Source of the DNA: a virus
Taxonomy: Duplodnaviria; Heunggongvirae; Uroviricota; Caudoviricetes
DNA length: 64,000 nt
Reading direction: 5' to 3' (one strand)
IMG/VR virus record: IMGVR_UViG_3300044950_000141
Span: 1,670-65,669 of that record
Shown here: piece by piece, positions 1 through 64,000 of the stretch
Layout: every line of letters starts with the position of its first letter
Numbering within the stretch: the first letter of the stretch is position 1
Program-made: the position numbers and the translations under genes
The notes under the pieces: model-generated
Told to the model about the DNA's origin: nothing
The model's input: only the letters and a program-made list of their open reading frames with translations
Databases searched by the model: none

Positions 1-735
1 TCTATATAAATAATACTCACTATAAAAGTTCTCTACAGACCAGGTACACTTAAGGTCATACACTTGCCCTGTCTTTGCTTTGTGATCTAGAATTACCTTG
101 TCCATCATAGACTTAAACATGTGACCAAACACTTCATATCCTTCTACTTGTAACTGATTAAATACAGAATATTGTACATCATCTACTAAGTTTACAATCT
201 CTGCTGTGGTAGGATTAGTCTTTAGTTCTATCACTATCTTTTCAGCGTTTGCAATCTCTTGTGCAGCTACCACTGTAAGATGTTTAGGTCTAACTTCTCT
301 AATTTCTTTGTAATATACTTCAGCATCAGATCCTATAAACTTTTTAAGAACAGCATCTAAGCCTATCTTAAATCCTGAATCTGCGTGTGCATCTTTACAC
401 ATATCTTCAAAGCTTCTAGTAACTACACCATCTTCAGCTGTAGCTTCTACAGTGTGTTTATATAATGCTTCTACAAAATCCAACATCATAGCTGTTGGTG
501 TAGAAAGACATGTAGATACATAAAATCTTTCATCAAATAAATGTGGTTCCATCAATAATGTTTCCACCATTCTACCCATTGTAGCAGCTTTACTGTCTTC
601 ATCCTCAACTACTTCATTAAGGATATATTTCTTATGGTACTTTCTCCTATCTGTGGAGAATTCCTTTAGACTAGAACTACTGTCTAGATAGATTGCTCTA
701 TATTGAGCCTCTGTTTTCACTGTTCCCTGTATCAT
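1..735 (-). CDS. hypothetical protein, partial (ATG at 735; reading frame runs off window start with no stop)
   Basis: Manual minus-strand translation from ATG 733-735 (MIQGTVKTEAQYRAIYLDSSSSLKEF...) continues with no stop to position 1. It is absent from the ORF track only because its stop lies outside the window. Same orientation as neighbouring early genes. Confidence 0.4.
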   Translation of the reverse strand, partial: MIQGTVKTEAQYRAIYLDSSSSLKEFSTDRRKYHKKYILNEVVEDEDSKAATMGRMVETLLMEPHLFDERFYVSTCLSTPTAMMLDFVEALYKHTVEATAEDGVVTRSFEDMCKDAHADSGFKIGLDAVLKKFIGSDAEVYYKEIREVRPKHLTVVAAQEIANAEKIVIELKTNPTTAEIVNLVDDVQYSVFNQLQVEGYEVFGHMFKSMMDKVILDHKAKTGQVYDLKCTWSVENFYSEYYLYR

Positions 736-748
736 ACTCTTTCTAATT

Positions 749-1063
749 TTACTTTTTTAAAAAATCTGTGTTTCTTCTTGCGTTTGCTGGTAGTTTACTT
801 ACAACATCAGGATCTGGAATCAAATCTTCTCCTGCAGTGGGATTACCATATACAGAAAGATCATTTTGATCAACTGTTCTAAGCTGTCCTGTGTTATAGA
901 ATCTTATAATAAACTGAGGATTGGAGTGAATACTACCTACAATCATAAATAGTGCCACACCATATCCCAATTGTTTAACTTCTACATCAAATGGATTTAG
1001 AATTTCGTGTACTGTTTGAACTATCATCTTTTGCGTCTTTAAAATCGTTAATAATTTGATCAC
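749..1063 (-). CDS. hypothetical protein (104 aa)
   Basis: ORF track; co-oriented in tightly packed minus-strand operon. Confidence 0.45.
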   Translation of the reverse strand: MIKLLTILKTQKMIVQTVHEILNPFDVEVKQLGYGVALFMIVGSIHSNPQFIIRFYNTGQLRTVDQNDLSVYGNPTAGEDLIPDPDVVSKLPANARRNTDFLKK

Positions 1064-1268
1064 TTAGTTTTCTTACTTCCATTGGTACCTGTTTGAACCA
1101 CCATCTTACTTCCATTTCATACTCACGTCCTTGGTCATCAAGTCCTCTTGGATTAATAAGCCAGAACATAAAAGTTCTGCCATTAAAGTCAACAGATCCT
1201 TCATGCCATATTTCAGTGAAGGATGGTTGTCTGTTAATAGTTACTGTTAATTGTTTTTCGTCACTCAT
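987..1268 (-). CDS. hypothetical protein (93 aa); 77-nt overlap with downstream ORF, so the true start of the neighbour may be an internal Met
   Basis: ORF track; operon context. Confidence 0.4.
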   Translation of the reverse strand: MSDEKQLTVTINRQPSFTEIWHEGSVDFNGRTFMFWLINPRGLDDQGREYEMEVRWWFKQVPMEVRKLSDQIINDFKDAKDDSSNSTRNSKSI

Positions 1269-1552
1269 TTCTCTGTTATTTTAGTGGGTTCCCAAAGATA
1301 GGATAGCAAATGATATGGCCTATCACCAAACTTTGGTACAGCAATATACTGTCTGCCAACACATTTTGTTTTGAGTTCTTCTGGGGTGAGAGTCATCACC
1401 TTACCTTTGTATTCAATTTCATAACTCTCTTTCTTTTGAATACATTCTCTTACACTGTGATCAATTAGATCAACATACTTCTTGTCATGAAGTTTTAAGA
1501 TTGTCCTTTTCATGTTTATCTGCTTTTGTTTTTTTGTCGTGGCATTTTTCAC
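1265..1552 (-). CDS. hypothetical protein (95 aa)
   Basis: ORF track; stop/start overlap with 987..1268 typical of phage translational coupling. Confidence 0.45.
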   Translation of the reverse strand: MKNATTKKQKQINMKRTILKLHDKKYVDLIDHSVRECIQKKESYEIEYKGKVMTLTPEELKTKCVGRQYIAVPKFGDRPYHLLSYLWEPTKITEK

Positions 1553-1961
1553 ATAAGACTTGTAAGTTGTCTACCTCACAGAATAGTCTCTCTACAAATC
1601 CTGGTAAGTCTTTTGAACTCATCAAACTACCTGCAGGATGGATGTGATCAACATTAATCTTCTTCTCTATAAACCAATTCTTGCACACATTGCATTGATA
1701 CTCATACTTTTGTCTCTTGTTTACACCCTTGTACAATCTGCGTGCTTTAAGCTTGCATTCTGTAATAGGCTTCCAAAACCTGGACTTCTGTCTGAGAGCA
1801 CTGCGTATGAAACTCCAGAATGCTGATTCTGTCATAGTTCCAGCACATCTTGGTTTACTTACTACTCTTCTAGGTTTTTTAGAGATTCTTTTTGTTGCGT
1901 TTTTTATCATAATATATATATAATCCCAGGGTGTTACCCCTGGGAATACAAATTTAATCAA
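1485..1961 (-). CDS. HNH endonuclease
   Basis: C-x-x-C ... H-x-H ... C-x-x-C: YQCNVCKNWFIEKKINVDHIHP ... QVLCEKCHDKKTKADK is a classic HNH (His-Me finger) Zn-binding nuclease signature. Confidence 0.7.
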   Translation of the reverse strand: MIKFVFPGVTPWDYIYIMIKNATKRISKKPRRVVSKPRCAGTMTESAFWSFIRSALRQKSRFWKPITECKLKARRLYKGVNKRQKYEYQCNVCKNWFIEKKINVDHIHPAGSLMSSKDLPGFVERLFCEVDNLQVLCEKCHDKKTKADKHEKDNLKTS

Positions 1962-3423
1962 TTTCTACAATTCTTTTAGATATTTCTTGCTTTATTTCAT
2001 CAAGACTCTTAACAATTGTATACACTTCTACTGCAGATAGGGCAGGAAGATTGAAATCATATTTCATAGCCTCAGCTGTGAATCCTTCTTTAGCTTTCTC
2101 AGCCAAGTTATCCAACTCACGTACAGCATAAGACTCATCTAACTCAAGAGTATCAAAGTCTAGGTCATGTAAGATTTCTGTTGCTTCCTCACGTGGCACA
2201 GTCATAATTGGTAAATACTCATAACATCTACCTTTTGACTCACCAATACCTACAACCTTCATTGGGTTGATAAGTATAAGAACACTTGTATCACCACAGC
2301 CTACATAATGAATCTCATCACTAGTAAAGTGTAATCCTGCATGTGCACAATCTGCTCTTGACCAATTGCATTCGTCCATAGGCATACTCACTGGTCTACC
2401 AATTCTGATGTCAAATGTTCTTGTGTGAGCATCTGTAAATCTATTTTCTGCTCTATTAGGCAAGTCAAGATATAAGTCTGTTAAGTTACCAAGATTTTCA
2501 CCTTTAACTGCAAGAACAAGATCTTCATATTCACCTGTACCATCACACTCACAACACTCTTCACTATCTTCCCACTCATCACACTCAGGAATGGTTCCTG
2601 TACCATCACAATAAGAACATGTGCATGTTTCTTTTTTATACATAGCTTCTCCATGAACCATTTTATATTCACCATTCTCTAGGAATACAAAATACTCATC
2701 AGGCTTCTTCTTCCATACAGCCTTCACTTTATTATATGCATTAGATACAAACTGTACTAATTCTGTAGAACCATGCAATGTAACTACATTTCTCAAAGCT
2801 ACAAAGAAGCCTTGTTTAGTGATGCTGAAGCTATTCTTCTTCAAGAAGTTGAATAGATCATTTGCAACCTCAGCTCTTGGATTCAAGCAGCACCACATAA
2901 AGAATCTATGCAAAGCATTGAATTCATCGCTATCTGTGTTACCATGTTTACCAACCACTTCTAAGAATTCTTCCACTAATAATGGAGGTAGACTTCTATT
3001 GATACCCTTTAAATAAAGAGAACCATTTTTCATCTCAAACTCAGGAAGTGTAGCTAAGAACTTGGCACCTGCTGTTATAGCCTTAATTTTCTCATACTCA
3101 GCTTCAGCTTTTCTTCTCTCATCTTTTATCTCCTGTGTGCTCACAAGATCAAATAGACAAGCTTCTGTTTTACAATCTCTAGCAGAATTAAAATGTTCTG
3201 ATGTTGCTGGAGATTTGGTAATGATATTACCATCGTTCATTACAATAGTCAATGTATCATTAACCATTTTAATGTTTAGATAGGGCTTTCCTGAAGAATG
3301 ATAAGAAGGGGCTGTCTGCCCCTCCTCATTATCCAACTGGTTAAAAGCCTGCTCAATTTTGTTTTCTACTACCTTTTCAATTGTGCGTTCAATTGCACCC
3401 TTAAACCATTTCAAACTTAGCAT
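1954..3423 (-). CDS. hypothetical protein with clustered CxxC motifs (putative Zn-binding), 489 aa
   Basis: ORF track. Cys clusters: TCTCSYCDGTGTIPECDEWEDSEECCECDGTGEYEDL plus further Cys/His pairs (DECNWSRADCAHAGLHF). No catalytic motif recognised. Confidence 0.55.
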   Translation of the reverse strand: MLSLKWFKGAIERTIEKVVENKIEQAFNQLDNEEGQTAPSYHSSGKPYLNIKMVNDTLTIVMNDGNIITKSPATSEHFNSARDCKTEACLFDLVSTQEIKDERRKAEAEYEKIKAITAGAKFLATLPEFEMKNGSLYLKGINRSLPPLLVEEFLEVVGKHGNTDSDEFNALHRFFMWCCLNPRAEVANDLFNFLKKNSFSITKQGFFVALRNVVTLHGSTELVQFVSNAYNKVKAVWKKKPDEYFVFLENGEYKMVHGEAMYKKETCTCSYCDGTGTIPECDEWEDSEECCECDGTGEYEDLVLAVKGENLGNLTDLYLDLPNRAENRFTDAHTRTFDIRIGRPVSMPMDECNWSRADCAHAGLHFTSDEIHYVGCGDTSVLILINPMKVVGIGESKGRCYEYLPIMTVPREEATEILHDLDFDTLELDESYAVRELDNLAEKAKEGFTAEAMKYDFNLPALSAVEVYTIVKSLDEIKQEISKRIVEID

Positions 3424-3433
3424 GTTTTTCTTT

Positions 3434-5782
3434 TTAAATTGTTTCTAATTCTGTAATTGTGTCTTGTGTTAATACTTCCTCTAAAGGAGCATCTTCTGTT
3501 AATATGAGCTTGTAATGCTCTAGGTTTACTCTATGTTTGTGATATTTGAATAAATCAACTATAGCTGTTATCAATGGATTTTGTTTAACATTACTATAAC
3601 CCATTGTACCTAATATAGCATCTAAGAATGGTAGCTTAGTAAACACTTCATTAACCTGTTTGTACACTAAATATGTAGGTTGGTCAAATAAATTGTTTGC
3701 TATGGCATGTTCTATAACTGCTTTTCTAGTGTCAGCATCACAATAACTTCTATACTGGCTATTATGATACTGATGTAATGTCTGTAATTTATCTGCTAAA
3801 TCAATAGATACATCTCTAACTGTATTGATTCTTTTAAATGTATCACTATATGTTTCAATCAAATCCCTGATTAGAAACTCTGTAGCTATTGTTTTAAATG
3901 GTCTGTTTTTACCTTCCATAAATTTATCTATTGTTATCCAGTTATGTAAATCAGCTTTCTGTAAGTTATCATAGGTTGCTTGGGCCACTATTACAAATAA
4001 TGCATGTTTATTAAAACAAGACCAAGCATTATCCATTTTCTTCTTATCAGCTTCTTTAGCATAGACATTCAACGTAGACCTTTGATGGATCATTTCCATC
4101 TTAAATGTTGTAGGAACAAACTTGCAATGTTGATCAGATAGATCTATTTGCATTTGTGTACCCACCTTACCAGAGAATTCACCTTTTAGTCTAACCTTCT
4201 TAGGACCTGCTACAGCTGCAACTGTTACCTTCATTCTTTTAGCTTTCTGAGCATCCTTGAATGATTGTGGTACATCAATAGCATCTACATCTATAAAATC
4301 CTTAGCATATAATCCCACTACATATTGAAACTCTTGAATAAGCTGTCTCCATTGAGTTTTAGGATACATTCCTAAATTTAACACAGAATCATAATATTTA
4401 GCATAATCTATTTGACCAGTCTTGCTTCTAAGCTTAAATGCTGATTTCTTAACAAAATAACTAGTTTTATTATCTGGCAAAAGAGTCCTTAAATAGTCTT
4501 GCTTACCTTTAGGAAGAGAATCATCATAAATATATACACCACCAACAGCATATCCTGTTAAATCTGACATTCTCAAATGCTCATAATAATAGTTCTTAGC
4601 ATTTTGAAATTTACCATTACTAAATCTATATTTAAACTTATACTCAGCAAGTATATACTCTTTAGATTTTACAGCAAGTCTTTCTAGGTTTAATAGCTTT
4701 ATGTTATCTAGTTTAGGCTGTGCTACAGATACAGTAGAATGCTTTACAAGATCATCTATACAAATATCATCTTCTGTGCCTTTGTACCAGCATTTGATAT
4801 GCTTACTATTTTGACTATAGAATTCCATAATAGCTTTGATATCGCTTTGTGTAGTGATGGCATCATTAAACTTGTCCATGAATACATTACCCACTGTAGC
4901 TATCTTCTTTAGAATGGTTTCTTTAGCTTCTTTAGTATATCTAATAGCTTCTCTGTTTGGTGTAGGAAATAATCCATCACTAAGACTAAATCTCAAAGCC
5001 ATCTTCATACGTATTCTATCAATACCAAGCTTCTCCCAGTCAATTGGATAACTAACATTGTCCAAGCATAAATGCATGTCACTGTTCATAGCTATTTGAG
5101 AATATTGAAAATGTTCAGCTCTATGTATTGTAAAATCATTAGGAACATTATAGCTACCCATTGGTTCTACATCAAAGTAAACATTATCAAAATAAGCTAA
5201 TTGCTCTTTAATCTTGTTGTGGAAATTATATCTATCAGAATAATCCACTGGAACAATAACCTTTACACCATTAGGTTCTGCTGTAGGCTTTTCATACAAA
5301 AGGTCAATACTGTTTGTATCTTCTCCTTCATACATCATATACTTACGTTCCATAAAATCTTTTCTACATACAAAGTAGAAGCTAGAGCTATATGCCAATG
5401 GAGCCTTGAAACCAAGACCCATCATGCCTAATTCTGTATTGCTATTACGCTTGGTTGACTTACCATACTTACTGATGATGTTACGCACATCATCTGCATC
5501 TAAGCCAATACCAAAGTCTTCAACAGCAAATTCATATGTATTTGCCTGATTGTTTCTTTTAAACGAAACAATAACAGGTTCGTCACATCCAGCTCTTCTG
5601 TGACTATCCAGTGCATTAGATGCACATTCTCTGATAGTAGAGCCTATTGAATCTGAATATAGATTCTTACTTAACATCTGCATCAAGACTTGTGCAGAAT
5701 CTAAGTCTAGTGACATTTTCACAGTTTCCTGTGTTGTTCCTTCTTCAAGGATGTGTGCTTCTGTTTGTTTTTCTAAAATCAT
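3434..5782 (-). CDS. GHKL (Bergerat-fold) ATPase, Hsp90/MORC-like N-terminal domain, 782 aa
   Basis: N-box IRECASNALDS (cf. Hsp90 ELISNASDALDK). G1 box VEDFGIGLDADDV (DxGxG). G2 box GMMGLGFKAPLAYS (cf. Hsp90 GQFGVGFYSA). No Toprim motifs seen in the remaining ~600 residues. Confidence 0.6.
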   Translation of the reverse strand: MILEKQTEAHILEEGTTQETVKMSLDLDSAQVLMQMLSKNLYSDSIGSTIRECASNALDSHRRAGCDEPVIVSFKRNNQANTYEFAVEDFGIGLDADDVRNIISKYGKSTKRNSNTELGMMGLGFKAPLAYSSSFYFVCRKDFMERKYMMYEGEDTNSIDLLYEKPTAEPNGVKVIVPVDYSDRYNFHNKIKEQLAYFDNVYFDVEPMGSYNVPNDFTIHRAEHFQYSQIAMNSDMHLCLDNVSYPIDWEKLGIDRIRMKMALRFSLSDGLFPTPNREAIRYTKEAKETILKKIATVGNVFMDKFNDAITTQSDIKAIMEFYSQNSKHIKCWYKGTEDDICIDDLVKHSTVSVAQPKLDNIKLLNLERLAVKSKEYILAEYKFKYRFSNGKFQNAKNYYYEHLRMSDLTGYAVGGVYIYDDSLPKGKQDYLRTLLPDNKTSYFVKKSAFKLRSKTGQIDYAKYYDSVLNLGMYPKTQWRQLIQEFQYVVGLYAKDFIDVDAIDVPQSFKDAQKAKRMKVTVAAVAGPKKVRLKGEFSGKVGTQMQIDLSDQHCKFVPTTFKMEMIHQRSTLNVYAKEADKKKMDNAWSCFNKHALFVIVAQATYDNLQKADLHNWITIDKFMEGKNRPFKTIATEFLIRDLIETYSDTFKRINTVRDVSIDLADKLQTLHQYHNSQYRSYCDADTRKAVIEHAIANNLFDQPTYLVYKQVNEVFTKLPFLDAILGTMGYSNVKQNPLITAIVDLFKYHKHRVNLEHYKLILTEDAPLEEVLTQDTITELETI

Positions 5783-5786
5783 TGTG

Positions 5787-6149
5787 TTAGTATTTTACGT
5801 CTATGTTGAATTCTTTAAGAACTTCTTTATCTTCTAGAAGTTTTTCTATTGTTTCTTGGTCTGTAATGTTTTCTCTGTTTAATTTCATAATTCTATACTC
5901 ATCTGGTGTATTAACGTAGTTCTTACCCATTTGAGAAATGGTAAGTGGTTTCATTGGTTTATCACCTTTCCATTGGCCTAGTTGTATCCCATGCCAATTC
6001 TTTTGTGATGAAGCAGAACCAGGCCATAGATACTGGACTGTTCCTCCTTGTCCTCGTCCAAGATAAATACCAATGCTTATGTAATTATTACTAGCCACTG
6101 CTATGAGATCTCCTTTTTGGATGTCTCCTCCATTTTTAACTTTAATCAT
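5787..6149 (-). CDS. hypothetical protein (120 aa)
   Basis: ORF track; 4-nt spacing from neighbours. Confidence 0.5.
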   Translation of the reverse strand: MIKVKNGGDIQKGDLIAVASNNYISIGIYLGRGQGGTVQYLWPGSASSQKNWHGIQLGQWKGDKPMKPLTISQMGKNYVNTPDEYRIMKLNRENITDQETIEKLLEDKEVLKEFNIDVKY

Positions 6150-6151
6150 AA

Positions 6152-6451
6152 TTAAATGCTTTTAATGATTTCTGATTTTCTGATTTCTATTTTTTCATCC
6201 ATATGCATCATCAACATAACAAGCATTTCACGTGCTTCGTTATAATCTAGTTCTATTGCCTTCTTATTAGGAAATTTGAACTTAATACCATTACCATCAT
6301 CTGTTAATGTTAATGCTGTTTCTCCTTCACATGTCCAATCTTTATGGTTTGAGTAGTTTAATTTGCTTAATATGGCTCCTCTGTTAAGATCATAATCATA
6401 ATCTAACTCTCCATTTCTATTATTCTGTACATAGACTTGTAATTCTTCCAT
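6152..6451 (-). CDS. hypothetical protein (99 aa)
   Basis: ORF track; operon packing. Confidence 0.5.
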   Translation of the reverse strand: MEELQVYVQNNRNGELDYDYDLNRGAILSKLNYSNHKDWTCEGETALTLTDDGNGIKFKFPNKKAIELDYNEAREMLVMLMMHMDEKIEIRKSEIIKSI

Positions 6452-6461
6452 AATTTTGTTT

Positions 6462-7178
6462 TTAAAAGGGTGTATCTAACATCCAATCTATCGCTAGGTT
6501 GTTGTTTTCCTTTAATAGTTTGTTAATTTTTGTAAATGTGCCTTCTGTATCCCAATCAGTTTGTTTATAAGACGCACTGGCAGGATGACTCATTGTGAAT
6601 TCCCATGTAAATGGTGCAACATACTTTTTGTATTTAGCTGCATCTTTACCTAGAAACACAACTGGTACTCCTGTAGTAGCCAACACTTCTTCAAACAGAT
6701 ACTTAGTAAAGGGTTCCCACAAATCAATGTGAGAGCCTGCTTTATTTATTTCTGTAGTCAAAGCTGCATTATACATAAGGATACCTTGTTTGGCTAAGAA
6801 AGATACATCTGGTGGTCTTTCACATGTTACGCAAAGACCATTGAACATCTCTTTCTCAATACCATCATAGAATTTTATTAGAGATGGTTGTAATATGCCT
6901 GTTGTTGAACAGCCCATTAACAGACCATCTGCTACGTATTCTCCATTCTTCATAGAGTGATAAGGACACATACCTACCATGACTAGTTTTAGTTCATCAT
7001 AAGGTGTCTCATAAAAACATCTATAAACATTCTGAGAGAGAGGGGCAATCTTCTTGCCCCTCTGACTTTCAGCTTTGAGATATTTATAGATATTATCACA
7101 TGCTTCACTTTCAATAAAAGGTTGCATAAACCTATGCCAAGAAGAATGAAACTGATCTTTAAATTTCTCCCAATTCAT
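6462..7178 (-). CDS. uracil-DNA glycosylase-fold protein (UDG superfamily), catalytic Asp replaced by Cys
   Basis: LVMVGMCPYHS aligns to the UDG family-1 water-activating loop GQDPYH (D->C). C-terminal SHPASAS aligns to the HPSPLS His-loop. Confidence 0.5.
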   Translation of the reverse strand: MNWEKFKDQFHSSWHRFMQPFIESEACDNIYKYLKAESQRGKKIAPLSQNVYRCFYETPYDELKLVMVGMCPYHSMKNGEYVADGLLMGCSTTGILQPSLIKFYDGIEKEMFNGLCVTCERPPDVSFLAKQGILMYNAALTTEINKAGSHIDLWEPFTKYLFEEVLATTGVPVVFLGKDAAKYKKYVAPFTWEFTMSHPASASYKQTDWDTEGTFTKINKLLKENNNLAIDWMLDTPF

Positions 7179-7179
7179 A

Positions 7180-7944
7180 TTAAAACATTGATAATTGATT
7201 AAGTACTATTTCTCCTTGCTCATAATCCATTGGTGTAGCATCATATGCATAGTTGTTGAAGAATGCATGTGCTTGTATATGACTCTCCATCCATTGAGAT
7301 GGGTGTGTCTCTTTCATAGCAAATGTTGTATAGTTATATAACTCCCATAAGCTATCTTTAGCATTGTAATCATGTGTAGGGGCTTTTAACTCTCTACTGA
7401 TGATGTTTAACTGTGTAGACGTAATAAACTGCTCTTCTAGCATCATTCTACCAACTAACTCAGCTTTGATACGTTTAGTGATTTCTATTTGCTTCATAGA
7501 CTCTCTTTGCTGTTGCATAAGAGTGAATGCTTCACCTGCACCTTTGATGTAATCAGTGATAGCACCTGGTGTGAAGTCTTGGATGTCACCTTTATGTCTT
7601 TTCTTAAAGGCACCAAAGTCTCCTGATACACAACCATTAGAGCATATCATAATTCTTGTACCAATAGCAAACTTTAAGCTCATGCTTCTGTCATAGCTAT
7701 TCTGCCAACCAATTTGTAATTGCATCTCACTGTCTGCTACGTTGCTGATAGAGAATCTACCATTAGCAACACTACCATCTCTAGCTGCAGAATAAGTTTC
7801 TTTGTCTAAGATAAATCCTGCTTTCTCAATGCTGTTCAATGTAAGATCCATCAATGAAGAATGGCTAACTGGTTTATATGTACGTGTTTGTACTGGAACT
7901 GCTGTATTCATTAACAGTTCCTTTGTGGTGTTAAACGTCTCCAT
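7180..7944 (-). CDS. hypothetical protein (254 aa), replication-module associated
   Basis: ORF track; start overlaps upstream gene stop. Confidence 0.5.
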   Translation of the reverse strand: METFNTTKELLMNTAVPVQTRTYKPVSHSSLMDLTLNSIEKAGFILDKETYSAARDGSVANGRFSISNVADSEMQLQIGWQNSYDRSMSLKFAIGTRIMICSNGCVSGDFGAFKKRHKGDIQDFTPGAITDYIKGAGEAFTLMQQQRESMKQIEITKRIKAELVGRMMLEEQFITSTQLNIISRELKAPTHDYNAKDSLWELYNYTTFAMKETHPSQWMESHIQAHAFFNNYAYDATPMDYEQGEIVLNQLSMF

Positions 7945-8088
7945 CTTGTGTTAATTTAATTGGTGTTCCTAAATATTTACTTAATATGCCTTCTAGGTTT
8001 TCTATACCTATGCATTCTAAATCATCTCCTTCAGTGGTTTCAAACCATTCTATTTCGCTTTGAATAGCTTCTACTAAATCTTTTACTG

Positions 8089-9093
8089 TCATAAAATTTG
8101 TTTACTTTTTAAATAATCTTCAATCACTTTTAATCCATGGACCTTTGCAAGATCTGCCCAATCTTTAATGCCTTCTGCTAGATACTGACGTGGGACGTTA
8201 GTATAGTCAAAGTCAAACATCTTTGTAATCTGTACAGAATTCTGTACACCTACATCATCAGCATCAAAGCTAAGTATTTGTCTATCAGAGTTTGCTTTTA
8301 GATATTCTACATTGTCATGTGAGAAACATCCAAGTCCTTCATTTTGGACAGCACAGCTGCATGGGAATATCTTCTTCATCACCATAAAGTCTTTTTTACT
8401 CTTGTTGATGAATGCTGTCTTACAGTCTTTTATATTCTCTTTACCATCCATTGCTGTGATAGGAACATTGTTAGGCATCCACTTATGCTTCTTATCAGCA
8501 TATGGCCTATATATCTTCCAATACTGTCCTTCATAAAGGTAACCAAATCTAAGCTCGTCTTCTCCTAATGGGAACCTTTGCTTATTAAGATATAGTTCTT
8601 TGATAGAATACACATTGTTATCTCTGAGGTCCTGGAGATCCTGGTGATACTCTGCCCAATACTCAAGTTCTCTATTAGTGAACTTTCTAGTCTTGACCTG
8701 AATTAGGGAATATCTCTTCTCTATCTCAGGCTGTTTGTATTCAGATATAATCTTCTTGTACTCTCCTGTCATGACACCTGTAGAAAAACCTAGACCAAAG
8801 TCTCTGTCTATCATCTTCAAAGTATCACTGACGCTAGGAAGGCTATGAAGCTTCTGAACAAAATTAAAACAATCACCACGAAGACTAGTATCAGCATAGT
8901 CTATAAACATTAGATAGCCCATTTTGTTACCAATCATAAATGATGGATTGTTCTCATGCCTGAATGGAGAATAGGTCACTCTGTTAATTTTCCAATCTTG
9001 ATTAGGCATGTAATACCTAAATATATCATACTCTGATATCCTACTTAGAATAGCTTCTATAGACATCTTTGTCTTTCTTTCTCCAGTAATCAT
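8089..9093 (-). CDS. DnaG-like DNA primase (degenerate zinc-binding domain + Toprim-like C-terminus)
   Basis: N-term SPFRHENNPSFMI...GDCFNFV parallels the DnaG zinc-ribbon CPFHxEKTPSF...CFGCG with Cys ligands lost. C-terminal SFDADDVG resembles the Toprim DGDxAG motif, preceded by an NEGLG (EG) segment. Confidence 0.55.
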   Translation of the reverse strand: MITGERKTKMSIEAILSRISEYDIFRYYMPNQDWKINRVTYSPFRHENNPSFMIGNKMGYLMFIDYADTSLRGDCFNFVQKLHSLPSVSDTLKMIDRDFGLGFSTGVMTGEYKKIISEYKQPEIEKRYSLIQVKTRKFTNRELEYWAEYHQDLQDLRDNNVYSIKELYLNKQRFPLGEDELRFGYLYEGQYWKIYRPYADKKHKWMPNNVPITAMDGKENIKDCKTAFINKSKKDFMVMKKIFPCSCAVQNEGLGCFSHDNVEYLKANSDRQILSFDADDVGVQNSVQITKMFDFDYTNVPRQYLAEGIKDWADLAKVHGLKVIEDYLKSKQIL

Positions 9094-9153
9094 AACTTAA
9101 GTTAATGAAAAGGCCCCACAATAGTGAGGCCATTTCTTATTTAGAGGGGTATA

Positions 9154-10029
9154 CTAAAAATCACTATCATCTTCAGCAATCACCTTATCAGATGCTACCA
9201 AATTATCTTCAGAGCTATACTCTTTCAATTCCTTAAATGTAAAGAAGTCTTTACAACCATACTCACCCACTACGTTTAATACAAAACGCTCATGAGGTTT
9301 CAAGTCTTTAGAAGACTTCTGACGTAAGCCACTGATAGTACCAGCTGCATTGTAATCTAACAATCTGAAAGCTTTGATGCTATATGGAGGTAAGAATGCT
9401 TTGTTATATATATTCTGAAACTCCTTTACACCATCATCTGTTTCTTTTGTATTGATAGTAGCCAATGCTACAATGTTTGTAGCCCACTCACCATTGATTT
9501 GTTCTTTAAGTTCTTTAACATTACCCTTAATCAACTTATTGAATTCTAATTGTAATGTAGATTTCTTGCTGCTAAAGTCAATGTTACTTAACCAAGAGCG
9601 TAAGAAATTGTAAAGATCTTCCTCACCTACAAATGATACACGATTCTCTCTTTCTTTGAACCATGTTGGTAAGTTGTTTGGACTGTCAGCCCATGTACAA
9701 CGTCCAATGTTGTTGATGTATTGTTTCTTTGTTTGATCTCTGTTCTCTTTCTCTTTGTTCTCAATGAAGAAAGTTAATTTGAACTTCTCTTTTGATTTAA
9801 CTTCCTCTAACCAGAAGTCTAAACGCAATCTAGCATTACCATCTTTACTAGTACCTAAGTACTCTGTAGCTTTGCTATCTTCTTTTAATTGTCTTCCCAA
9901 TACATCAGCATATTCTTCTGTTGTAGGGTTAACTGCAATTACTCTTGCTTCGAATAAGCCAACCTTCTTGGCAAATTCTTTGTCATCAAATACTGGGCTT
10001 TGTCTTTTTTCTCCTCCAATGTTACTCAT
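9154..10029 (-). CDS. putative single-stranded DNA-binding protein (acidic C-terminal tail)
   Basis: C-terminus ...VIAEDDSDF resembles the SSB acidic tail (DDDIPF). Sits between primase and recombination ATPase. Confidence 0.4.
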   Translation of the reverse strand: MSNIGGEKRQSPVFDDKEFAKKVGLFEARVIAVNPTTEEYADVLGRQLKEDSKATEYLGTSKDGNARLRLDFWLEEVKSKEKFKLTFFIENKEKENRDQTKKQYINNIGRCTWADSPNNLPTWFKERENRVSFVGEEDLYNFLRSWLSNIDFSSKKSTLQLEFNKLIKGNVKELKEQINGEWATNIVALATINTKETDDGVKEFQNIYNKAFLPPYSIKAFRLLDYNAAGTISGLRQKSSKDLKPHERFVLNVVGEYGCKDFFTFKELKEYSSEDNLVASDKVIAEDDSDF

Positions 10030-10051
10030 TTTTTACTGATTTTATTTGTTA

Positions 10052-10723
10052 TTAATTGTAATATTCATCAATTGAATTGACTACTTGTTGTAAGTTGTTA
10101 GGTATTCTGATATCTGCAAACATTCCATCAGGACTCTTTGCTGGATACTTCTTGAATCTGTTAGTTACAAAGTTATATGTGGCTGTGCCATCTTTGCTTT
10201 CTTCTACGTGTGTATATAAACAGATAGTAAGTAAACCTTCTAACACAATTTGGTTATCAATTAACTTACCTGCTGTCTTAATCTTGTATCCTATAATTTC
10301 ACCTGAGTCTTCAATAGTCTCTGGGTGTGTGAAATAGAATACTTTTAAATCATCACGTAAACGTCTTGCTTCTCTGAATAGTTCCACCATATCTTTAGCC
10401 ATAATGGTAAACTTGGTGAATCCTACTTCTGTAGCTCTCGCTAACATATTGAAACCCATAATGTAATTAGAGTCTTCAATAATAATGTTCTTAATGTGTG
10501 GTGCTTTGTCAGAGATAGTCTTTAATAGACGTGTAATCTCGTTAGCATCATCCACTTCTTTGTAGTTTTTAGCCTCAGCGTTATACAACTTCTCTGCTCC
10601 TTTAAAAGGTAATTCCTTTTTAGCAACATTGATGATGTAAGTCTCTTTTGGATCTAAATGTTTTACTGATGTTGACTTGCCAGTGCCTGTAGCACCAACA
10701 ATTCCAATTAATTTGCTTGCCAT
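10052..10723 (-). CDS. P-loop ATPase (Sak4/RecA-like family)
   Basis: Walker A GIVGATGTGKST at N-terminus; ~220 aa size typical of phage Sak4-like ATPases. Confidence 0.6.
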   Translation of the reverse strand: MASKLIGIVGATGTGKSTSVKHLDPKETYIINVAKKELPFKGAEKLYNAEAKNYKEVDDANEITRLLKTISDKAPHIKNIIIEDSNYIMGFNMLARATEVGFTKFTIMAKDMVELFREARRLRDDLKVFYFTHPETIEDSGEIIGYKIKTAGKLIDNQIVLEGLLTICLYTHVEESKDGTATYNFVTNRFKKYPAKSPDGMFADIRIPNNLQQVVNSIDEYYN

Positions 10724-10728
10724 GTTTT

Positions 10729-10944
10729 TTACTGATTTTGTTCTGATAAAGGTACTTCAATTTCTTGAGATTTCAAAATAATTTCCCTAGTTTTTGTTGC
10801 ATCTATATTATTAATTATATCATCATAAATGGCATCTGCAATCACTTTATCTCTACTCCATTTTACTGATGTACCATTGACTCTTACACCATACCAAGCC
10901 TCATCACTAAATGGTTCATATTGTTCAACTAATTCTACTTTCAT
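10729..10944 (-). CDS. hypothetical protein (71 aa)
   Basis: ORF track; ATGA-type overlap with upstream gene. Confidence 0.4.
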   Translation of the reverse strand: MKVELVEQYEPFSDEAWYGVRVNGTSVKWSRDKVIADAIYDDIINNIDATKTREIILKSQEIEVPLSEQNQ

Positions 10945-12035
10945 ATGTATTTAATTTTGTCTTTATCAAAGAATTCTAGTGCTCTTTTGAGCCACTTTCT
11001 CTCCACGTCTTCAACAGAAGATATGATGTATATATAGGCTTTCTTTTCTGGAGTGTTATACTCCATGGCCATACATCTATTAATCTTCTGTGCTAGATTC
11101 TCACCATTACTATCAAAGTAATTAATAATCACCCTATTGAGTGGTTTATATGTAACACCTGTATTACCTATCTTTACGACAGCCAGGTGGTTACCAACAC
11201 CAGATGCAAAGTCATCAAACACTTGCTTGTCTCCTGCTTTGCTATGATAGACAGGAATTCCTAGGTCATCTGCTACCTTTGTGACACCACAGAATACTAG
11301 TACACGCTCATCTTTGTGCTTAACTAATAGCTCTTTTGTCTTATTAAGCTTAGCAAGACTGTTCTGAATGAGTCTCATTCTAGCCAAACGCAAGAACATG
11401 GTTGCTTTACCTTGCTTCTCTAGCTGATCTATCACCCATCCATATGCAGCAAACTGAGTCTTTTCAGTCTTCCACTTACCTTTGTAGTTATTCTGCTGTG
11501 TGTTATCTAATGGTACTCCTACCACTGTGATTTCATAGTCAGAGACAACTCCTTCCTGAATAGCCTGATCTATGGAATAGGTAGCTAAGACAGATAGTCC
11601 TAGCTCTGTTCCTAATGTTTGTTCTGTATGTGATGATAAGGTCCCTGTTAGACCTAACACCTTTGTGCATTGTAGCTCCTTTACAGCCTCCATTTGTGCC
11701 TCAGACAGTAAATGTACCTCATCTAAGATAACAAGGTCATAAAAGGCAGCTGTATGCTTTTTTAGAGACAAATGGGTGGTATAAGTCATATTCCTATTCT
11801 TATACTTCCTAGCCAAGAAATGCTCTTCCCATGCATTCTTAATCTTAAGATCAGGATATGCTATGAGAATGTTGATGTCTTTGTCCAGTTTTTCTAATAT
11901 ATTAATGGACACATTGATCTTACCAAACCTAGGACATAGGTTCAGGATACCAAACTTACCATTGTTCAGCCATACATCAGCAAACTCTGCTTGTCTCTTA
12001 TCTCGTAGCGTAAGGGTGGGCTTGCTTTTTGCCAT
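10941..12035 (-). CDS. superfamily 2 DExH-box helicase
   Basis: Motif II ILDEVHLLSE (DEVH); motif III-like LGLTGT; P-loop-like NLCPRFGKIN region. Confidence 0.65.
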   Translation of the reverse strand: MAKSKPTLTLRDKRQAEFADVWLNNGKFGILNLCPRFGKINVSINILEKLDKDINILIAYPDLKIKNAWEEHFLARKYKNRNMTYTTHLSLKKHTAAFYDLVILDEVHLLSEAQMEAVKELQCTKVLGLTGTLSSHTEQTLGTELGLSVLATYSIDQAIQEGVVSDYEITVVGVPLDNTQQNNYKGKWKTEKTQFAAYGWVIDQLEKQGKATMFLRLARMRLIQNSLAKLNKTKELLVKHKDERVLVFCGVTKVADDLGIPVYHSKAGDKQVFDDFASGVGNHLAVVKIGNTGVTYKPLNRVIINYFDSNGENLAQKINRCMAMEYNTPEKKAYIYIISSVEDVERKWLKRALEFFDKDKIKYI

Positions 12036-12210
12036 AACTTATTATTGTTGTTAATGACCAAAATAGATACTCTACATTTAGAGCTACATATGGATCATGT
12101 TTCTGTATGTTATTCATAACAGATACTGTTGGAAATAATACCACTTGCCACCAATGACTCTTTTCATTGGGCAATGTATTATATGCTTTAAAATTTAACT
12201 TCATTATCAT
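11998..12210 (-). CDS. hypothetical small protein (70 aa), overlaps helicase start
   Basis: ORF track only. Confidence 0.3.
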   Translation of the reverse strand: MIMKLNFKAYNTLPNEKSHWWQVVLFPTVSVMNNIQKHDPYVALNVEYLFWSLTTIISYGKKQAHPYATR

Positions 12211-13268
12211 TTATTTAAAAAGAATGTTTTATTAATAATATCATTATATATACTGTCGTTCATATACTTAACCTTAGGTAGTTCTTTGAACATACCAATC
12301 TGGCCAAGAAAACTTAATCCTATTCTCACATCATCTTCTCCATAACTATTCTTTATTAGTCTCAATGATCTGAAATACTTTGCACCAAACTCATCTCTAA
12401 GTTTGTTTAGGTCATACCCTGAAGGGTCTGCCACTTTATATCTCATGGGATCAAACAATGCTAGGACAACATCAGCATCATTCTGTGTCTGTGAACTCTC
12501 AGCAAAATCTTCTAGCTGTGGTTCTACATCACCATTCTTTAGTCTCATTGGACTAGAAATGTCCCTATTAAACTGACTAACAATTACAGGACTATAGCCA
12601 TACATGTCACGAGCATATCTCAGATCGTCAGACATCTTGTCTATACACTGTTTCTTAGTAGAATAATCTTTTGTAGGTTTTAATAGGCCTATGTGGTCAA
12701 TAACAACAATAGTTATTTCATTCTCATCATTGGGAATGTATTTCTTGTTATATTGATCTACATCTTCTATTACACCATTAGCTAATGCATAGTCTCTTAG
12801 CTGTTTGGCTATACCCACTGGATTCTCTGGTCCATCAATAAGAGTGATTGTTTCTTTCATTTGTCCCATATAATCCTCATACATCAGGAACAGATCATGT
12901 TCATCAGGTGTCATCTTATCTGTCCAACCTAATAGCTTGGATACAGGAATAATTATACCTTGGTCAAGGAATATCTTTCTTGAGACCCATTTAGCATATT
13001 TGTATGTTCTACTACGCTCCATGGATCTGTATATGATCTTTAACTTAAGACCTGGAGTCTTCTGACTGATAAACCAATCAAATGGATTTAAAACATATGC
13101 GTCATCTAAGAAGCTTGTTTTACCTGATCCAGTGAGGCCACCTATCAGTGTGTACATAGACTTTCTGATGCCAATATATCTGTTCAATCTTTCAAAGCCC
13201 ATAGGTATACCATTGTTCCTACCATCTAGGCCTGCTTGAACTTCTCGTTTTAAATCTTCAAAACTCAT
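12207..13268 (-). CDS. DnaB-like / RecA-fold replicative helicase ATPase domain protein
   Basis: Walker A LIGGLTGSGKTSFLDD. Walker B-like ITIVVIDHIGLL (cf. DnaB VIDYLQLM). Confidence 0.6.
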   Translation of the reverse strand: MSFEDLKREVQAGLDGRNNGIPMGFERLNRYIGIRKSMYTLIGGLTGSGKTSFLDDAYVLNPFDWFISQKTPGLKLKIIYRSMERSRTYKYAKWVSRKIFLDQGIIIPVSKLLGWTDKMTPDEHDLFLMYEDYMGQMKETITLIDGPENPVGIAKQLRDYALANGVIEDVDQYNKKYIPNDENEITIVVIDHIGLLKPTKDYSTKKQCIDKMSDDLRYARDMYGYSPVIVSQFNRDISSPMRLKNGDVEPQLEDFAESSQTQNDADVVLALFDPMRYKVADPSGYDLNKLRDEFGAKYFRSLRLIKNSYGEDDVRIGLSFLGQIGMFKELPKVKYMNDSIYNDIINKTFFLNK

Positions 13269-13453
13269 AGCTTTTCTATTTCATTTTTTACATCTTGCCA
13301 ATATATTTTTTCTAATTCATAATCATAACTTCCAATTATGACATTCATTATCTCATCTATTGCTATTAATGCACATTCTTTAGCTTGATAATAATTATTT
13401 GTTACCTCAAAATATTTATCAAATAATTCTTCTGCTTTTTCTTTTGGTGTCAT
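13265..13453 (-). CDS. small hypothetical protein, paralog of 13450..13689
   Basis: Both start MTPKEKA and share a QxKxCALIA(I/V)DE(I/L) core; tandem duplicates. Confidence 0.5.
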   Translation of the reverse strand: MTPKEKAEELFDKYFEVTNNYYQAKECALIAIDEIMNVIIGSYDYELEKIYWQDVKNEIEKL

Positions 13454-13689
13454 AATGCTTCTATCTCTTGTTTTACTTCAGCCCAATAGTCTTTCATTCC
13501 ATATTTTGCACCACTATATTTTTCAATATTTCTTATTGAGGCATCATATATTGAATTAAAACTTTCAATTAATTCATCTACTGCTATTAACGCACATTGT
13601 TTAGAATTATTCCATGCATTATTTTCAAGGTAATGCTGCAATTCCATAAACTTTTGATTTAAGTCCCATGCTTTTTCTTTTGGTGTCAT
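13450..13689 (-). CDS. small hypothetical protein, paralog of 13265..13453
   Basis: See paralog; ATGA overlaps. Confidence 0.5.
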   Translation of the reverse strand: MTPKEKAWDLNQKFMELQHYLENNAWNNSKQCALIAVDELIESFNSIYDASIRNIEKYSGAKYGMKDYWAEVKQEIEAL

Positions 13690-14312
13690 ATGTCCATTCC
13701 TTTAATTGGTTCAGCAGATTCTTTGATAGTCTTACCCTCTCTTATCAACTCAATGAATGGTTCAAATGACCTCTGGTTGAGATAGGTGAGACTGTTCTGC
13801 ATAAATGTAAGTCTATTGACTTTTGTCTTAATTGAATTCTCTTTCTTCTGCAGTATTTCGTATTCTAATGCAGCTATGAGCTCTGTAGGTTTGTACTCGC
13901 CTTCTTCAACAATGCTGTTGAATTTGACTTTACACTCATCTTTCTTTACACGCATACCACGTGTACCTGTAAATGATTGACTCTTATATGTGAAGGTGTC
14001 AGTACCTGGGTACATCATCCACCACTTATCAAAGTCTGAATCTGTTTTCTTCTTCTTAACTATCTTAGGTTGCTCTATCTTCTCATTAAGAAAAGACAAA
14101 ACTTCATTACCTATGATAGTTATCTTATTTGACTCTGACAATAGACCTTTTCTGCGTACAGTTTGATAGAGCATTTTCATCTTACTATCATCTGTACACA
14201 TTTCGTCTACATCATTGCCTTCTTGAACAAGTGTTATGAAGCATAACATGTCTAAGCTGTAGCCAGCTTTAGTCAGCTCCTTAAAATGGGAGAACGTTAG
14301 CGTGAGGTTCAT
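13686..14312 (-). CDS. hypothetical protein (208 aa)
   Basis: ORF track; operon. Confidence 0.5.
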   Translation of the reverse strand: MNLTLTFSHFKELTKAGYSLDMLCFITLVQEGNDVDEMCTDDSKMKMLYQTVRRKGLLSESNKITIIGNEVLSFLNEKIEQPKIVKKKKTDSDFDKWWMMYPGTDTFTYKSQSFTGTRGMRVKKDECKVKFNSIVEEGEYKPTELIAALEYEILQKKENSIKTKVNRLTFMQNSLTYLNQRSFEPFIELIREGKTIKESAEPIKGMDI

Positions 14313-14499
14313 TATGTTTCTCTAGGATTTTGTCTGTGTCTATTACTTCAATACGAGCAGGTTGCTTCTGATTTAATTCTCTCTGAATTGCTTCGTTCCA
14401 CTCCTGTCCCTGTTCATGCAAATATATGAAATCCTTGAGATATTCTCTCTCCCAATCCTCAATTATTTTTAGGTTTTTCATCTTTTTTATATTGTTCAT
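14281..14499 (-). CDS. hypothetical protein (72 aa)
   Basis: ORF track. Confidence 0.4.
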   Translation of the reverse strand: MNNIKKMKNLKIIEDWEREYLKDFIYLHEQGQEWNEAIQRELNQKQPARIEVIDTDKILEKHNEPHANVLPF

Positions 14500-14779
14500 T
14501 GTTCCAAAAATAAGAACAACTTAATGTTGCAACACCAAGATTTGCTTGATGTTCATCAAACATAAAATTTAATTTATATGGAGGGTCTGAGAAATAACTT
14601 TGTCCTATCTCTTCAGGTTTTACTGTATATCTGTGGCAGTTCAGTCTTAATAGACAACTACCACCTTGGCAACATGAAATGTCTGGCATAATGTTTAATT
14701 TTATTTGTTTTGGATATGTTATCGCATATATACAGATATATACGTATATTATTCTGCTGCATAACCAAAGAATATCCAC
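14459..14779 (-). CDS. hypothetical Cys-rich small protein (106 aa)
   Basis: ORF track; CCQGGSCLLRLNCH motif; overlaps neighbours. Confidence 0.3.
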   Translation of the reverse strand: MDILWLCSRIIYVYICIYAITYPKQIKLNIMPDISCCQGGSCLLRLNCHRYTVKPEEIGQSYFSDPPYKLNFMFDEHQANLGVATLSCSYFWNNEQYKKDEKPKNN

Positions 14780-15309
14780 TCACCATCTCTTTCATTAGTG
14801 GCTTTCTTGTATGTTATTTTAGCTACTGTCTTATTAGCTTTATCAAGAACCTTCTCCATTGTTATATATGTAGACTCTTGTGTCTTTTCTGTATGTACTC
14901 TTGCTTTGGTAACAGCTTCACCTTTAGTGAGATATGCACCAATAAATGTATCATAATTAGCAAATACAAAATACTTAAGTATCCACTTCTTGGTACCAGG
15001 TGTTACAATGTGCTCCACTTGTGACTTAGTCTTGTTCTTATTACCAACAGGTTGTCTAACACATATAGCTGAACAATCACGTTTATTCATAGCATGACTA
15101 TCAAATCTGTCACGTATGTAAGTAGATACATCATTAAACTTACTTTTATTATATGCTTCTGTTTCATCTCTAAATCCATGAGTAGTACTGATTGTACCAT
15201 TATAGCCATCTTGATGACCATATTCATTTTCAGCTATTTCACAAATTCTTTTATATGCTTCATCTGCTGTTTTACCACTACTTCTTTCTTTAAATTGACA
15301 TGCTCCCAT
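14749..15309 (-). CDS. hypothetical protein (186 aa)
   Basis: ORF track. Confidence 0.5.
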   Translation of the reverse strand: MGACQFKERSSGKTADEAYKRICEIAENEYGHQDGYNGTISTTHGFRDETEAYNKSKFNDVSTYIRDRFDSHAMNKRDCSAICVRQPVGNKNKTKSQVEHIVTPGTKKWILKYFVFANYDTFIGAYLTKGEAVTKARVHTEKTQESTYITMEKVLDKANKTVAKITYKKATNERDGEWIFFGYAAE

Positions 15310-15320
15310 AATTGTGTGTT

Positions 15321-15575
15321 TTAATCTTTAATACGTAATCCAAATTCTAAATCAAACCATTGAAAGTTTGCTTCAGCCCTTGCTTTGTTTATTTTAAATA
15401 CCTTTTTCATTAATGGTATAGCGTATGCTTTGAACTCCTCATGTTGTTCTTGAGTCATAGTCCATTTGCTGTACCACTCTTTTGTCATATATGCTTCTTG
15501 CATAGACTTACCAACCATACCTAATTGATAATCAACTAGATGATTTCCTATATTTTCTCTATTTATCTTTGCCAT
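15321..15575 (-). CDS. hypothetical protein (84 aa)
   Basis: ORF track. Confidence 0.45.
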   Translation of the reverse strand: MAKINRENIGNHLVDYQLGMVGKSMQEAYMTKEWYSKWTMTQEQHEEFKAYAIPLMKKVFKINKARAEANFQWFDLEFGLRIKD

Positions 15576-15763
15576 TAGAATGTGTCTATAAGTTTAATAA
15601 TTTCATCGTAGTCATACGTATCTCCTTCTTGTTGTGCTTTCATTAATAGCTTTGCAGCCACTTTACCACATTTCTTAGCTACATCTATACCTGTATATGG
15701 ATCTTGTCCTATAATTGGTAGGAATTCCAATACTAATTCTGCTGCTTTATGTTTATTGTCCAT
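15575..15763 (-). CDS. hypothetical protein (62 aa)
   Basis: ORF track; abuts polymerase gene. Confidence 0.4.
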   Translation of the reverse strand: MDNKHKAAELVLEFLPIIGQDPYTGIDVAKKCGKVAAKLLMKAQQEGDTYDYDEIIKLIDTF

Positions 15764-17715
15764 TAGAATAAATTTAATTGATTTGGGTTAATAATAATTT
15801 TACGTTTTCTACCTTCATACTGTATTTTGTGCATGATTCTCTCAGCACGTTCTATATAATATGCATGATTGATGTTATCCAAAGGATGATCTGGTAATAG
15901 ATGATTACATACTTTCATCACCCATTCACCTGCTTCAACTTGTGATACATCAACAGCTGTGCTATCTGAATTCTCATTCTTAACCTTCAATAACTTCTCA
16001 CCTGTATTACTTACATAATATCTGATAAGTTTATTGTAGACTGTTCTGTTTTCTTTCGAGTGGCCTTCGTAGTGAAAGTCTTTACTAGCTTTCTGCCTGA
16101 GACAATAGTCATAAATATTTGTGTGATTACAAATAGTGGTAGCCACAGGCACATCATTAACAAAAAACTGCTCCAGTGCAATAGGTACAATCCTAGCACT
16201 CTTATTTTTGTGTAACTCAAAGTCAGTAAGGAAATCTCCTTTCTTTTTAATTTCTCCATTGGTTTTAATTGCTAAATAGTCATTTACTGTAGAGAATATA
16301 ATCTTTTGATAATCAGTGCGTTCAAGCTCATAGCTAGTTATATTCATCCACCACTTGTTTATCTCATGCATCTTATCTATTAGTGATTTATTAACCATAA
16401 TAGTTACACCATCTGTATTTGCAGATATAACATGTATACCAGCTAATTCATATGCTTCGATGAGCATAAGAAGACTCAATTCACCTGTAATAGTTGTGAA
16501 CATAGTTAGTTGTCTATCATAGATCCAAGACTGCATGTCACTACTTTTACCATACACAGAGTTAACTGCAAGCTTAAGAGCACCAACAATACCTGCTATC
16601 TTCTTATCCTTTTTAGCCATTGGTTTAAGTTCCAACCTTTTTTCAAACATTGCTTTATATCCAAGTAAGAATTCCTTACCCAGGTGACCAGGATATCTGC
16701 CATTGCTAATAATAATAGCAGGATAATAGCTAGACACATCCCAATCAATAATCTCATGATCCTCATCACATTCAAAAACCTTTGGTTTATTCTCTGTATG
16801 AAGACCTCCCTTTGCAAACGTGTAGGTATTTTCATAAAACACTAATGATTCTTTGAATTCATCCTTCATTGTTAAACGCTCCTTACTAACCTTCTTTAAG
16901 AATGCTTGTAGCTCTGGTGTCTGGAATGATATGTAATCAGCAATACAATCTCTCACCTTTACCTCTGTTCTAAACAATCCTTTCTTTGGTAAATCAGAGT
17001 ATTGTATACCTTTCTCCTGACAGTAGTATTTCTTAATCATCTCATCACCTATCTTACTATCTGAATAGTTTAAGCATGGTATGCCAAACTCTTCGTATAT
17101 ATCTTGTCTAAGCTCTATCTGATTGTTACCCTTGTATAGTGGATGGTTAGTGTTACCTGTTGTTACCTTATAGAATTCATACGTAGCCATAACATCATTA
17201 CGACAGTAGTCTATTGTTATAGATATATCATCCTGAGTCATGTTCTCTTTAGTATGATGGATGGGCATCTCTTCAATGTTCTCCAGATCCATCTCAAACT
17301 CTAACCTTTTTAGTGAGACCATTCTATTCTTGTTATCATAATGATTAATCTTGAATAGGTCTAACTGTTTTAGTGATAACCATTCCTCTCTATATTCAGG
17401 GAATACATCATAATTAGCATCATGTATTGTGTCTGCAGCCTTCTGTGCTACGATAGCACATATCTCTAGCCCACTCAACTCATGCCAATTCTCATAGTTT
17501 CTAATTATATGCTCAACAACCTGACTATCAAAGCGTAAGTTATTGTAGCCCACCCAATAATGCTCATCGTGTTGTTCAGTGAATCTCATGAATCCATCTA
17601 ATTGATTGGTCCACCTACTCACTTGAAACTCGTATGTTACATCACTCTCTGGATTGTATATAACAATAAGAAACAGTTCTTTCAGTGTTTCAATATCATA
17701 GATGAGTACGTTCAT
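15763..17715 (-). CDS. family B DNA polymerase (3'-5' exonuclease + polymerase domains), compact 650 aa
   Basis: Exo I YDIETL. Motif A DWDVSSYYPA (DxxSLYPS). Motif B KLAVNSVYGK (KxxxNSxYG). Motif C ISANTDGV (DTD-type). Confidence 0.8.
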   Translation of the reverse strand: MNVLIYDIETLKELFLIVIYNPESDVTYEFQVSRWTNQLDGFMRFTEQHDEHYWVGYNNLRFDSQVVEHIIRNYENWHELSGLEICAIVAQKAADTIHDANYDVFPEYREEWLSLKQLDLFKINHYDNKNRMVSLKRLEFEMDLENIEEMPIHHTKENMTQDDISITIDYCRNDVMATYEFYKVTTGNTNHPLYKGNNQIELRQDIYEEFGIPCLNYSDSKIGDEMIKKYYCQEKGIQYSDLPKKGLFRTEVKVRDCIADYISFQTPELQAFLKKVSKERLTMKDEFKESLVFYENTYTFAKGGLHTENKPKVFECDEDHEIIDWDVSSYYPAIIISNGRYPGHLGKEFLLGYKAMFEKRLELKPMAKKDKKIAGIVGALKLAVNSVYGKSSDMQSWIYDRQLTMFTTITGELSLLMLIEAYELAGIHVISANTDGVTIMVNKSLIDKMHEINKWWMNITSYELERTDYQKIIFSTVNDYLAIKTNGEIKKKGDFLTDFELHKNKSARIVPIALEQFFVNDVPVATTICNHTNIYDYCLRQKASKDFHYEGHSKENRTVYNKLIRYYVSNTGEKLLKVKNENSDSTAVDVSQVEAGEWVMKVCNHLLPDHPLDNINHAYYIERAERIMHKIQYEGRKRKIIINPNQLNLF

Positions 17716-17838
17716 ATAATTCTATTAATTGTTCAACTTTTAAATACACAGTGGGAAATTGTGCTGGTTTGTACCATTTATCATCTTTATACCTAACATA
17801 ATTGTTTTCTGTTATCCATTCTAATAAACTTAACATAA

Positions 17839-18072
17839 TTAAAATGTTATTTGTGGTGTAACAAAACTGAATTTTATAGGCTCACCTAATTCATAAATTT
17901 TAATCTTATCCTTAGCATCTAAATATGTATCAGGATTTTCATTGAAATCATTAATTATGTCCTTTTTTGTACCTACTACCCATGCTTCTGTATTTTCATA
18001 CATTACAACATATTGTTTTTGTTTAGCTGTTGATAGTTCTTTAACTAAGTGAGCTGGTGTTTTCTTTCTCAT
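17839..18072 (-). CDS. hypothetical protein (77 aa)
   Basis: ORF track. Confidence 0.4.
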   Translation of the reverse strand: MRKKTPAHLVKELSTAKQKQYVVMYENTEAWVVGTKKDIINDFNENPDTYLDAKDKIKIYELGEPIKFSFVTPQITF

Positions 18073-18249
18073 ATGTTATTTGTTTTGGTTATTTACATAT
18101 TCTTTTATTTCTTGTGCGGACATTGGTGGCTTACCTTCTAATTCTTTTGATAACAAATAGTTATTTTCACTTATTTCATCCAAATCAGTTCTTTCAATTT
18201 CTTCAAATGTTTTAACAATTGGGAATAATAAATCAAATAGTTTCATAGT

Positions 18250-18498
18250 TTATTTGTTTTGGTTATAGGTTTGGTTGTAGTATTTTTCTGCTTCTATATC
18301 TGTTGCACCACCAATATAATTACAAGATTTCGCTGCATTTATTATTTGCTCCTTTTCTTTTTCAAGTAAATGATTAGATATATAAATAGCTAAATCTATT
18401 CCTTGTTTAAACATTCTATCTTCTATATGGTCGTCTTTGGTAATAAAATTTGATTCTATTTTAAGTTTATCAATTAACTCTTGCATTGCTGTTTTCAT
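18250..18498 (-). CDS. hypothetical protein (82 aa)
   Basis: ORF track. Confidence 0.4.
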   Translation of the reverse strand: MKTAMQELIDKLKIESNFITKDDHIEDRMFKQGIDLAIYISNHLLEKEKEQIINAAKSCNYIGGATDIEAEKYYNQTYNQNK

Positions 18499-18707
18499 GC
18501 TGCTTTGTTTTTATCTTTATGTATACCATACTTCTTCAACCTAAATTCTAATGCAGATTGTTTATTATTAAGTTTGTCTCTTGTTTTATCAGTAAGGTTT
18601 AACTTACTAGTTTCTATTTCAAAATCAAACTTATCATCATATGATAATGTATCTCTATGTTTTTTAATAGCTATCATTATGTCTATTTCTGATATATATG
18701 TCTCCAT
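18495..18707 (-). CDS. hypothetical protein (70 aa)
   Basis: ORF track; ATGA overlap. Confidence 0.4.
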   Translation of the reverse strand: METYISEIDIMIAIKKHRDTLSYDDKFDFEIETSKLNLTDKTRDKLNNKQSALEFRLKKYGIHKDKNKAA

Positions 18708-18818
18708 TATTTATATGTTTTAATGTATGCTTTGATGCACCATTTGATCATGTCCCAAATGTAATACCTCTGTTTTGATTTAGGAAGCTTATGTAAGCTC
18801 TCATAATAACTAAAATAT

Positions 18819-19325
18819 TCATTCATAATTGTTTACAATTTCTTTGATAAAATCTTTTGTCTGTTGGTCAGTCATATTGTTCTTCATATAGTTAATAGAT
18901 GTAGAAACAAACTGTACATTACCTTTAATGTATCCTTTAGATGAATCAATTCTATCTAATGAAGCAAGATATCTGTGATCGTTGTTTCTTTGTTTACGTT
19001 TAGCTACATATAATTTAACTCTAGTATATGGACATGTACCTTTTTGTTTATTCCAAAGTTTAGATAAATATTCAGTATCTATATTCACTTCTAAATTTGC
19101 TTTTTCTCTTTTTCTTAAATTTGCTGTATGAACATAACTATGAAAAGGTATTGCTGGTTTTCTATTACCTAAGCCAGTAGGACCAAAGTTAGGAATAGAT
19201 ACTTGCCCTACACATTTTGTAGAACAACATACTCTCCAACCTTTTCTTATTCCATTATCATACTGACTTTTTTCTCTTTGAAATGTAATACTACAATTAG
19301 AACAAACTATATCTATTTTTGCCAT
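18819..19325 (-). CDS. HNH homing-endonuclease-like protein (Zn-ribbon N-term + HNH_3-type motif)
   Basis: N-terminal CSNCS...CCSTKC; C-terminal LDRIDSSKGYIKGNVQFVSTSINYMKNN matches the HNH_3 consensus (D..IDs.kgY..gNvq.v....N..K.N). Confidence 0.6.
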   Translation of the reverse strand: MAKIDIVCSNCSITFQREKSQYDNGIRKGWRVCCSTKCVGQVSIPNFGPTGLGNRKPAIPFHSYVHTANLRKREKANLEVNIDTEYLSKLWNKQKGTCPYTRVKLYVAKRKQRNNDHRYLASLDRIDSSKGYIKGNVQFVSTSINYMKNNMTDQQTKDFIKEIVNNYE

Positions 19326-19366
19326 AATGTGTAATTTAATGCACTAAATTAGAAATATATTATTTT

Positions 19367-19645
19367 TTAGCCCTTTTTTACTGCTTTTGCAGGCTTTTTA
19401 GGCACTGTATTGCTCTTTTTAGAACTATATTTCTCTCTATTGAATTGTAATTCATGAGCAGCAATAGCTGTAGCAACAGCTAATATTTGTTGTACATCTT
19501 TTCCATCTTTATTTTCATCAAGAATAAGTGTTGCAAATGCTGCAGATATAATATTCTTATCACCTGAGCAATTTACATCTAATTCACCATTACAGATACT
19601 CATAAAGAAATACCCATCAATCTTTGTTTTTTTACTTGTTGCCAT
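19367..19645 (-). CDS. small basic-tailed protein (possible DNA-binding), 92 aa
   Basis: Lys-rich C-terminus KKSNTVPKKPAKAVKKG. Confidence 0.45.
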   Translation of the reverse strand: MATSKKTKIDGYFFMSICNGELDVNCSGDKNIISAAFATLILDENKDGKDVQQILAVATAIAAHELQFNREKYSSKKSNTVPKKPAKAVKKG

Positions 19646-19759
19646 GTTGTTGTTTTTTCTTTTTAATTATGTTACCATCTCTATCCATGAATGGAGCCCT
19701 ATGAATTTCATAGGACATCCATGCAAAGATTGATAGTAACACAAATATAACTAAATATA

Positions 19760-20008
19760 TCATTTGTCAAAGTTTTTAACTCTGATTAGTAACTGATATG
19801 TGTCAGAACTGATGTACATATATTTGCGTCCTTTAATGTGTAAACGTTTAGATGGTGTGTAATGTGCTTTGGTAGCAAATATAGCATCTATTAGTTTAGA
19901 GCACGCTTTAAGTCCCCTAACATAAGGAGAATCTTGTTGGTTTGGTTCGTAAACCTGGATTGTATGTGTGCAATGTGGTTTTGCACTGTAGACTAGGCTG
20001 TAAGACAT
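19760..20008 (-). CDS. hypothetical protein (82 aa)
   Basis: ORF track. Confidence 0.4.
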   Translation of the reverse strand: MSYSLVYSAKPHCTHTIQVYEPNQQDSPYVRGLKACSKLIDAIFATKAHYTPSKRLHIKGRKYMYISSDTYQLLIRVKNFDK

Positions 20009-20026
20009 GATGTGTTAGTTTATTAG

Positions 20027-20314
20027 TTAGAAATAGAATGTCATACCTTGATCAGATATCTCTATCTTGGTTGGTCTACTACTAATTGTGTGTTTCTTAC
20101 CTTCCACTACTGTTTTAGTACGCACAGTGTTGGTGATAACAGGCTCCACTTTTATCTGCTTACGCATAATCAATAGTTTAGCATACACCCCACCAAATGT
20201 TCTGTTGAACTGTTTAGCTAGTCTTTTAGCTAATCTAGTTGTTGAAATAGGCTTCTTAGCCATTTCTTGCATTGTTGATAACTCTGCTTGAGAGTACATT
20301 TTCATGTTTTTCAT
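20027..20314 (-). CDS. hypothetical basic protein (95 aa)
   Basis: ORF track. Confidence 0.4.
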   Translation of the reverse strand: MKNMKMYSQAELSTMQEMAKKPISTTRLAKRLAKQFNRTFGGVYAKLLIMRKQIKVEPVITNTVRTKTVVEGKKHTISSRPTKIEISDQGMTFYF

Positions 20315-20318
20315 GTGC

Positions 20319-20651
20319 TTATTTTTTGTTTTTGTTTTTAAAATGTCTACTAGCTTCTTGCTGTCTAATCACCTGCTTTGGTATATCATTAACCCAATTA
20401 GGTATACTATCTAACATCTCTGCTATCTTTTTTGAAATAGGACTCATTGGTTTAAGTGGTAATGGTACTTTGTTGGAACTAAATCTACCTGTATCCACTC
20501 CATCTTTATATCTTTTGTCTATGGCTCTTTGGCCTGGTTTAAGTATAGTGCTATATATTATACCACTCTTTATTCTTCTTCTCATAACAATGGGTTTAAG
20601 AAAAGCCCCACATTTCTGCAGGGCTTTCTCGTTTACTAACCACACACACAT
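20319..20651 (-). CDS. hypothetical basic protein (110 aa)
   Basis: ORF track. Confidence 0.4.
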   Translation of the reverse strand: MCVWLVNEKALQKCGAFLKPIVMRRRIKSGIIYSTILKPGQRAIDKRYKDGVDTGRFSSNKVPLPLKPMSPISKKIAEMLDSIPNWVNDIPKQVIRQQEASRHFKNKNKK

Positions 20652-20936
20652 CTAACCTAATCTCTTATTATTTAAATCATAAATCAATTTATACCATTCA
20701 TTTTCATCTAATTGCTCATCAGGTGTAGCAGTAGACATAAGCTTTATCTCAAGCTTTAATGGTTGTTGTTCAGGCTTTTTATCTTCAAATAAAATTTCAT
20801 ATAACTTCTTCATCTCTTTGGTTTTAAAGGGTTTATTAATCTGGGTCATTGTCTGTCTTGTCTTTAGGGTGATCGTGTGGCCATTCAGGATTGTCATAAT
20901 CAGTGAGGTCATCCATATCATCAAAGTTTTCTTCAT
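20652..20936 (-). CDS. hypothetical protein (94 aa; start probably an internal Met given 100-nt overlap)
   Basis: ORF track. Confidence 0.35.
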   Translation of the reverse strand: MKKTLMIWMTSLIMTILNGHTITLKTRQTMTQINKPFKTKEMKKLYEILFEDKKPEQQPLKLEIKLMSTATPDEQLDENEWYKLIYDLNNKRLG

Positions 20937-21474
20937 CTTCTAATCTATCATCTTCAATAAACCCTGCACTATCATATTCTGGTTCATCATCCTCATCTAC
21001 AAAGTCAGCTTGTTTAATCATCACCTTATTGGTGTCTTCATATAACAATGGCTCTCTAGTCTCATCATCTACCTCAAGGGCTATGAGACCATCATTATCA
21101 CCATTCTCACCATATAACCAATCATTGATAATCTTGGGACTAATGTCTTCCAATGTAGTGTGATCTGTCCATGTACCATCTTCATTCTCTTCAGCAAGGT
21201 TATCTTCCCACCAACCTATGTGCTCAGGACGTACAAGTATTTCTTCTACATCATCAGGGTTGGTCATTGGTTGAATAATGAAGGGTTCAACTGGTGCACC
21301 ACTAGTAGACATATATTCGTACATGTCATATGGTATTTCTTTTAATTCATATATGGTAAAATAGTTATATACTTTACCATAGACCACATCACTGTGATCT
21401 CTTTTAAACCACATACCTACTTCCAATTGCTTGGGCATATATGATTTAAATATAAGTTTTGCTAATATAAACAT
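20836..21474 (-). CDS. highly acidic protein (212 aa), possible DNA-mimic
   Basis: C-terminal half has long D/E runs (DEDDEPEYDSAGFIEDDRLEDEENFDDMDDLTDYDNPE). Confidence 0.5.
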   Translation of the reverse strand: MFILAKLIFKSYMPKQLEVGMWFKRDHSDVVYGKVYNYFTIYELKEIPYDMYEYMSTSGAPVEPFIIQPMTNPDDVEEILVRPEHIGWWEDNLAEENEDGTWTDHTTLEDISPKIINDWLYGENGDNDGLIALEVDDETREPLLYEDTNKVMIKQADFVDEDDEPEYDSAGFIEDDRLEDEENFDDMDDLTDYDNPEWPHDHPKDKTDNDPD

Positions 21475-21559
21475 AATTGTTTGTTTTTGCAGCTAGAGGT
21501 GTAAATAAGGACCCTGCTAGGGGAAGCAGAGTCCTATTATCTAACACACATATTACCAA

Positions 21560-21751
21560 CTAGCCAATCTTTTTTGTGTTTTGTTTGTAATTGTAAACAA
21601 ATAATGCTGCTAATGTATATCCTACAGAAGATACAAATGTAAGTATACTCCATCCAAGATTACTCTCTTCAAAAGTATATAATATCCATAGGATAAGAGT
21701 TGTCGTAATTAAAGTCATCATAATGGCCATAAATAAATTAAATAGTTTCAT
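21560..21751 (-). CDS. small membrane protein, 2 predicted TM helices (63 aa)
   Basis: Hydrophobic stretches LFNLFMAIMMTLITTTLILWILY and ILTFVSSVGYTLAALFVY. Confidence 0.4.
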   Translation of the reverse strand: MKLFNLFMAIMMTLITTTLILWILYTFEESNLGWSILTFVSSVGYTLAALFVYNYKQNTKKIG

Positions 21752-21755
21752 ATAA

Positions 21756-21977
21756 CTAATTGGTTTTGTGTGTTTTGTTCAATTTGTTTCCTATTATAAT
21801 GAGAAATACGCTAAATACTGTTAATCCCACCCAACTCAATGCTATCCAATTAGGAAGATTTTGTTGTGGTTCATCATCAAATGTTGGTTCAGCCATTGTT
21901 AATAATACAACTGGCATAATTAAAACAATGAACAAGCACCAGCCTGTCCATTCAATTCTGTTAAATAATTTGTTCAT
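21756..21977 (-). CDS. small membrane protein, 2 predicted TM helices (73 aa)
   Basis: WCLFIVLIMPVVLLTM and WIALSWVGLTVFSVFLIIIG hydrophobic segments. Confidence 0.4.
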   Translation of the reverse strand: MNKLFNRIEWTGWCLFIVLIMPVVLLTMAEPTFDDEPQQNLPNWIALSWVGLTVFSVFLIIIGNKLNKTHKTN

Positions 21978-22099
21978 AAATGTGTGTTAAATGATTGATT
22001 AATAATGTGTTATAATATGTCTCCGACATGTATGTCGTGAACATAAGAGCAAATATATATCGCCTTTGGCACGCTAAAGGCTAATAGCAGAGATATATA

Positions 22100-22441
22100 T
22101 TATTTTAATTCAAGAGGAATACCAGGATATCTATGTATGTCCCAATATTCTGAGCCATCATATTCATGTCTATCCATCCAAATATCATTTGTGAACCATA
22201 CTGTACCAAACAGCTGTTGACTACCATAACCTGAATCATAGTCAAAGTCAAGACTATTTAAGAACTCTGCAAGTTCAACAGGTGTATAACTCAGTTTGAG
22301 AATATGTGGCTTTGGTTTATAATCTTCATCATTCCAATAACCATATGGTTCATGAGTAATAGTAGCACATCGTATTTGTGTACCATCTAACCATCTAGTA
22401 ATTTGTTCTATTTTACCTAATAACTCTTCTTTAGCGTTCAT
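22100..22441 (-). CDS. hypothetical protein (113 aa), first gene of minus-strand early operon
   Basis: ORF track; followed upstream by long non-coding region. Confidence 0.45.
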   Translation of the reverse strand: MNAKEELLGKIEQITRWLDGTQIRCATITHEPYGYWNDEDYKPKPHILKLSYTPVELAEFLNSLDFDYDSGYGSQQLFGTVWFTNDIWMDRHEYDGSEYWDIHRYPGIPLELK

Positions 22442-23016
22442 AACTAATTGATTTTAAAGCGAATATATAGCCTAATGTTGCCTCAGCTTATATATTCTAA
22501 TGTATTCATATGCAACAAATAATGTATTAGCATAGGTTCTCAACTAATACTTGTAGCGTTTTCATCCACTATTATAATACTCTTGTACTCAATGTACGTA
22601 TGACATATCTTTTTGTCAGAGCATTATATTCGTAGCTACATTAACAATAATAGATATAGTTACCACGTAGGATTAAATGTATTGTTATGCAAGGATTTCA
22701 TAGCCCTTGAACCACTTTTGTGTCATAACCATTATAATCTATCTACTGTAACCCTTATGTGTGACTCGCAACACATAAGCTATGAACTTCATCTATTAGA
22801 AATAATAACAAGGCATAGTCCACTTAAGGTAGGTATGAGCTGAATTGTTTTCCTTGTTATTATATAAAATCCCTCTGTACTCAGATGTAATGCTGAAAGG
22901 AACAACCTTTCTCTATTGCAATGTCTCTGTTAATTGTTATAAACCTTTATGATTAGTGAGTACCATATCGAGTTTAACATACTGCATTACATAAATTGTA
23001 TTACATCTGTCTATCC

Positions 23017-23031
23017 TTGGGAAATAGAAAT
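23017..23031. repeat. 15-bp direct repeat TTGGGAAATAGAAAT, copy 1
   Basis: Exact copy at 23203..23217; the two copies bracket the tRNA-like segment. Confidence 0.7.
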
Positions 23032-23040
23032 ACAGAGGTT

Positions 23041-23200
23041 GTAGTGAGGACAGGATTTGAACCTGTATGTTATACCAAATGGTTAGGGTTATATTGCTTT
23101 CTTGCGTCCAAGAAATAATGTAGTAGTTCCCATCTACGCCTCACCCTCTGTGTTTGATAGTATAACTCCATTAGCGTCTACCAATTCCGCCACCTCACTA
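23041..23200 (-). tRNA. disrupted/atypical tRNA-like locus (class-II tRNA D-arm and canonical T-arm; too long for a simple tRNA)
   Basis: Minus strand reads TAGTGAGG-TG-GCGGAATTGGTAGACGC... (perfect tRNA-Leu-type D-arm). Its 3' end reads ...ACAGGTTCAAATCCTGT-CCTCACTAC (T-arm GGTTCAAATCC plus acceptor strand complementary to the 5' GTGAGG). There are about 75 extra nt between the arms, including a second GTGAGG-GCGTAGATGGGAACTAC D-arm-like copy. Confidence 0.35.
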
Positions 23201-23202
23201 TA

Positions 23203-23217
23203 TTGGGAAATAGAAAT
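23203..23217. repeat. 15-bp direct repeat TTGGGAAATAGAAAT, copy 2
   Basis: Exact match to 23017..23031. Confidence 0.7.
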
Positions 23218-23223
23218 GGTACA

Positions 23224-23376
23224 TTAAAACATAAGACTATTCCATCTATGTGTAATATCTCCAATGGTAAATCTTATATATCCATTGTATGATGTAAATA
23301 TCTTACCCAAATCCTTGTGTTCTCCTTGTACATATCCATTATCTAATAGGTATGCAATCTTTTGTTCTGTTGTCAT
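23224..23376 (-). CDS. possible small ORF (50 aa, below ORF-track cutoff)
   Basis: Manual translation MTTEQKIAYLLDNGYVQGEHKDLGKIFTSYNGYIRFTIGDITHRWNSLMF from ATG (rc) at 23374-23376. Confidence 0.25.
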   Translation of the reverse strand: MTTEQKIAYLLDNGYVQGEHKDLGKIFTSYNGYIRFTIGDITHRWNSLMF

Positions 23377-23769
23377 ATAAATATGATTTAATTAATTAAT
23401 AATGTGTCTCATAGTCAATAATATCATCCCAATCAAGACCAGAAGTCTCAATCATCTTATCAGTAGGATAACTATCAAACACCCTAGTGCTAATAGATCC
23501 ATCTTTCATAAAGAATATCGTATTGTACATATAAATGCTATTTAATGCTATATATATTGTATTGTATAGCGTGAATTAATAATGTGTCAATAAGTGGTAA
23601 TAAGTGGGAATGGAGTACACACCACCTCTCACATTCATGCAGAATGTGTTGAGTTTCAGTGAGTTATATAATTATTCCCACCCAGATGTGTTGCTAACAC
23701 CCACCCTTATATACGAATAAGGGAAAACAAGAGCTTGGATGATGTTCCAAGCCCTTGTTAAGTGTGAGA

Positions 23770-24195
23770 TTAAGCCCCTGCCAACTCTTCAAGCTCTGCT
23801 TCGCTTGTGATGCCCACAGCAGTGTACTCTTTCTTGATAGCCTGTGCAACTTCTGCATCTAATGTAGCGTCTATCACGTGAGCGTCAATGTACTCTTTCT
23901 TGGTCTTGAACACTGCAGTTGCAGTATCACGAGTCATTGTGAACTTTCCATCTGCATAAGGAATGTAGATTGGATTGTTGTCTGCATCAACCATTGGTTG
24001 CTTGGTTGTAGGGTCAAGCTTTGGTCTTGCACCATAAGTCTTCTTTGCAACAATAGCAAAGAATTGCTTAAATTCTTCATCTTTCTTAATGCCCAATGCA
24101 TCCATCTGACGCTTGTAGATGTGGATTCTTTCGCCTTTAGTGTTGTAACCATTGAAGTTACCATTTGGTGAGAAGTTGCCTGAATTGATTACCAT
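23770..24195 (-). CDS. hypothetical protein (141 aa), GC-rich codon-optimised gene, likely highly expressed
   Basis: ORF track. Local GC and codon choice (GCC, CTG, CTC, GGC) are clearly higher than in the surrounding AT-rich genome. Isolated within the non-coding region. Confidence 0.55.
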   Translation of the reverse strand: MVINSGNFSPNGNFNGYNTKGERIHIYKRQMDALGIKKDEEFKQFFAIVAKKTYGARPKLDPTTKQPMVDADNNPIYIPYADGKFTMTRDTATAVFKTKKEYIDAHVIDATLDAEVAQAIKKEYTAVGITSEAELEELAGA

Positions 24196-24255
24196 AACGA
24201 ATTTTACAGTTTTGTAGTGGTGTCTCCACTATAGGTTTGTTAATTGTGAGCCATA

Positions 24256-24281
24256 GGGGGGATATGTCAACCCCCTTTTTT
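24256..24281 (+). terminator. rho-independent terminator-like hairpin GGGGGG-atatgtcaa-CCCCC followed by TTTTTT
   Basis: G6/C5 stem, 9-nt loop, T6 tail read directly from sequence; the T-run is only on the plus strand. Confidence 0.5.
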
Positions 24282-24289
24282 GTACACGG

Positions 24290-24400
24290 AGGTGCAATCT
24301 GGGTTACCCTCCTCCCCCATGGATACAATAAGAATGGGGGCTATGTAAAATTTTGGGGGGCTAGAGGGGGATGGGCTGATAAGACTGGGGGCATATAGAA
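24290..24400. repeat. cluster of G5-G6 tracts (and one C5) in AT-rich background
   Basis: tcccccatgg, atgggggct, ttttggggggct, agagggggatggg, actgggggcat within ~110 nt. Confidence 0.6.
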
Positions 24401-24478
24401 AATTGTGTACATAGTCAAAGCACAGGATAGTTCCACAAGGAACGTTTGCATGAATTTTTCCAAAAGTTTCATGCATAT

Positions 24479-24510
24479 TGTGTCACAGTTTTTCAAATAT
24501 TTGTGACATA
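24479..24510. promoter_or_regulatory. inverted repeat TGTCACA-N14-TGTGACA (operator-like)
   Basis: tgtcacagtttttcaaatatttgtgaca read from sequence. Confidence 0.35.
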
Positions 24511-24641
24511 TTTATATAGGTATTTGTTACAGATTTATATATATAGGTAACAATGACTTCCTGGTTTGGCTGTGTTTCACTTCTTGATTTGGCAAGTTAT
24601 AGCTTGATTATATTCTGCCAAAAGTCAATCTATAGCTTTAC

Positions 24642-24701
24642 ATAATGTGTCTTATAAGGGACACGCTCAGCTTAACAATGTTGCTTTTATGACACATTAT
24701 G
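24642..24701. promoter_or_regulatory. 11-bp inverted repeat CATAATGTGTC ... GACACATTATG separated by ~38 nt (same GTGTC/GACAC core as 24479 palindrome)
   Basis: Direct reading; core ATGTGTC/GACACAT recurs four times in 24479..24710. Confidence 0.35.
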
Positions 24702-24878
24702 ATATGTCTTTACATATAATGATGGAATTAGTTTACATATTATATGTTATAGCATATTGTTGCTCCCAACAAAATGGACCAATATTATAATATCCTGTTG
24801 TATCAAAACTAGAAAATCCTGCAAGTTTTGATAATAGGAAAAAATAAATTTGGCTGGTAAATTTATTTAGCAGTATCT

Positions 24879-24899
24879 TTGGGGGGGATTTAGGGGGGG
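24879..24899. repeat. two homopolymeric G7 tracts (GGGGGGGATTTAGGGGGGG)
   Basis: Direct reading; sits just upstream of small ORF 24938..25183. Confidence 0.6.
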
Positions 24900-24937
24900 C
24901 CCTGCTAATACCTCCTCATTAATAAAAGCTTAGATAT

Positions 24938-25183
24938 ATGGTAGTAGTAAATGTGTTGTTGGTTATAGTGACGTTACTTAGTATGGCAGTGATTGTATGG
25001 GGGTTAGTCTGCTTTGAGGAGTATGAGATAGGTATAGAGTTTCTCCCTAAAGACTACAATAGTTTTGAACTAGGGGTGTCTAATAGAAACTACAAGCTAG
25101 ATGATGGAGGATTAGAACAAGAGCTTAGGATAGGACTGTTGTTATTCAGTGTTATTTTCCTGTTTAGGAGATTTGATGCATAA
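24938..25183 (+). CDS. possible small membrane protein (81 aa)
   Basis: ORF track; hydrophobic N-terminus VVVNVLLVIVTLLSMAVIVWGLV; weak. Confidence 0.25.
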   Translation: MVVVNVLLVIVTLLSMAVIVWGLVCFEEYEIGIEFLPKDYNSFELGVSNRNYKLDDGGLEQELRIGLLLFSVIFLFRRFDA

Positions 25184-25218
25184 TATAGCATTAAGTTTTA
25201 TAATAACTAAAATTGTTA

Positions 25219-25250
25219 TTTGTAGATAGGTAAGATATACATACCTTTGT
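25219..25250 (+). promoter_or_regulatory. Bacteroidetes-type promoter: -33 TTTG (25219-25222) and -7 TAccTTTG (25243-25250) driving the late/structural module
   Basis: Spacing ~20 nt; ATG at 25262 lies 12 nt downstream. The ORF-track start at 25247 is a TTG inside the -7 box. Confidence 0.4.
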
Positions 25251-25621
25251 ATCAACTAATTATGGAAACCAAACCTAAATCTCCCATTGTACAACGACTG
25301 AAAAAATCAGTGGAGGACAGTTACGTCCTGGCTGAGAAGTATTATAGAATCTTGTCATCTGTCAACGACCTTAAGTTGACAAACAGGGAGATACAGCTTA
25401 TTGCGTTTGCTGCTATGAAGGGTAATATATCCTATGCTAACATACGTAAGGAGTTTTGTGAGAAATACGACAGTACGTCTCCTGCAATCAATAACATTAT
25501 TAGTAAGCTGAAGAAGATGGGTGTGTTTGTAAAGGATGGGACAAAGGTGAAGGTCAATCCTCTTATTCTGCTCAACTTCGACAAGGATATTGTATTACAA
25601 ATAAGTCTAATACATGGATAA
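25247..25621 (+). CDS. hypothetical protein (true start probably ATG 25262, METKPKSP...)
   Basis: ORF track. The track start codon is TTG and overlaps the promoter -7 element. Confidence 0.5.
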   Translation: MYQLIMETKPKSPIVQRLKKSVEDSYVLAEKYYRILSSVNDLKLTNREIQLIAFAAMKGNISYANIRKEFCEKYDSTSPAINNIISKLKKMGVFVKDGTKVKVNPLILLNFDKDIVLQISLIHG

Positions 25622-26015
25622 GCCTATAAGCATGTCTGTCAAAGACTTCCTAGTTAGGACCCTTGCAGTTAAGATGATGATGAGTGAAAAGATGATTGAG
25701 GCTGTGGTGAACCATCAGTTTCAGTCTGCCAATGAGGCAATGGATCTTAACAATAGTCTAGAGATATCTGGCTTTGGTAAGTTCTATTTCAATGAGAAGA
25801 AAGCTGTAAAACGACTTGGACAGTTGAATGCTAAGAAGCAGGCAATACAAAAGATAATAATAGATGAAACTACATCTGAACAAAAGAAACGTTCATCTAA
25901 GGTGACACTAGAGAAAACAGAAGCTCTGATCAATTTGCTAACAACAAAAACTATATATGAAGATCAACTTCTCTCAGATATACGAGGGGTGGAAGAACAA
26001 CCTCTTTCCAGCTGA
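25614..26015 (+). CDS. HU/IHF-like DNA-binding protein
   Basis: beta-arm signature LEISGFGKFYFNEKKAVKR (cf. HU GFGxFxVxxRxAR). Confidence 0.5.
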   Translation: MDKPISMSVKDFLVRTLAVKMMMSEKMIEAVVNHQFQSANEAMDLNNSLEISGFGKFYFNEKKAVKRLGQLNAKKQAIQKIIIDETTSEQKKRSSKVTLEKTEALINLLTTKTIYEDQLLSDIRGVEEQPLSS

Positions 26016-26304
26016 TGAAATAAAAGAACAAATTAGACAAGTGAGCCAGGAACGTATGGCCATTTGTGATCAATGCGAATGGTGTTCTGAGAACAAACCT
26101 AAGAAGCCTCGTAGATTTGATAAGCATTGCACTCATTGTGGATGTGTCCTATCAGCCAAAACTAAGTGTTTATCTTGTAGCTGTCCTATAGACAAATGGG
26201 GACCAGAAATGGAATCTAAGGAAGATGAAGATCAATTAATACAAACAATATATGGAAAACAGGGAAGTGAAAATAGAGAAGATTCCACTGGACAGGCTAA
26301 TTGA
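25957..26304 (+). CDS. Zn-ribbon protein (probable start at internal ATG 26056)
   Basis: CDQCEWC...CTHCGC...CLSCSC cysteine pairs. Confidence 0.4.
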   Translation: MKINFSQIYEGWKNNLFPADEIKEQIRQVSQERMAICDQCEWCSENKPKKPRRFDKHCTHCGCVLSAKTKCLSCSCPIDKWGPEMESKEDEDQLIQTIYGKQGSENREDSTGQAN

Positions 26305-26506
26305 TACGCTTGTTGACTTATATAATAAGGGTATAGACTATGTTGATATAGTGGGAGTTCCTGGGGTTGAGTTTGATAGAATGGGAATAGCCTTTACAAA
26401 AGACTATATGACAGAACATGGAAAAGAAAACTTTGGAGAAATAGGTGTTGACTTAGAGATTACATCTTCAAAGCTAACAGATGATGATTTAAATGAATTA
26501 ATATAA
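26252..26506 (+). CDS. hypothetical protein (84 aa)
   Basis: ORF track. Confidence 0.4.
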   Translation: MENREVKIEKIPLDRLIDTLVDLYNKGIDYVDIVGVPGVEFDRMGIAFTKDYMTEHGKENFGEIGVDLEITSSKLTDDDLNELI

Positions 26507-26511
26507 AACTA

Positions 26512-26796
26512 ATGAGTAAAAAGACTCACTATACAGAAGTCATTAATATACTACAAGAACTACATAGTGATTTTCCAACATATAACATTGGAAGACATCT
26601 AGCTACAGCTCTTGCAGATTATGGTGATATTTGGGGAATAACAGATAAAGAACTTGCTTTTGCTCTAAGTAAATATAAGAGCGAGATTGAGATGGATGTT
26701 CCACATACAGATGACTCTGAACTTGAAAAAATAATTAAAGAGGGAATGGACCTTGATAATATCCTTAAGGAGGAGGAAGAAGATGGCAACTATTAA
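26512..26796 (+). CDS. hypothetical acidic protein (94 aa)
   Basis: ORF track. Confidence 0.45.
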   Translation: MSKKTHYTEVINILQELHSDFPTYNIGRHLATALADYGDIWGITDKELAFALSKYKSEIEMDVPHTDDSELEKIIKEGMDLDNILKEEEEDGNY

Positions 26797-27115
26797 AAAA
26801 ACTACATATGTAAATACAGAGCTTGAATGGGCTGAGTCACAACTCGTTTCATGGAAAGCTTATGTAAATGCTAACCCACTGCATGAATTGAAAGATAGGA
26901 TTGAGTGGAAACCTACAGCAAAAGGAGGACTATTACCTATGGTGATAGCATCTATTGAAGCTCAAGGTAAATTTGTCCAAGAGACAATGAAAAACTATCT
27001 AGCATTGATAGAGGTGGTAGATAAGCTAAGAAACATGGAAGAAGCTAAGGTGGAAGTGAGAGGTAAAGGTGAGTTGTCAGGAGCTGCTGCTGAGTTCTTA
27101 GCAAATAGAAAATAA
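26753..27115 (+). CDS. hypothetical protein immediately upstream of terL (candidate small terminase; likely start MATIKK at 26783)
   Basis: Position and size only; stop overlaps terL ATG (TAATG). Confidence 0.35.
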   Translation: MIISLRRRKKMATIKKTTYVNTELEWAESQLVSWKAYVNANPLHELKDRIEWKPTAKGGLLPMVIASIEAQGKFVQETMKNYLALIEVVDKLRNMEEAKVEVRGKGELSGAAAEFLANRK

Positions 27116-29154
27116 TGGAACTACAAAGTATAGACTACAAAGACTGGTTTATAAATCAGAAGCGTATTCCTGATAAAGAATCTCAGGAGTGTAAGCCATT
27201 CTTTGACTTCCACAGAGAGCTATGCTTAAATGGAGCTATGATGGGAGGTACATATATTAACCCTTTCCTTTACTGGCACCTTAATATATGGCATACAGAA
27301 GTAGATATAATAGATAGTTATGGGAGGATTGCACAGAAATATGCCAATCCCCTATTGAGAGATAATGAATGGCTTGTGACGAACGAAATTGACAGAGCTC
27401 AACAAGAAAAGAGGGGCTTAGTCATTCTAGGTATTAGACGTTTTGCCAAGTCTGTTCTTGAAGCATCCTATATTGCATGGGGTGCGACCTTTGATGAAAA
27501 CAGTCAGAATATCATAGCAGGCTTAAATGCCCCAGATATAAAACTGATTACTGATAAGATTGACAAAGGATTGAATTTCATTCCTGAGTATTGGAGGTGG
27601 CAGAGAATTGAGGATAACTGGAAGAACCAAGTGACTCTAGGTATAAAGACCAAGTCTGGTGAACGTATCCCATTCTCTTCCATTCTAATACGTAACCTTG
27701 ATGAAGGTAATAATGAAGAGGCAATTGCAGGTACAAAACCACGTAAATTAATTATAGATGAGATTGGTAAAGGGAATTTTCTTAGAGGCTTACAAGCTGC
27801 TATTCCAGGTTTCACTACACCCTATGGCTGGGGATGTAGTCCCATTCTTACTGGTACAGGTGGGGACATGAAGAAATTCATGGATGCCAAAAGTTTAATG
27901 TTTGACGTAGACAACTTTAATTTCCTTACATATAATAATGCTAAAGATGACAAACGTATACATGGTTTGTTTATCTCCCATAAATATAGAATGGAGGCAA
28001 AGGAGGATTCTACACTAGGAGAATATTTAAACGAGCCAACTAGTTCAGACTTACATAATGTTAAAATGCTTGTAAGTAATGAAGATAAGGCTACAGAAAT
28101 TACTAACAAAAACCTAGAAAGACTTAAGAAAGCTGGTGATCGTATAGCCTATTTAAAAGAAAAGATGTACTATCCTCAAGAAGTAGATGATATCTTCTTG
28201 AACGAGGACACAAATATATTTGACATTGAGAGTGCTAAGAGACAGAAGACTAGACTGTTACAACAAGAAAGAACAGGAACTCCTGTTATATTGTTTAATG
28301 ATGGAGAGAAGATAGCTCATGAGTTTACAGATAAACTACCTATATCTAACTTCCCTCTAAAGAACTCAGACTTAAAAGAAGCACCTATTGTTATATATGA
28401 ATTCCCTATAGATAATCCACCTTATGGATTGTATGTAGCAGGAGTCGATCCATATAGACAAGGTAAGTCTGCATATTCAACTTCACTTGGATCTGTATAC
28501 ATATACAAGAGGATGCATGAAATTAGTGGTGAGAAGTATCAAGATATGTTTGTAGCTTCGTATTGTGCAAGACCTGATAAGAAAGAAACTTGGGAAGAAC
28601 AAGCTAGACTTCTTATAAAGTATTATAACGCTAGAGCTCTTTGTGAGAATGATGATATATCCTTTATTGAATATATGAAAGCTAAAGGAGATGCTCACTT
28701 TTTAGAAAGACAACCTGACTGGTTGAAAGAGATTGTACCAAATACCACTGTAAAAAGAGATTATGGTATTCATCGTTCAAGTCAGAAGATAATTGACTAT
28801 CTTCACACTTGTTTAAAGAAGTATATGGAATCTCCAATCTTTGTAGAAAAGAATGATGCAGGAGAAGTGATTAGAGAAGTGTTAGGTGTGAGTAAGATAT
28901 TTGATCCTGTATTGCTTGAAGAGATTATTCAATATAATGATTCAGGTAACTTTGATAGAATCATAGCTGCAGAGTTAGCCATAGCACAAGCTTTAAAGAT
29001 GGACCCAATAATGGGTAAGATAGGTGGAACAAGTGATGAACGAGTTGCTTCTATGTTTAAGAAGAAGAGAGGAAACATACTCTTCACTGACTCTAGAAAT
29101 AACATGTTTGGACAATCAAAAAATAAATATAAACGAAATAAATTGTTTTCATAA
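27115..29154 (+). CDS. terL: terminase large subunit
   Basis: 679 aa directly upstream of portal; P-loop-like LVILGIRRFAKS (terminase RxxGKS/T variant). Confidence 0.65.
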   Translation: MELQSIDYKDWFINQKRIPDKESQECKPFFDFHRELCLNGAMMGGTYINPFLYWHLNIWHTEVDIIDSYGRIAQKYANPLLRDNEWLVTNEIDRAQQEKRGLVILGIRRFAKSVLEASYIAWGATFDENSQNIIAGLNAPDIKLITDKIDKGLNFIPEYWRWQRIEDNWKNQVTLGIKTKSGERIPFSSILIRNLDEGNNEEAIAGTKPRKLIIDEIGKGNFLRGLQAAIPGFTTPYGWGCSPILTGTGGDMKKFMDAKSLMFDVDNFNFLTYNNAKDDKRIHGLFISHKYRMEAKEDSTLGEYLNEPTSSDLHNVKMLVSNEDKATEITNKNLERLKKAGDRIAYLKEKMYYPQEVDDIFLNEDTNIFDIESAKRQKTRLLQQERTGTPVILFNDGEKIAHEFTDKLPISNFPLKNSDLKEAPIVIYEFPIDNPPYGLYVAGVDPYRQGKSAYSTSLGSVYIYKRMHEISGEKYQDMFVASYCARPDKKETWEEQARLLIKYYNARALCENDDISFIEYMKAKGDAHFLERQPDWLKEIVPNTTVKRDYGIHRSSQKIIDYLHTCLKKYMESPIFVEKNDAGEVIREVLGVSKIFDPVLLEEIIQYNDSGNFDRIIAAELAIAQALKMDPIMGKIGGTSDERVASMFKKKRGNILFTDSRNNMFGQSKNKYKRNKLFS

Positions 29155-31739
29155 TGGCAATTATAAGGTACACGAAAGACGCAACAATAAGATATGCTTA
29201 TCTGAATATCTTTCCTGATCAGTTTAAAACTGAGAAGGAAAAGATGGATGAAAGCTGGATAAAGAATTCAATGGACTACTTTGCAAACAAAGCTTATGCT
29301 GAGTATGTCAAAGCTAGAGATACATTTGTAAAAAACTATGATCTTGTTAAAGGTATTTTAAGAAGAGAAGATTTCTTTGTAGAACCAGAAGTTAGAAGTT
29401 TTACAGATGTGCTTACATCAGATCTTGAACTTCCTGCTTATGTAAAACATTATTCTATAATGACCACTCCTATTAATGAGTTAGTAGGAGAGATATCAAA
29501 GCGACCTGATGCTTTCCTAGTAAAAGCATTTGATGATGATAGTCAAGCTGAAGAGTTACAATTTAAGACTCAGATACTAAATGAATATGTAATTAATCAA
29601 GCAAAACAAAAGATAGAAGAACAAGCAATGGCTCAAGGTCAAGAAATTGATCCTGAAGAGTTAGATCAAATGACCATGGAACAAGTGAAAGATGAAATAG
29701 ATAACTATACATCTGTAGCAGAGAAATGGGCAAATCATATTCTTTCAGCTCAAAAGATTGAATTTAATCTTAAAGAAAAAGGAGAAGATTCATTTAGAGA
29801 CTTATTGATATCTGCTAGAGAGTTCTTTCATATCTATGAGGACAACTCTAAGCTAGGATTTAATATAGAAGTAGCTAATCCAAAGAACACTTGGTTCTTA
29901 ACTACTCCAGATAGAAAGTGGATATCTGATACTACAGGACGTGCACAAGGAGCGTATGCTGCTGGCACTGTACAAGTGTTAGAATTATCTGAAATTATTG
30001 AAGCAGTTCCTGACTTAACTAAAGATGAGATTGATCACTTACGTAGTTCATTACAAGACTATGGATTGATTAATGTACGTGAATCTAACTTAGGTAATCC
30101 TAATGCTGTTCCAGGTAATGACTCTATTCAATACGATACATATGATCCATTAGTATTACAAACTAGAATGCTTATTGAATCAGAAATGAAAGAGAACAAT
30201 GATGGTCTTAAGGACTTCTTAGGACTTACATCTAACGTATCTTCATTTGGTTATAAGTATGTTGTGGTAAGAGCTTATTGGATTTCTAAAAAGAAGATAG
30301 GTAAAGTAATATATACAGATGAGATGGGTAATGAACAATCTATGTTAGTAGATGAGAATTATAAGTCTGGAACTATTCCTACACAAGAATCATTAGAGTG
30401 GGGATGGATTAACCAATGGTATCAAGGTATTAAGATTGGTCCAGATATCTACCATATCAAACCTTATAAGTTATTACCTTATTGTCCAATCATTGGTCAA
30501 ACGTTTGAAGTTAAGAATACAGAGGCTAAGAGCTTAGTAGATATGATGAAACCTTTCCAAGTTATATACAATGTTTGTATGAACCAATTGTATAAGTTAC
30601 TTGAGAAGGAAGTAGGTAAGGTGCAGTTAATGTCTATTAGACACATTCCTATTCCTAAGGATGGTGATGCTCAAGATGCATTAGATATCTGGGAAATGGA
30701 AGCACGTAATAGAGGAGTTGTGTTTGTTGATGATAGTCCTGAGAACTTAAAGAGTCCATCTAGCTTCAACCAATATACAAGCTTAGATCTTACACGTACT
30801 ACAGAGATCCAAGCAAGATATACTCTAGCACAACAAATAAAGAATGAATGTTGGGAATTGATTGGTATGTCTAAGCAAAGACTTGGATCTGTGTCTGCTA
30901 GTGAATCAGCCACAGGTACCAATGCAGCTATTACACAATCTTATTCTCAAACAGAACCTTTGTTTGTAGCTCATGAATATATCATGGGTCAGTTATACCA
31001 AGCTGTTATTGATGCAGCTTTATATGTAGAAGCTAAGAAGCCACAATCAACTATATCTTATATCACTAATGAAGGTGAATCTGCTTTTGTAACTGTAAAT
31101 GGTACAGACTTAAGATTTAGAGATTTAAAAGTTTATTTAACTAACAGACCTGAAGATAGAAAAGCATTTGAGGAAATTAGAGGATTGTCTCAAGCAGTTC
31201 TTCAAAATGGTGGTAGCTTACATGATGTAATTGAATTGTATAGTACTAACTCCATGAGACAAATGAAGAAGGTATTTAAGACTCTTAAAGAAAGACAAGA
31301 GCAATTGCAAAATACTCAAATGCAACAAAAGCAACAAGAACTTGAACAACAACAACAAATAGGTCAAGCTCAATTAGCTCAGGCTCAACAACAAGCTGAA
31401 GAGAAAATAGCTAATGATAATTACAATGCTGAGTTAGATAGAATTAATAAGAAAGAGATTGCCCTTATTGCAGCTGAATCTAAAGCAGGACCTTTATCAG
31501 ATATAGATGCATCTGGAGCTCCTGATGTTTTAGAAATTGAAAAATTATCAGCAGAAAAAGATAATGCATCTAGAGAATATCAAATGAAGACGCAAGATGC
31601 TATGACTAAAAATAGACTTGCTTCTGAGAAATTACAATTAGAGAAAGAAAAATTACAAGTAGCTAGAGAAAACCAAGCAAATGATTTAGCTGTTGCTAAA
31701 GAAAATGCTAAAGGAAGATCTACTAAAAAACCTAAATAA
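29154..31739 (+). CDS. portal protein with C-terminal Gln/Glu-rich coiled-coil extension
   Basis: 861 aa, follows terL with ATG/TAA overlap; C-terminal ~170 aa QEQLQNTQMQQKQQELEQQQQIGQAQLAQAQQQAEEK... Confidence 0.55.
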   Translation: MAIIRYTKDATIRYAYLNIFPDQFKTEKEKMDESWIKNSMDYFANKAYAEYVKARDTFVKNYDLVKGILRREDFFVEPEVRSFTDVLTSDLELPAYVKHYSIMTTPINELVGEISKRPDAFLVKAFDDDSQAEELQFKTQILNEYVINQAKQKIEEQAMAQGQEIDPEELDQMTMEQVKDEIDNYTSVAEKWANHILSAQKIEFNLKEKGEDSFRDLLISAREFFHIYEDNSKLGFNIEVANPKNTWFLTTPDRKWISDTTGRAQGAYAAGTVQVLELSEIIEAVPDLTKDEIDHLRSSLQDYGLINVRESNLGNPNAVPGNDSIQYDTYDPLVLQTRMLIESEMKENNDGLKDFLGLTSNVSSFGYKYVVVRAYWISKKKIGKVIYTDEMGNEQSMLVDENYKSGTIPTQESLEWGWINQWYQGIKIGPDIYHIKPYKLLPYCPIIGQTFEVKNTEAKSLVDMMKPFQVIYNVCMNQLYKLLEKEVGKVQLMSIRHIPIPKDGDAQDALDIWEMEARNRGVVFVDDSPENLKSPSSFNQYTSLDLTRTTEIQARYTLAQQIKNECWELIGMSKQRLGSVSASESATGTNAAITQSYSQTEPLFVAHEYIMGQLYQAVIDAALYVEAKKPQSTISYITNEGESAFVTVNGTDLRFRDLKVYLTNRPEDRKAFEEIRGLSQAVLQNGGSLHDVIELYSTNSMRQMKKVFKTLKERQEQLQNTQMQQKQQELEQQQQIGQAQLAQAQQQAEEKIANDNYNAELDRINKKEIALIAAESKAGPLSDIDASGAPDVLEIEKLSAEKDNASREYQMKTQDAMTKNRLASEKLQLEKEKLQVARENQANDLAVAKENAKGRSTKKPK

Positions 31740-32269
31740 TGTTTGATAAACTAATTGATGTATTGATTGAATGGTGGAATCATATTCTACCATTCATCAT
31801 TATCAGAGACTATGAACAAGCTGTACTCCTTAGATTTGGAAAGTTTAATCGAGTGCTATTACCAGGTATACATTTTAAGATACCTTTCTTTGATGAGGCA
31901 ATTGATCAGCATGTAGTAGTTACAACACTTAGTCTTGATGCTCAATCTTTATATACAAAGGATAAGCAAAACATTGTAGTCAAAGGACTTGTCAAATATA
32001 AGATAGCAGATGTTAAGATATTCCTATTAGAAGTCTATGATGCACAGGATGCCCTGTCAGATATGTCTCAAAGTATTATAAAAAATATTATTATGTCTAT
32101 GACCTTAGAAGAATGTACAGATTCTGAACTTGATAATATTTTGACAAAGAAAGTTAGGGTGGAAGCACGCAAGTGGGGAGTTGAAGTTCAACAAGTTACG
32201 CTTACGGATCTTGCTCCAATAAGAAGCTATAGGCTTATAAATGACAATTTTCTTAACAAATTAGATTAG
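31739..32269 (+). CDS. SPFH (stomatin/prohibitin/flotillin/HflKC) domain protein
   Basis: IIIRDYEQAVLLRFGKFNRVLLPGIHFKIPFFDEAIDQHVVVTTLSLDAQSLYTKDKQNIVVKGLVKYKIAD matches the SPFH core (E.AV..RFG....L.PG.HF..P....V...D.R......TKD...V.VD..V.Y.I.D). Confidence 0.6.
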   Translation: MFDKLIDVLIEWWNHILPFIIIRDYEQAVLLRFGKFNRVLLPGIHFKIPFFDEAIDQHVVVTTLSLDAQSLYTKDKQNIVVKGLVKYKIADVKIFLLEVYDAQDALSDMSQSIIKNIIMSMTLEECTDSELDNILTKKVRVEARKWGVEVQQVTLTDLAPIRSYRLINDNFLNKLD

Positions 32270-32387
32270 AGTAAAAAATATTAATGCTATATTATATTGA
32301 ATAATAGCCTATATAGAGCCTTGTCTCTTTGCTGTTAATTTAACTTGATATACTTTTACATTGAAAACCAAATAAATACAACTACAT

Positions 32388-33671
32388 ATGGCTGAAAATC
32401 TAGATATGCCTCAAATAGGCAACTTTAGTATTCAAGATACTATGGACATGGGTATGGGTAACCAAGAGTTATTAAATGATTTAATGTCTCCTGAAAGTGC
32501 TACATCTAATCCTGATGACATTCAGGATATCAAAGATGAACCTGCTCCTGCTCCAACAAAGAAAACTACTTCTAAACAACAAGCTATCCCAGATCCTGCA
32601 GAACCTGCAGACGATAAGAAAGACGAACCTGTTAAAGGGATTCAAGATTTCTTATATGGTGAAGATGATGATGAGGATGGTGAAGATAATGACAAACCAG
32701 CAACTGCACCAGCTAAGAAAGCTACGCAACCTGCTGATAATCAAGAAGATAGTAAAGATAATAATGATGATGATGAAGAAGGAGCTCCTGAGAGTCAATT
32801 CACTGCATTATCAAATGACCTTTTCAAACTAGGTGTTTTCTCTAAAGAAGACGAAGAAGAAGAAACTGCAATAGATACTCCTGAAGCATTCTTAGAACGC
32901 TTCCAAGCAGAAAAGAAAAAAGGAGCTATTGAAATTGTAGATAATTTCATTGGACAGTTTGGAGAAGATTATCAAAAAGCATTTGATGCCATATTTGTAA
33001 AAGGAGTTGATCCTAAAGATTACTTTGGTGCATTTAGCCAAATACAATCTTTTGCTGAAATGGACTTAACTCAAGAGAACAATCAAGTGGCTGTTATTAA
33101 ACAAGCTTTGACTGATCAAGGATTTGAGCCTGAAGATGTTATAACAGAAGTAGAAAGATTAAAAAACTATGGTGATTTAGAAAGTGTTGCTACTAAACAT
33201 CATAAAGTCCTAATAAAGAAAGAAGGCCAAAAGCTTCAACAAATGGAGCAACAAAAAGAGGTCCAATTACAACAGCAACAAGCCATCAAGCAACAATATC
33301 ATCAAAATGTAAACAACGTTTTACAAGAGAAGATTAAAGCTAAAGAATTTGATGGCATACCAATTAACCCTAAATTAGCTGGTGAACTACAAGATTTCCT
33401 AGTAACAGATAAGTACAAAACAAATTCAGGTGAAACTCTCACTGATTTTGATCGTACAATTCTGGAGCTGAAACGTCCTGAGAATCATGCAACCAAAGTA
33501 AAGCTTGCGTTGATCATGAAGATAATGGAGAAAGATCCTACATTATCTACTATTCAAAAGACAGGTATCACCAAAAAGTCTAATGAATTATTTGGTGAAG
33601 TTGCCAGACAAGCCCAGAAAAGTTCAGTGAAATCTAAACCATCAACTAAACCCAATTCTTGGTTTCAATAA
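32388..33671 (+). CDS. acidic, low-complexity putative scaffolding protein
   Basis: N-terminal half D/E/K-rich, Q-rich coiled-coil region; located between portal and capsid gene. Confidence 0.45.
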   Translation: MAENLDMPQIGNFSIQDTMDMGMGNQELLNDLMSPESATSNPDDIQDIKDEPAPAPTKKTTSKQQAIPDPAEPADDKKDEPVKGIQDFLYGEDDDEDGEDNDKPATAPAKKATQPADNQEDSKDNNDDDEEGAPESQFTALSNDLFKLGVFSKEDEEEETAIDTPEAFLERFQAEKKKGAIEIVDNFIGQFGEDYQKAFDAIFVKGVDPKDYFGAFSQIQSFAEMDLTQENNQVAVIKQALTDQGFEPEDVITEVERLKNYGDLESVATKHHKVLIKKEGQKLQQMEQQKEVQLQQQQAIKQQYHQNVNNVLQEKIKAKEFDGIPINPKLAGELQDFLVTDKYKTNSGETLTDFDRTILELKRPENHATKVKLALIMKIMEKDPTLSTIQKTGITKKSNELFGEVARQAQKSSVKSKPSTKPNSWFQ

Positions 33672-33706
33672 ACAATTTATATAACAAAAATTAAAAAAGG
33701 ATAAAA

Positions 33707-35260
33707 ATGGCAATTCAAACAATCCCAGGTTTAACTGGTTTTACCTATGCTAGAGTAGCTTCTATGGACAAGCGTGCAGTAGGTAAATTGACTGACTCGA
33801 ACCATCTAGAGAGCTTTCACTCAACTGAGCCTGCTGATTATGATAAAAAAATCATCAGCTTGTACACTCAGAGTTCTCTTTATAGTAATGACTTCTTGGA
33901 TATGATTAACAAGAGCACACCTTACTATATCGACAATAATAGTGATGCTTGGAAATGGCAAGTACAAGTACCTTACAAGTTCCCAAAAATCATTGACGTT
34001 CCAACTTCAACACAGGAATTAAACAAGCCTGGTATTGATGGACAAGAGTTTCAAATCATCGTTGACACTAATGAGTTTTCTAAGAACGCAATTGTATCTG
34101 TTGGTACTCGTCAATATGGTCCACGTTTCTATGTAGTAAAAGATCCAGTTCCTTGGAACGTTGGATACTTATACACTGTTACCTTAGTAAGTGACAATCC
34201 AACTGTTGATTTCGTAAGCCCTATCTTCTTGCAAGTGGGTGTTGAATTAGAGTTAGTTGATGCTGCTATTGGTGAGTTCGATCAAGACTTATTAGGTCTT
34301 CCTCGTTTGGGTGAGCAAATCACAATGTTTGAATCTTTAGGTTCTGCATATGGTTATGAGCACAAAATTACTGAGTGGGCTGATGACAAGATGATGAGAG
34401 ATGCTTCTGGCAAACCTTTAGACATCTTAGTATATGCTCCTCAAAGACGTAACCAATTACCTTTAACTCGTAACGATGTTAAGTGGGAACCATTTATTGA
34501 GTTCTGGATGCGTAAGTCTATGTTAGAATTAAAAGTTAAGCGTATGATCTGGGCTCGTCCTGGAACTGTGAAGACTAATGGTTCTAAGCAAGAATTAAAG
34601 CGTACTTCTGCTGGTGTATATCACAGAATGCGTAACAATGGTAACTTAGTACAATACAATCGTGGTGAGTTTACAGCTAACTTGATTCGTTCTGTATTTG
34701 GTGACTTATTCTACAGACGTGTGGATGTTAAAGACAGACGTGTTAAAATGTACACTAATGAAGCTGGCTTTGACGTATTCCAACAAGCTTTAAAAACAGA
34801 TGCTTTGAATTCTGGTCTTACTTTCATGGCTGATTCTGGTAACAGATACATGCAAGGTGAAGGTCAACATATCACTTACAACTTTGCATTCGATGCAATG
34901 GTAACTCGTGAGACTGGTCGTGTTGAATTAATTCACTTGAAAGAATTAGACTTACCTCAAACAAACTTAGAATTTGGACAAAACAAGAAGTCAACTCCAG
35001 TATTTATGGTGTTTGATGTATCTCCAATGTCTGATGGTTCTATGATCAACAATATTCGTGAAGTACGTATGAAGGGTGCACCTTCTATGACTTGGGGTTA
35101 TATCGATGGTACTCGTCACCACTTAGGCTTTGCTAAGTCTCAAGGTATGAGTTCTGCAAATAAATTCCCTGGATATGAGATTTGGATGAAAGATCGTTGT
35201 GATGTGTTCATTGAAGATTTGTCTCGTACAGTCTTGATTGAGGAAATACCACAATTCTAA
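33707..35260 (+). CDS. putative major capsid protein (517 aa)
   Basis: Position after portal/scaffold. Strongly biased codon usage (CGT, GGT, TTA, TCT), consistent with very high expression. Strong hairpin immediately downstream. Confidence 0.5.
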   Translation: MAIQTIPGLTGFTYARVASMDKRAVGKLTDSNHLESFHSTEPADYDKKIISLYTQSSLYSNDFLDMINKSTPYYIDNNSDAWKWQVQVPYKFPKIIDVPTSTQELNKPGIDGQEFQIIVDTNEFSKNAIVSVGTRQYGPRFYVVKDPVPWNVGYLYTVTLVSDNPTVDFVSPIFLQVGVELELVDAAIGEFDQDLLGLPRLGEQITMFESLGSAYGYEHKITEWADDKMMRDASGKPLDILVYAPQRRNQLPLTRNDVKWEPFIEFWMRKSMLELKVKRMIWARPGTVKTNGSKQELKRTSAGVYHRMRNNGNLVQYNRGEFTANLIRSVFGDLFYRRVDVKDRRVKMYTNEAGFDVFQQALKTDALNSGLTFMADSGNRYMQGEGQHITYNFAFDAMVTRETGRVELIHLKELDLPQTNLEFGQNKKSTPVFMVFDVSPMSDGSMINNIREVRMKGAPSMTWGYIDGTRHHLGFAKSQGMSSANKFPGYEIWMKDRCDVFIEDLSRTVLIEEIPQF

Positions 35261-35312
35261 AAAACCTAGAGCAAGGTTAGAACTACGCTCTACAAATACA
35301 AAGAAGAATTCC

Positions 35313-35332
35313 CCCCCACATCCCAGTGGGGG
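35313..35332 (+). other. stable hairpin CCCCCAC-atccca-GTGGGGG downstream of capsid gene
   Basis: 7-bp GC stem read from sequence; no T-run, so likely an mRNA-stabilising/attenuating structure rather than a classic terminator. Confidence 0.45.
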
Positions 35333-35430
35333 AGTCTTCTAACACAGATGGACAGGTCAGGGCTTCATGCCTCACCGTGTTTCCTTCGATGGAAACCATC
35401 TGCAAATAAACCAACAAAAATTAACTACAT

Positions 35431-36396
35431 ATGGGTAAGATAGGAAAAATCTCTACTATTAAGAAAGAGTACAACAACTCACAATTGCAAACAATGCAAG
35501 GTGGACTGGCTATGAAAGGTTATACAAGAATCCCTGGTACAGGTGTATTTAAGTATCCTTATAAAGAACTTGATGGACAGTATAGAACAGGCTTAGATCC
35601 TAAAGCTGCTTACATTAGAAGAATCCAAGACCCTTTAGAAAGGGAATTAGAAACTGAAAGAGTAACAGAGTTAAAGGAAAAACTTGAATCAGCATTGAAT
35701 GCTGACTTAGGTCCTCGTTCTACATTCTGGAATTATGGCTTATCAACTTCTGTTGATGATTCATTGCACGTTCAACCAGTTAAGTTGTTAGATGGTGATA
35801 ACTATTTTGACTTTACATTGCCATTGCAAGAATTAGCATTCTCATGGTTGAGAGTTCATCCAACAATTGCTTCTAGCTACCAAGCTTGGGAGCGTGGTGA
35901 ATTCCCTGCTGATATTCAGTACTACGTTGCTGATGATGATATTGAGAACAAGGTAATGTTTAAGAAGAAGCAACTTATTAATAAAGCAATTGTTAAGTTT
36001 GATAGTATGACTCCTGAAAAGAAGAAGAAAGTGGCTCGTCTACTTGGTCTTCCAGTATCAGATGATTCCAAAGAAGAATCAGTTTACAATCAAGTAGATA
36101 ACATATTGAAACAAACTGAATTCAAGAATGGCAAATATCAAGGTTTGAATCCAATTGAGGTATTCAACAGATTTGCAGATATGAAAGAAAACTTACTCCA
36201 TATTAAAGACTTGGTTAAACAAGCTGTTGCTCATTCAGTTTATAGAGTTAGACCTAATGGAAGAGTCTATGAAGGTGAATTTGAAATAGCTGCTGATGAA
36301 GATGAATTAGTGAAGTTCTTAGCAGATGAAGATAACCAAGACCAATTGTTAGTTTTAGAAGGTAAATTGAAAGGTAAAAAAATAGCTGCAATATGA
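35431..36396 (+). CDS. virion structural protein (321 aa)
   Basis: ORF track; module context; shares the AACTACATATG leader with genes at 32388 and 45678. Confidence 0.5.
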   Translation: MGKIGKISTIKKEYNNSQLQTMQGGLAMKGYTRIPGTGVFKYPYKELDGQYRTGLDPKAAYIRRIQDPLERELETERVTELKEKLESALNADLGPRSTFWNYGLSTSVDDSLHVQPVKLLDGDNYFDFTLPLQELAFSWLRVHPTIASSYQAWERGEFPADIQYYVADDDIENKVMFKKKQLINKAIVKFDSMTPEKKKKVARLLGLPVSDDSKEESVYNQVDNILKQTEFKNGKYQGLNPIEVFNRFADMKENLLHIKDLVKQAVAHSVYRVRPNGRVYEGEFEIAADEDELVKFLADEDNQDQLLVLEGKLKGKKIAAI

Positions 36397-37124
36397 TCCC
36401 AGTAGATAGTTTATTATATAAGATTGATCAGAAACTAAATAAACTATCCACTAATGAGCATCAAGAGATTCCTGTAGAAGATAAGATCTTAGCAGTGAAT
36501 GAAGCTCAAATTAAGCTGATAAAGCAAAAGGTTGATGGGTTTAGTACAGTTTCTGGATTAGGTATGGATGCGTTTAAGAAGCGTTACGAAGACTTACAAA
36601 GTCTTGTACAGCCCTACAACCACCAACCTCTTCCCCTAGCATTGAAGAATGCTGAACTAAATCAATGGTTTGCAAATATCCATCTTCTTGTACCTCAGTA
36701 CATGTTCTATATAGATAGTTATATATTAGCTGATAAAGGAAGATGTATAGATAGAAAGGTTTGGATTAATAGAGATCTTGCTAAGCATGGTGACTTACAG
36801 TTTTGCTTAAACAACACTCACTATAGACCTTCTTTTGAATACCAAGAGACATTCAACTTTATATCTTCTGATGAGATCTCCATATTTACAGATGGTACAT
36901 TTACACCTAAGGATATATATATATCTTACATGAGATATCCTCAATATATAAATAAGACAGGATATATCATGCTTGATGGCTTACCATCTTTTGATCAGGA
37001 TTGTGAACTTGAACTATACCTAGAAGATGAACTATTAGATCTGACAGTACAAAACTTGGCTATGTATACAGAAAACCAAAGTGCTGTTCAAAGCTCAATT
37101 TATAGAATACAAACAAACGAATAA
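36393..37124 (+). CDS. virion structural protein (243 aa)
   Basis: ORF track; ATGA overlap with upstream gene. Confidence 0.5.
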   Translation: MIPVDSLLYKIDQKLNKLSTNEHQEIPVEDKILAVNEAQIKLIKQKVDGFSTVSGLGMDAFKKRYEDLQSLVQPYNHQPLPLALKNAELNQWFANIHLLVPQYMFYIDSYILADKGRCIDRKVWINRDLAKHGDLQFCLNNTHYRPSFEYQETFNFISSDEISIFTDGTFTPKDIYISYMRYPQYINKTGYIMLDGLPSFDQDCELELYLEDELLDLTVQNLAMYTENQSAVQSSIYRIQTNE

Positions 37125-37150
37125 TTTTTAACAATTAAATATAAAGCAAA

Positions 37151-38311
37151 ATGGCTGATTTTTCCCTAACCACGCTCTTTGTTGTACCAGTAGGAAACAC
37201 ATTACCTAGCTCTGGATCAACACAAGACTTAACAGCAGGTCAAGTAGGAATATTCCTAAATGACTATAGTGTTGCCACAGCTGGTAACATTGCTGCTGCC
37301 CCTTATTTTTATGTAGCTCAAGGTAGAGTTAACACCTACTTACAAGGTTCTAAGCGTTCAGACAAAATCTCTGGATGTCCTGGTGGATCTTCTTGTAAGA
37401 CAAACGTAACTGAATGGTACAAGTCTAATGGCTGTGCTACTGTTGTAAACCAAGTAACTGATGTAGTTGATTTCACTGTAAAATGTGGTGAAATTGTTAC
37501 ATTAACTTTACGTGGTTTCTCTAGCTACTTAAACACATTGTACTTCAATGGTTTCACTCGTAGTGTAACTGTTAATGCACCTTGTTGTGATTGTGGTGGA
37601 GATCCTTGTACAGATACTGATGTTCCTGCTTTGATTGATTCATTAATCATCAAGTTAGAGGAGCATGCACCTGGTGATAACCCAGACAACATTTATTTGA
37701 CTCAGTTCTATCAGTTCCAAAGAATTGGTAACGATTCATCTGCGTTGTTACGTATCACTGGTAAACCTTTGACTGCTTATGGACAACCTTGTGACGTTGC
37801 TGCATTCCCTTGGGAGTATGACAGATTCTACTTTAGAACTTTCATCTTCTCTGGTCCAGCTACAACTGCTGACTTTATTGTTGACGATCCTTGTAACAGA
37901 GTTGCTCAACCTGTAATCACTCAACGTTCTAACTATCCTGCTGGTACTTCTGCTGAGGTTCAACAATTAGAAAAGAACTTCTATAGCTACCAAGCTGGTT
38001 ACTTAAAGCATTTATACAGAATGAATGGTTACAACGAGAACTTTGAGTCTTGGGTAACTGATGGTACAATCTATGATTTGTATTACATCAAATTCAATGA
38101 GTATGACAAGAGTGCTTACCAATGGGGTGATTACATCATGGAAGATTCAACTGTAATCATTGCTGTTCCTAACAACCAAACAACTGCTATCGAAGCTATC
38201 TTAGAAGCTGGTTTAGGAACTGTTGCAGGTGACACAGCTTGTCTTACTACTACTAGTACTACAACTACTGTATGGCCTAGCACTTCAACAACAACTACTT
38301 TGATCCCTTAA
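37151..38311 (+). CDS. abundant virion protein (386 aa) with C-terminal poly-Thr tail
   Basis: Biased codon usage; ends TTTSTTTTVWPSTSTTTTLIP; followed by a strong terminator. Confidence 0.5.
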   Translation: MADFSLTTLFVVPVGNTLPSSGSTQDLTAGQVGIFLNDYSVATAGNIAAAPYFYVAQGRVNTYLQGSKRSDKISGCPGGSSCKTNVTEWYKSNGCATVVNQVTDVVDFTVKCGEIVTLTLRGFSSYLNTLYFNGFTRSVTVNAPCCDCGGDPCTDTDVPALIDSLIIKLEEHAPGDNPDNIYLTQFYQFQRIGNDSSALLRITGKPLTAYGQPCDVAAFPWEYDRFYFRTFIFSGPATTADFIVDDPCNRVAQPVITQRSNYPAGTSAEVQQLEKNFYSYQAGYLKHLYRMNGYNENFESWVTDGTIYDLYYIKFNEYDKSAYQWGDYIMEDSTVIIAVPNNQTTAIEAILEAGLGTVAGDTACLTTTSTTTTVWPSTSTTTTLIP

Positions 38312-38339
38312 GGAAAAAGGTAGCATCATATTAACCTAT

Positions 38340-38383
38340 GCCAGAGGGTGAGAGGATATCTCAAATCCTCTGGCATTTTTATT
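38340..38383 (+). terminator. rho-independent terminator (GCCAGAGG...CCTCTGGC + ATTTTTATT)
   Basis: 8-bp stem, 19-nt loop, T-run. Confidence 0.6.
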
Positions 38384-38393
38384 AAAAAAAATC

Positions 38394-38951
38394 ATGACAT
38401 TAGATTTTTTAGTAATTAATACTTACACCACTGAGACATTAGCAATAGCTGATACTTCTGTATATGATACAGATCCACCAGTTGTTAGTGCTCCCACTAT
38501 GCAAATCACTGTACCTGGTTACACTTCTCCTGTTGCTATTCCTTTTAATGTTCAACAAATAAATACTTATAACTCAACTATATTGGGTTTGACTGTTTTT
38601 CCTGCTACAGCTCCTTTACCTGATGGTGTATATTTCATGAGATATTCAGTTGCTCCTGCTACTGTAAATTATGTAGAGAAAAATATCATGCGTACAGCAG
38701 CTATACAAGAAAAGTTTGATAGTGCATTTATGAAACTTGACATGATGGAATGTGATTCAGCTATTAGAACCCAAGCAAAAGTAGTTTTAAGTAGTATCAA
38801 CTTTATGATTCAAGGCTCCATAGCAGCAGCTAATAACTGTGCTATTGATACAGCCAACAAATTATACATGCAAGCTAACAGACAATTAGATTATTTTATT
38901 GCAAACCAATGTGGTTGTACAGGAAACAACTATATAATTAATTTTCCTTAA
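38394..38951 (+). CDS. tail-associated hypothetical protein (185 aa)
   Basis: ORF track. Confidence 0.45.
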   Translation: MTLDFLVINTYTTETLAIADTSVYDTDPPVVSAPTMQITVPGYTSPVAIPFNVQQINTYNSTILGLTVFPATAPLPDGVYFMRYSVAPATVNYVEKNIMRTAAIQEKFDSAFMKLDMMECDSAIRTQAKVVLSSINFMIQGSIAAANNCAIDTANKLYMQANRQLDYFIANQCGCTGNNYIINFP

Positions 38952-39064
38952 TATGGCAAACTGTAGAGACTGTGGCATGAAGGTAGGATGTGGCTGTCAA
39001 TTAATTAATGGCCTATGTTCAGCATGCAACAATAAACTTAAAACTGCTACAAATAGAATAAAAG

Positions 39065-39340
39065 ATGTTATCACCAAGATTAACAAATTGTGTAATCAAT
39101 GGTAGTATTCCAGCTACATTGACAAAAATTGATGAAAGACTGACTTACTGGGCAAATCGCCAGTATAACAATATTATATTCTCTATGAATAATTATATTC
39201 CTGGAGAAGTAATTGATGATCTATTAACTTACAAACAAATATTAACATACAGACTTTGTAACACAACCTATGCTATGGTATGTGGTGTTCCTACTGATTC
39301 TCAGATTATAAGTAGAGTTATAGTGTTAATTAATAAATAA
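39065..39340 (+). CDS. hypothetical protein (91 aa)
   Basis: ORF track. Confidence 0.4.
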   Translation: MLSPRLTNCVINGSIPATLTKIDERLTYWANRQYNNIIFSMNNYIPGEVIDDLLTYKQILTYRLCNTTYAMVCGVPTDSQIISRVIVLINK

Positions 39341-39348
39341 ATTATAAA

Positions 39349-40542
39349 ATGCCAGAAGATACCACTACTACTAGCACTACAAGTACAACTTCTACCATTA
39401 CAACAACAAGACCTTGTGATGCCTGTTATAATGGATGTGTACAAATTGTATCTGATCAATGTGTTAGATATACAGGTCTTGACAGCATCCCTTTAGATAT
39501 AACATATGGAGATAACCTTCAGCTTGTATTAGATAATATAATTAATAACTTAGTCCCTCTCTTAACTGGAGAAGGAGATAAGATTCTTATATTAGAAAGT
39601 ATACGTTGTGCAATTATAAATGGTTATTTACCTACTCCAAGTGAAGCAGATACTTGGACATCTGCACAGTTGTTTAATGCTTTAGTACAAGTAGTTTGTG
39701 ATTTACAAGCTCAGATTGATGCAATTGATGCTGAAATAACTATACTAAATGCTGACTATGATATTGATTGTTTGACTGGTGTAACAACTAGCTCAGATAC
39801 GCATGCTATTGTCCAAGCTATTATAACAAGGCTATGTGATACTATAGCTGATCTTGCTGCTCTTGAACTTGATGTAGCTACAAACTATGTTAAACTATCA
39901 GATCTTGATGCTTTGATTGCAGCTTATTTAGCTAGTCAAGCAGGAAGTGGAAGCATACAACAATATTTAAAAATGGTTCCATTTGTAGCATATGAATATT
40001 ATGGACCATTGAGTAACTTTGATGGATCAGGTGTTGGTTTTCCAAGTCTTGGTTTCTATAAGGTGTATCTATGTAATGGTCTTAATGCCACTCCTGATAA
40101 AAGAGGACGTGTTGCTGTTGGAGCTATTGATAATGTTCCTCCTATTAATATTGGCCTTGATGCTTCTGTAAATCCTGCTTTTGTTGGAAATCCAAACTAT
40201 GCATTATTCACCACAGCAGGTGCAAATAGTGTAACACTTATTACATCACAATTGCCTTCTCACTCACACACTGCAGTAGGAACAACAAATGTTACATTAA
40301 ATGATCCTGGTCACTTCCATTTTGGTGGAAAAACAAATGATTTTGGTGGAGCAAGTGGAAGTATAGGTTTATCTAAAAACCTTCCTCAAAATTATGCAAC
40401 AACAACTAGTACAACTGGAATAACAGTTACTTCTAATACTCCTGGTAACGTATCTATTGGAATTGACAATACAGGTAGTGGACAAGCTCACGCAAACATC
40501 CAACCTGTTATTGCTGCGTATTATATAATGTATATTCCTTAA
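39349..40542 (+). CDS. tail fiber protein with phage tail-collar domain
   Basis: N-terminal poly-Thr/Ser; NYALFTTAGANSVTLITSQLPSHSHTAVG matches the tail-collar motif (...lP.H.Ht...). Confidence 0.55.
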   Translation: MPEDTTTTSTTSTTSTITTTRPCDACYNGCVQIVSDQCVRYTGLDSIPLDITYGDNLQLVLDNIINNLVPLLTGEGDKILILESIRCAIINGYLPTPSEADTWTSAQLFNALVQVVCDLQAQIDAIDAEITILNADYDIDCLTGVTTSSDTHAIVQAIITRLCDTIADLAALELDVATNYVKLSDLDALIAAYLASQAGSGSIQQYLKMVPFVAYEYYGPLSNFDGSGVGFPSLGFYKVYLCNGLNATPDKRGRVAVGAIDNVPPINIGLDASVNPAFVGNPNYALFTTAGANSVTLITSQLPSHSHTAVGTTNVTLNDPGHFHFGGKTNDFGGASGSIGLSKNLPQNYATTTSTTGITVTSNTPGNVSIGIDNTGSGQAHANIQPVIAAYYIMYIP

Positions 40543-40563
40543 TTTATCTAAACTAATAATAAA

Positions 40564-43014
40564 ATGGCTTGCAATCCTGGCGATCCTTGTTATAACGCAT
40601 ATTATCAACCTAGTGAAAACTGTGGTTCTATCCCTTGTGAAACTACAGCAGATCGTGTTATATATAATGGACCTAACCTTCCTTGTTCAGGAATTCAAAC
40701 TGGAGAAAACTTAGACTGTGCTCTATCAAAAATAGATGATGCTCTTTGTAATGGTGTTGTTGGTCTTAATGGTACCTCTGGTACTTCAGGTATATCTGGC
40801 TCGTCTGGCATATCTGGAACCAATGGAACATCTGCAACTTCTGGTGTTACAGGTCCTTCTGGAACAAATGGTACTTCTGGTTCATCTGGAATTACAGGTA
40901 CATCTGGAACATCATCAAGTGGTTCTAGTGGTACTAGTGGCTCTTCTGGTAGAGCTGGTTCAAATGGCACTAGTGGTTCTGCTGGTGTGAGTGGCACAGG
41001 TGGTACAAGTGGTACTTCAGGTACTTCTGCTACTAGTGGTACTTCAGGTACTGATGGTTCAAATGGAACTTCTGCTACTTCTGGAACAGATGGAAGTAGT
41101 GGAACTAGTGGTAGAGATGCCACAGCAGGAACATCTGGTCAAGATGGAACATCTGGTACAAGTGCAAGTTCTGGTACCTCTGCTTCTAGTGGATTAACTG
41201 GTACAGCTGGAACATCTGGAACATCTGGCACATCAGCATCTTCTGGAACTGCAGGTCAAGATGGAGATAGATATTTAACAAGTTCTACAACTTCTTTATT
41301 AATAGGAACAGGATCAAAAAGTTTAACAGTAGGAACAGGGTTAGCATATAGTGTTGCACAGACAGCTATCATAGTATATGATGTAAGTAATACAATGCAA
41401 GGAACTGTTACCTCTTATAATAGTGGAACAGGTGCATTAGTAATTAATGTCACCACCATAGCAGGTGCAGGAACCTATGCTGTATGGACAGTAAATCTGT
41501 TTGGTGCATCTGGTGGTAATGGTACTTCTGGAATAGCTGGTACTTCTGGCACAGCTGGTACGTCTGCTTCTTCAGGTTCATCTGGTTCTTCAGGGTCATC
41601 TGGTACTTCAGGTACCACAGGTACATCTGGAACATCTGCTTCTTCAGGTAGCTCAGGAAGTTCAGGTAGCTCAGGATCAACAGGTACATCAGGTACTGCT
41701 GCCACTTCTGGTACAAGTACTGGTACAAGTGGTACAAGTGGTGTAAATGCAACTTCAGGAACTGCAGGTATAAATGGTTCTTCTGGAACTGCAGGTACAA
41801 GCGGAGCGAGTGTGACAGGTCCTTCAGGATCTTCAGGTACCTCAGGGTCATCAGGATCATCAGGCTCCTCTGGATCTTCTGGATCTTCAGGTACTTCTGC
41901 TTCTTCTGGTTCAAGTGGATCAAGTGGATCAAGTGGATCATCTGGTTCTAGTGGGTCAAGTGGTACAGCTGGAGCTAATGGTGCTGTTGGTTCTTCAGGA
42001 ACATCAGGATCTTCAGGATCTTCAGGAACAAGTGGAGCTAATGGAACAAGTGGTTCATCTGGATCTTCTGGATCTTCTGGTTCAAGTGGCACTAGTGGTG
42101 CTAATGGAGCAAATGGTTCATCTGGTACTTCTGGAGCATCTGGTACAAGTGGTTCTTCAGGATCAAGTGGATCAAGTGGATCAAGTGGATCTAGTGGAAC
42201 ATCTGGAGCTAGTGGTACATCTGGATCATCTGGTAGTTCTGGTTCTAGTGGCTCTTCTGGATCTTCAGGAACATCTGGAGCTAATGGTGGTAATGGTTCC
42301 TCTGGAACATCTGGTGCTACTGGTGGTCCTGGATCACCAGGAACAAGTGGGTCGTCTGGTTCTAGTGGTTCTTCTGGATCTTCTGGAACATCTGGTGCTA
42401 CTGGTGGTCCTGGAGGAAATGGTTCTAGTGGTACAAGTGGAGCTAACGGAGGGAATGGTAGCAGTGGAACAAGTGGAACAAGTGGTGCAAGTGGTTCTTC
42501 TGGAACTGCAGGTACATCTGGTGCGAATGGAGGAAATGGATCTTCTGGAACATCTGGAAATACTGGTACTCCTGGGTCTTCAGGAACCTCTGGAGCCAAT
42601 GGTGCTAGTGGTACATCAGGAACAGGATTTACTTCTATATCTCCAACCACTGCAGAAGCTGTACTTACAGCTAATGGTACATCTAATAGTGCAACAGCAA
42701 ATACAGGAGTTTATATTTCTAGTGGAATTTATTTAAATGCTGCTGGTTATTTTGAAACATCAGATATTAGATTTAAAAATGTATTAGAAACAAACCCATC
42801 TATAGATTTGCCACTAGATGTAATTAAATTTACAAGAACAGATGAAGACAGTAATGCAATTAGATATGGTTATTCTGCACAACAAGTACAATCAGTACTA
42901 CCAGATGCAGTTTCAGGTGATGAAAAATTATCTGTAAATTACATGGATGTGCATACATTAAAAATTGCAGCCCTAGAAAAAAGAATTGCTGAACTAGAAG
43001 CTAAATTAAAATAA
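40564..43014 (+). CDS. collagen-like tail fiber with C-terminal peptidase S74 intramolecular chaperone domain
   Basis: Two long (G-X-Y)n tracts (X,Y mostly S/T/A/N). C-terminus ETSDIRFKNV...YGYSAQQVQSVLPDAVSGDEKLSVNYMDV...LEKRIAELEAKLK matches the S74 consensus (SDxRxK Ser/Lys dyad, GfiAQEvqevlPeaV, terminal coiled coil). Confidence 0.75.
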   Translation: MACNPGDPCYNAYYQPSENCGSIPCETTADRVIYNGPNLPCSGIQTGENLDCALSKIDDALCNGVVGLNGTSGTSGISGSSGISGTNGTSATSGVTGPSGTNGTSGSSGITGTSGTSSSGSSGTSGSSGRAGSNGTSGSAGVSGTGGTSGTSGTSATSGTSGTDGSNGTSATSGTDGSSGTSGRDATAGTSGQDGTSGTSASSGTSASSGLTGTAGTSGTSGTSASSGTAGQDGDRYLTSSTTSLLIGTGSKSLTVGTGLAYSVAQTAIIVYDVSNTMQGTVTSYNSGTGALVINVTTIAGAGTYAVWTVNLFGASGGNGTSGIAGTSGTAGTSASSGSSGSSGSSGTSGTTGTSGTSASSGSSGSSGSSGSTGTSGTAATSGTSTGTSGTSGVNATSGTAGINGSSGTAGTSGASVTGPSGSSGTSGSSGSSGSSGSSGSSGTSASSGSSGSSGSSGSSGSSGSSGTAGANGAVGSSGTSGSSGSSGTSGANGTSGSSGSSGSSGSSGTSGANGANGSSGTSGASGTSGSSGSSGSSGSSGSSGTSGASGTSGSSGSSGSSGSSGSSGTSGANGGNGSSGTSGATGGPGSPGTSGSSGSSGSSGSSGTSGATGGPGGNGSSGTSGANGGNGSSGTSGTSGASGSSGTAGTSGANGGNGSSGTSGNTGTPGSSGTSGANGASGTSGTGFTSISPTTAEAVLTANGTSNSATANTGVYISSGIYLNAAGYFETSDIRFKNVLETNPSIDLPLDVIKFTRTDEDSNAIRYGYSAQQVQSVLPDAVSGDEKLSVNYMDVHTLKIAALEKRIAELEAKLK
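40765..41265 (+). repeat. collagen-like G-X-Y coding repeat tract 1
   Basis: GTSGTSGISGSSGISGTNGTSATSG... triplets. Confidence 0.7.
41500..42630 (+). repeat. collagen-like G-X-Y coding repeat tract 2 (~370 residues)
   Basis: GSSGSSGSSGTSGANG... triplets; generates spurious long ORFs in other frames on both strands. Confidence 0.7.
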
Positions 43015-43015
43015 T

Positions 43016-44629
43016 ATGAGTTTTGCAAGTATAGCTGATAATCAATGTGTGTCTTGTAATAATTTACAAGATGCAACTGTTAATCCTCCATTTTATCTAA
43101 TAGCATTTCCTTCTAATCCAATTCCTGTTAGTACAAAACAAATAACTAAACAAGAATTTGAAGATTATATACTTGGTCCTCTTTCTATAACATATCCAAC
43201 TATAGCAGCGTACCCTCCTTTTGCAAATAAAACTACAAATCAACTTGTTGTAAAAAGTGATATATATACTACAGGAACAATAACTATGGAGCCTGCTTAT
43301 GGTATTTATTTTACAAGTTCAACTAATGGGAATCTTGCTGCGTTTTCATATCCTGTAACTACTATTACTACAATTAATTATGATTTTCAAGTATATGCAG
43401 ATAATGGAACTGGATTTGGATTTGAATTACATATAGATGGCACAGTTAGTAGTCCATCTAGTTATGCTCATATTACTATATATTCAAATGATCAAATAGT
43501 AGACCAATCTGATATATTCTTTCCAAGTGGTCCACAATATGTATTATTATCTTTCCCTTATGATATATATGCTCCAAGTGCTATTAGAGTAGTAGTAGAA
43601 GATGGAGGAATTAACAATGGAGTTGTTGATGTAAAATTCCCAATTTCATCAGTAGCTATTAGTAGAACAACAGGACAATATCAAGTGGTAGCTTCAGCAA
43701 AAGCGGGACCTCAATTTCTTGATAATTTACAAGGATATATATATCGTTCTATTGATTATGGTGTTAATTTCCAAAAGGTTGGAGGACAACAATCTACATT
43801 AATTGGATATTGGAGTTCAATTGCTATATCAGATACTGGAGAGTATGTAGTAGCAGGCGAACAATATGGTAAACTTATTTTCTCTAGTGATTATGGTGCT
43901 AGTTTTACAGATATAACAAGCAATATCCCTTCCTGTGATTACCCTAATCCATTAGCTATAAGCAATGTATCTATTTCAGGAGATGGAGAGCATATTATAG
44001 TATGTCTTTTCCCTTCATTATGTAGTGCTAGTACTCCAACATCTAGAAGTTATTTATCCAATGACTTTGGAGCATCATTTTCTCTTGCTATTGATGAAGA
44101 TGAACAAAATGAACAAAATAGTTTTTTTGTTAGTGAGATAAATTCAGATGGCTCTTTAATGGTTATCAGCACTCAAACAGGAATTTCTAAATCTGTTAAT
44201 AATGGTGCTAGTTGGACATCTGTTGTTTTTGGAACACAAGGCATTTCTAAAAGAGGAATATCAATGACATCAAGTGGTGCAGTGATTGGATTAATAGGTG
44301 CAGATATATATACCTCTACTAATTCAGGTAGTAGTTTTTCTACTTTTGTAGCATCGCCTAATCGTGGTATTGCTGTATTTAATGATGGCTCAAATAGATT
44401 TTATACTCTTTATTATAGTGCTAGTACTGTTTATCCAATTTATCAAAGTGGAGCTAGTTTTGCAACGCCACTGACAGCAGTGACAGGACCTGGTAATAAG
44501 CAATGGTGGACTATTTCAGCATCAGATGATGGTCAATACATATTAGCTGGCACATGTAATTATTATAGTAATAATACTAATGAATTGTGGAGGTCTAATA
44601 ATGGTGGCTCTAGTTGGATTAAAATTTAA
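43016..44629 (+). CDS. tail spike/fiber protein with BNR/Asp-box repeats (sialidase-like beta-propeller)
   Basis: Six S-x-D-x-G-x-(S/T)-(F/W) boxes: SIDYGVNF, SSDYGASF, SNDFGASF, SVNNGASW, STNSGSSF, SNNGGSSW. Confidence 0.55.
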   Translation: MSFASIADNQCVSCNNLQDATVNPPFYLIAFPSNPIPVSTKQITKQEFEDYILGPLSITYPTIAAYPPFANKTTNQLVVKSDIYTTGTITMEPAYGIYFTSSTNGNLAAFSYPVTTITTINYDFQVYADNGTGFGFELHIDGTVSSPSSYAHITIYSNDQIVDQSDIFFPSGPQYVLLSFPYDIYAPSAIRVVVEDGGINNGVVDVKFPISSVAISRTTGQYQVVASAKAGPQFLDNLQGYIYRSIDYGVNFQKVGGQQSTLIGYWSSIAISDTGEYVVAGEQYGKLIFSSDYGASFTDITSNIPSCDYPNPLAISNVSISGDGEHIIVCLFPSLCSASTPTSRSYLSNDFGASFSLAIDEDEQNEQNSFFVSEINSDGSLMVISTQTGISKSVNNGASWTSVVFGTQGISKRGISMTSSGAVIGLIGADIYTSTNSGSSFSTFVASPNRGIAVFNDGSNRFYTLYYSASTVYPIYQSGASFATPLTAVTGPGNKQWWTISASDDGQYILAGTCNYYSNNTNELWRSNNGGSSWIKI

Positions 44630-44647
44630 AATAAAACCAAATATAAA

Positions 44648-45496
44648 ATGACAGTATTAGTAACATTAACTTTAGCTGGGGCAGATACAGGCCCTTTCAA
44701 TCTTTATTCAGATGCAGATGGATTTTCAACAGCCCTAGCATCTGGTATATCAAAAGCTGCTTTGGAAGCAGGATATAGCCTTACAGGTGTGCCTGATAAT
44801 GCTACAATCATTAGAACACAATCTGAAGGAGTTTGTGTAAACTTTATTGATATGTTTATTAGTGGAACAATAACCACTACAACAACTTCTTCTTCTACAA
44901 CAAGTACATCAACTACATCAAATCCATTAGGTTGTTTAACTGGTGATACAAATGCACTTGCTACATGTACTGGAGGTGAATCAGCATTGTTTACAGTAAC
45001 AGCAGGTAATACAGCATTTATTACTCCTGGTGGATATTACTACTCTGGAACTGGTACAAGATACTATTCAGCATACATCATGGACGCAGCAAACACAACT
45101 GTATTATATACATTTAGCTATGTCCAAGTAGGTTCTAATCCAGGAACATGGACATCCACTTTAACAAATTACATTCTACCTGCAGGTACGTATCGTTTAA
45201 GAACTGATATAGTAGACTGTGGAGATAATGGTTCTGGTACATTTAGCCTAGTTGCAACTTGTAATGATAGTTATTACTATTACAATATACTAAGATTGGA
45301 TTGTACACAAGACTGTGCAGAAGGAACAACAGCCATAGGAAGAGCTACAAATGCGTTAGACCTTGGTTACTTCTATCATCCACCTGCAAGCACTGATGTT
45401 TATGAAATATTAAACCCTGTAGCTGGACCTTATTATAATGTAGATTTATTTGGCTCACCAAGCAGAGCAACATGCTCTGAAGCTTGTACTGCTTAA
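44648..45496 (+). CDS. tail-associated protein with internal poly-Thr/Ser linker (282 aa)
   Basis: TTTTSSSTTSTSTTSNPLGC segment. Confidence 0.45.
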   Translation: MTVLVTLTLAGADTGPFNLYSDADGFSTALASGISKAALEAGYSLTGVPDNATIIRTQSEGVCVNFIDMFISGTITTTTTSSSTTSTSTTSNPLGCLTGDTNALATCTGGESALFTVTAGNTAFITPGGYYYSGTGTRYYSAYIMDAANTTVLYTFSYVQVGSNPGTWTSTLTNYILPAGTYRLRTDIVDCGDNGSGTFSLVATCNDSYYYYNILRLDCTQDCAEGTTAIGRATNALDLGYFYHPPASTDVYEILNPVAGPYYNVDLFGSPSRATCSEACTA

Positions 45497-45533
45497 GATA
45501 CCAAAAAATCCTGTTTATTGGTTTACAGGATAT

Positions 45534-45563
45534 CCCCTGGCCTTTCAAGGCTGGGGGTTTTTT
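45534..45563 (+). terminator. rho-independent terminator (CCCCTGGCC-tttcaa-GGCTGGGGG-TTTTTT), preceded by a second hairpin at 45508..45531
   Basis: 9-bp stem (two G-U), T6 tail. Confidence 0.55.
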
Positions 45564-45677
45564 GTTTAAACTCTAACTAAAAAAGTTATCCTATATAACC
45601 AAAATAGTTAGGTTATTTTTGGGAATTTCAGAAATAGTTCCTATCTTTACAATAATTTTAACCAAAATAAACTATAT

Positions 45678-46928
45678 ATGCCTGAGAATCAAGCATTGCT
45701 AAACCAGCTAGAAGAAATTTTGCACTGGAAAAAGAGTAAAAAATTCTACGCTGATAAGCTTGGAATTGAAGAATCAGATGTTGATGAGTTATTAAAAGAG
45801 TTAAGAACTAGAGAAAGTATTATACAAGAAGCAGAACTGGGTAACTACATTTCTGAGTTAGAGGAAACAATAGTAAGATTTGAAGAAGACATCCTTAAAG
45901 GAACTGGAGAGATTGTCATCAATACAAAGGATGAAATCAAGAGCTTAGATGAGCTCATAATAAAGTGTAAGATTGACACAGATAAGTGGGAAATCACAAA
46001 GTACGTACAGAATTATTGGGGAAATGGAGAAACACCCCATTGGCAAGTCAAAGCATGGTTAGGGAAGAAGTCTACAGAACAAGTTTTTCAAGATGCGTTT
46101 GTAGACTTTTTAGATTCATATAAGCCTGTGTCTCAAGAAGTTATGAGTCCTAAGGTTGATTTTGGCAAACCAAATGGTATGCTAGTGATTAACAAACAAG
46201 ACTCCCATTTGAATAAGTATGATATAGATGGTAATAACAATATTGTAGATAGGTTGGCTAACATTATGTATAAGATAGAGGTGGTTACTAGTCAAGCACA
46301 GCTTTCAAATAACTTAGATCAAATTACATATATCATTGGTTCTGATGAATTTAACAGTGAGTTTACAGGAATGACCACAAAGGGCACTCCTCAAACAAAC
46401 ACTCACACATATCAAACATCTTTTGAATACATCTGTGGACACGAGGTATTGATGATTACAATGTTATTACAATATGCTGAGAATGTAAATGTTGTGTATG
46501 TAGCAGGTAATCATGATGAGTTTGTAGGATGGCATATGGTTAATTGGTTACAGACTTACTTTAGAAATACAGAGAGATTAACATTTGATTGTTCTCCTAA
46601 GTATAGAAAGTACATAAGCTATGGTAGATCAGCATTGATGTTTAATCATGGAGATGCTATTAAGCCTGCAAAGCTTGCTGCATTGTTTCCAATAGAATAT
46701 AGAGAAGGGTGGTCTTTCCATCAGAACTTCTATATCTTCACAGGAGACAAACATCATGAAGTGAGTCATGATTTCAATGGTATTAAGTTTTATCAAATCC
46801 CAGCATTCTCTAATTCTAAGAGTCTATGGGATGATAAGAATGGTCACACTATGTCCAAAGCAGAAGTGACAGGCTTCCTAATAGATGGGGAAGATGGAAT
46901 AACAAATATATTCAAACAGTATTTATAA
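45678..46928 (+). CDS. putative calcineurin-like metallophosphoesterase
   Basis: YVAGNHDEF (GNH[DE] motif III), downstream FNHGDAI and FTGDKHHEV His-rich motifs, upstream IIGSDEF acidic motif. Confidence 0.45.
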   Translation: MPENQALLNQLEEILHWKKSKKFYADKLGIEESDVDELLKELRTRESIIQEAELGNYISELEETIVRFEEDILKGTGEIVINTKDEIKSLDELIIKCKIDTDKWEITKYVQNYWGNGETPHWQVKAWLGKKSTEQVFQDAFVDFLDSYKPVSQEVMSPKVDFGKPNGMLVINKQDSHLNKYDIDGNNNIVDRLANIMYKIEVVTSQAQLSNNLDQITYIIGSDEFNSEFTGMTTKGTPQTNTHTYQTSFEYICGHEVLMITMLLQYAENVNVVYVAGNHDEFVGWHMVNWLQTYFRNTERLTFDCSPKYRKYISYGRSALMFNHGDAIKPAKLAALFPIEYREGWSFHQNFYIFTGDKHHEVSHDFNGIKFYQIPAFSNSKSLWDDKNGHTMSKAEVTGFLIDGEDGITNIFKQYL

Positions 46929-47665
46929 TGGCTACATTACGTAAAATGGTTTCAGACGTTCGTGCAATGCACAAACTACTAACAACAGATAACCTTATCA
47001 CTGATAGGGTTGTTGCGTCTGAGATTAAGAACAATACATTTTTATTGGTAAAGAGGGAAACAAACCTTAGAAAGCTTTGGGCTACTGATACAGTATTCCA
47101 GACGCTTCCTTGTTTAAGTATGATAGAGGTTCCCATCTCTGATTGCTGTGAATATGTAGATCCTTGCAATGTAGCAAGAAGCCAATATAAACTTCCTCGC
47201 ATCAGTGAAGGAAACTATCAATATCTTATCCAAGGTGTTTATTCTATCAACGCTATGGGTGGTAAAGGAAGAAGATTTAAAGAGATCACAATTAACAGAT
47301 ACTTAAATTTATTAAAGCTACCTATCATTAAGAAAGAGCAATACTACTGGATAGCAAATGGTGGATATTTATATGTTAATAATCCTAGTTTACAATCAGT
47401 AAGAATTGCTGCATTCTTTGAAGAAGATATTCCTAATGATATATTATATCCATCAGACTGTGCATGTGGTCCCACTCCTCCAGTAAGTAATGAAGATTAC
47501 TGTATGAATCCTTTAGATAAAGAGTTTGGATGTCCTGGTTATTTAGAGAAACAAGTATTAGAGTTAACATCTCAAAAACTATTATCTACTTACTTTAGCA
47601 TTAAAACAGACATGACATTCGATGGTATAGATGGTCAAGCTCCTAATGCTAAACCAACTAGTTAA
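46928..47665 (+). CDS. hypothetical virion/tail protein (245 aa)
   Basis: ORF track; TAATG overlap. Confidence 0.45.
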   Translation: MATLRKMVSDVRAMHKLLTTDNLITDRVVASEIKNNTFLLVKRETNLRKLWATDTVFQTLPCLSMIEVPISDCCEYVDPCNVARSQYKLPRISEGNYQYLIQGVYSINAMGGKGRRFKEITINRYLNLLKLPIIKKEQYYWIANGGYLYVNNPSLQSVRIAAFFEEDIPNDILYPSDCACGPTPPVSNEDYCMNPLDKEFGCPGYLEKQVLELTSQKLLSTYFSIKTDMTFDGIDGQAPNAKPTS

Positions 47666-48141
47666 TGCGAACCAAGATTGATTGGAGAAGCTCCAGTAAA
47701 GAAAACTACAATAACTTCTGCAAAAAAACCCCCACTGTAAAAATTACATTTGATCAGTGGAAAAACATTATATATCAATATAATGAACATTTCAAAAACT
47801 ACATTCTAGAAACAGGAGAAAAAGCAAGACTTCCTTTTGGCTTTGGTGAGTTCTCTATCAATAAAAAGAAGAGAAAGAAAATGAAAACAGTTGATGGTAA
47901 AGAGATGGTTAACTTACCAGTTGATTGGAAAAGAAGCAAAGAAAAAGGTAAGATCATCTACAACTTCAACTACCATACAGAAGGTTACTTCTTTGGTTGG
48001 ATGTGGTTTAAGGAATCTACTAGAATTAGAAATATAAATCTTTGGTATTTCAAGCCCTCTCGTACAACTTCTAGATTGTTGTCCCATTACATAAACACAG
48101 ACGAAAAATACCAGCACCTTTACAGGGAATGGAAAAATTAA
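47665..48141 (+). CDS. hypothetical basic protein (158 aa)
   Basis: ORF track. Confidence 0.45.
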   Translation: MRTKIDWRSSSKENYNNFCKKTPTVKITFDQWKNIIYQYNEHFKNYILETGEKARLPFGFGEFSINKKKRKKMKTVDGKEMVNLPVDWKRSKEKGKIIYNFNYHTEGYFFGWMWFKESTRIRNINLWYFKPSRTTSRLLSHYINTDEKYQHLYREWKN

Positions 48142-48147
48142 AACAAT

Positions 48148-49104
48148 ATGGCATATTATTACAAATACAACTTTGTCTCTCCTGAGCCAATCTACTCTAT
48201 TGTTAAAGAAGAATTAAAATCTTATTTTGACACAGGAGCTGTTGATGATTTGATGTTCCCAACTTATTTAGACAAGTGTCTACAAAAGATGGGTAGGTCA
48301 AGTTATGTCATTGCTGAACAAACATTAGATATCTCTGGATATGAAGCTAGACTTCCTGACAACTTCTTTGCTGTTAGAGAAGCTTGGATGTGTACAGAGA
48401 TGCCTCAACGTCCATATCAAACAGCTAACTCATTCTATGCTCAGGCTGCTTCTCAGACCACTATTCAAGTCTCTCCTGTAATTAGTGGTGGAGTTCCTTG
48501 CGTAGAGCCTAATTGTACAACAGGATGTCCTACGTGTATGCCTGATATCATCCAAGCTGTATATAAAACCAATCAACAGGTAGCTAGAGGTATAAGAAAA
48601 GAATATCTATTAAAACCAGGTAATATATCTTGTCAAGGTAAGTGTGATGTAAGTTATACAGATGCTTGGCAATTCTATTCAAGTGCTCCTCCTGTGAAAG
48701 AGTTTACTCCAGGAAGTGCTGGTTATGATAGCTTTGATATTAGAGACAATAAGTTTGTCACTAACTTTAGCTGTGCTATAGTTCACATGATATTTTATGC
48801 TACAGACTATGATGCTATAGGTAATCAATTGATTCCTGATAACTATCGTGTAAGAGAATATATAGAAGCGTTCCTTAAATATAAAGTTTTTGAAACCTTG
48901 TCTAATCAAATTAATGATGAGACATTCAATCAAATACAAGCTAAGTTAGCTTACTATAAGCAACTTTCAGAAGAAGCCTTTATCATGGCTTACATTGAGA
49001 TTAAGAAGCAAGATCCATGGACAAAGCAAAGAAGAGTAAGAAATGACTTACAACGTTTTGCACAATATGAATTACCAAACAGAAGCTCAAGATATGGCAG
49101 ATAA
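48148..49104 (+). CDS. hypothetical Cys-rich tail protein (318 aa)
   Basis: ORF track; CVEPNCTTGCPTCMP. Confidence 0.45.
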   Translation: MAYYYKYNFVSPEPIYSIVKEELKSYFDTGAVDDLMFPTYLDKCLQKMGRSSYVIAEQTLDISGYEARLPDNFFAVREAWMCTEMPQRPYQTANSFYAQAASQTTIQVSPVISGGVPCVEPNCTTGCPTCMPDIIQAVYKTNQQVARGIRKEYLLKPGNISCQGKCDVSYTDAWQFYSSAPPVKEFTPGSAGYDSFDIRDNKFVTNFSCAIVHMIFYATDYDAIGNQLIPDNYRVREYIEAFLKYKVFETLSNQINDETFNQIQAKLAYYKQLSEEAFIMAYIEIKKQDPWTKQRRVRNDLQRFAQYELPNRSSRYGR

Positions 49105-52100
49105 CCAAGAAGGACCATCTAACATAAAACAAGAATTTAATCTTGGAAGAATTGGACTAGATATGGACTCTTCTGTAAATCAAGTACAGAAGGGTAAACT
49201 TTCCTATGCCCTAAACGCAGCATTAGAAAACTTTGATGCTAACTCTGTAAACTATCAAAACGAGCCTGGTAATGAAGCTTGTCTAGAGTTTCCTGAAGGC
49301 TATCATCTTATTGGAACACATTTTATACAAGAGAAAAACAAACACATATTCTTCTTAGCCAATCCTGAAACAGGAGGAAGTGAGATAGGATATATGGAAA
49401 ACAATGATTGTGTATATCGTACATTGTGTACTCCAATCCCTGATACAGACTTAACTGTTTGTGCAAATTCAACTTGTTTGAATTTTAACATTGACTATCC
49501 TATCCATAAAGCTGTACATAAAATTACAAACTGTACTACAGAAGTTTATTGGACAGATGGTCTTAATCCAAGAAGATATATTAACATTGATCAAGTTCCA
49601 TATATCACTGCATATCTTAGTGATCAAAACTGTGATCCACAAATTACTCCTGTTCTTGATTGTAATAAGTTAAAAGTACAACCTAACTTCAGCATTCCTA
49701 GCTTGGACATTATTGATATTGTTGTAGGTGGGGATATCCAAGCTGGTACCTATCAGTTTGCTATTCAATATTGTAATGCTTCAGGTGATGCGTATACGTC
49801 CTACTACTCTATTACTAATCCTACATCAATTGCAAACACAGAAATAACAACTCCTGACTTTCAATATTCTGTAGGAAAATCTATTGTAATAAACATAAAT
49901 AATATAGATATTACAGGATACTTCCAGTATTTTAATATAGCTATTATTAAAACTATAAATGGTGGTACATCTGTAGAACTTATGGGTACTTATAATATCC
50001 AAGATAAAGACAGAACAATCACTTATACAGGTCAAGCTTTAACTAATATTCCTTTAAGTCTTGCTGATATACTTGAGAAGTTTCCTTACTATGAAATTGC
50101 TCAAGACCTTACAAACGTACAAGATGTCATAGTTTGGGACAATCTTACTTCTATTGATAGGATTAACTATCAAAGCATTGCTAGTCAAATTCAACTTCAA
50201 TGGGAGACATATAAGTTACCAGCTAACAATACATATGCTGATGGTTTCTACACTGCTAATCTTAGAGGATATTTAAGAGATGAGGTGTATGCCTTTGAGA
50301 TTGTGTTCTTGTTAGATAATGGTAAACAAACAGATGGTTTCCATATCCCTGGTAGATCAGCACTTTCTACTGATTTAACTCCTGTGTATAATACTAATGC
50401 TGACTTTATTGGAGAAGGAACTGTAGCTCCTTATTGGAAAATATATAATACAGGTAGTGTATTAATTACATATCCTGTTCCTGTAGGAGATGCTGGTAAA
50501 ATAGGAGAAGCCTACCCATATCAATCTGGAGACTTTTCTTATTGGGAATCTACAGATACATATCCTTGTAATGTAGATGTATGGGGAGATCTTGCTGGTG
50601 AACCAATTAGACATCATAAATTTCCTGATGTATTAGTATCTCCTTATTTTGAGACTCCCCCTATTACATATGTTGGAGGTCAAATAGAACCAGTGATGCA
50701 ATCATCTAACGCTATTTATCCAATAGGTGTAAAGATAGATGTACAACAAGTAGGATTTCTTATTCAATCTTCTAGCTTAACAGATGCTGAGAAAGATGCT
50801 ATTGTTGGATTTAAAATAGTTAGAGGTAATAGATCTACAAATAAATCTATTATTGCTAAAGGTATATTAAGAAATGTAGGTAAATATAAAAGAGAAGAAA
50901 CAGAATACTACTATCCTAACTATCCATATAATGATCTTGCTAAAGATCCATTCTTACTTCAGGATAGTAATGCATATATGTCTCAATGTGACACATACAA
51001 AGTTACAGCTACTGTTAATGGTGCTTTACAATATACAAACTGTAATACAGGAGAAGTAACTAGTCTTGACTTTACTACAGCAACCACTGAAGTGTGTTCT
51101 CTTACGCTTCCTGTTGTAAATACTGGTGCTGCTACATTTCAAAATGTTACACCTGAAACTTTTATAATAAGTGTACAAGTACGTCTAGGTTTTCCATCTG
51201 CTACTTTTAGTTATCAAAATCCTGTTACATTAGTTACAGAATTTATAGTTGTAGACAGAAACACTTCAGCAACAGTTAATTCAATTGGTACTCCTGTGTT
51301 TGTATCAGGTTGTGATAAATTTACAATAGTTTCAGGAAGTAGTGTAAACATGAATTGTTTTCCTGAACAACTAGATGGATTTAATAATGCTCAATCTCCA
51401 TATAGACAAGTATTTAATTCACCAGAAACTTCTTTTGGACAACCTACATTAGGATCTGTTCTTAAGCTAGAGAGTGTATTATTTGGAGCTGGTAGAGCTC
51501 ACTTTGTTCAAGTGAAGAAACATTCAATGTATAGACTTCTTACTATACAAGCACAAATAGATGCATTGAACTCTAGTAAAAAGATTGCTGATCTAGGTGG
51601 ATTTAGTGCCACAGCAATGTTTACAGCATACCAAACTTATTTACAGATATATGTAAATGGTGCTACTAGAAGAAACTTTGCATATTCTTTTAACTCTATA
51701 TCTAGCTATGACTATAATGCAGATATTCAAAACAATCAAGGAATTAAACAAAGGGAGCTTGATAGATATCAATACGTATTCCCTGGTGTACAGAATGTAG
51801 GAGATGATCTTGATCTTAATAACTGGAACAGAGAATCATCTGTTTACATTAAAAGTATTGAAAATAGAAATGGTGCATTTGTAGCACCTTTACCATACCC
51901 TAACCAAACCAACTCTCTTGTCGTAGCAGGAACAAGTCAAATTAGTGATAACTCAAGATTTACACTTTCACAAAGAGGACATTGTGGAACTCCTGAGTTT
52001 CAAGAACCTATAAAGGTTGTTTCATATTATGGTTCTATAAAGACAATTAACAATGGTCAATGGGGACAGATATATTCATATCAAACTATTGATACAGGAT

Positions 52101-53794
52101 TCCAAAGAATATTTGCAGCATTGCCTGCTAATGATTCTGAGGTAGTATTTGGTGGAGATACATTTATTGGTAAGTTTGGATTTAAAACTAAACTACCATT
52201 CTTTATTGATAATAGAGTGGGAGCTCCAGATGATTCTGATATATTTTATGATGAGATAGGTAATGTAGCATACCCACAATATTGGTATTCTGCTAGATCT
52301 GTATTGTATGACTATTATGTAGGTGGTACTTTGATGAAGAATATTATATCAGTAAAAGCTCATTATCTAGACTGTCCTAATGATACTAAAGTAGATGATC
52401 CTAATACTACTACCACTACAAGTTCTACAACACCTGCTCCAGGTACTACACAACTTGGTAACCAAAACTATGTATATGATGGTAAGATGTATACATTTGC
52501 TTATGGTGTTCCTTACTACTATGTAGAAACTTCTATCAATATAGACTTACGTCAAGCCTTTAATAACTTAGAAGGTGACTTCTACCCACACGTGAGCTCA
52601 GGTATCCCTGATACTTGGTTCCAAGAATCAGTGGTGCCTATTACATTTGATAATACATACTATTATAATACAACATTCTCTAAGCAAAATACAGAGAACT
52701 TTTTCTCTCATTTGCCTTCAGATTGGAAACAACAATTATGTTATACATACTTTCCATTCAGAGCAATATACTCTGATAGACAAGAAAGTTATTCTGATAA
52801 CAGAATAAATAGCTGGTTGATATATCGTCCAATAAGTTTCTTTGACTTCCCTCAAAACTATGGCAATCTAATATCTTTAGATGGTATTCAAAATAGAGCT
52901 ACATTAGCTAGATTTGAGAACAAGACATTGTTATATGGTAACATGTTAACAATGGATACAAGCAATCCTCAAGCAGCTTATTTAGGTAATCCTTCATTGT
53001 TTAGTAGTATTAATCCACCTCCTGTAGATTATGCTGAAACAGATCTTGGATATGTAGGATCTCAGAATAAGTTTTTACTTAAGATACCTCAAGGACAAAT
53101 AACTGTAGATGCTAAGAGAGGTCAGATATTCTTAATAACTGGTACCCAAGCAACTGACATATCTGGATATGGTTCTGGTCTTAACAGATTCTTTACAGAC
53201 CATTTGTCATTTGAGATATTGAGATACTATCCTACTGTTGATATAGATAATCATTTTAAAAACATTGGTCTTCATGGTGTGTATGATAGTAAGTATGATA
53301 GAGTGATTATTACTAAGTTAGACTATATCCCTCAACCAGATAAGAACATATTCTATGATGAGTTGACTAAAGAGTTTTATATAAATCAACCTGTAGCTGG
53401 AAACACTTCAGTTAAAAGGTATGTTGAAATAACAGATTTAAACTATTTCTGTAATAAATCATGGACAGTATCCTTTAACTTCAATACTAAGAGTTGGGTG
53501 AGCTTTCATACTTACATACCTAACTTCTATATAGGAGAAAACAACTTCTTCTATTCAGGATTAAATGAAGGTTGTGATATCACAGCAGTGGCTGTAACAG
53601 AGATTCCTTCTCCTACCACTACAACCACAACAACAGTAATATACTACTGTAACTTATCTGGTACAGCAGTGGTAACAGATTCTCCTTGTATATTACAAGG
53701 AACAGCAGCTTGTACAGATTGTACAACTACTACAACAACTACTAGTAGTACAACTAGTACCACTAGTACAACAACTACTTTAACACCACCTTGA
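49043..53794 (+). CDS. very large virion/tail protein (1583 aa; likely true start ATG 49094 MADNQEGPSN) with poly-Thr linkers
   Basis: ORF track. Poly-T segments PNTTTTTSSTTPAPGTT and C-terminal TTTTTTVIYY...CTTTTTTTSSTTSTTSTTTTLTPP. Size class of tail hub/muzzle-type proteins. Confidence 0.6.
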   Translation: MTYNVLHNMNYQTEAQDMADNQEGPSNIKQEFNLGRIGLDMDSSVNQVQKGKLSYALNAALENFDANSVNYQNEPGNEACLEFPEGYHLIGTHFIQEKNKHIFFLANPETGGSEIGYMENNDCVYRTLCTPIPDTDLTVCANSTCLNFNIDYPIHKAVHKITNCTTEVYWTDGLNPRRYINIDQVPYITAYLSDQNCDPQITPVLDCNKLKVQPNFSIPSLDIIDIVVGGDIQAGTYQFAIQYCNASGDAYTSYYSITNPTSIANTEITTPDFQYSVGKSIVININNIDITGYFQYFNIAIIKTINGGTSVELMGTYNIQDKDRTITYTGQALTNIPLSLADILEKFPYYEIAQDLTNVQDVIVWDNLTSIDRINYQSIASQIQLQWETYKLPANNTYADGFYTANLRGYLRDEVYAFEIVFLLDNGKQTDGFHIPGRSALSTDLTPVYNTNADFIGEGTVAPYWKIYNTGSVLITYPVPVGDAGKIGEAYPYQSGDFSYWESTDTYPCNVDVWGDLAGEPIRHHKFPDVLVSPYFETPPITYVGGQIEPVMQSSNAIYPIGVKIDVQQVGFLIQSSSLTDAEKDAIVGFKIVRGNRSTNKSIIAKGILRNVGKYKREETEYYYPNYPYNDLAKDPFLLQDSNAYMSQCDTYKVTATVNGALQYTNCNTGEVTSLDFTTATTEVCSLTLPVVNTGAATFQNVTPETFIISVQVRLGFPSATFSYQNPVTLVTEFIVVDRNTSATVNSIGTPVFVSGCDKFTIVSGSSVNMNCFPEQLDGFNNAQSPYRQVFNSPETSFGQPTLGSVLKLESVLFGAGRAHFVQVKKHSMYRLLTIQAQIDALNSSKKIADLGGFSATAMFTAYQTYLQIYVNGATRRNFAYSFNSISSYDYNADIQNNQGIKQRELDRYQYVFPGVQNVGDDLDLNNWNRESSVYIKSIENRNGAFVAPLPYPNQTNSLVVAGTSQISDNSRFTLSQRGHCGTPEFQEPIKVVSYYGSIKTINNGQWGQIYSYQTIDTGFQRIFAALPANDSEVVFGGDTFIGKFGFKTKLPFFIDNRVGAPDDSDIFYDEIGNVAYPQYWYSARSVLYDYYVGGTLMKNIISVKAHYLDCPNDTKVDDPNTTTTTSSTTPAPGTTQLGNQNYVYDGKMYTFAYGVPYYYVETSINIDLRQAFNNLEGDFYPHVSSGIPDTWFQESVVPITFDNTYYYNTTFSKQNTENFFSHLPSDWKQQLCYTYFPFRAIYSDRQESYSDNRINSWLIYRPISFFDFPQNYGNLISLDGIQNRATLARFENKTLLYGNMLTMDTSNPQAAYLGNPSLFSSINPPPVDYAETDLGYVGSQNKFLLKIPQGQITVDAKRGQIFLITGTQATDISGYGSGLNRFFTDHLSFEILRYYPTVDIDNHFKNIGLHGVYDSKYDRVIITKLDYIPQPDKNIFYDELTKEFYINQPVAGNTSVKRYVEITDLNYFCNKSWTVSFNFNTKSWVSFHTYIPNFYIGENNFFYSGLNEGCDITAVAVTEIPSPTTTTTTTVIYYCNLSGTAVVTDSPCILQGTAACTDCTTTTTTTSSTTSTTSTTTTLTPP

Positions 53795-53828
53795 TAATGT
53801 ATATTAGTTAAAAACAATATGTAAAAGA

Positions 53829-54695
53829 ATGTCTAAAACAGTAATAATAAGATTAACATGCTCAGGTGGCAGAACAGGACCCTTTGATATCACTGATAAC
53901 TTAGGGACAGTCTTGGGCACTGACATTACTAAGCAAAATCTAATTGATGGGTATACTGTCAGTGTAGATGATGCTGTTACTAAGATTATTATAACATCTG
54001 TGGGTAAGTGTCATACAGTTTTAGAAGTTACAATTGGTACTGCTACTATAGAAGACCTTGCTGCATTAAGATACAATGTATGTAATACAGCGTCTATGTG
54101 GAGACACTTAACAAGCGTAGTGCACTATAACAAATACTATGATAATGTAGAACCTTATATCATTGAGTATCCATTCTCTTATCAGAGCTATGATGAGATA
54201 CTTCAGAATGTAAAAGACTATAGTAAGGTATATAACTACCTACCTATTCTAGATGGTGTGTTTAATGACAATGCTCAGATAGCTGTTGATAATCAATGGT
54301 TTAACAAAGCTGTATTATACAATAGCCAACAGTCCACAGGTATGTTAGAGTTAGTACCTAAGCCAATGCATAACTTAAGACAATACTTAACCTACCCAAT
54401 CTATAATACTGAAAGCAAAACTATCACTTATACTAAGTCAGATAATTTCTATCAATATAATACTTTCTGGGGGTTAGTTAAAAATAAAGCATTACCTTTG
54501 TTTACAACAAGTTGTGAGTCTTTATCAATAGATAAGGTTGTAAATCAAGTGAATATGGATTATGGAAAAAGATCATTTAAGAAAGAACCATTAAGAGCTA
54601 AAGACTTAAAGGTTAGACATATCCTTGATAACAGTTCTATAGCTCACATTGTTTCTCAATTCATTATTACACCTGCTCAAATCTCTTATAAGTAA
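53829..54695 (+). CDS. hypothetical virion protein (288 aa)
   Basis: ORF track. Confidence 0.45.
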   Translation: MSKTVIIRLTCSGGRTGPFDITDNLGTVLGTDITKQNLIDGYTVSVDDAVTKIIITSVGKCHTVLEVTIGTATIEDLAALRYNVCNTASMWRHLTSVVHYNKYYDNVEPYIIEYPFSYQSYDEILQNVKDYSKVYNYLPILDGVFNDNAQIAVDNQWFNKAVLYNSQQSTGMLELVPKPMHNLRQYLTYPIYNTESKTITYTKSDNFYQYNTFWGLVKNKALPLFTTSCESLSIDKVVNQVNMDYGKRSFKKEPLRAKDLKVRHILDNSSIAHIVSQFIITPAQISYK

Positions 54696-57600
54696 TGGCA
54701 AACTGGTTAGACAAATATGAACAAGGAGGAATGGTCTTAAAGAAAAAGACTAAGGATAACTATGGGAAGAGACCTAACCCTAATGATGTCCAAGCATCTG
54801 TAGGTCCTGACTTTGTAGGTCTTGGATATAATACCAAGGGTAGAGACTACTCTCCTGCATGGGGTGGACAGTTTCAGGATGGTGGTAAGTTGACTCTTCC
54901 TGAAGCAATTGTATATGGACATAAAGATCCTAGTACTAAAGCTTATTTTGATAAAGTTAGAACAGATGCAGAAAAATGGCAAGATGAATATTATTGGAAT
55001 ACCCCAACAGCTGGTTATAATGCATTAGAACAAATGCATAGTAAATATGGAGCTCCTAAAATAAATACAATTAGAGAAAAGGATACAGCTTGGTATAACC
55101 CTATCACTGATTCTATGAATATTTCTATTCCAAAATATGGTGATGAATATGGTAACCCAGTAGAAGATCTATTTTTACATGAATTAGCTCATAAAGTTCA
55201 AGCAAATAAAAAAGGAAATGTAGGTTTTGTAAAAGATTTTGTTGGTAAAGATTTAATAAATACTTTAAAGAATGTAGATTCAAGTGATATGTTTACTAAA
55301 AAGGGATGGTTAGATGCATACGGAAAAAATTATAATACTCCAGGCACTGTAGAAAATGAAGCACATTCAGTTATTGCACCTAAATTAGAAGAGGAATATA
55401 GAGATATACGTAGTAAACAATATGATAGACTTTATGGTGATATGGCTATGGGTGGTGCACTACCAGGTGCTGTAGGATTTACATACGCACGTACACAAGA
55501 CCCTGCTCCTGATAATGGTAAGTATGCTAAGAAGACAAAAGCAAGTGCTCAGAATGGCTCTGTAATCAAAGATGATAGAGGTCAGTTAGCATACCCAGGT
55601 GAGATAACAGAGATAGGTTCTAATGACATCACTATGCAGGGAGTTGACTATCCTGTACTTGGTGTATCTGATACAGGTGATACACAGATGATGTATCCTG
55701 ATCAAGATTATAAGTTTGATGGTGAGAAGGTTACAGAATTTCCTATGGCTCAAAATGGAAGAAATATTCCTACAACAGCAGATAGTACTCGTTTATATAA
55801 TTCCCAAATGGCTCTTAATAAGTTTTATGAAAATGAAATGAAAGCTGGTAGGCTTAAGATGAATAATATAGCAACTATTTTTGATTTTAATAATTATAGT
55901 GGATTAGATAAGGATTTAAGAAAAGAAAACTTAGATTTTTATCGTAATCAAATACTACGTAGATCAAATAAATTATATACATTTGATGATTTATATAAAA
56001 AGATTTTTAATCTATCCCCTGAACAAGTTAGTAAACTAGAAAATAAAGGTCTTGGTCAAACTAAAGGTAGTTCTGAATATCAAGATTATTATAGAGATCT
56101 TATAACTCCAATGCAAAACTTAGCGTCTCCATTTGCATTAATTGATAAACGTATAGCTCCACAAAGAAGGATTTCTTATAGTCCTAAAAGTTCAGATTAT
56201 CCAGGAGGAGAGGTATCAGTGTATGACTATGATCCTATATTAATAAAACCAGTGAATATGCTTACTCCAGAGGAGAGAGCACTTAGAATTAAAAAATATG
56301 GAAAAGATAGTGGCATAAAAGAAACAGTTTCAAAACCTATACAGAAACCAGTTTCAAAGCCTATACCAAAATCTGAACCAAAATCTGAACCAGCTCCAGT
56401 AGTTGCACAACAAGCTACTCCTGAAAAACCAACTCATCAACCAAAATCTTTATATGAATATGAAGGAGAGCAAGTTATGGCTCCTGTTCCTAGTGGTGGT
56501 GGTGCTGCAATGGTGGGAGTTAGAAAGAAAGATGGTACAATAGAATATATTAAACCAGAGGATTACCAAAGAATGAGTGTTCCTAAATATGGTCAAGACT
56601 ATATTAAGAGCAAACAAAAAATGCAAGGTGGTGGTTGGTTAGATAAGTATCCTGAACCAATGCGTCAAGATGCTACAAGAGTAGCTCCTCCTGTATTAAA
56701 ACTTACAGACGAAGAGAAGTTAGCAAACGTAGCAAAGTCTGACCAAGCTCAGAAGAGAGCATTGAATACTGCTAAAGAAGTTATATCAGAAAGACAAAAG
56801 AACAAAGCTACAAAAGGAGATTTAAACACTCCTGGATCTTGGAAGGTAGAAGAGAAAGCTAGATTGTTTCCTAGTAGTGTAGGCGGAGTTGGTGAAATGG
56901 TTGATGAGTATATTAACCCAGCTACATATGTAGGTGTCTTAGCAGATGCTCTAGGAGAATCAGTTGCAGCAAGAGACCCAAAAGGTATTGCTACATCATT
57001 AGGACTTTCTGCTATAGGAGGTGGATTAGGACTTGATCCTCTTGGTGGTGGTATTAAAGCTGTTAAAACTTTGACTAAACAATTACCAAATGCAGCTAAA
57101 TATACTTTAGGTAGTATGTACAAAACTTATAATGAAAATATATATCCTATTTTAAATAAAGAAAAACTAGCACCTTATGCTGATAAAATAGCTAAGCTAA
57201 ATGAAATGAATGCTGCTACAAAAGAGTCTTTAAAATCAGGAGAGTTAAGAAAAAGATTAATTAATCAAGGACTAACTGAAGAAGAAGTTTCAAATATGAA
57301 AGTTCCTAATTTAGCTTTCTTTGCAGATAATAAAAGTCCTGGAACCTCTTATAGCAGATATCAAGATGCTAATAAGTCACTTAAACTAGAGGGAATTAAT
57401 ATTAATTTTGACCAATTAAATCGTTTAAAAGATAATGGCATTTCACTAGAAGCAGCTTATGAACATGAAGTAGGACATTTTTTACAAAGACCTTTAGCTG
57501 ATAAAAACCCTTTAAATGATTTAAACAAATATAATGAGTTATTAAAAAATTATAAAAAAGATGTAAGAATTTATAAAAAAGAAGGTAAGAACTTATCTAA

Positions 57601-58102
57601 TACATTTGGGCTTGATAAAAATAAAATAAGTAAAGGAGATGAGAGAGAGAGAATGCGTTTTTTATCAAGAGCCATGAAAGAAAAGGACGAAGCAGCAGTG
57701 AATTGGTTTGATAGAAAACCTCAACTTCCTGAAAGACCTAACTATGAAGCAGAACTAGATAAAAAAGTACGTGACTTAAATTTTGATAATGAAAATAGTT
57801 TTTTAAATTATTTTAACAAAAATCATGAAGCATATCCTTTCTTAAGAGAAATGAGACAAACTATGGTAGATGAAGGATTTATAAAAGATAAGTATCAAGA
57901 TATAAATAAAGATGCTATTTCCAATTTTTTAAATAGCAAAACAAAAAATAGATTAAAAGAAACACTTAGTCGTAAAGAAAAAGAGAGTAATACTGATATG
58001 TTACATACTCTTTTAAAAACTCTTCCAGCAGTAGCACCAGCAGTTATTGCATCTCAATCACAAGAAAAGAAAAATGGTGGCTGGTTAAACAAATATAAAT
58101 AA
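54695..58102 (+). CDS. large virion protein with two zincin HExxH motifs and four copies of a GWL(D/N)(K/A)Y motif (putative tandem metallopeptidase / cargo polyprotein)
   Basis: HELAH at 55178..55192 and HEVGH at 57464..57478. NWLDKY at 54701..54718, GWLDAY at 55304..55321, GGGWLDKY at 56627..56650 and NGGWLNKYK at 58073..58099 (C-terminus). Confidence 0.6.
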   Translation: MANWLDKYEQGGMVLKKKTKDNYGKRPNPNDVQASVGPDFVGLGYNTKGRDYSPAWGGQFQDGGKLTLPEAIVYGHKDPSTKAYFDKVRTDAEKWQDEYYWNTPTAGYNALEQMHSKYGAPKINTIREKDTAWYNPITDSMNISIPKYGDEYGNPVEDLFLHELAHKVQANKKGNVGFVKDFVGKDLINTLKNVDSSDMFTKKGWLDAYGKNYNTPGTVENEAHSVIAPKLEEEYRDIRSKQYDRLYGDMAMGGALPGAVGFTYARTQDPAPDNGKYAKKTKASAQNGSVIKDDRGQLAYPGEITEIGSNDITMQGVDYPVLGVSDTGDTQMMYPDQDYKFDGEKVTEFPMAQNGRNIPTTADSTRLYNSQMALNKFYENEMKAGRLKMNNIATIFDFNNYSGLDKDLRKENLDFYRNQILRRSNKLYTFDDLYKKIFNLSPEQVSKLENKGLGQTKGSSEYQDYYRDLITPMQNLASPFALIDKRIAPQRRISYSPKSSDYPGGEVSVYDYDPILIKPVNMLTPEERALRIKKYGKDSGIKETVSKPIQKPVSKPIPKSEPKSEPAPVVAQQATPEKPTHQPKSLYEYEGEQVMAPVPSGGGAAMVGVRKKDGTIEYIKPEDYQRMSVPKYGQDYIKSKQKMQGGGWLDKYPEPMRQDATRVAPPVLKLTDEEKLANVAKSDQAQKRALNTAKEVISERQKNKATKGDLNTPGSWKVEEKARLFPSSVGGVGEMVDEYINPATYVGVLADALGESVAARDPKGIATSLGLSAIGGGLGLDPLGGGIKAVKTLTKQLPNAAKYTLGSMYKTYNENIYPILNKEKLAPYADKIAKLNEMNAATKESLKSGELRKRLINQGLTEEEVSNMKVPNLAFFADNKSPGTSYSRYQDANKSLKLEGININFDQLNRLKDNGISLEAAYEHEVGHFLQRPLADKNPLNDLNKYNELLKNYKKDVRIYKKEGKNLSNTFGLDKNKISKGDERERMRFLSRAMKEKDEAAVNWFDRKPQLPERPNYEAELDKKVRDLNFDNENSFLNYFNKNHEAYPFLREMRQTMVDEGFIKDKYQDINKDAISNFLNSKTKNRLKETLSRKEKESNTDMLHTLLKTLPAVAPAVIASQSQEKKNGGWLNKYK

Positions 58103-58122
58103 ATCATACAATAGAGTATAAT

Positions 58123-61053
58123 ATGAAAGACCAAATATTAAAGATTGCTAAAGTAAAGTCTGAGAAGGAGTTCTACAAGAAGTATCCATCAGAGGAAGCA
58201 TTTATGAAAGCTCATGGTAAAGCATTTAAGAAAGCTGCTATGGGTAGTAAGATGGTCAATGACCAGTTACATCAGTTAACTGATTTTGGCAATCCTCCTA
58301 TTGCTCAGAAGGGAGCACAAACACCTAAGTTTGAATTTAATAAATTTGGTGCCACTGCAGACAATCCTCAAGGAAGTTTTAGTTCTGGAGCTGGACAAGC
58401 TGGTATGGCTGGTCTTCAAAACTTAGATAAGATTGCTGGTGGTATTGAAGCAATTGGTGCACAGAAGAAAGCTATTAAAAAAGCTGATCAAAGTGCTCAA
58501 TTGTCAGGACTTTCTTTACAAGCTCAACAAACAATGAAACCACCTAAGAATCAATATGTTAGACCAGAAGATGCTTTGGTACAACCAGGACAATTAGGTA
58601 ATCCTTATGGAACTGGTACAAACTATTTAGGTGCTAAAAATGGTACAATGATTGGTGGCAATCCTACAGAGATTCAAAATACATATGCTCCTACAGGAGA
58701 TATATATAATGATCTTGGATATGAACCAATGGAAGAAGCATACAAACAATACAGACGTGGTGGTAATATGCCTAAAGCAGAGTTTGGAGAATACTTCCAA
58801 GACTCAGGTCAAGCACAAATTGGTAGTGCTGTAGGAGAATCTATTGGTTCTGCCTTTGGTCCAGCAGGTGCTGCTGTTGGTAAGTTCTTAGGTAAGGTTG
58901 GAGGTAACTTATTAGGTGGTGCTAAAGATGCTAGAAACTTACAAGCACAAAAAGATAAAACTGCTTTGGCTCAAAGCCAAATGGGATTTGAACAAGCTAG
59001 ATCACAAGGTCCTCTTAATGCTAATCTAGAACATGGTGGATGGGTGAGTCATGACTGGCAGCCACAAGTGTTTGCTAAGTTTGGTGAGTATGATGCTAAA
59101 GATCTTTTGAAACCTCCACATGATGCAGACATGTTAAGAGCTGGTGGACACATTGCACAAGTGGGCTATACAGCTCCTAGTGCAGAAGCATTATACACTG
59201 GTAGAAAAGACATGCCTAAAGCTTTTGTAGGACTAGCTATGGCAGCTCCACTGATGGCAGCAAATATGGCTACTGGATATGTTATAGATAAGTTTGGTAG
59301 AACTCGTTTAAAAAATGCATTAGAAAAAACTCCTCAATTACTTGGAGCTATGGGAGGTATGGAAGATGGTGGAAAGATGGCACTAGGTGGAGAGTTACAA
59401 ATAGGAGATGGTGGATACGCAGAGACATTATCGTACAATCCTAACTTACCTGGTGGTGAGATAGGAATGTTCAGAGGAGCATCACATGACAATGGTGGCA
59501 TACAAACTCAGTATGGTGAGAATGGTGTAGAGGTAGAAGGTGGTGAACCATTTACTGTTCTAGAAGACAATGGCTCAGAAGATGGCAATAACCTAGAAGG
59601 TGGTGGATCTAAAGAGAACCTTGTTGTGTTTGGTAACATGAAAATTAATAAAAACATAGCAGATCTTATGGGAGATCCAAAAGCAAAGGGTAAGAAGTTT
59701 AAAACTTACATAGCTGATGTAGCTAAGAATGATGCAAAGCAATTAAAGAGAATCAACAAAGGTCTTGAGTTGATTCAAAGTGCAGATGAGAACAGTGCAT
59801 TTGATCATTTGCAATTAAACACAGGACAGGCAAATTTAATGGGAGGAAAAGCTTGGCAAGAGATCAATGCTGAGAAGATTAAGCAAGCAGGTATTGTACA
59901 AGATTCTATTCACAAAACAGCTAGACAACTAGGTGCTAAGAGTGATAAATTAGCTGAGGGCAAGATAGAGAAAGAAACAGATCCAAGGATGATTGCTCAA
60001 GGTGGTACAAAGATGGGGAGATATCAGGAATATACAAATGATCTAGAAGATTATGATGTAGAAGAGATACTTCCTGCTTCAGAAAATATAAATGCCTTAA
60101 GTGACATTGCTCCTAGTATTGAAGACATGCCAGGAGATCCTTCACCAAAGAAGAGCAGTAAGTTACTAAATGCATTAAAGTCAACAGGTAATTTTTTAGG
60201 AAAAGGATTTGAGAAATATGGTAATACTGCTTTATCTAACTTAGAAAACTTTTTAAGACCTAGTAATGCTAATGAAGACTTACCTCCAGACCAGTTGTAT
60301 CCTGAATACTTTGCATTGGCTAACAATCAGTTAGATCCAGTGAGAGCTCAGAAATTCCAACCAATGTTAGAAACTCCATATAACATTTCTTTGAATGATC
60401 AATTGAATGCTATTGATTCTCAATCTAGAGCAATCATGAGACAAGTTGGTAATAACCCTGGTGTATTAGCAAACATTGCAGGTCAAACATTAGAAGCTAA
60501 GAATAGGGTGCTAGGAGAAACAAACAGAATTAACCAAGCAAACGCTATGGGAGCTTATGATAGAAATAGAAATAAGTTAGATGATGCTCAAAAATTAAAC
60601 TTACAAATTCTTGACAATCAATATGTTAGACAAGCACAAGCTAAATCTAATACCAAAGCTCAAACCCAAGCTGCTTTAAGTTCTATAGCTGCTAAGACTG
60701 CACAACAAAGAGCTACTAATAGAAAGCTAGCTATTATGGAGAACATGTATGGATTCAGATTCTCTCCAAGTGGCAGAGCTATTAATATGAATGCTCCTGC
60801 TCAATTTGATACATCAGGTATGAATGCAAGAAGGTCTGGACTTTCAAGTGCAGGTTTACCAACTAACAAGAGATTTACAATAGACTCTGTAACAGGAGAA
60901 CCTGTTGGAATCAGAACATTAACTAAAGAAGAAATGGCAGGTAGTAGTTCTTCTCTATCAGAAATAGACAACTTCTTAGACAAGAATGGTGGTAAGACAC
61001 CAAAGACAAAAGCTAGAAATAGTTCAATTGTCAAAGCTCTAAAAAACCTCTAA
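58123..61053 (+). CDS. large Gly/Ala-rich virion protein (976 aa), candidate ejected/cargo protein
   Basis: ORF track; low-complexity G/A/Q-rich. Confidence 0.5.
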   Translation: MKDQILKIAKVKSEKEFYKKYPSEEAFMKAHGKAFKKAAMGSKMVNDQLHQLTDFGNPPIAQKGAQTPKFEFNKFGATADNPQGSFSSGAGQAGMAGLQNLDKIAGGIEAIGAQKKAIKKADQSAQLSGLSLQAQQTMKPPKNQYVRPEDALVQPGQLGNPYGTGTNYLGAKNGTMIGGNPTEIQNTYAPTGDIYNDLGYEPMEEAYKQYRRGGNMPKAEFGEYFQDSGQAQIGSAVGESIGSAFGPAGAAVGKFLGKVGGNLLGGAKDARNLQAQKDKTALAQSQMGFEQARSQGPLNANLEHGGWVSHDWQPQVFAKFGEYDAKDLLKPPHDADMLRAGGHIAQVGYTAPSAEALYTGRKDMPKAFVGLAMAAPLMAANMATGYVIDKFGRTRLKNALEKTPQLLGAMGGMEDGGKMALGGELQIGDGGYAETLSYNPNLPGGEIGMFRGASHDNGGIQTQYGENGVEVEGGEPFTVLEDNGSEDGNNLEGGGSKENLVVFGNMKINKNIADLMGDPKAKGKKFKTYIADVAKNDAKQLKRINKGLELIQSADENSAFDHLQLNTGQANLMGGKAWQEINAEKIKQAGIVQDSIHKTARQLGAKSDKLAEGKIEKETDPRMIAQGGTKMGRYQEYTNDLEDYDVEEILPASENINALSDIAPSIEDMPGDPSPKKSSKLLNALKSTGNFLGKGFEKYGNTALSNLENFLRPSNANEDLPPDQLYPEYFALANNQLDPVRAQKFQPMLETPYNISLNDQLNAIDSQSRAIMRQVGNNPGVLANIAGQTLEAKNRVLGETNRINQANAMGAYDRNRNKLDDAQKLNLQILDNQYVRQAQAKSNTKAQTQAALSSIAAKTAQQRATNRKLAIMENMYGFRFSPSGRAINMNAPAQFDTSGMNARRSGLSSAGLPTNKRFTIDSVTGEPVGIRTLTKEEMAGSSSSLSEIDNFLDKNGGKTPKTKARNSSIVKALKNL

Positions 61054-61139
61054 CTATTTCAGTTAGAGTAAATTAACAAAAATCATTATCGCTCTTGGTA
61101 GATCCAAATTTTTAAATTACATTTGCTAACATTATTATT

Positions 61140-63824
61140 ATGGCATCCTTTACAGATCAAATATCACAGTTTAACCCCTACATCCAGGAACTCCCAGTTG
61201 AGGCCATGGTGCAAGTTGGCATGGCCAAACAGGCCCAATATGACCAAGGTGTACGAAAAGTTCAGAGCTATATTGATAGAGTATCTGGTCTAGAAATAGC
61301 TAAGCCTCAACATAAGCAGTATCTTGAGTCAAAGATGAATGAGCTTGGTAACAGATTAAAGACTGTAGCTGCTGGAGATTTCTCTAATCAACAATTAGTT
61401 AATTCTGTTGCTGGTATGACAGGTCAGGTTGCTAAAGATCCCATAGTTCAAAATGCTGTATATTCTACAAGTGTTATTAAGAAAGGGTATTCAGAAATAG
61501 AAGCTGCTAGAAAGGCAGGTAAGTCAGGTAAAGACAATGAAGATTTTTATGAATCTAATGTAAATAACTGGATGACTGATCAAGATTTAAAAACTCCTTT
61601 CAAAGGAAGATATACACCCTATACAGATGTAGATAAGAAGCTTAGAGGATTGGTAGAAGAACTTAAGAAAAACCCTTCATCATCAAGTATTGATCAACCT
61701 TTTGTAAGAAATGATAAAGGAGAAACACTTTACTTTAAGGATGCTAAAGATAACATAGGTTCTACAGATCCTTCACAAGGAGAAAAAAGAACTGATCTTG
61801 ATATGCTTAAGATCAAAGTAAAAGGAACACCTGCTCAACAGATATATGATACCTTTGTTGATAACTTAACTAGCAACGATATAGAACAGTTAAAAATTAC
61901 TAGTTGGGCTAAGTTTAAAGGAGCAAACACTAAAACTTTTCAAGATTCTATACTAGATACATATAAGTTAAAAAAGGATATGCTAAATGAACAGATTACT
62001 AATTTAGCTGTTGAGTTACAAAATCCTAAATTAACAAGTGCACAAAAGTCTCAAGGAAATGCAATTCTTAAGAACTTGACAGACATGTATGATGGTGGAG
62101 TTCTTGATAAAAAAATGAATGAAGAACTTTCTACTCTTGATAAAAAGATTAATGAGCAAGGATTAGATACAGTTAAATATGATGTTTATGTAGATAATCA
62201 TTTCAGTCGTCTTGCTAAAGATTTATCTTTCAAAACATATGAAGAAGAAAGGGTAGCTAACCCTGCATCTCAAGCACTATTAGCTAGACAAAAGTTTCAA
62301 TTAGATCAACTTCAGTTTCAAGATGAAAGTAAGTATCGTGCTTTAAATTACGCTACAACAAGAGAGAGACTTGCATGGGAAAAATTAGTAAAAGCACAAG
62401 AGCTTGCACCTACTAATTTACTAGATGTAACTGAAGGAACAATTGGTACAGGTAAAAACATTCCTACAGTGGGAAGCGAAAGAAAAGACTTAGTAGATGT
62501 ATTATCACAAAAGTCTGAGTTAGATAGCAAATGGGCTAAATATATATTTCCTGATTTAAAAGAGGCTAATCAATATACAACTGCTCTTGGGGGATTGTTA
62601 AATGATTATAGGAAGAATCCTCAAATGAATCTGACTGCTAATCAAAAAGCATATATAAGAGAAGCTGAAGCATTGGATAATGCAGCTCAGTCAAAAATAA
62701 ATGCAATAAGCTATGCAGAGAAGAAAGGATTAGATAAAGCTATTGATAAAACAGCAAATGCTCTTGGTACTAATGATGTTGTAATTAATGGAAAAACGTT
62801 TACATCAAAAGAACTAGCAGACGTTGCTGTTAGAATGGCTGAATATAAAAAAGAGGGAATTCCAAGTTATACATCAGCTGCTACATCAGAATATGGTGTA
62901 CCAGGTCGTCCTGGTATTCCTGCTACTTTTGATGTGAGAGGAGCAACTGATTTCTTTTCAAATTATCAAGGTGGTAAATACTATTCAATAGTAGCTCCTC
63001 TTTTAAAAAGACAAACAGGAAAAGCTTTAACTGCTAGTGAAACAGATGCTTTAAATAAATTTAATACAGCATCAGATATAGTTAAACGTGAAACAGGAAA
63101 TATACCTAAGTATGAATCTGAAGCTTTGGTAGGTATAAGTCCAAGTACTGTTTCACAAAAGGCAACTTTAACTCCTGATCTTGTAAAAGGTGATGAATTA
63201 TCTATTGATAAATTCTTGACCAAAGCTATAGGTAGATACAATGCTCTTGAACAAAAACCAAATTGGAATGCTGATAATATAGCTAAGCTATGGAACACTC
63301 GTAAAAGTGGTGCTGAAGGAGGTGCAAAAGTTGGTTGGGAGCTTGAGAAGTTTAGAGATGGTACTGCACAAATAATAGTATCACAAGGAACCACTGTAGA
63401 AATAATTCCTGTACTTCCTGAAGATTTACGTAACTACTTCCCACAAGCAACACAAGTGAGTCCATTTAATCAAATAAGAGATTTAATATATACATCTCCT
63501 ACTAAGACAACAAACTTAGCAGGTGCAACAGATGATAATCCTACTAATGCAGTGAATGCTAGATACTCAGGATATGATCTTCCTCAATTAGAAAAAGCTA
63601 AAGATGCTCCTTTATTTAGATATGATATTATTGGAAGTCCAAATAATACAGGAAGATCAGAGACAGATCAATTTTTATTTGTTGGATATGTAAAAGATCC
63701 TAAAACAGATGGTTGGAAAAGAAAAGAGTTAAGTGATGGATATCAGGGAGAAGGAAAGATGTTACAAATAATGAGTCTTTGGAATAAAGATAATATAACA
63801 GAAGCACAAAAAACTTGGAAATAA
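61140..63824 (+). CDS. large virion protein (894 aa), candidate ejected/cargo protein
   Basis: ORF track. Confidence 0.5.
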   Translation: MASFTDQISQFNPYIQELPVEAMVQVGMAKQAQYDQGVRKVQSYIDRVSGLEIAKPQHKQYLESKMNELGNRLKTVAAGDFSNQQLVNSVAGMTGQVAKDPIVQNAVYSTSVIKKGYSEIEAARKAGKSGKDNEDFYESNVNNWMTDQDLKTPFKGRYTPYTDVDKKLRGLVEELKKNPSSSSIDQPFVRNDKGETLYFKDAKDNIGSTDPSQGEKRTDLDMLKIKVKGTPAQQIYDTFVDNLTSNDIEQLKITSWAKFKGANTKTFQDSILDTYKLKKDMLNEQITNLAVELQNPKLTSAQKSQGNAILKNLTDMYDGGVLDKKMNEELSTLDKKINEQGLDTVKYDVYVDNHFSRLAKDLSFKTYEEERVANPASQALLARQKFQLDQLQFQDESKYRALNYATTRERLAWEKLVKAQELAPTNLLDVTEGTIGTGKNIPTVGSERKDLVDVLSQKSELDSKWAKYIFPDLKEANQYTTALGGLLNDYRKNPQMNLTANQKAYIREAEALDNAAQSKINAISYAEKKGLDKAIDKTANALGTNDVVINGKTFTSKELADVAVRMAEYKKEGIPSYTSAATSEYGVPGRPGIPATFDVRGATDFFSNYQGGKYYSIVAPLLKRQTGKALTASETDALNKFNTASDIVKRETGNIPKYESEALVGISPSTVSQKATLTPDLVKGDELSIDKFLTKAIGRYNALEQKPNWNADNIAKLWNTRKSGAEGGAKVGWELEKFRDGTAQIIVSQGTTVEIIPVLPEDLRNYFPQATQVSPFNQIRDLIYTSPTKTTNLAGATDDNPTNAVNARYSGYDLPQLEKAKDAPLFRYDIIGSPNNTGRSETDQFLFVGYVKDPKTDGWKRKELSDGYQGEGKMLQIMSLWNKDNITEAQKTWK

Positions 63825-63826
63825 CA

Positions 63827-64000
63827 TGGCAATATCTGAGCAAGAACCTATACAAGATAATGATTACTTAAGTGAATTAGGTGCACCTAAATCTGTTTTA
63901 GGTTCTGCAAAGCCAGTAGACTTATCTATTGGAGGGGCTTTATATGGTCCTGAAAAACAACGTGGATTAAGTATTGATGAAATAATAAATTTACCAGACG
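63827..64000 (+). CDS. hypothetical protein, N-terminal fragment (continues beyond window)
   Basis: ATG at 63827 (MAISEQEPIQDNDYLSELGAPKSVLGSAKP...), no stop before the window end. Confidence 0.35.

Follow-up and report, generated by a model that had tools for sequence, protein, structure and literature searches.

What is a GHKL-type ATPase of 782 residues, encoded beside a cysteine-containing partner protein, doing among the replication genes of a tailed phage? The question is raised by the window, a stretch of 64,000 nucleotides (positions 1,670 to 65,669) of the IMG/VR virus record IMGVR_UViG_3300044950_000141 (Caudoviricetes). The locus consists of three open reading frames on the minus strand: 3434..5782 (782 aa), 1954..3423 (489 aa) and 1485..1961, which encodes an HNH nuclease. 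As the first-pass annotation had reported, the 489-aa frame adjoins the 782-aa frame (10 nt separate the stop codon of the latter from the start codon of the former) and the HNH gene comes next. On the other side, the stop codon of a 120-aa open reading frame lies 4 nt from the start of the 782-aa gene. That annotation had proposed a divergent topoisomerase, a chaperone, or an ATPase for chromatin remodelling or anti-defence. The two proteins are divergent copies of the classic T4 rIIA and rIIB, a widespread phage counter-defence pair, and the locus is ordinary in this respect.

The 782-aa protein (3434..5782, minus strand) is orthologous to rIIA. Among the PHROGs families, phrog_612 ('RIIA lysis inhibitor') matches residues 1-730 over profile positions 1-709 of 725 (E=1.6e-58), followed by six more RIIA families. 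BLASTP aligns T4 rIIA (NP_049616, 725 aa) across residues 1-294 (E=2e-17), and a profile built from 128 sequences of the clade is aligned by hhalign with T4 rIIA residues 1-307 (96.8% probability, E=2e-10). The T4 and window proteins are similar in length and share the N-terminal GHKL ATPase of PHROG 612, with identical motif residues, and a conserved core to about residue 306 that includes an invariant S/N-R-E motif; in both genomes the gene lies directly upstream of rIIB. They differ in that the first ~300 residues are 23% identical and the C-terminal ~470 residues of the window protein do not align. T4 rIIA also sits in the T4 early region, whereas the window gene sits in the replication module of a crAss-like genome. 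The C-terminal ~470 residues vary between lineages and have no match in T4 rIIA, by pairwise or profile comparison, or in the PDB.

A tblastn search of 50,697 phage records identifies rIIA-like sequences in 2,557 of them. This agrees with the published figure for rIIB, which shares an operon with rIIA and occurs in ~5% of the phages in databases (PMC13434031). The best tblastn matches carry the names rIIA, rIIA-like and 'protector from prophage-induced early lysis'. The match listed first, which has the widest query coverage, is a 796-aa rIIA-like gene of the Ralstonia jumbo phage RsoM2USA (locus L010, 3435..6822). Megablast of positions 1400..6200 against the same 50,697 records gives no match, so that close cultured relatives of the locus are lacking. 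When distant rIIAs served as the seed, a profile search returned close relatives alone and added no diversity; a clade-wide profile was needed.

The three Bergerat boxes described at first reading are located at residues 51-60, 88-95 and 118-127, within a GHKL ATP-binding domain that covers residues ~45-180 (5243..5650, minus strand). They comprise E52, N56 and D59 in the N box, D89, G91 and G93 in the G1 box, and G119, G122, G124 and K126 in the G2 box. Pfam HATPase_c_3 (E=4e-5) and HATPase_c (E=8e-5) match the window protein slightly short of their curated cut-offs, and HATPase_c is found at E<=1e-3 in all 33 sampled orthologues. With the boxes in place and these matches in both the window protein and its orthologues, the original observation is confirmed. 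When the window protein is aligned with rIIA from T4 and from Rhodococcus, Ralstonia, Caulobacter and Streptomyces phages, every one of the box residues listed above, which form the GHKL catalytic set, is invariant, as are S109, K111 and, outside the ATP-binding domain, R277-E278. Since the catalytic residues are intact, rIIA is expected to be an active ATPase. The R277-E278 pair belongs to a probable second domain, which together with the GHKL domain makes up the conserved core (residues 1-306; 4865..5782, minus strand).

The closest folds of the ATPase, with similarity scores in brackets, are GRP94 (12.7), TRAP1 (12.6), topo VI-B (12.5), ParE (12.2) and GyrB (11.9), followed by the T6 topo II ATPase (11.0), SMCHD1 (10.8), MutL (10.7), MORC2/3 (9.6-9.9) and sacsin (9.1). 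In the sequence profile, topo VI-B ranks first (E=5e-9) and TRAP1 next (3e-5). These rankings describe a generic clamp-type GHKL protein and do not uphold the claim that it stands closer to Hsp90 and MORC than to GyrB and MutL. Alignments to two-domain constructs span 208-299 residues and, together with a core extending to ~306, suggest a second domain resembling a transducer or middle domain. The statement that neither a Toprim nor a transducer was apparent accordingly stands in its first half, as Pfam detects no Toprim or other topoisomerase domain in the window protein or the 33 orthologues; the second half is put in doubt by this probable domain. Compared with solved GHKL ATPases (Hsp90/GRP94/TRAP1, topo VI-B, ParE/GyrB, MutL and MORC), rIIA shares the Bergerat fold, the ATP-binding motifs and probably a second domain packed like a transducer or middle domain, but it is without the Toprim, H2TH, MutL C-terminal, CW finger and Hsp90 C-terminal dimerisation modules.

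These comparisons bear on two of the functions first proposed. If the pair were a divergent two-subunit type II topoisomerase, whether of the topo VI/VIII kind or a phage topo II, the 782-aa protein would be its ATPase and the 489-aa protein its DNA-cleaving subunit. That reading is largely refuted and exceedingly improbable. For a topo VI-B subunit (GHKL, H2TH and transducer), the NCBIfam model NF003218 reaches 29.8 bits against a cut-off of 274 and matches residues 45-132 only. For a type IIA enzyme (GyrB, ParE or T4 gp39), no Toprim is found after the GHKL-transducer module, and for a type IIB A subunit (Spo11), no Toprim with a winged-helix catalytic-tyrosine domain is found. The second proposal, an Hsp90-like chaperone that folds phage proteins with a DnaJ-like zinc-finger co-chaperone, has next to no probability. 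No Hsp90 family model matches the protein over its full length, which would take in the N-terminal and middle domains as well as the C-terminal one for dimerisation. On rIIA, the scores of the curated models for topo VI-B, Hsp90 and MutL fall short of threshold by a factor of about ten to thirty. A GHKL+S5 module nearest to MORC with CW or coiled-coil domains is likewise not found, and a MORC reading is rejected on that ground. The GHKL ATPase and its partner are thus real, and the topoisomerase and chaperone interpretations give way to a known rIIA/rIIB module.

The 489-aa partner is an rIIB orthologue of a long form (1954..3423, minus strand), as identified by the RIIB PHROGs, BLASTP, hhalign, Foldseek and its position. 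It is matched by RIIB PHROGs 609 (2.8e-15), 11221 (5e-9) and 36818 (4e-6), and tblastn returns only the rIIB genes of IAS virus, cr116_1 and Xanthomonas phage Xoo-sp13. BLASTP against T4 rIIB (NP_049889, 312 aa) gives two collinear segments, which place window residues 105-213 on T4 118-217 (E=2e-6) and residues 329-403 on T4 221-301 (E=3e-6). Searched exhaustively, a set of 1.84 billion representatives yields 1,211 relatives. From the best 150 of these 1,211 long-form representatives, 72 sequences were aligned, and hhalign places the resulting profile on T4 rIIB residues 106-304 (99.4% probability, E=5.4e-21). The AlphaFold2 model of the window protein is confident (pLDDT 86, pTM 0.78), and a Foldseek search of predicted viral structures gives 31 matches at E<=1e-3, of which the named ones are almost all RIIB proteins, with E down to 2e-11. 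A sequence search of the PDB gives no match. Because PHROGs, hhalign and Foldseek identify the protein as rIIB, the suggested check of 1954..3423 for a Spo11/Toprim or winged-helix-Tyr fold of the topo VI/VIII type comes out negative.

Window residues 75-213 and 329-406 form blocks collinear with T4 106-304 and hold the family motifs TDxHT and CSxGLH, which are shared with T4 rIIB and with PHROGs 609, 11221 and 36818; the structures predicted for RIIB proteins that carry a name match the window model. The window protein differs from T4 rIIB in having 177 more residues, another N-terminus, a C-terminal helical extension and an insertion of ~115 residues. Within residues 330-365, T330 and H365 are invariant in the 72-sequence long-form alignment and D331, H333 and C359 are majority consensus; at the aligned positions, T4 rIIB has FDCHS and CSRGLH where the window family has TDxHT and CSxGLH. 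A metal site or active site formed by T330, D331, H333, C359 and H365 is possible.

The insertion (residues 214-327; 2443..2784, minus strand) separates the long form from both T4 rIIB and the short form of crAss-like phages. T4 rIIB passes contiguously from residue 217 to 221 and the IAS-virus protein from 155 to 161 at the point occupied by residues 214-328 in the window protein. In the 72-sequence alignment of sampled long-form relatives, the insertion has conserved flanks and a variable tip. The tip consists of a CxxCxGxG motif (C269, C272), a D/E-rich loop of varying length and a second CxxCxGxG motif (C290, C293). Each of these four cysteines is kept in 88-90% of 59 aligned sequences (58 distinct clade orthologues and the window protein), some lineages having lost them, and among the best 150 of the 1,211 representatives at 50% identity the cysteine motif occurs only in the closest ones. 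The two motifs amount to one potential zinc centre that is conserved in the clade and lies where model confidence is low (pLDDT 64-72 at residues 271-290, the lowest in that part of the model). Pfam DnaJ has no match on rIIB. Most simply, judging from the translation and from conservation in the clade, the four cysteines would form a single putative zinc knuckle of the DnaJ type (2533..2619, minus strand), and the tip may thus bind zinc; T4 rIIB is without this knuckle. The multi-CxxC feature first described comes down to this one putative knuckle; the remaining conserved cysteines (C178/C179, C352, C359, C376 and C400) are scattered, with C359 falling within the family-wide CSxGLH motif. The clade-specific insertion with its putative zinc knuckle is the sole unusual feature of the window rII pair.

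Conservation of the two genes together, which had been named as a check, is strict in both presence and order. Among 80 IMG/VR loci with rIIA relatives at 46-97% identity, 69 have at least 1.7 kb of downstream sequence and were counted, and rIIB is the next gene on the same strand in every one of them, with a median gap of 55 nt. The same order is found in the annotated comparators Rhodococcus phage Dorin, Caulobacter phage Seuss, Streptomyces phage Blueeyedbeauty, IAS virus and cr116_1, and in T4 it holds across the ends of the record. In Ralstonia phage RsoM2USA, the rIIA-like gene is followed by a 334-aa gene in the rIIB position, both being labeled 'hypothetical protein' in GenBank. PHROG 609 (1,055 positions) matches window rIIA N-terminally and window rIIB C-terminally, which is consistent with fused forms, and the Foldseek matches include a natural 1,049-aa RIIA-RIIB fusion from Escherichia phage RB43 (BFVD entry Q56C47). 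Together, the fusion and PHROG 609 provide independent support for a physical partnership of rIIA and rIIB.

In the window, the two genes probably share one transcript. A terminator-like hairpin at 1924..1945 (minus strand), putative as it comes from a consensus scan only, lies just past the rIIB stop codon and ahead of the HNH start. It reads TCCCAGGG-GTAACA-CCCTGGGA followed by a T/A run, with an 8-bp stem that includes 6 G-C pairs, and it suggests that the rII genes close a transcription unit. Matches to sigma-70-type promoters number 25 against 26 expected from shuffled sequence, and given this lack of excess no promoter is assigned. Beyond the hairpin lies the HNH endonuclease gene (1485..1910, minus strand; 141 aa from the ATG at 1910), which is identified by phrog_1985 (E=2.4e-23) and Pfam HNH and is called at the same 141 aa on identical contigs. 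It follows rIIB in 66 of the 69 related loci, and its conservation across loci argues against a sporadic homing endonuclease. At loci where rIIA is ~46-50% identical, the HNH protein is mostly ~65-77% identical and often better conserved than rIIA. The gene is classed as a neighbour of the rII pair.

The window is a fragment of a phage genome with two arms. The replication genes lie on the minus strand and encode DNA polymerase, two helicases, a Sak4-like ATPase, primase, DUF932 and a UDG-like protein; the structural genes lie on the plus strand and encode terminase, portal, major head protein and tail fibres, along with a virion protein of 1,583 aa. The terminase most resembles its counterparts in Leptolyngbya phage Lbo-JY46 (40%), Cellulophaga phages phi4:1 and phi17:2 (31%) and crAss-like phages (27-28%), and contigs of ~117 kb that are identical or near-identical to the window are present in JGI metagenomes. 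The Crassvirales members IAS virus and cr116_1 (Steigviridae), whose rII genes go by the name 'protector from prophage-induced early lysis', share the window's order of primase, rIIA, rIIB and uracil-DNA glycosylase, with genes for a PD-(D/E)XK exonuclease and for ribonucleotide reductase farther along. An rII pair within the replication module is thus the norm for this phage group. The rIIB proteins of Crassvirales are the best cultured or curated matches of window rIIB. Unlike the window pair, the Crassvirales proteins (27-29% identical to it) include an rIIB of the short form, which at 320 aa lacks the insertion, and rIIA of cr116_1 is split into parts of 126 aa and 566 aa by an intron-encoded endonuclease gene (locus L007, 2327..5533). 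No literature on rII in crAss-like phages was found, and the crAss link rests on GenBank annotations.

Judged by their homologues in T4, N4 and other phages, the two window genes are very probably a divergent rIIA/rIIB pair, with rIIB in its long form, that would serve as an early ATP-dependent counter-defence module. The rII genes are dispensable on ordinary hosts and needed against lambda RexAB, which aborts infection by depolarising the membrane (PMC11879866; bioRxiv 10.1101/2025.11.20.689424). Knock-down of divergent rII genes (<40% identity) in T4, MM02, EdH4, SUSP1 and N4, which represent five genera, results in sensitivity to RexAB (PMC11879866). RIIB alone is toxic in Escherichia coli and suffices to trigger CARD/gasdermin defence, with escape mutants losing rIIB; T6 RIIB is a trigger of such CARD/gasdermin-type systems (PMC10312443). 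What the sequences show is homology, an ATPase site that is intact and a pairing that is obligate. On the preferred reading, rIIA would dimerise and cycle on ATP like other GHKL proteins and would join rIIB in a complex. Acting early in infection, this complex would keep a RexAB-type, membrane-depolarising abortive-infection system, encoded by the host or a prophage, from aborting the infection. The abortive-infection system would thus be its target, and target specificity may be set by the regions that vary, at the C-terminus of rIIA and at the tip of the insertion in rIIB. No PADLOC model matches rIIA or rIIB, and neither protein therefore fits a catalogued defence-system component. No membrane-spanning segment is predicted in either protein (maximum 19-residue hydropathy 0.89 for rIIA and 1.21 for rIIB), so that any role at the membrane would be peripheral.

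The same hydropathy result would suit proteins that are rIIA and rIIB by descent yet act on DNA or on replication or transcription complexes, as a clamp or regulator of the MORC/MutL kind, and do not protect the membrane, in this lineage or perhaps generally. The position in the replication module would fit a DNA-related role as well. Primase and uracil-DNA glycosylase constantly flank the pair in Crassvirales and in the window phage, the HNH gene is next in 66 of 69 clade loci, and T4 rIIA adjoins topoisomerase genes; the nearest ATPase folds all belong to GHKL machines that clamp DNA or client proteins, and one publication views rIIB as a transcription factor (PMC7824862). However, neighbourhood in phage early regions is weak evidence of function, and rIIB is acidic (84 D+E vs 54 K+R), which is atypical for a DNA binder. 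The genetics in several phage genera speak for RexAB counter-defence, with rII dispensable in the absence of Rex (PMC11879866; 10.1101/2025.11.20.689424), and RIIB by itself sets off gasdermin defence and is toxic (PMC10312443). A DNA-directed role is accordingly unlikely, and counter-defence is the preferred reading. It is quite improbable that rIIA, the long-form zinc-knuckle rIIB and the HNH nuclease form a three-part module, fixed among the replication genes of an abundant crAss-like clade, that acts on DNA or replication complexes and not on the membrane. Such a module would offer a new handle on the biochemical mechanism of rII.

The value of identifying the pair as rIIA/rIIB is chiefly corrective. 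A pair first suspected of being a new topoisomerase, chaperone or remodeller has in fact long been known, which leaves no case for pursuing it as a new system. Databases call these proteins 'hypothetical', and their homologues there amount to ~1,650 matches below the E-value limits, to which the rII annotation is transferable. About seventy years after the discovery of the rII genes, even T4 has yielded no settled molecular mechanism, and published work describes the specificity of the rII-Rex interaction as unclear (PMC11879866). With its putative zinc knuckle, which is particular to the clade and lies at a variable tip, the long-form rIIB marks a candidate specificity determinant, and the family-wide TDxHT/CSxGLH motif pair is likewise a candidate; both could guide work on how rII acts.

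Two further observations concern the structural arm. Three successive large open reading frames (1,135, 976 and 894 aa) occupy 54695..63824 on the plus strand, 3' of the gene for the 1,583-aa virion protein, and have no PHROG match at E<=1e-5. The collagen-like tail-fibre gene at 40564..43014 (plus strand) coincides with a local rise in G+C to 0.42 and is overlapped by long spurious open reading frames on both strands.

Follow-up and report, generated by a model that had tools for sequence, protein, structure and literature searches.

The minus-strand segment 23042 to 23199 of the window, as we call the whole 64,000-nucleotide stretch of Crassvirales (crAss-like) phage DNA analysed here, is probably a self-contained gene for a non-decoding RNA of approximately 158 nt, in which the upper body of a leucine tRNA is joined to a structured, type-specific module of 107 nt. 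Sequence comparisons showed this RNA to be conserved in at least nine unrelated phage contexts and placed it among hundreds of genes that have this scaffold in common but differ in unrelated cores. The cores of this family had no anticodon-arm signal and no coding signal above the levels in shuffled controls.

A long intergenic stretch with ORFs on either side contains the gene, which reads from 23199 to 23042 as AGTGAGG-TG-GCGGAATTGGTAGACGC-T-AATGG-(85 nt)-CCATT-TGGTATAACAT-ACAGGTTCAAATCCTGT-CCTCACT-A. C74 of the RNA is at 23041, and CCA is not encoded. A cloverleaf with a 7-bp acceptor stem, a D arm and a T arm was recovered with RF00005, the tRNA model of Rfam, which scored 36.7 bits (gathering score, 29); its positions 1 to 71 were all aligned, and an 85-nt stretch was found where the 7-nt anticodon loop was expected. 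The length of 158 nt is outside the range of approximately 70 to 95 nt of canonical decoding tRNAs, and ARAGORN with default settings reported 0 tRNA genes in the whole 64-kb window. An earlier note on this DNA had listed the sequence features of the locus, all of which were located where it had placed them. The Leu-type D arm, the T arm and the pairing acceptor that it had read on the minus strand were seen both in the sequence and in the RF00005 alignment, and the number of extra bases between the arms, which it had put at about 75, was found to be about 78. The checks that it had proposed with ARAGORN and Rfam gave no normal single tRNA at the locus and the RF00005 match, respectively. Its pair of 9-bp inverted repeats was present for 8 of the 9 bases (TAGTGAGG/CCTCACTA at 23042-23049 and 23193-23200), and these bases are the acceptor stem plus positions -1 and 73. 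The positions of the features are collected in Table 1.

Table 1. Positions of the RNA gene, its parts and its surroundings in the window
Feature	Position	Strand	Remarks
tRNA-shaped RNA gene, position 1 to discriminator A73	23042..23199	minus	158 nt; RF00005 match
Acceptor stem, 5' strand AGTGAGG	23193..23199	minus	pairs with 23043-23049; T at -1 (23200)
D arm GCGGAATTGGTAGACGC	23174..23190	minus	Leu/class-II type, A14, A15, G18G19; Rfam alignment
Core module, 107 nt	23067..23173	minus	T26, AATGG, 85 nt, CCATT, TGGTATAACAT ending in U48
Core hairpin UUUCUUG-GACG-CAAGAAA	23098..23115	minus	compensatory change at second pair
Core hairpin GUAG-AUGGGAA-CUAC	23123..23137	minus	predicted, consensus fold; second D arm of the earlier note
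T arm ACAGG-TTCAAAT-CCTGT	23050..23066	minus	Rfam alignment
Acceptor stem, 3' strand CCTCACT, and discriminator	23042..23049	minus	CCTCACT 23043-23049, A73 at 23042; Rfam alignment
Direct repeat copy 1, TTGGGAAATAGAAAT	23017..23031		exact 15-mer; single-copy in L001, L002, L013
Direct repeat copy 2, TTGGGAAATAGAAAT	23203..23217		exact 15-mer
171 bp missing from closest relatives	23032..23202		minus strand is TAT, RNA gene, CAACCTCTGT
Left half of intergenic motif of about 40 nt	22997..23031		right half 23203-23232; split by RNA gene
Other carriers of the window-type RNA			L081, L224, L225 (=L230, L234), L226 (=L228), L229, L231, L232, L233

[quoted passage not shown] The identity set of the E. 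coli LeuRS consists of A73, A15:U48, G18G19, A20a and D/T-loop contacts, and the anticodon and the variable arm are dispensable for this enzyme (PMC9976931).

The 158-nt RNA was found with 96 to 99% identity in at least nine genomic contexts with unrelated flanks, the window included, and similarity between the copies ended at about -3 and +76. Acceptor pair 4:69 is G:C in the window and C:G in the other copies, while the second pair of the hairpin at 23098-23115 is U:A in the window and in L081 and C:G in the other copies, so that both differences are compensatory. When metagenomes were scanned with a 20-mer taken from this hairpin of the window, nothing was found, because most copies carry the compensated variant. 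The T loop differed among copies (TTCAAAT, TTCGAAT, TTCGATT and TTCAATT) and the T stem was kept. The 107-nt core was nearly invariant over the at least nine contexts, with roughly 7 variable sites compared to 7 in the 51-nt scaffold, as counted by eye. The presence of the same 158-nt RNA in at least nine unrelated contexts, together with two compensatory pairs, indicated that this is a genuine long tRNA-shaped RNA. A long structured tRNA-like RNA had been the alternative reading of the earlier note, which had named beforehand a covarying arrangement of the same length in relatives as the observation that would speak against an insertion; exactly such an arrangement, of about 158 nt and with compensatory changes in two helices, was detected in other phages. 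A second acceptor/D-arm copy had also been described, and its sequence, GTGAGG-CG-TAGATGGGAACTAC, is present, but the internal GTGAGG does not act as a second acceptor strand, since it reads GTGCGG in most homologues and is unchanged when the acceptor stem changes.

At least 232 distinct phage genes share the scaffold and form a family of 201 core types, with cores of 16 to 146 nt. The 3' 23-mer CAGGTTCRAATCCTGTCCTSACT matched at least 119 IMG/VR contigs, with up to 7 copies per contig (7 in L091), and family members were usually inside canonical tRNA arrays. U-1, A73, A15:U48, G18G19 and the T loop are common to the family, whose consensus is AGTCAGG-TG-GCGGAAT(T)GGTAGACGC ... T-ACAGGTTCRAATCCTGT-CCTGACT-A-C; the window copy matches the search pattern and departs from this consensus only by the compensated G4:C69. 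As the family was gathered by an exact 3' pattern, part of the invariance seen in its T arm and acceptor follows from the search itself. Signals of the type used in tRNA processing were frequent (U-1 in 135 of 170 members, A73 in 157 and C74 in 165). The D stem covaried over the family (GCG/CGC in 89, GTG/CAC in 11, GCA/TGC in 3, and others), U8:A14 was present in 146 members, and the Levitt pair A15:U48 was present in 138, with C48 in 6 of the 9 members that have G15. The U8:A14 pair, the Levitt pair and the covarying D stem suggested that the L shape of these RNAs is under selection. With model R1, the window copy was matched only weakly and in two separate parts because its core is too long, and R1 was useful only for relatives.

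The cores were more heterogeneous. The window core, common to eight other contexts, had no similarity to the cores of other family types. Core fold stability relative to shuffles had a mean z of -0.79 over the family, a modest excess, and compensatory changes were present in the cores of several types. The short members have plain hairpins with loops of 3 to 4 nt, and some members also carry grafts in the D loop. Words of the UAAG type were mildly enriched, and no other motif was shared among the cores. Given 201 types among 232 members, a large number of the cores might be filler under weak constraint and not specific modules.

This extreme diversity, together with the modest fold stability, would suit a decaying tRNA-Leu(UAA) pseudogene, or of junk, in which the anticodon region degenerates and which has no function of its own. 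Many family cores contain UUAAG/UAAG-like remnants of a Leu(UAA) anticodon loop, and L032 3330-3416 resembles a Leu(UAA) tRNA with a 9-nt loop. However, the scaffold is kept, including the bases of the tertiary contacts, with covariation at the Levitt pair; across nine contexts, conservation of the window-type core equals that of its scaffold; compensatory changes are found within cores of several types; and compact phage genomes do not keep seven dead copies, as counted in L091. Decay is therefore an unlikely explanation.

In the window gene, the core module stands where the anticodon and variable arms would be, and the fold of the whole RNA had a z of -2.58. Two alternative pairings of the core, AATGG with CCATT or a 9-bp helix of GUUAUACUA with UGGUAUAAC, were indistinguishable because those bases never vary among the copies. 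Several candidate roles for the cores were considered and rejected. For a guide or antisense role, the cores were compared by BLAST with 2.7 Mb of related phage DNA, and almost solely family members were matched. The same search gave a few short unexplained matches besides the family members. The window core had an antisense match of 17/18 to positions 35997-36014 (E of 0.02), which is probably due to chance. A coding or tmRNA-like core was rejected, as a 33-codon ORF at 23070-23171 was judged to have arisen by chance and stop-free frames were not enriched over the family (32, versus 42 ± 4 in shuffles). With regard to tmRNA, ARAGORN -m detected none, Rfam gave no tmRNA match in 22700-23500, and pair 3:70 is U:A and not the G3:U70 of tmRNA. 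A known ribozyme or aptamer was rejected on the basis of a permissive Rfam scan of the window region and 12 loci with about 30 family members, in which only tRNA, tmRNA and freshwater-1 matches were obtained.

The extra sequence could also be an intron of 76 to 78 nt that is spliced by itself or by a host or phage enzyme and yields a working tRNA-Ile(UAU). ARAGORN with introns allowed (-i) placed a 76-nt intron at position 40, the canonical 37/38 site, and called the gene a tRNA-Ile(tat). Furthermore, the insert has a UAUAAC close to its 3' end with which GUUAUA, the segment that includes the putative anticodon, can form a helix in the manner of anticodon-intron helices, and a canonical tRNA-Ile(UAU) exists in phages of the same kind, e.g., L091. 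Against this reading, an anticodon arm with a 5-bp stem, a 7-nt loop, U33 and a purine at 37 was not found in the window gene, in which the "loop" is 85 nt and position 33 is a G in the Rfam register. The intron call, (tat)i(40,76), requires an A:A mismatch to close the anticodon stem, and this on a class-II body of the Leu type. Calls of this kind carry no information, since similar rates were obtained with shuffled cores: with introns allowed, 111 of 133 family members were called with real cores and about 103 with shuffled cores, and 53 different anticodons were assigned. Default settings gave 32 calls with real and about 28 with shuffled cores in the same 133 members. No group I catalytic core was found; the insert is far below the size of the smallest known group I introns, about 200 nt, and no intron or ribozyme family was matched by Rfam in 22700-23500 at an E value of ≤10. 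The central helix would be 6 bp instead of the 4 bp of a bulge-helix-bulge, whose splicing endonuclease is archaeal or eukaryal, and the short family members have no loop able to hold an anticodon. A tRNA-related enzyme, splicing endonuclease or ligase was not detected among the window ORFs scanned. Overall, an intron-containing decoding tRNA has a low probability.

It is similarly improbable that the locus is a cis-acting "t-element," in which a tRNA shape recruits RNase P and RNase Z to cleave the polycistronic transcript around it and the RNA that is cut out serves no purpose. Plant mitochondrial t-elements reportedly act as cis processing signals (PMC1920247), and a position between ORFs with the processing features U-1 and A73-C74 would suit such a signal. 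Most family members, however, are in tRNA arrays, where extra punctuation is redundant; punctuation needs neither the LeuRS identity bases nor a conserved 107-nt core; and the closest relatives manage without the element at the same site.

The absence of the gene from these relatives was examined together with the direct repeats. Within the 64 kb, the 15-mer TTGGGAAATAGAAAT was found at 23017 and 23203 and nowhere else, which confirmed the exact 15-bp direct repeats of the earlier note. In the closest relatives (L001, with 99% TerL identity, and also L002 and L013), there is one copy of the 15-mer and the whole gene is missing. Window positions 22999-23031 and 23203-25000 map to overlapping segments of L001, 6134-6166 and 6152-7886, and likewise in L002 and L013; the boundary of the 171-bp indel can be slid anywhere inside the repeat. 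The intergenic motif that is split in the window (TAATGTACCATTTCTATTTCCCAAGGATAGACAGATGTAA on the minus strand) is intact and 94 to 100% identical in L001, L002, L013, L027, L039, L044, L078 and L080, whose flanks have diverged. The locus thus has a 15-bp target-site duplication with a matching empty site in L001, L002 and L013, and in this phage lineage the gene is an indel whose borders are formed by 15 duplicated bp of a conserved intergenic motif. Chance does not account for the features of the window, since other phages have the same 158-nt arrangement and the presence or absence of the gene is cleanly delimited by the repeats. L040 has the same 5' junction as the window, CCCAA|TAT|AGTGAGG, and shares with it the rare G4:C69 acceptor pair, and the two cores are unrelated, a combination that points to module swapping. 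Flanking repeats of 23 nt and 10 nt were found at other family members (L089 and L107, respectively), and two flanking repeats of ≥14 nt were observed versus 0 expected.

The earlier note had read these repeats as the footprint of an element inserted into a tRNA gene. The idea of an insertion survives, with the RNA gene itself as the inserted unit: the repeats bracket the entire gene and not the extra 78 nt, and the relatives with an empty site have no gene. Nor was the intact tRNA of about 87 nt that it had anticipated at this position found in 80 relatives or in IMG/VR. Disruption of a normal phage tRNA-Leu gene by a small mobile element or by recombination is consistent with real direct repeats that mark an insertion/deletion polymorphism and with a scaffold clearly of class-II, Leu-like descent, yet it is highly improbable given that the supposed inverted repeats are the acceptor stem, that scaffold and core are conserved as a unit in at least nine contexts with compensatory changes, and that the core lacks both repeats and ends of its own and no uninterrupted version was found in the relatives.

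Database searches gave few matches beyond viral metagenomes. Among GenBank phages, neither the region nor the scaffold was matched at ≥80% coverage. The 3' 23-mer was in no isolate genome among 185,579 species representatives, a result on which host tRNA mimicry and an attP site were rejected, and the GTDB matches were 23 MAG contigs only. The family was absent from Rfam except as weak generic tRNA matches. The scaffold sequence was found in no paper, and keyword searches of the literature gave no description of such phage RNAs. No partner protein emerged from the ORF clusters around 143 loci, as none of these clusters occurred at more than 15 loci, and there was no recurrent neighbouring gene.

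A self-contained gene for a non-decoding RNA suggests the following mechanism. The transcript would be excised like a tRNA, with RNase P cutting after U-1, 3' trimming at A73-C74 and addition of CCA, and the excised RNA would accumulate as a stable, L-shaped RNA. Leucylation is probable, since none of the known bacterial LeuRS identity elements is missing from the RNA and the anticodon is ignored by LeuRS. The tRNA body may be a chassis that provides for processing and stability and perhaps for charging, and the variable module would give specificity, most likely as a decoy, a sponge or a partner for a host or phage factor. The gene would move among phages as a unit whose edges are the ends of the RNA, and modules may be swapped between scaffolds by recombination in the conserved ends. 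We extend this only tentatively to a general proposal, which is possible but doubtful: that phages of mostly freshwater, Bacteroidota-associated communities use one Leu-tRNA body as a universal chassis for hundreds of RNA modules, which would be matured by the host, perhaps leucylated and never decoding; that these genes spread as units cut at the RNA ends, sometimes with target duplications of variable length, by a SINE-like or otherwise novel mobility; and that the modules are effectors or decoys in phage-host or phage-phage conflict.

If matured and charged like tRNAs, these RNAs would be phage effectors or decoys of a new class. In viral metagenomes, the family would account for many of the tRNA calls that are "odd" or missed, as in the window, where the gene is missed by ARAGORN and becomes a tRNA-Ile with -i. 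The clean empty-site polymorphism and the spread with RNA-edge precision make the mobility of a small RNA gene between phages directly testable. Genomes of the L001 type are natural knock-outs of the gene.

Compared with known systems, the window RNA shares with bacterial and phage class-II tRNA-Leu a 7-bp acceptor stem, A73, U8, A14, A15:U48, G18G19 in the D loop and a T loop of the TTCRAAT type; like these tRNAs, it has no encoded CCA and scores above the Rfam tRNA gathering score, and the family is located among phage tRNA genes. The window RNA differs in having no 7-nt anticodon loop, in the replacement of about 35 nt of anticodon and variable arms by 107 nt, and in its first pair, A1:U72, whereas six canonical Leu tRNAs on the same phage contigs all start with GCC. 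Species 1 and 2 of phage T4 (rnaC and rnaD) are likewise small stable RNAs inside a phage tRNA cluster, and rnaC ends in a tRNA-like T arm and acceptor according to its GenBank annotation. However, they have no sequence similarity to the window RNA, and rnaC has no full tRNA-model match, with 17.5 bits to tRNA-Sec only. We know of no hypervariable-core family for rnaC or rnaD. Intron-containing tRNAs, i.e., bacterial tRNA-Leu(UAA) and others with group I introns and archaeal tRNAs with bulge-helix-bulge introns, share the extra sequence in the anticodon region and the Leu-type body, but the window insert is too short for group I, shows no clear bulge-helix-bulge geometry and leaves no canonical loop recoverable above chance.

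Other RNAs in which a non-decoding acceptor/T-arm shape engages tRNA enzymes are tmRNA, YrlA/Y-RNA modules, t-elements and mimics of the mascRNA type; examples of the enzymes are RNase P or Z, the CCA enzyme and an aminoacyl-tRNA synthetase. The window RNA differs from tmRNA in having neither a tag ORF nor G3:U70, from YrlA in its free ends, and from t-elements in that family members are independent genes; it also keeps a complete D arm together with the Leu identity bases. To our knowledge, none of tmRNA, t-elements, Y-RNA modules and the T4 stable RNAs is a phage family hundreds strong with one Leu body and differing cores. With tRNA-derived SINEs and phage "morons," the family shares a tRNA-derived unit at many unrelated sites whose edges are the RNA ends, sometimes with target duplications of variable length (15, 23 and 10 nt); unlike SINEs, the window unit has no poly(A)/LINE-type tail. 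In the engineered "tRNA scaffold" of Ponchon and Dardel from 2007, the anticodon arm was reportedly swapped for a cargo RNA, with processing and nuclease resistance. That scaffold also has an intact acceptor/D/T body with a structured RNA grafted at the anticodon stem, whereas the phage RNA is natural and Leu-type and some members have grafts in the D loop, so that this trick of biotechnology would already be present in nature.

A 158-nt tRNA-shaped RNA gene (23042..23199) was located on the minus strand of the window. From 23199 to 23042 it read AGTGAGG-TG-GCGGAATTGGTAGACGC-T-AATGG-[85 nt]-CCATT-TGGTATAACAT-ACAGGTTCAAATCCTGT-CCTCACT-A. Over its full length, the Rfam tRNA model aligned with this gene, scoring 36.7 bits against a gathering score of 29, and 85 nt occupied the site of the 7-nt anticodon loop; re-reading of the sequence confirmed the tRNA-like features and repeats described in the earlier note. 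The RNA had the cloverleaf of a tRNA but not the anticodon loop or the length. ARAGORN with default settings detected zero tRNAs in the whole window, and an Rfam scan of 22700-23500 returned, apart from the tRNA, only a chance snoRNA match at E <= 10. The predicted fold of the whole RNA had an energy of -43.9 kcal/mol (z = -2.58). Within the core, the module replacing the anticodon and variable arms, either AATGG/CCATT (Rfam alignment) or a 9-bp GUUAUACUA/UGGUAUAAC helix (consensus fold) could form, and these pairings were not told apart because the bases concerned were invariant among copies of the RNA. The proposed inverted repeat was present as TAGTGAGG/CCTCACTA but was not a separate feature, since it constituted the acceptor stem, and most copies had GTGCGG in place of the internal GTGAGG, proposed as a second acceptor strand; the change in the acceptor stem had no counterpart there. 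The 3' trailer of the gene (CAACCTCTGTATTT, minus strand, 23028-23041), absent from other copies of this RNA, was complementary at 12 of 14 positions to AAACACAGAGGGTG in the core (23142-23155), which may be chance or the trace of an insertion event.

The window contained exactly two perfect copies of the 15-mer TTGGGAAATAGAAAT, one at 23017 and the other at 23203. A large-terminase search of IMG/VR yielded 510 relatives, of which the best 80 were taken with 10-kb flanks. In the closest of these 80, L001 (99% TerL identity), window positions 22999-23031 corresponded to 6134-6166 and positions 23203-25000 to 6152-7886; the overlap of these targets indicated that L001 has a single 15-mer and wholly lacks 23032-23202. 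Relatives L002 and L013 had the same arrangement. The single-copy site sits within an ~40-nt motif, TAATGTACCATTTCTATTTCCCAAGGATAGACAGATGTAA (minus strand), which was 94 to 100% identical in L001, L002, L013, L027, L039, L044, L078, and L080, with diverged flanks. Hence, the polymorphic unit is the entire RNA gene together with 3 nt on its upstream side and 10 nt on its downstream side, and the conserved intergenic site is duplicated over 15 bp around it. No uninterrupted tRNA was found at this position among the relatives examined. The earlier note had favored a small element inserted into a tRNA gene; this interpretation is wrong, as nothing lies inside a tRNA, the repeats bracket the whole gene, and the empty sites are gene free.

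Its alternative, an unusually long structured tRNA-like RNA, is right, and was borne out by nine distinct genomic contexts (window included) and two compensatory pairs. The same ~158-nt sequence was detected in L081, L224, L225 (the same as L230 and L234), L226 (the same as L228), L229, L231, L232, and L233, with similarity to the window starting at about -3 and ending at about +76. Acceptor pair 4:69 was G:C in the window and C:G in the other copies, and within the 23098-23115 hairpin, the window and L081 had U:A as the second pair and the remaining copies had C:G. Counting by eye among copies gave ~7 variable sites in the 107-nt core and ~7 in the 51-nt scaffold (acceptor stem, D arm, and T arm); by this count, constraint on the core is no weaker than that on the scaffold. 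From these comparisons, the long tRNA-shaped RNA is genuine.

The T-arm/acceptor 23-mer CAGGTTCRAATCCTGTCCTSACT was present on at least 119 IMG/VR contigs, as many as 7 copies occurring within 3.3 kb of one contig among the matches listed. At least 141 distinct family genes were extracted from those matches, and relaxing the 3' pattern raised the number to at least 232. The 5' end AGTCAGG-TG-GCGGAAT(T)GGTAGACGC was common to all members collected, which ranged from 69 to about 181 nt in total length; their cores, of 16 to 146 nt, comprised 201 types (180 singletons), and comparison of family cores revealed no common motif besides a mild UAAG enrichment. Members usually lay within canonical tRNA arrays and scored 31 to 50 bits with the tRNA model versus 55 to 73 for most canonical neighbors. 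Canonical tRNA-Leu genes from the same contigs (n = 6) all started with GCC and had normal anticodon arms. Hairpin insertions in the D loop were observed in L106, L138, L155, L190, and L081; in the last, a second long tRNA-shaped gene (600-741, plus strand) with an 8-bp D-loop hairpin and an unrelated core adjoined the window-type copy. Cores of L114, L211, L157, L178, L208, and L106 contained a second T-arm-like hairpin (e.g., GTTGG-TTCGATC-CCAAC or ACGG-TTCGATT-CCGT), as though fragments of other tRNAs had been nested there. One phage tRNA array containing family members, in L097, also had a match to the freshwater-1 RNA motif (RF02979; 4124-4186, plus strand) at 70.1 bits, slightly below the gathering score of 72.

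In 185,579 species-representative genomes, CAGGTTCRAATCCTGTCCTSACT occurred in only 23 stretches, all MAG contigs and many of them from freshwater Bacteroidota bins. A scaffold search in GenBank phages found no carrier, the scaffold sequence was not found in the searched literature, and a scaffold covariance model detected members in only 3 of the 80 relatives of the window (L032, with two copies; L040; and L056). The family is large and apparently undescribed, and the window RNA is a new variant among tRNA mimics.

Decoding was examined across the family. Short members (e.g., in L160, L125, and L056) had a plain hairpin with a 3- to 4-nt loop at the anticodon-arm position. Of 133 real members, ARAGORN called a tRNA in 32 under default settings and in 111 when introns were permitted (assigning 53 different anticodons in the latter mode), versus about 28 and about 103 after core-only shuffling; cores therefore add no anticodon-arm signal. 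For the window, a tRNA-Ile(UAU) with a 76-nt intron was offered in the intron mode, but such calls were equally frequent with shuffled cores, and this one required an A:A mismatch within a body of the Leu type. A bulge-helix-bulge intron, whose central helix would here be 6 bp, is at best a doubtful candidate. A 33-codon ATG ORF (23070-23171, minus strand) covers the entire core, starting at the 5' anticodon-stem-like strand and reaching the variable region; a protein-coding core was rejected, as stop-free frames were not enriched family-wide (32 versus 42 ± 4 in shuffles). A group I intron (the 76- to 78-nt insert is far too small, with nothing matching in Rfam) and a tmRNA, whose defining features the window RNA lacked, were dismissed.

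Comparison of members indicated that the bases giving a tRNA its L-shape are kept in the family. U8:A14 was present in 146 members and the Levitt pair A15:U48 in 138, with C48 in 6 of 9 members having G15, and the D stem covaried (GCG/CGC, 89; GTG/CAC, 11; GCA/TGC, 3; and others). Compensatory changes were also detected within several core types; between L092 and L129, a whole 7-bp stem was exchanged around a conserved GCUGGGUAA loop. Position -1 was U, the base preferred by bacterial RNase P, in 135 of 170 members. Of these 170, 157 had A73 and 165 had C74, both of which were also seen in canonical tRNAs of the same phages. The leucine identity set of Escherichia coli and Aquifex comprises A73, A15:U48, G18G19, A20a, U8:A14, and D/T-loop contacts, and tRNA-Leu is charged without an anticodon or long variable arm, minimal tRNA-Leu molecules still being substrates (PMC9976931). 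Every base of this set was present in the window RNA.

Flanking direct repeats, 15 bp in the window, were 23 nt at L089 and 10 nt at L107; two repeats of at least 14 nt were observed versus none expected. The L089 repeat (AACCTTTAAATCAGAATAAGATG, around 6662-6684, minus strand) seems from its sequence to take in both the start codon and the ribosome-binding site of the gene that follows, and the member that it flanks had a T9 run after the discriminator. The window and L040 shared an identical 5' junction (CCCAA-TAT-AGTGAGG) and the rare G4:C69 acceptor, whereas their cores were unrelated (107 versus 62 nt) and their D stems different; the window core was nearly identical to cores on C4:G69 scaffolds in other phages. 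This pattern fits core exchange by recombination within conserved scaffold ends.

We propose that the window gene is self-contained and amounts to an RNA "moron," with a transcript that would be matured like a tRNA, fold into an L-shape, probably be leucylated, and be unable to decode. The tRNA body would be a chassis presenting a type-specific module that would serve as a decoy, sponge, or ligand. No partner protein was found among ORFs around family loci or those scanned in the window, an Rfam scan of family loci yielded no known aptamer, and a search of related phage DNA for antisense targets of the window core gave nothing beyond a marginal match, so that the function of the module is one that we infer. 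In that match, core nt 5-22 (GGAGUUAUACUAUCAAAC) were antisense at 17 of 18 positions to window 35997-36014, in a plus-strand ORF (35431-36396); with E = 0.02 in a single-window search, it is probably due to chance.

Gene content identifies the window as genomic DNA of a crAss-like phage (Crassvirales). ORFs matched a Crassvirus major capsid (1.2e-27), a muzzle protein (7.1e-36), and a P22-like portal, and a DnaB/primase/UDG/SNF2 replication module occupied the left arm; genes diverge at ~24 kb, where GC skew switches sign. A DNA-level search of GenBank phages with the window region found nothing similar. The ~780-bp stretch at 22442-23223 had no ORFs of >40 aa and contained short islands 85 to 100% identical in relatives despite diverged surroundings (22455-22522, 22864-22891, and 22997-23031 with 23203-23232); further islands lay at 23528-23574 and 24441-24475. 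The islands could represent regulatory sites or encode small RNAs. In and beside the conserved motif, the perfect inverted repeats CAGATGTAAT/ATTACATCTG and ATGTAATGC/GCATTACAT (22882-22893/22984-23009, ATTACAT being repeated) look operator-like. ARAGORN predicted tmRNA genes in several crAss-like relatives, with tags of 23 to 27 residues ending in ALAA, AVAA, or EIAA, and none over the 64 kb of the window.

Predicted tmRNA genes in crAss-like relatives and additional ORFs of the window
Feature	Location	Strand	Basis or setting
Predicted tmRNA	L017 1996-2417	-	ARAGORN
Predicted tmRNA	L019 800-1211	-	ARAGORN
Predicted tmRNA	L020 1685-2096	-	ARAGORN
Predicted tmRNA	L023 1460-1871	-	ARAGORN
Predicted tmRNA	L025 2744-3161	-	ARAGORN
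Predicted tmRNA	L040 23-406	-	ARAGORN
HNH endonuclease ORF	Window 1485-1961	-	Left end of window
816-aa protein with collagen triple-helix repeats	Window 40564-43014	+	5.9e-59; structural module

The closest natural analogues of the window RNA are the stable RNAs rnaC and rnaD of phage T4, which lie in the T4 tRNA cluster and have no known function; like the window RNA, rnaC has a tRNA-like T arm and acceptor at its 3' end. Further analogues, as non-decoding tRNA mimics, are tmRNA, YrlA, and t-elements. In architecture, the closest analogue is the engineered tRNA scaffold.
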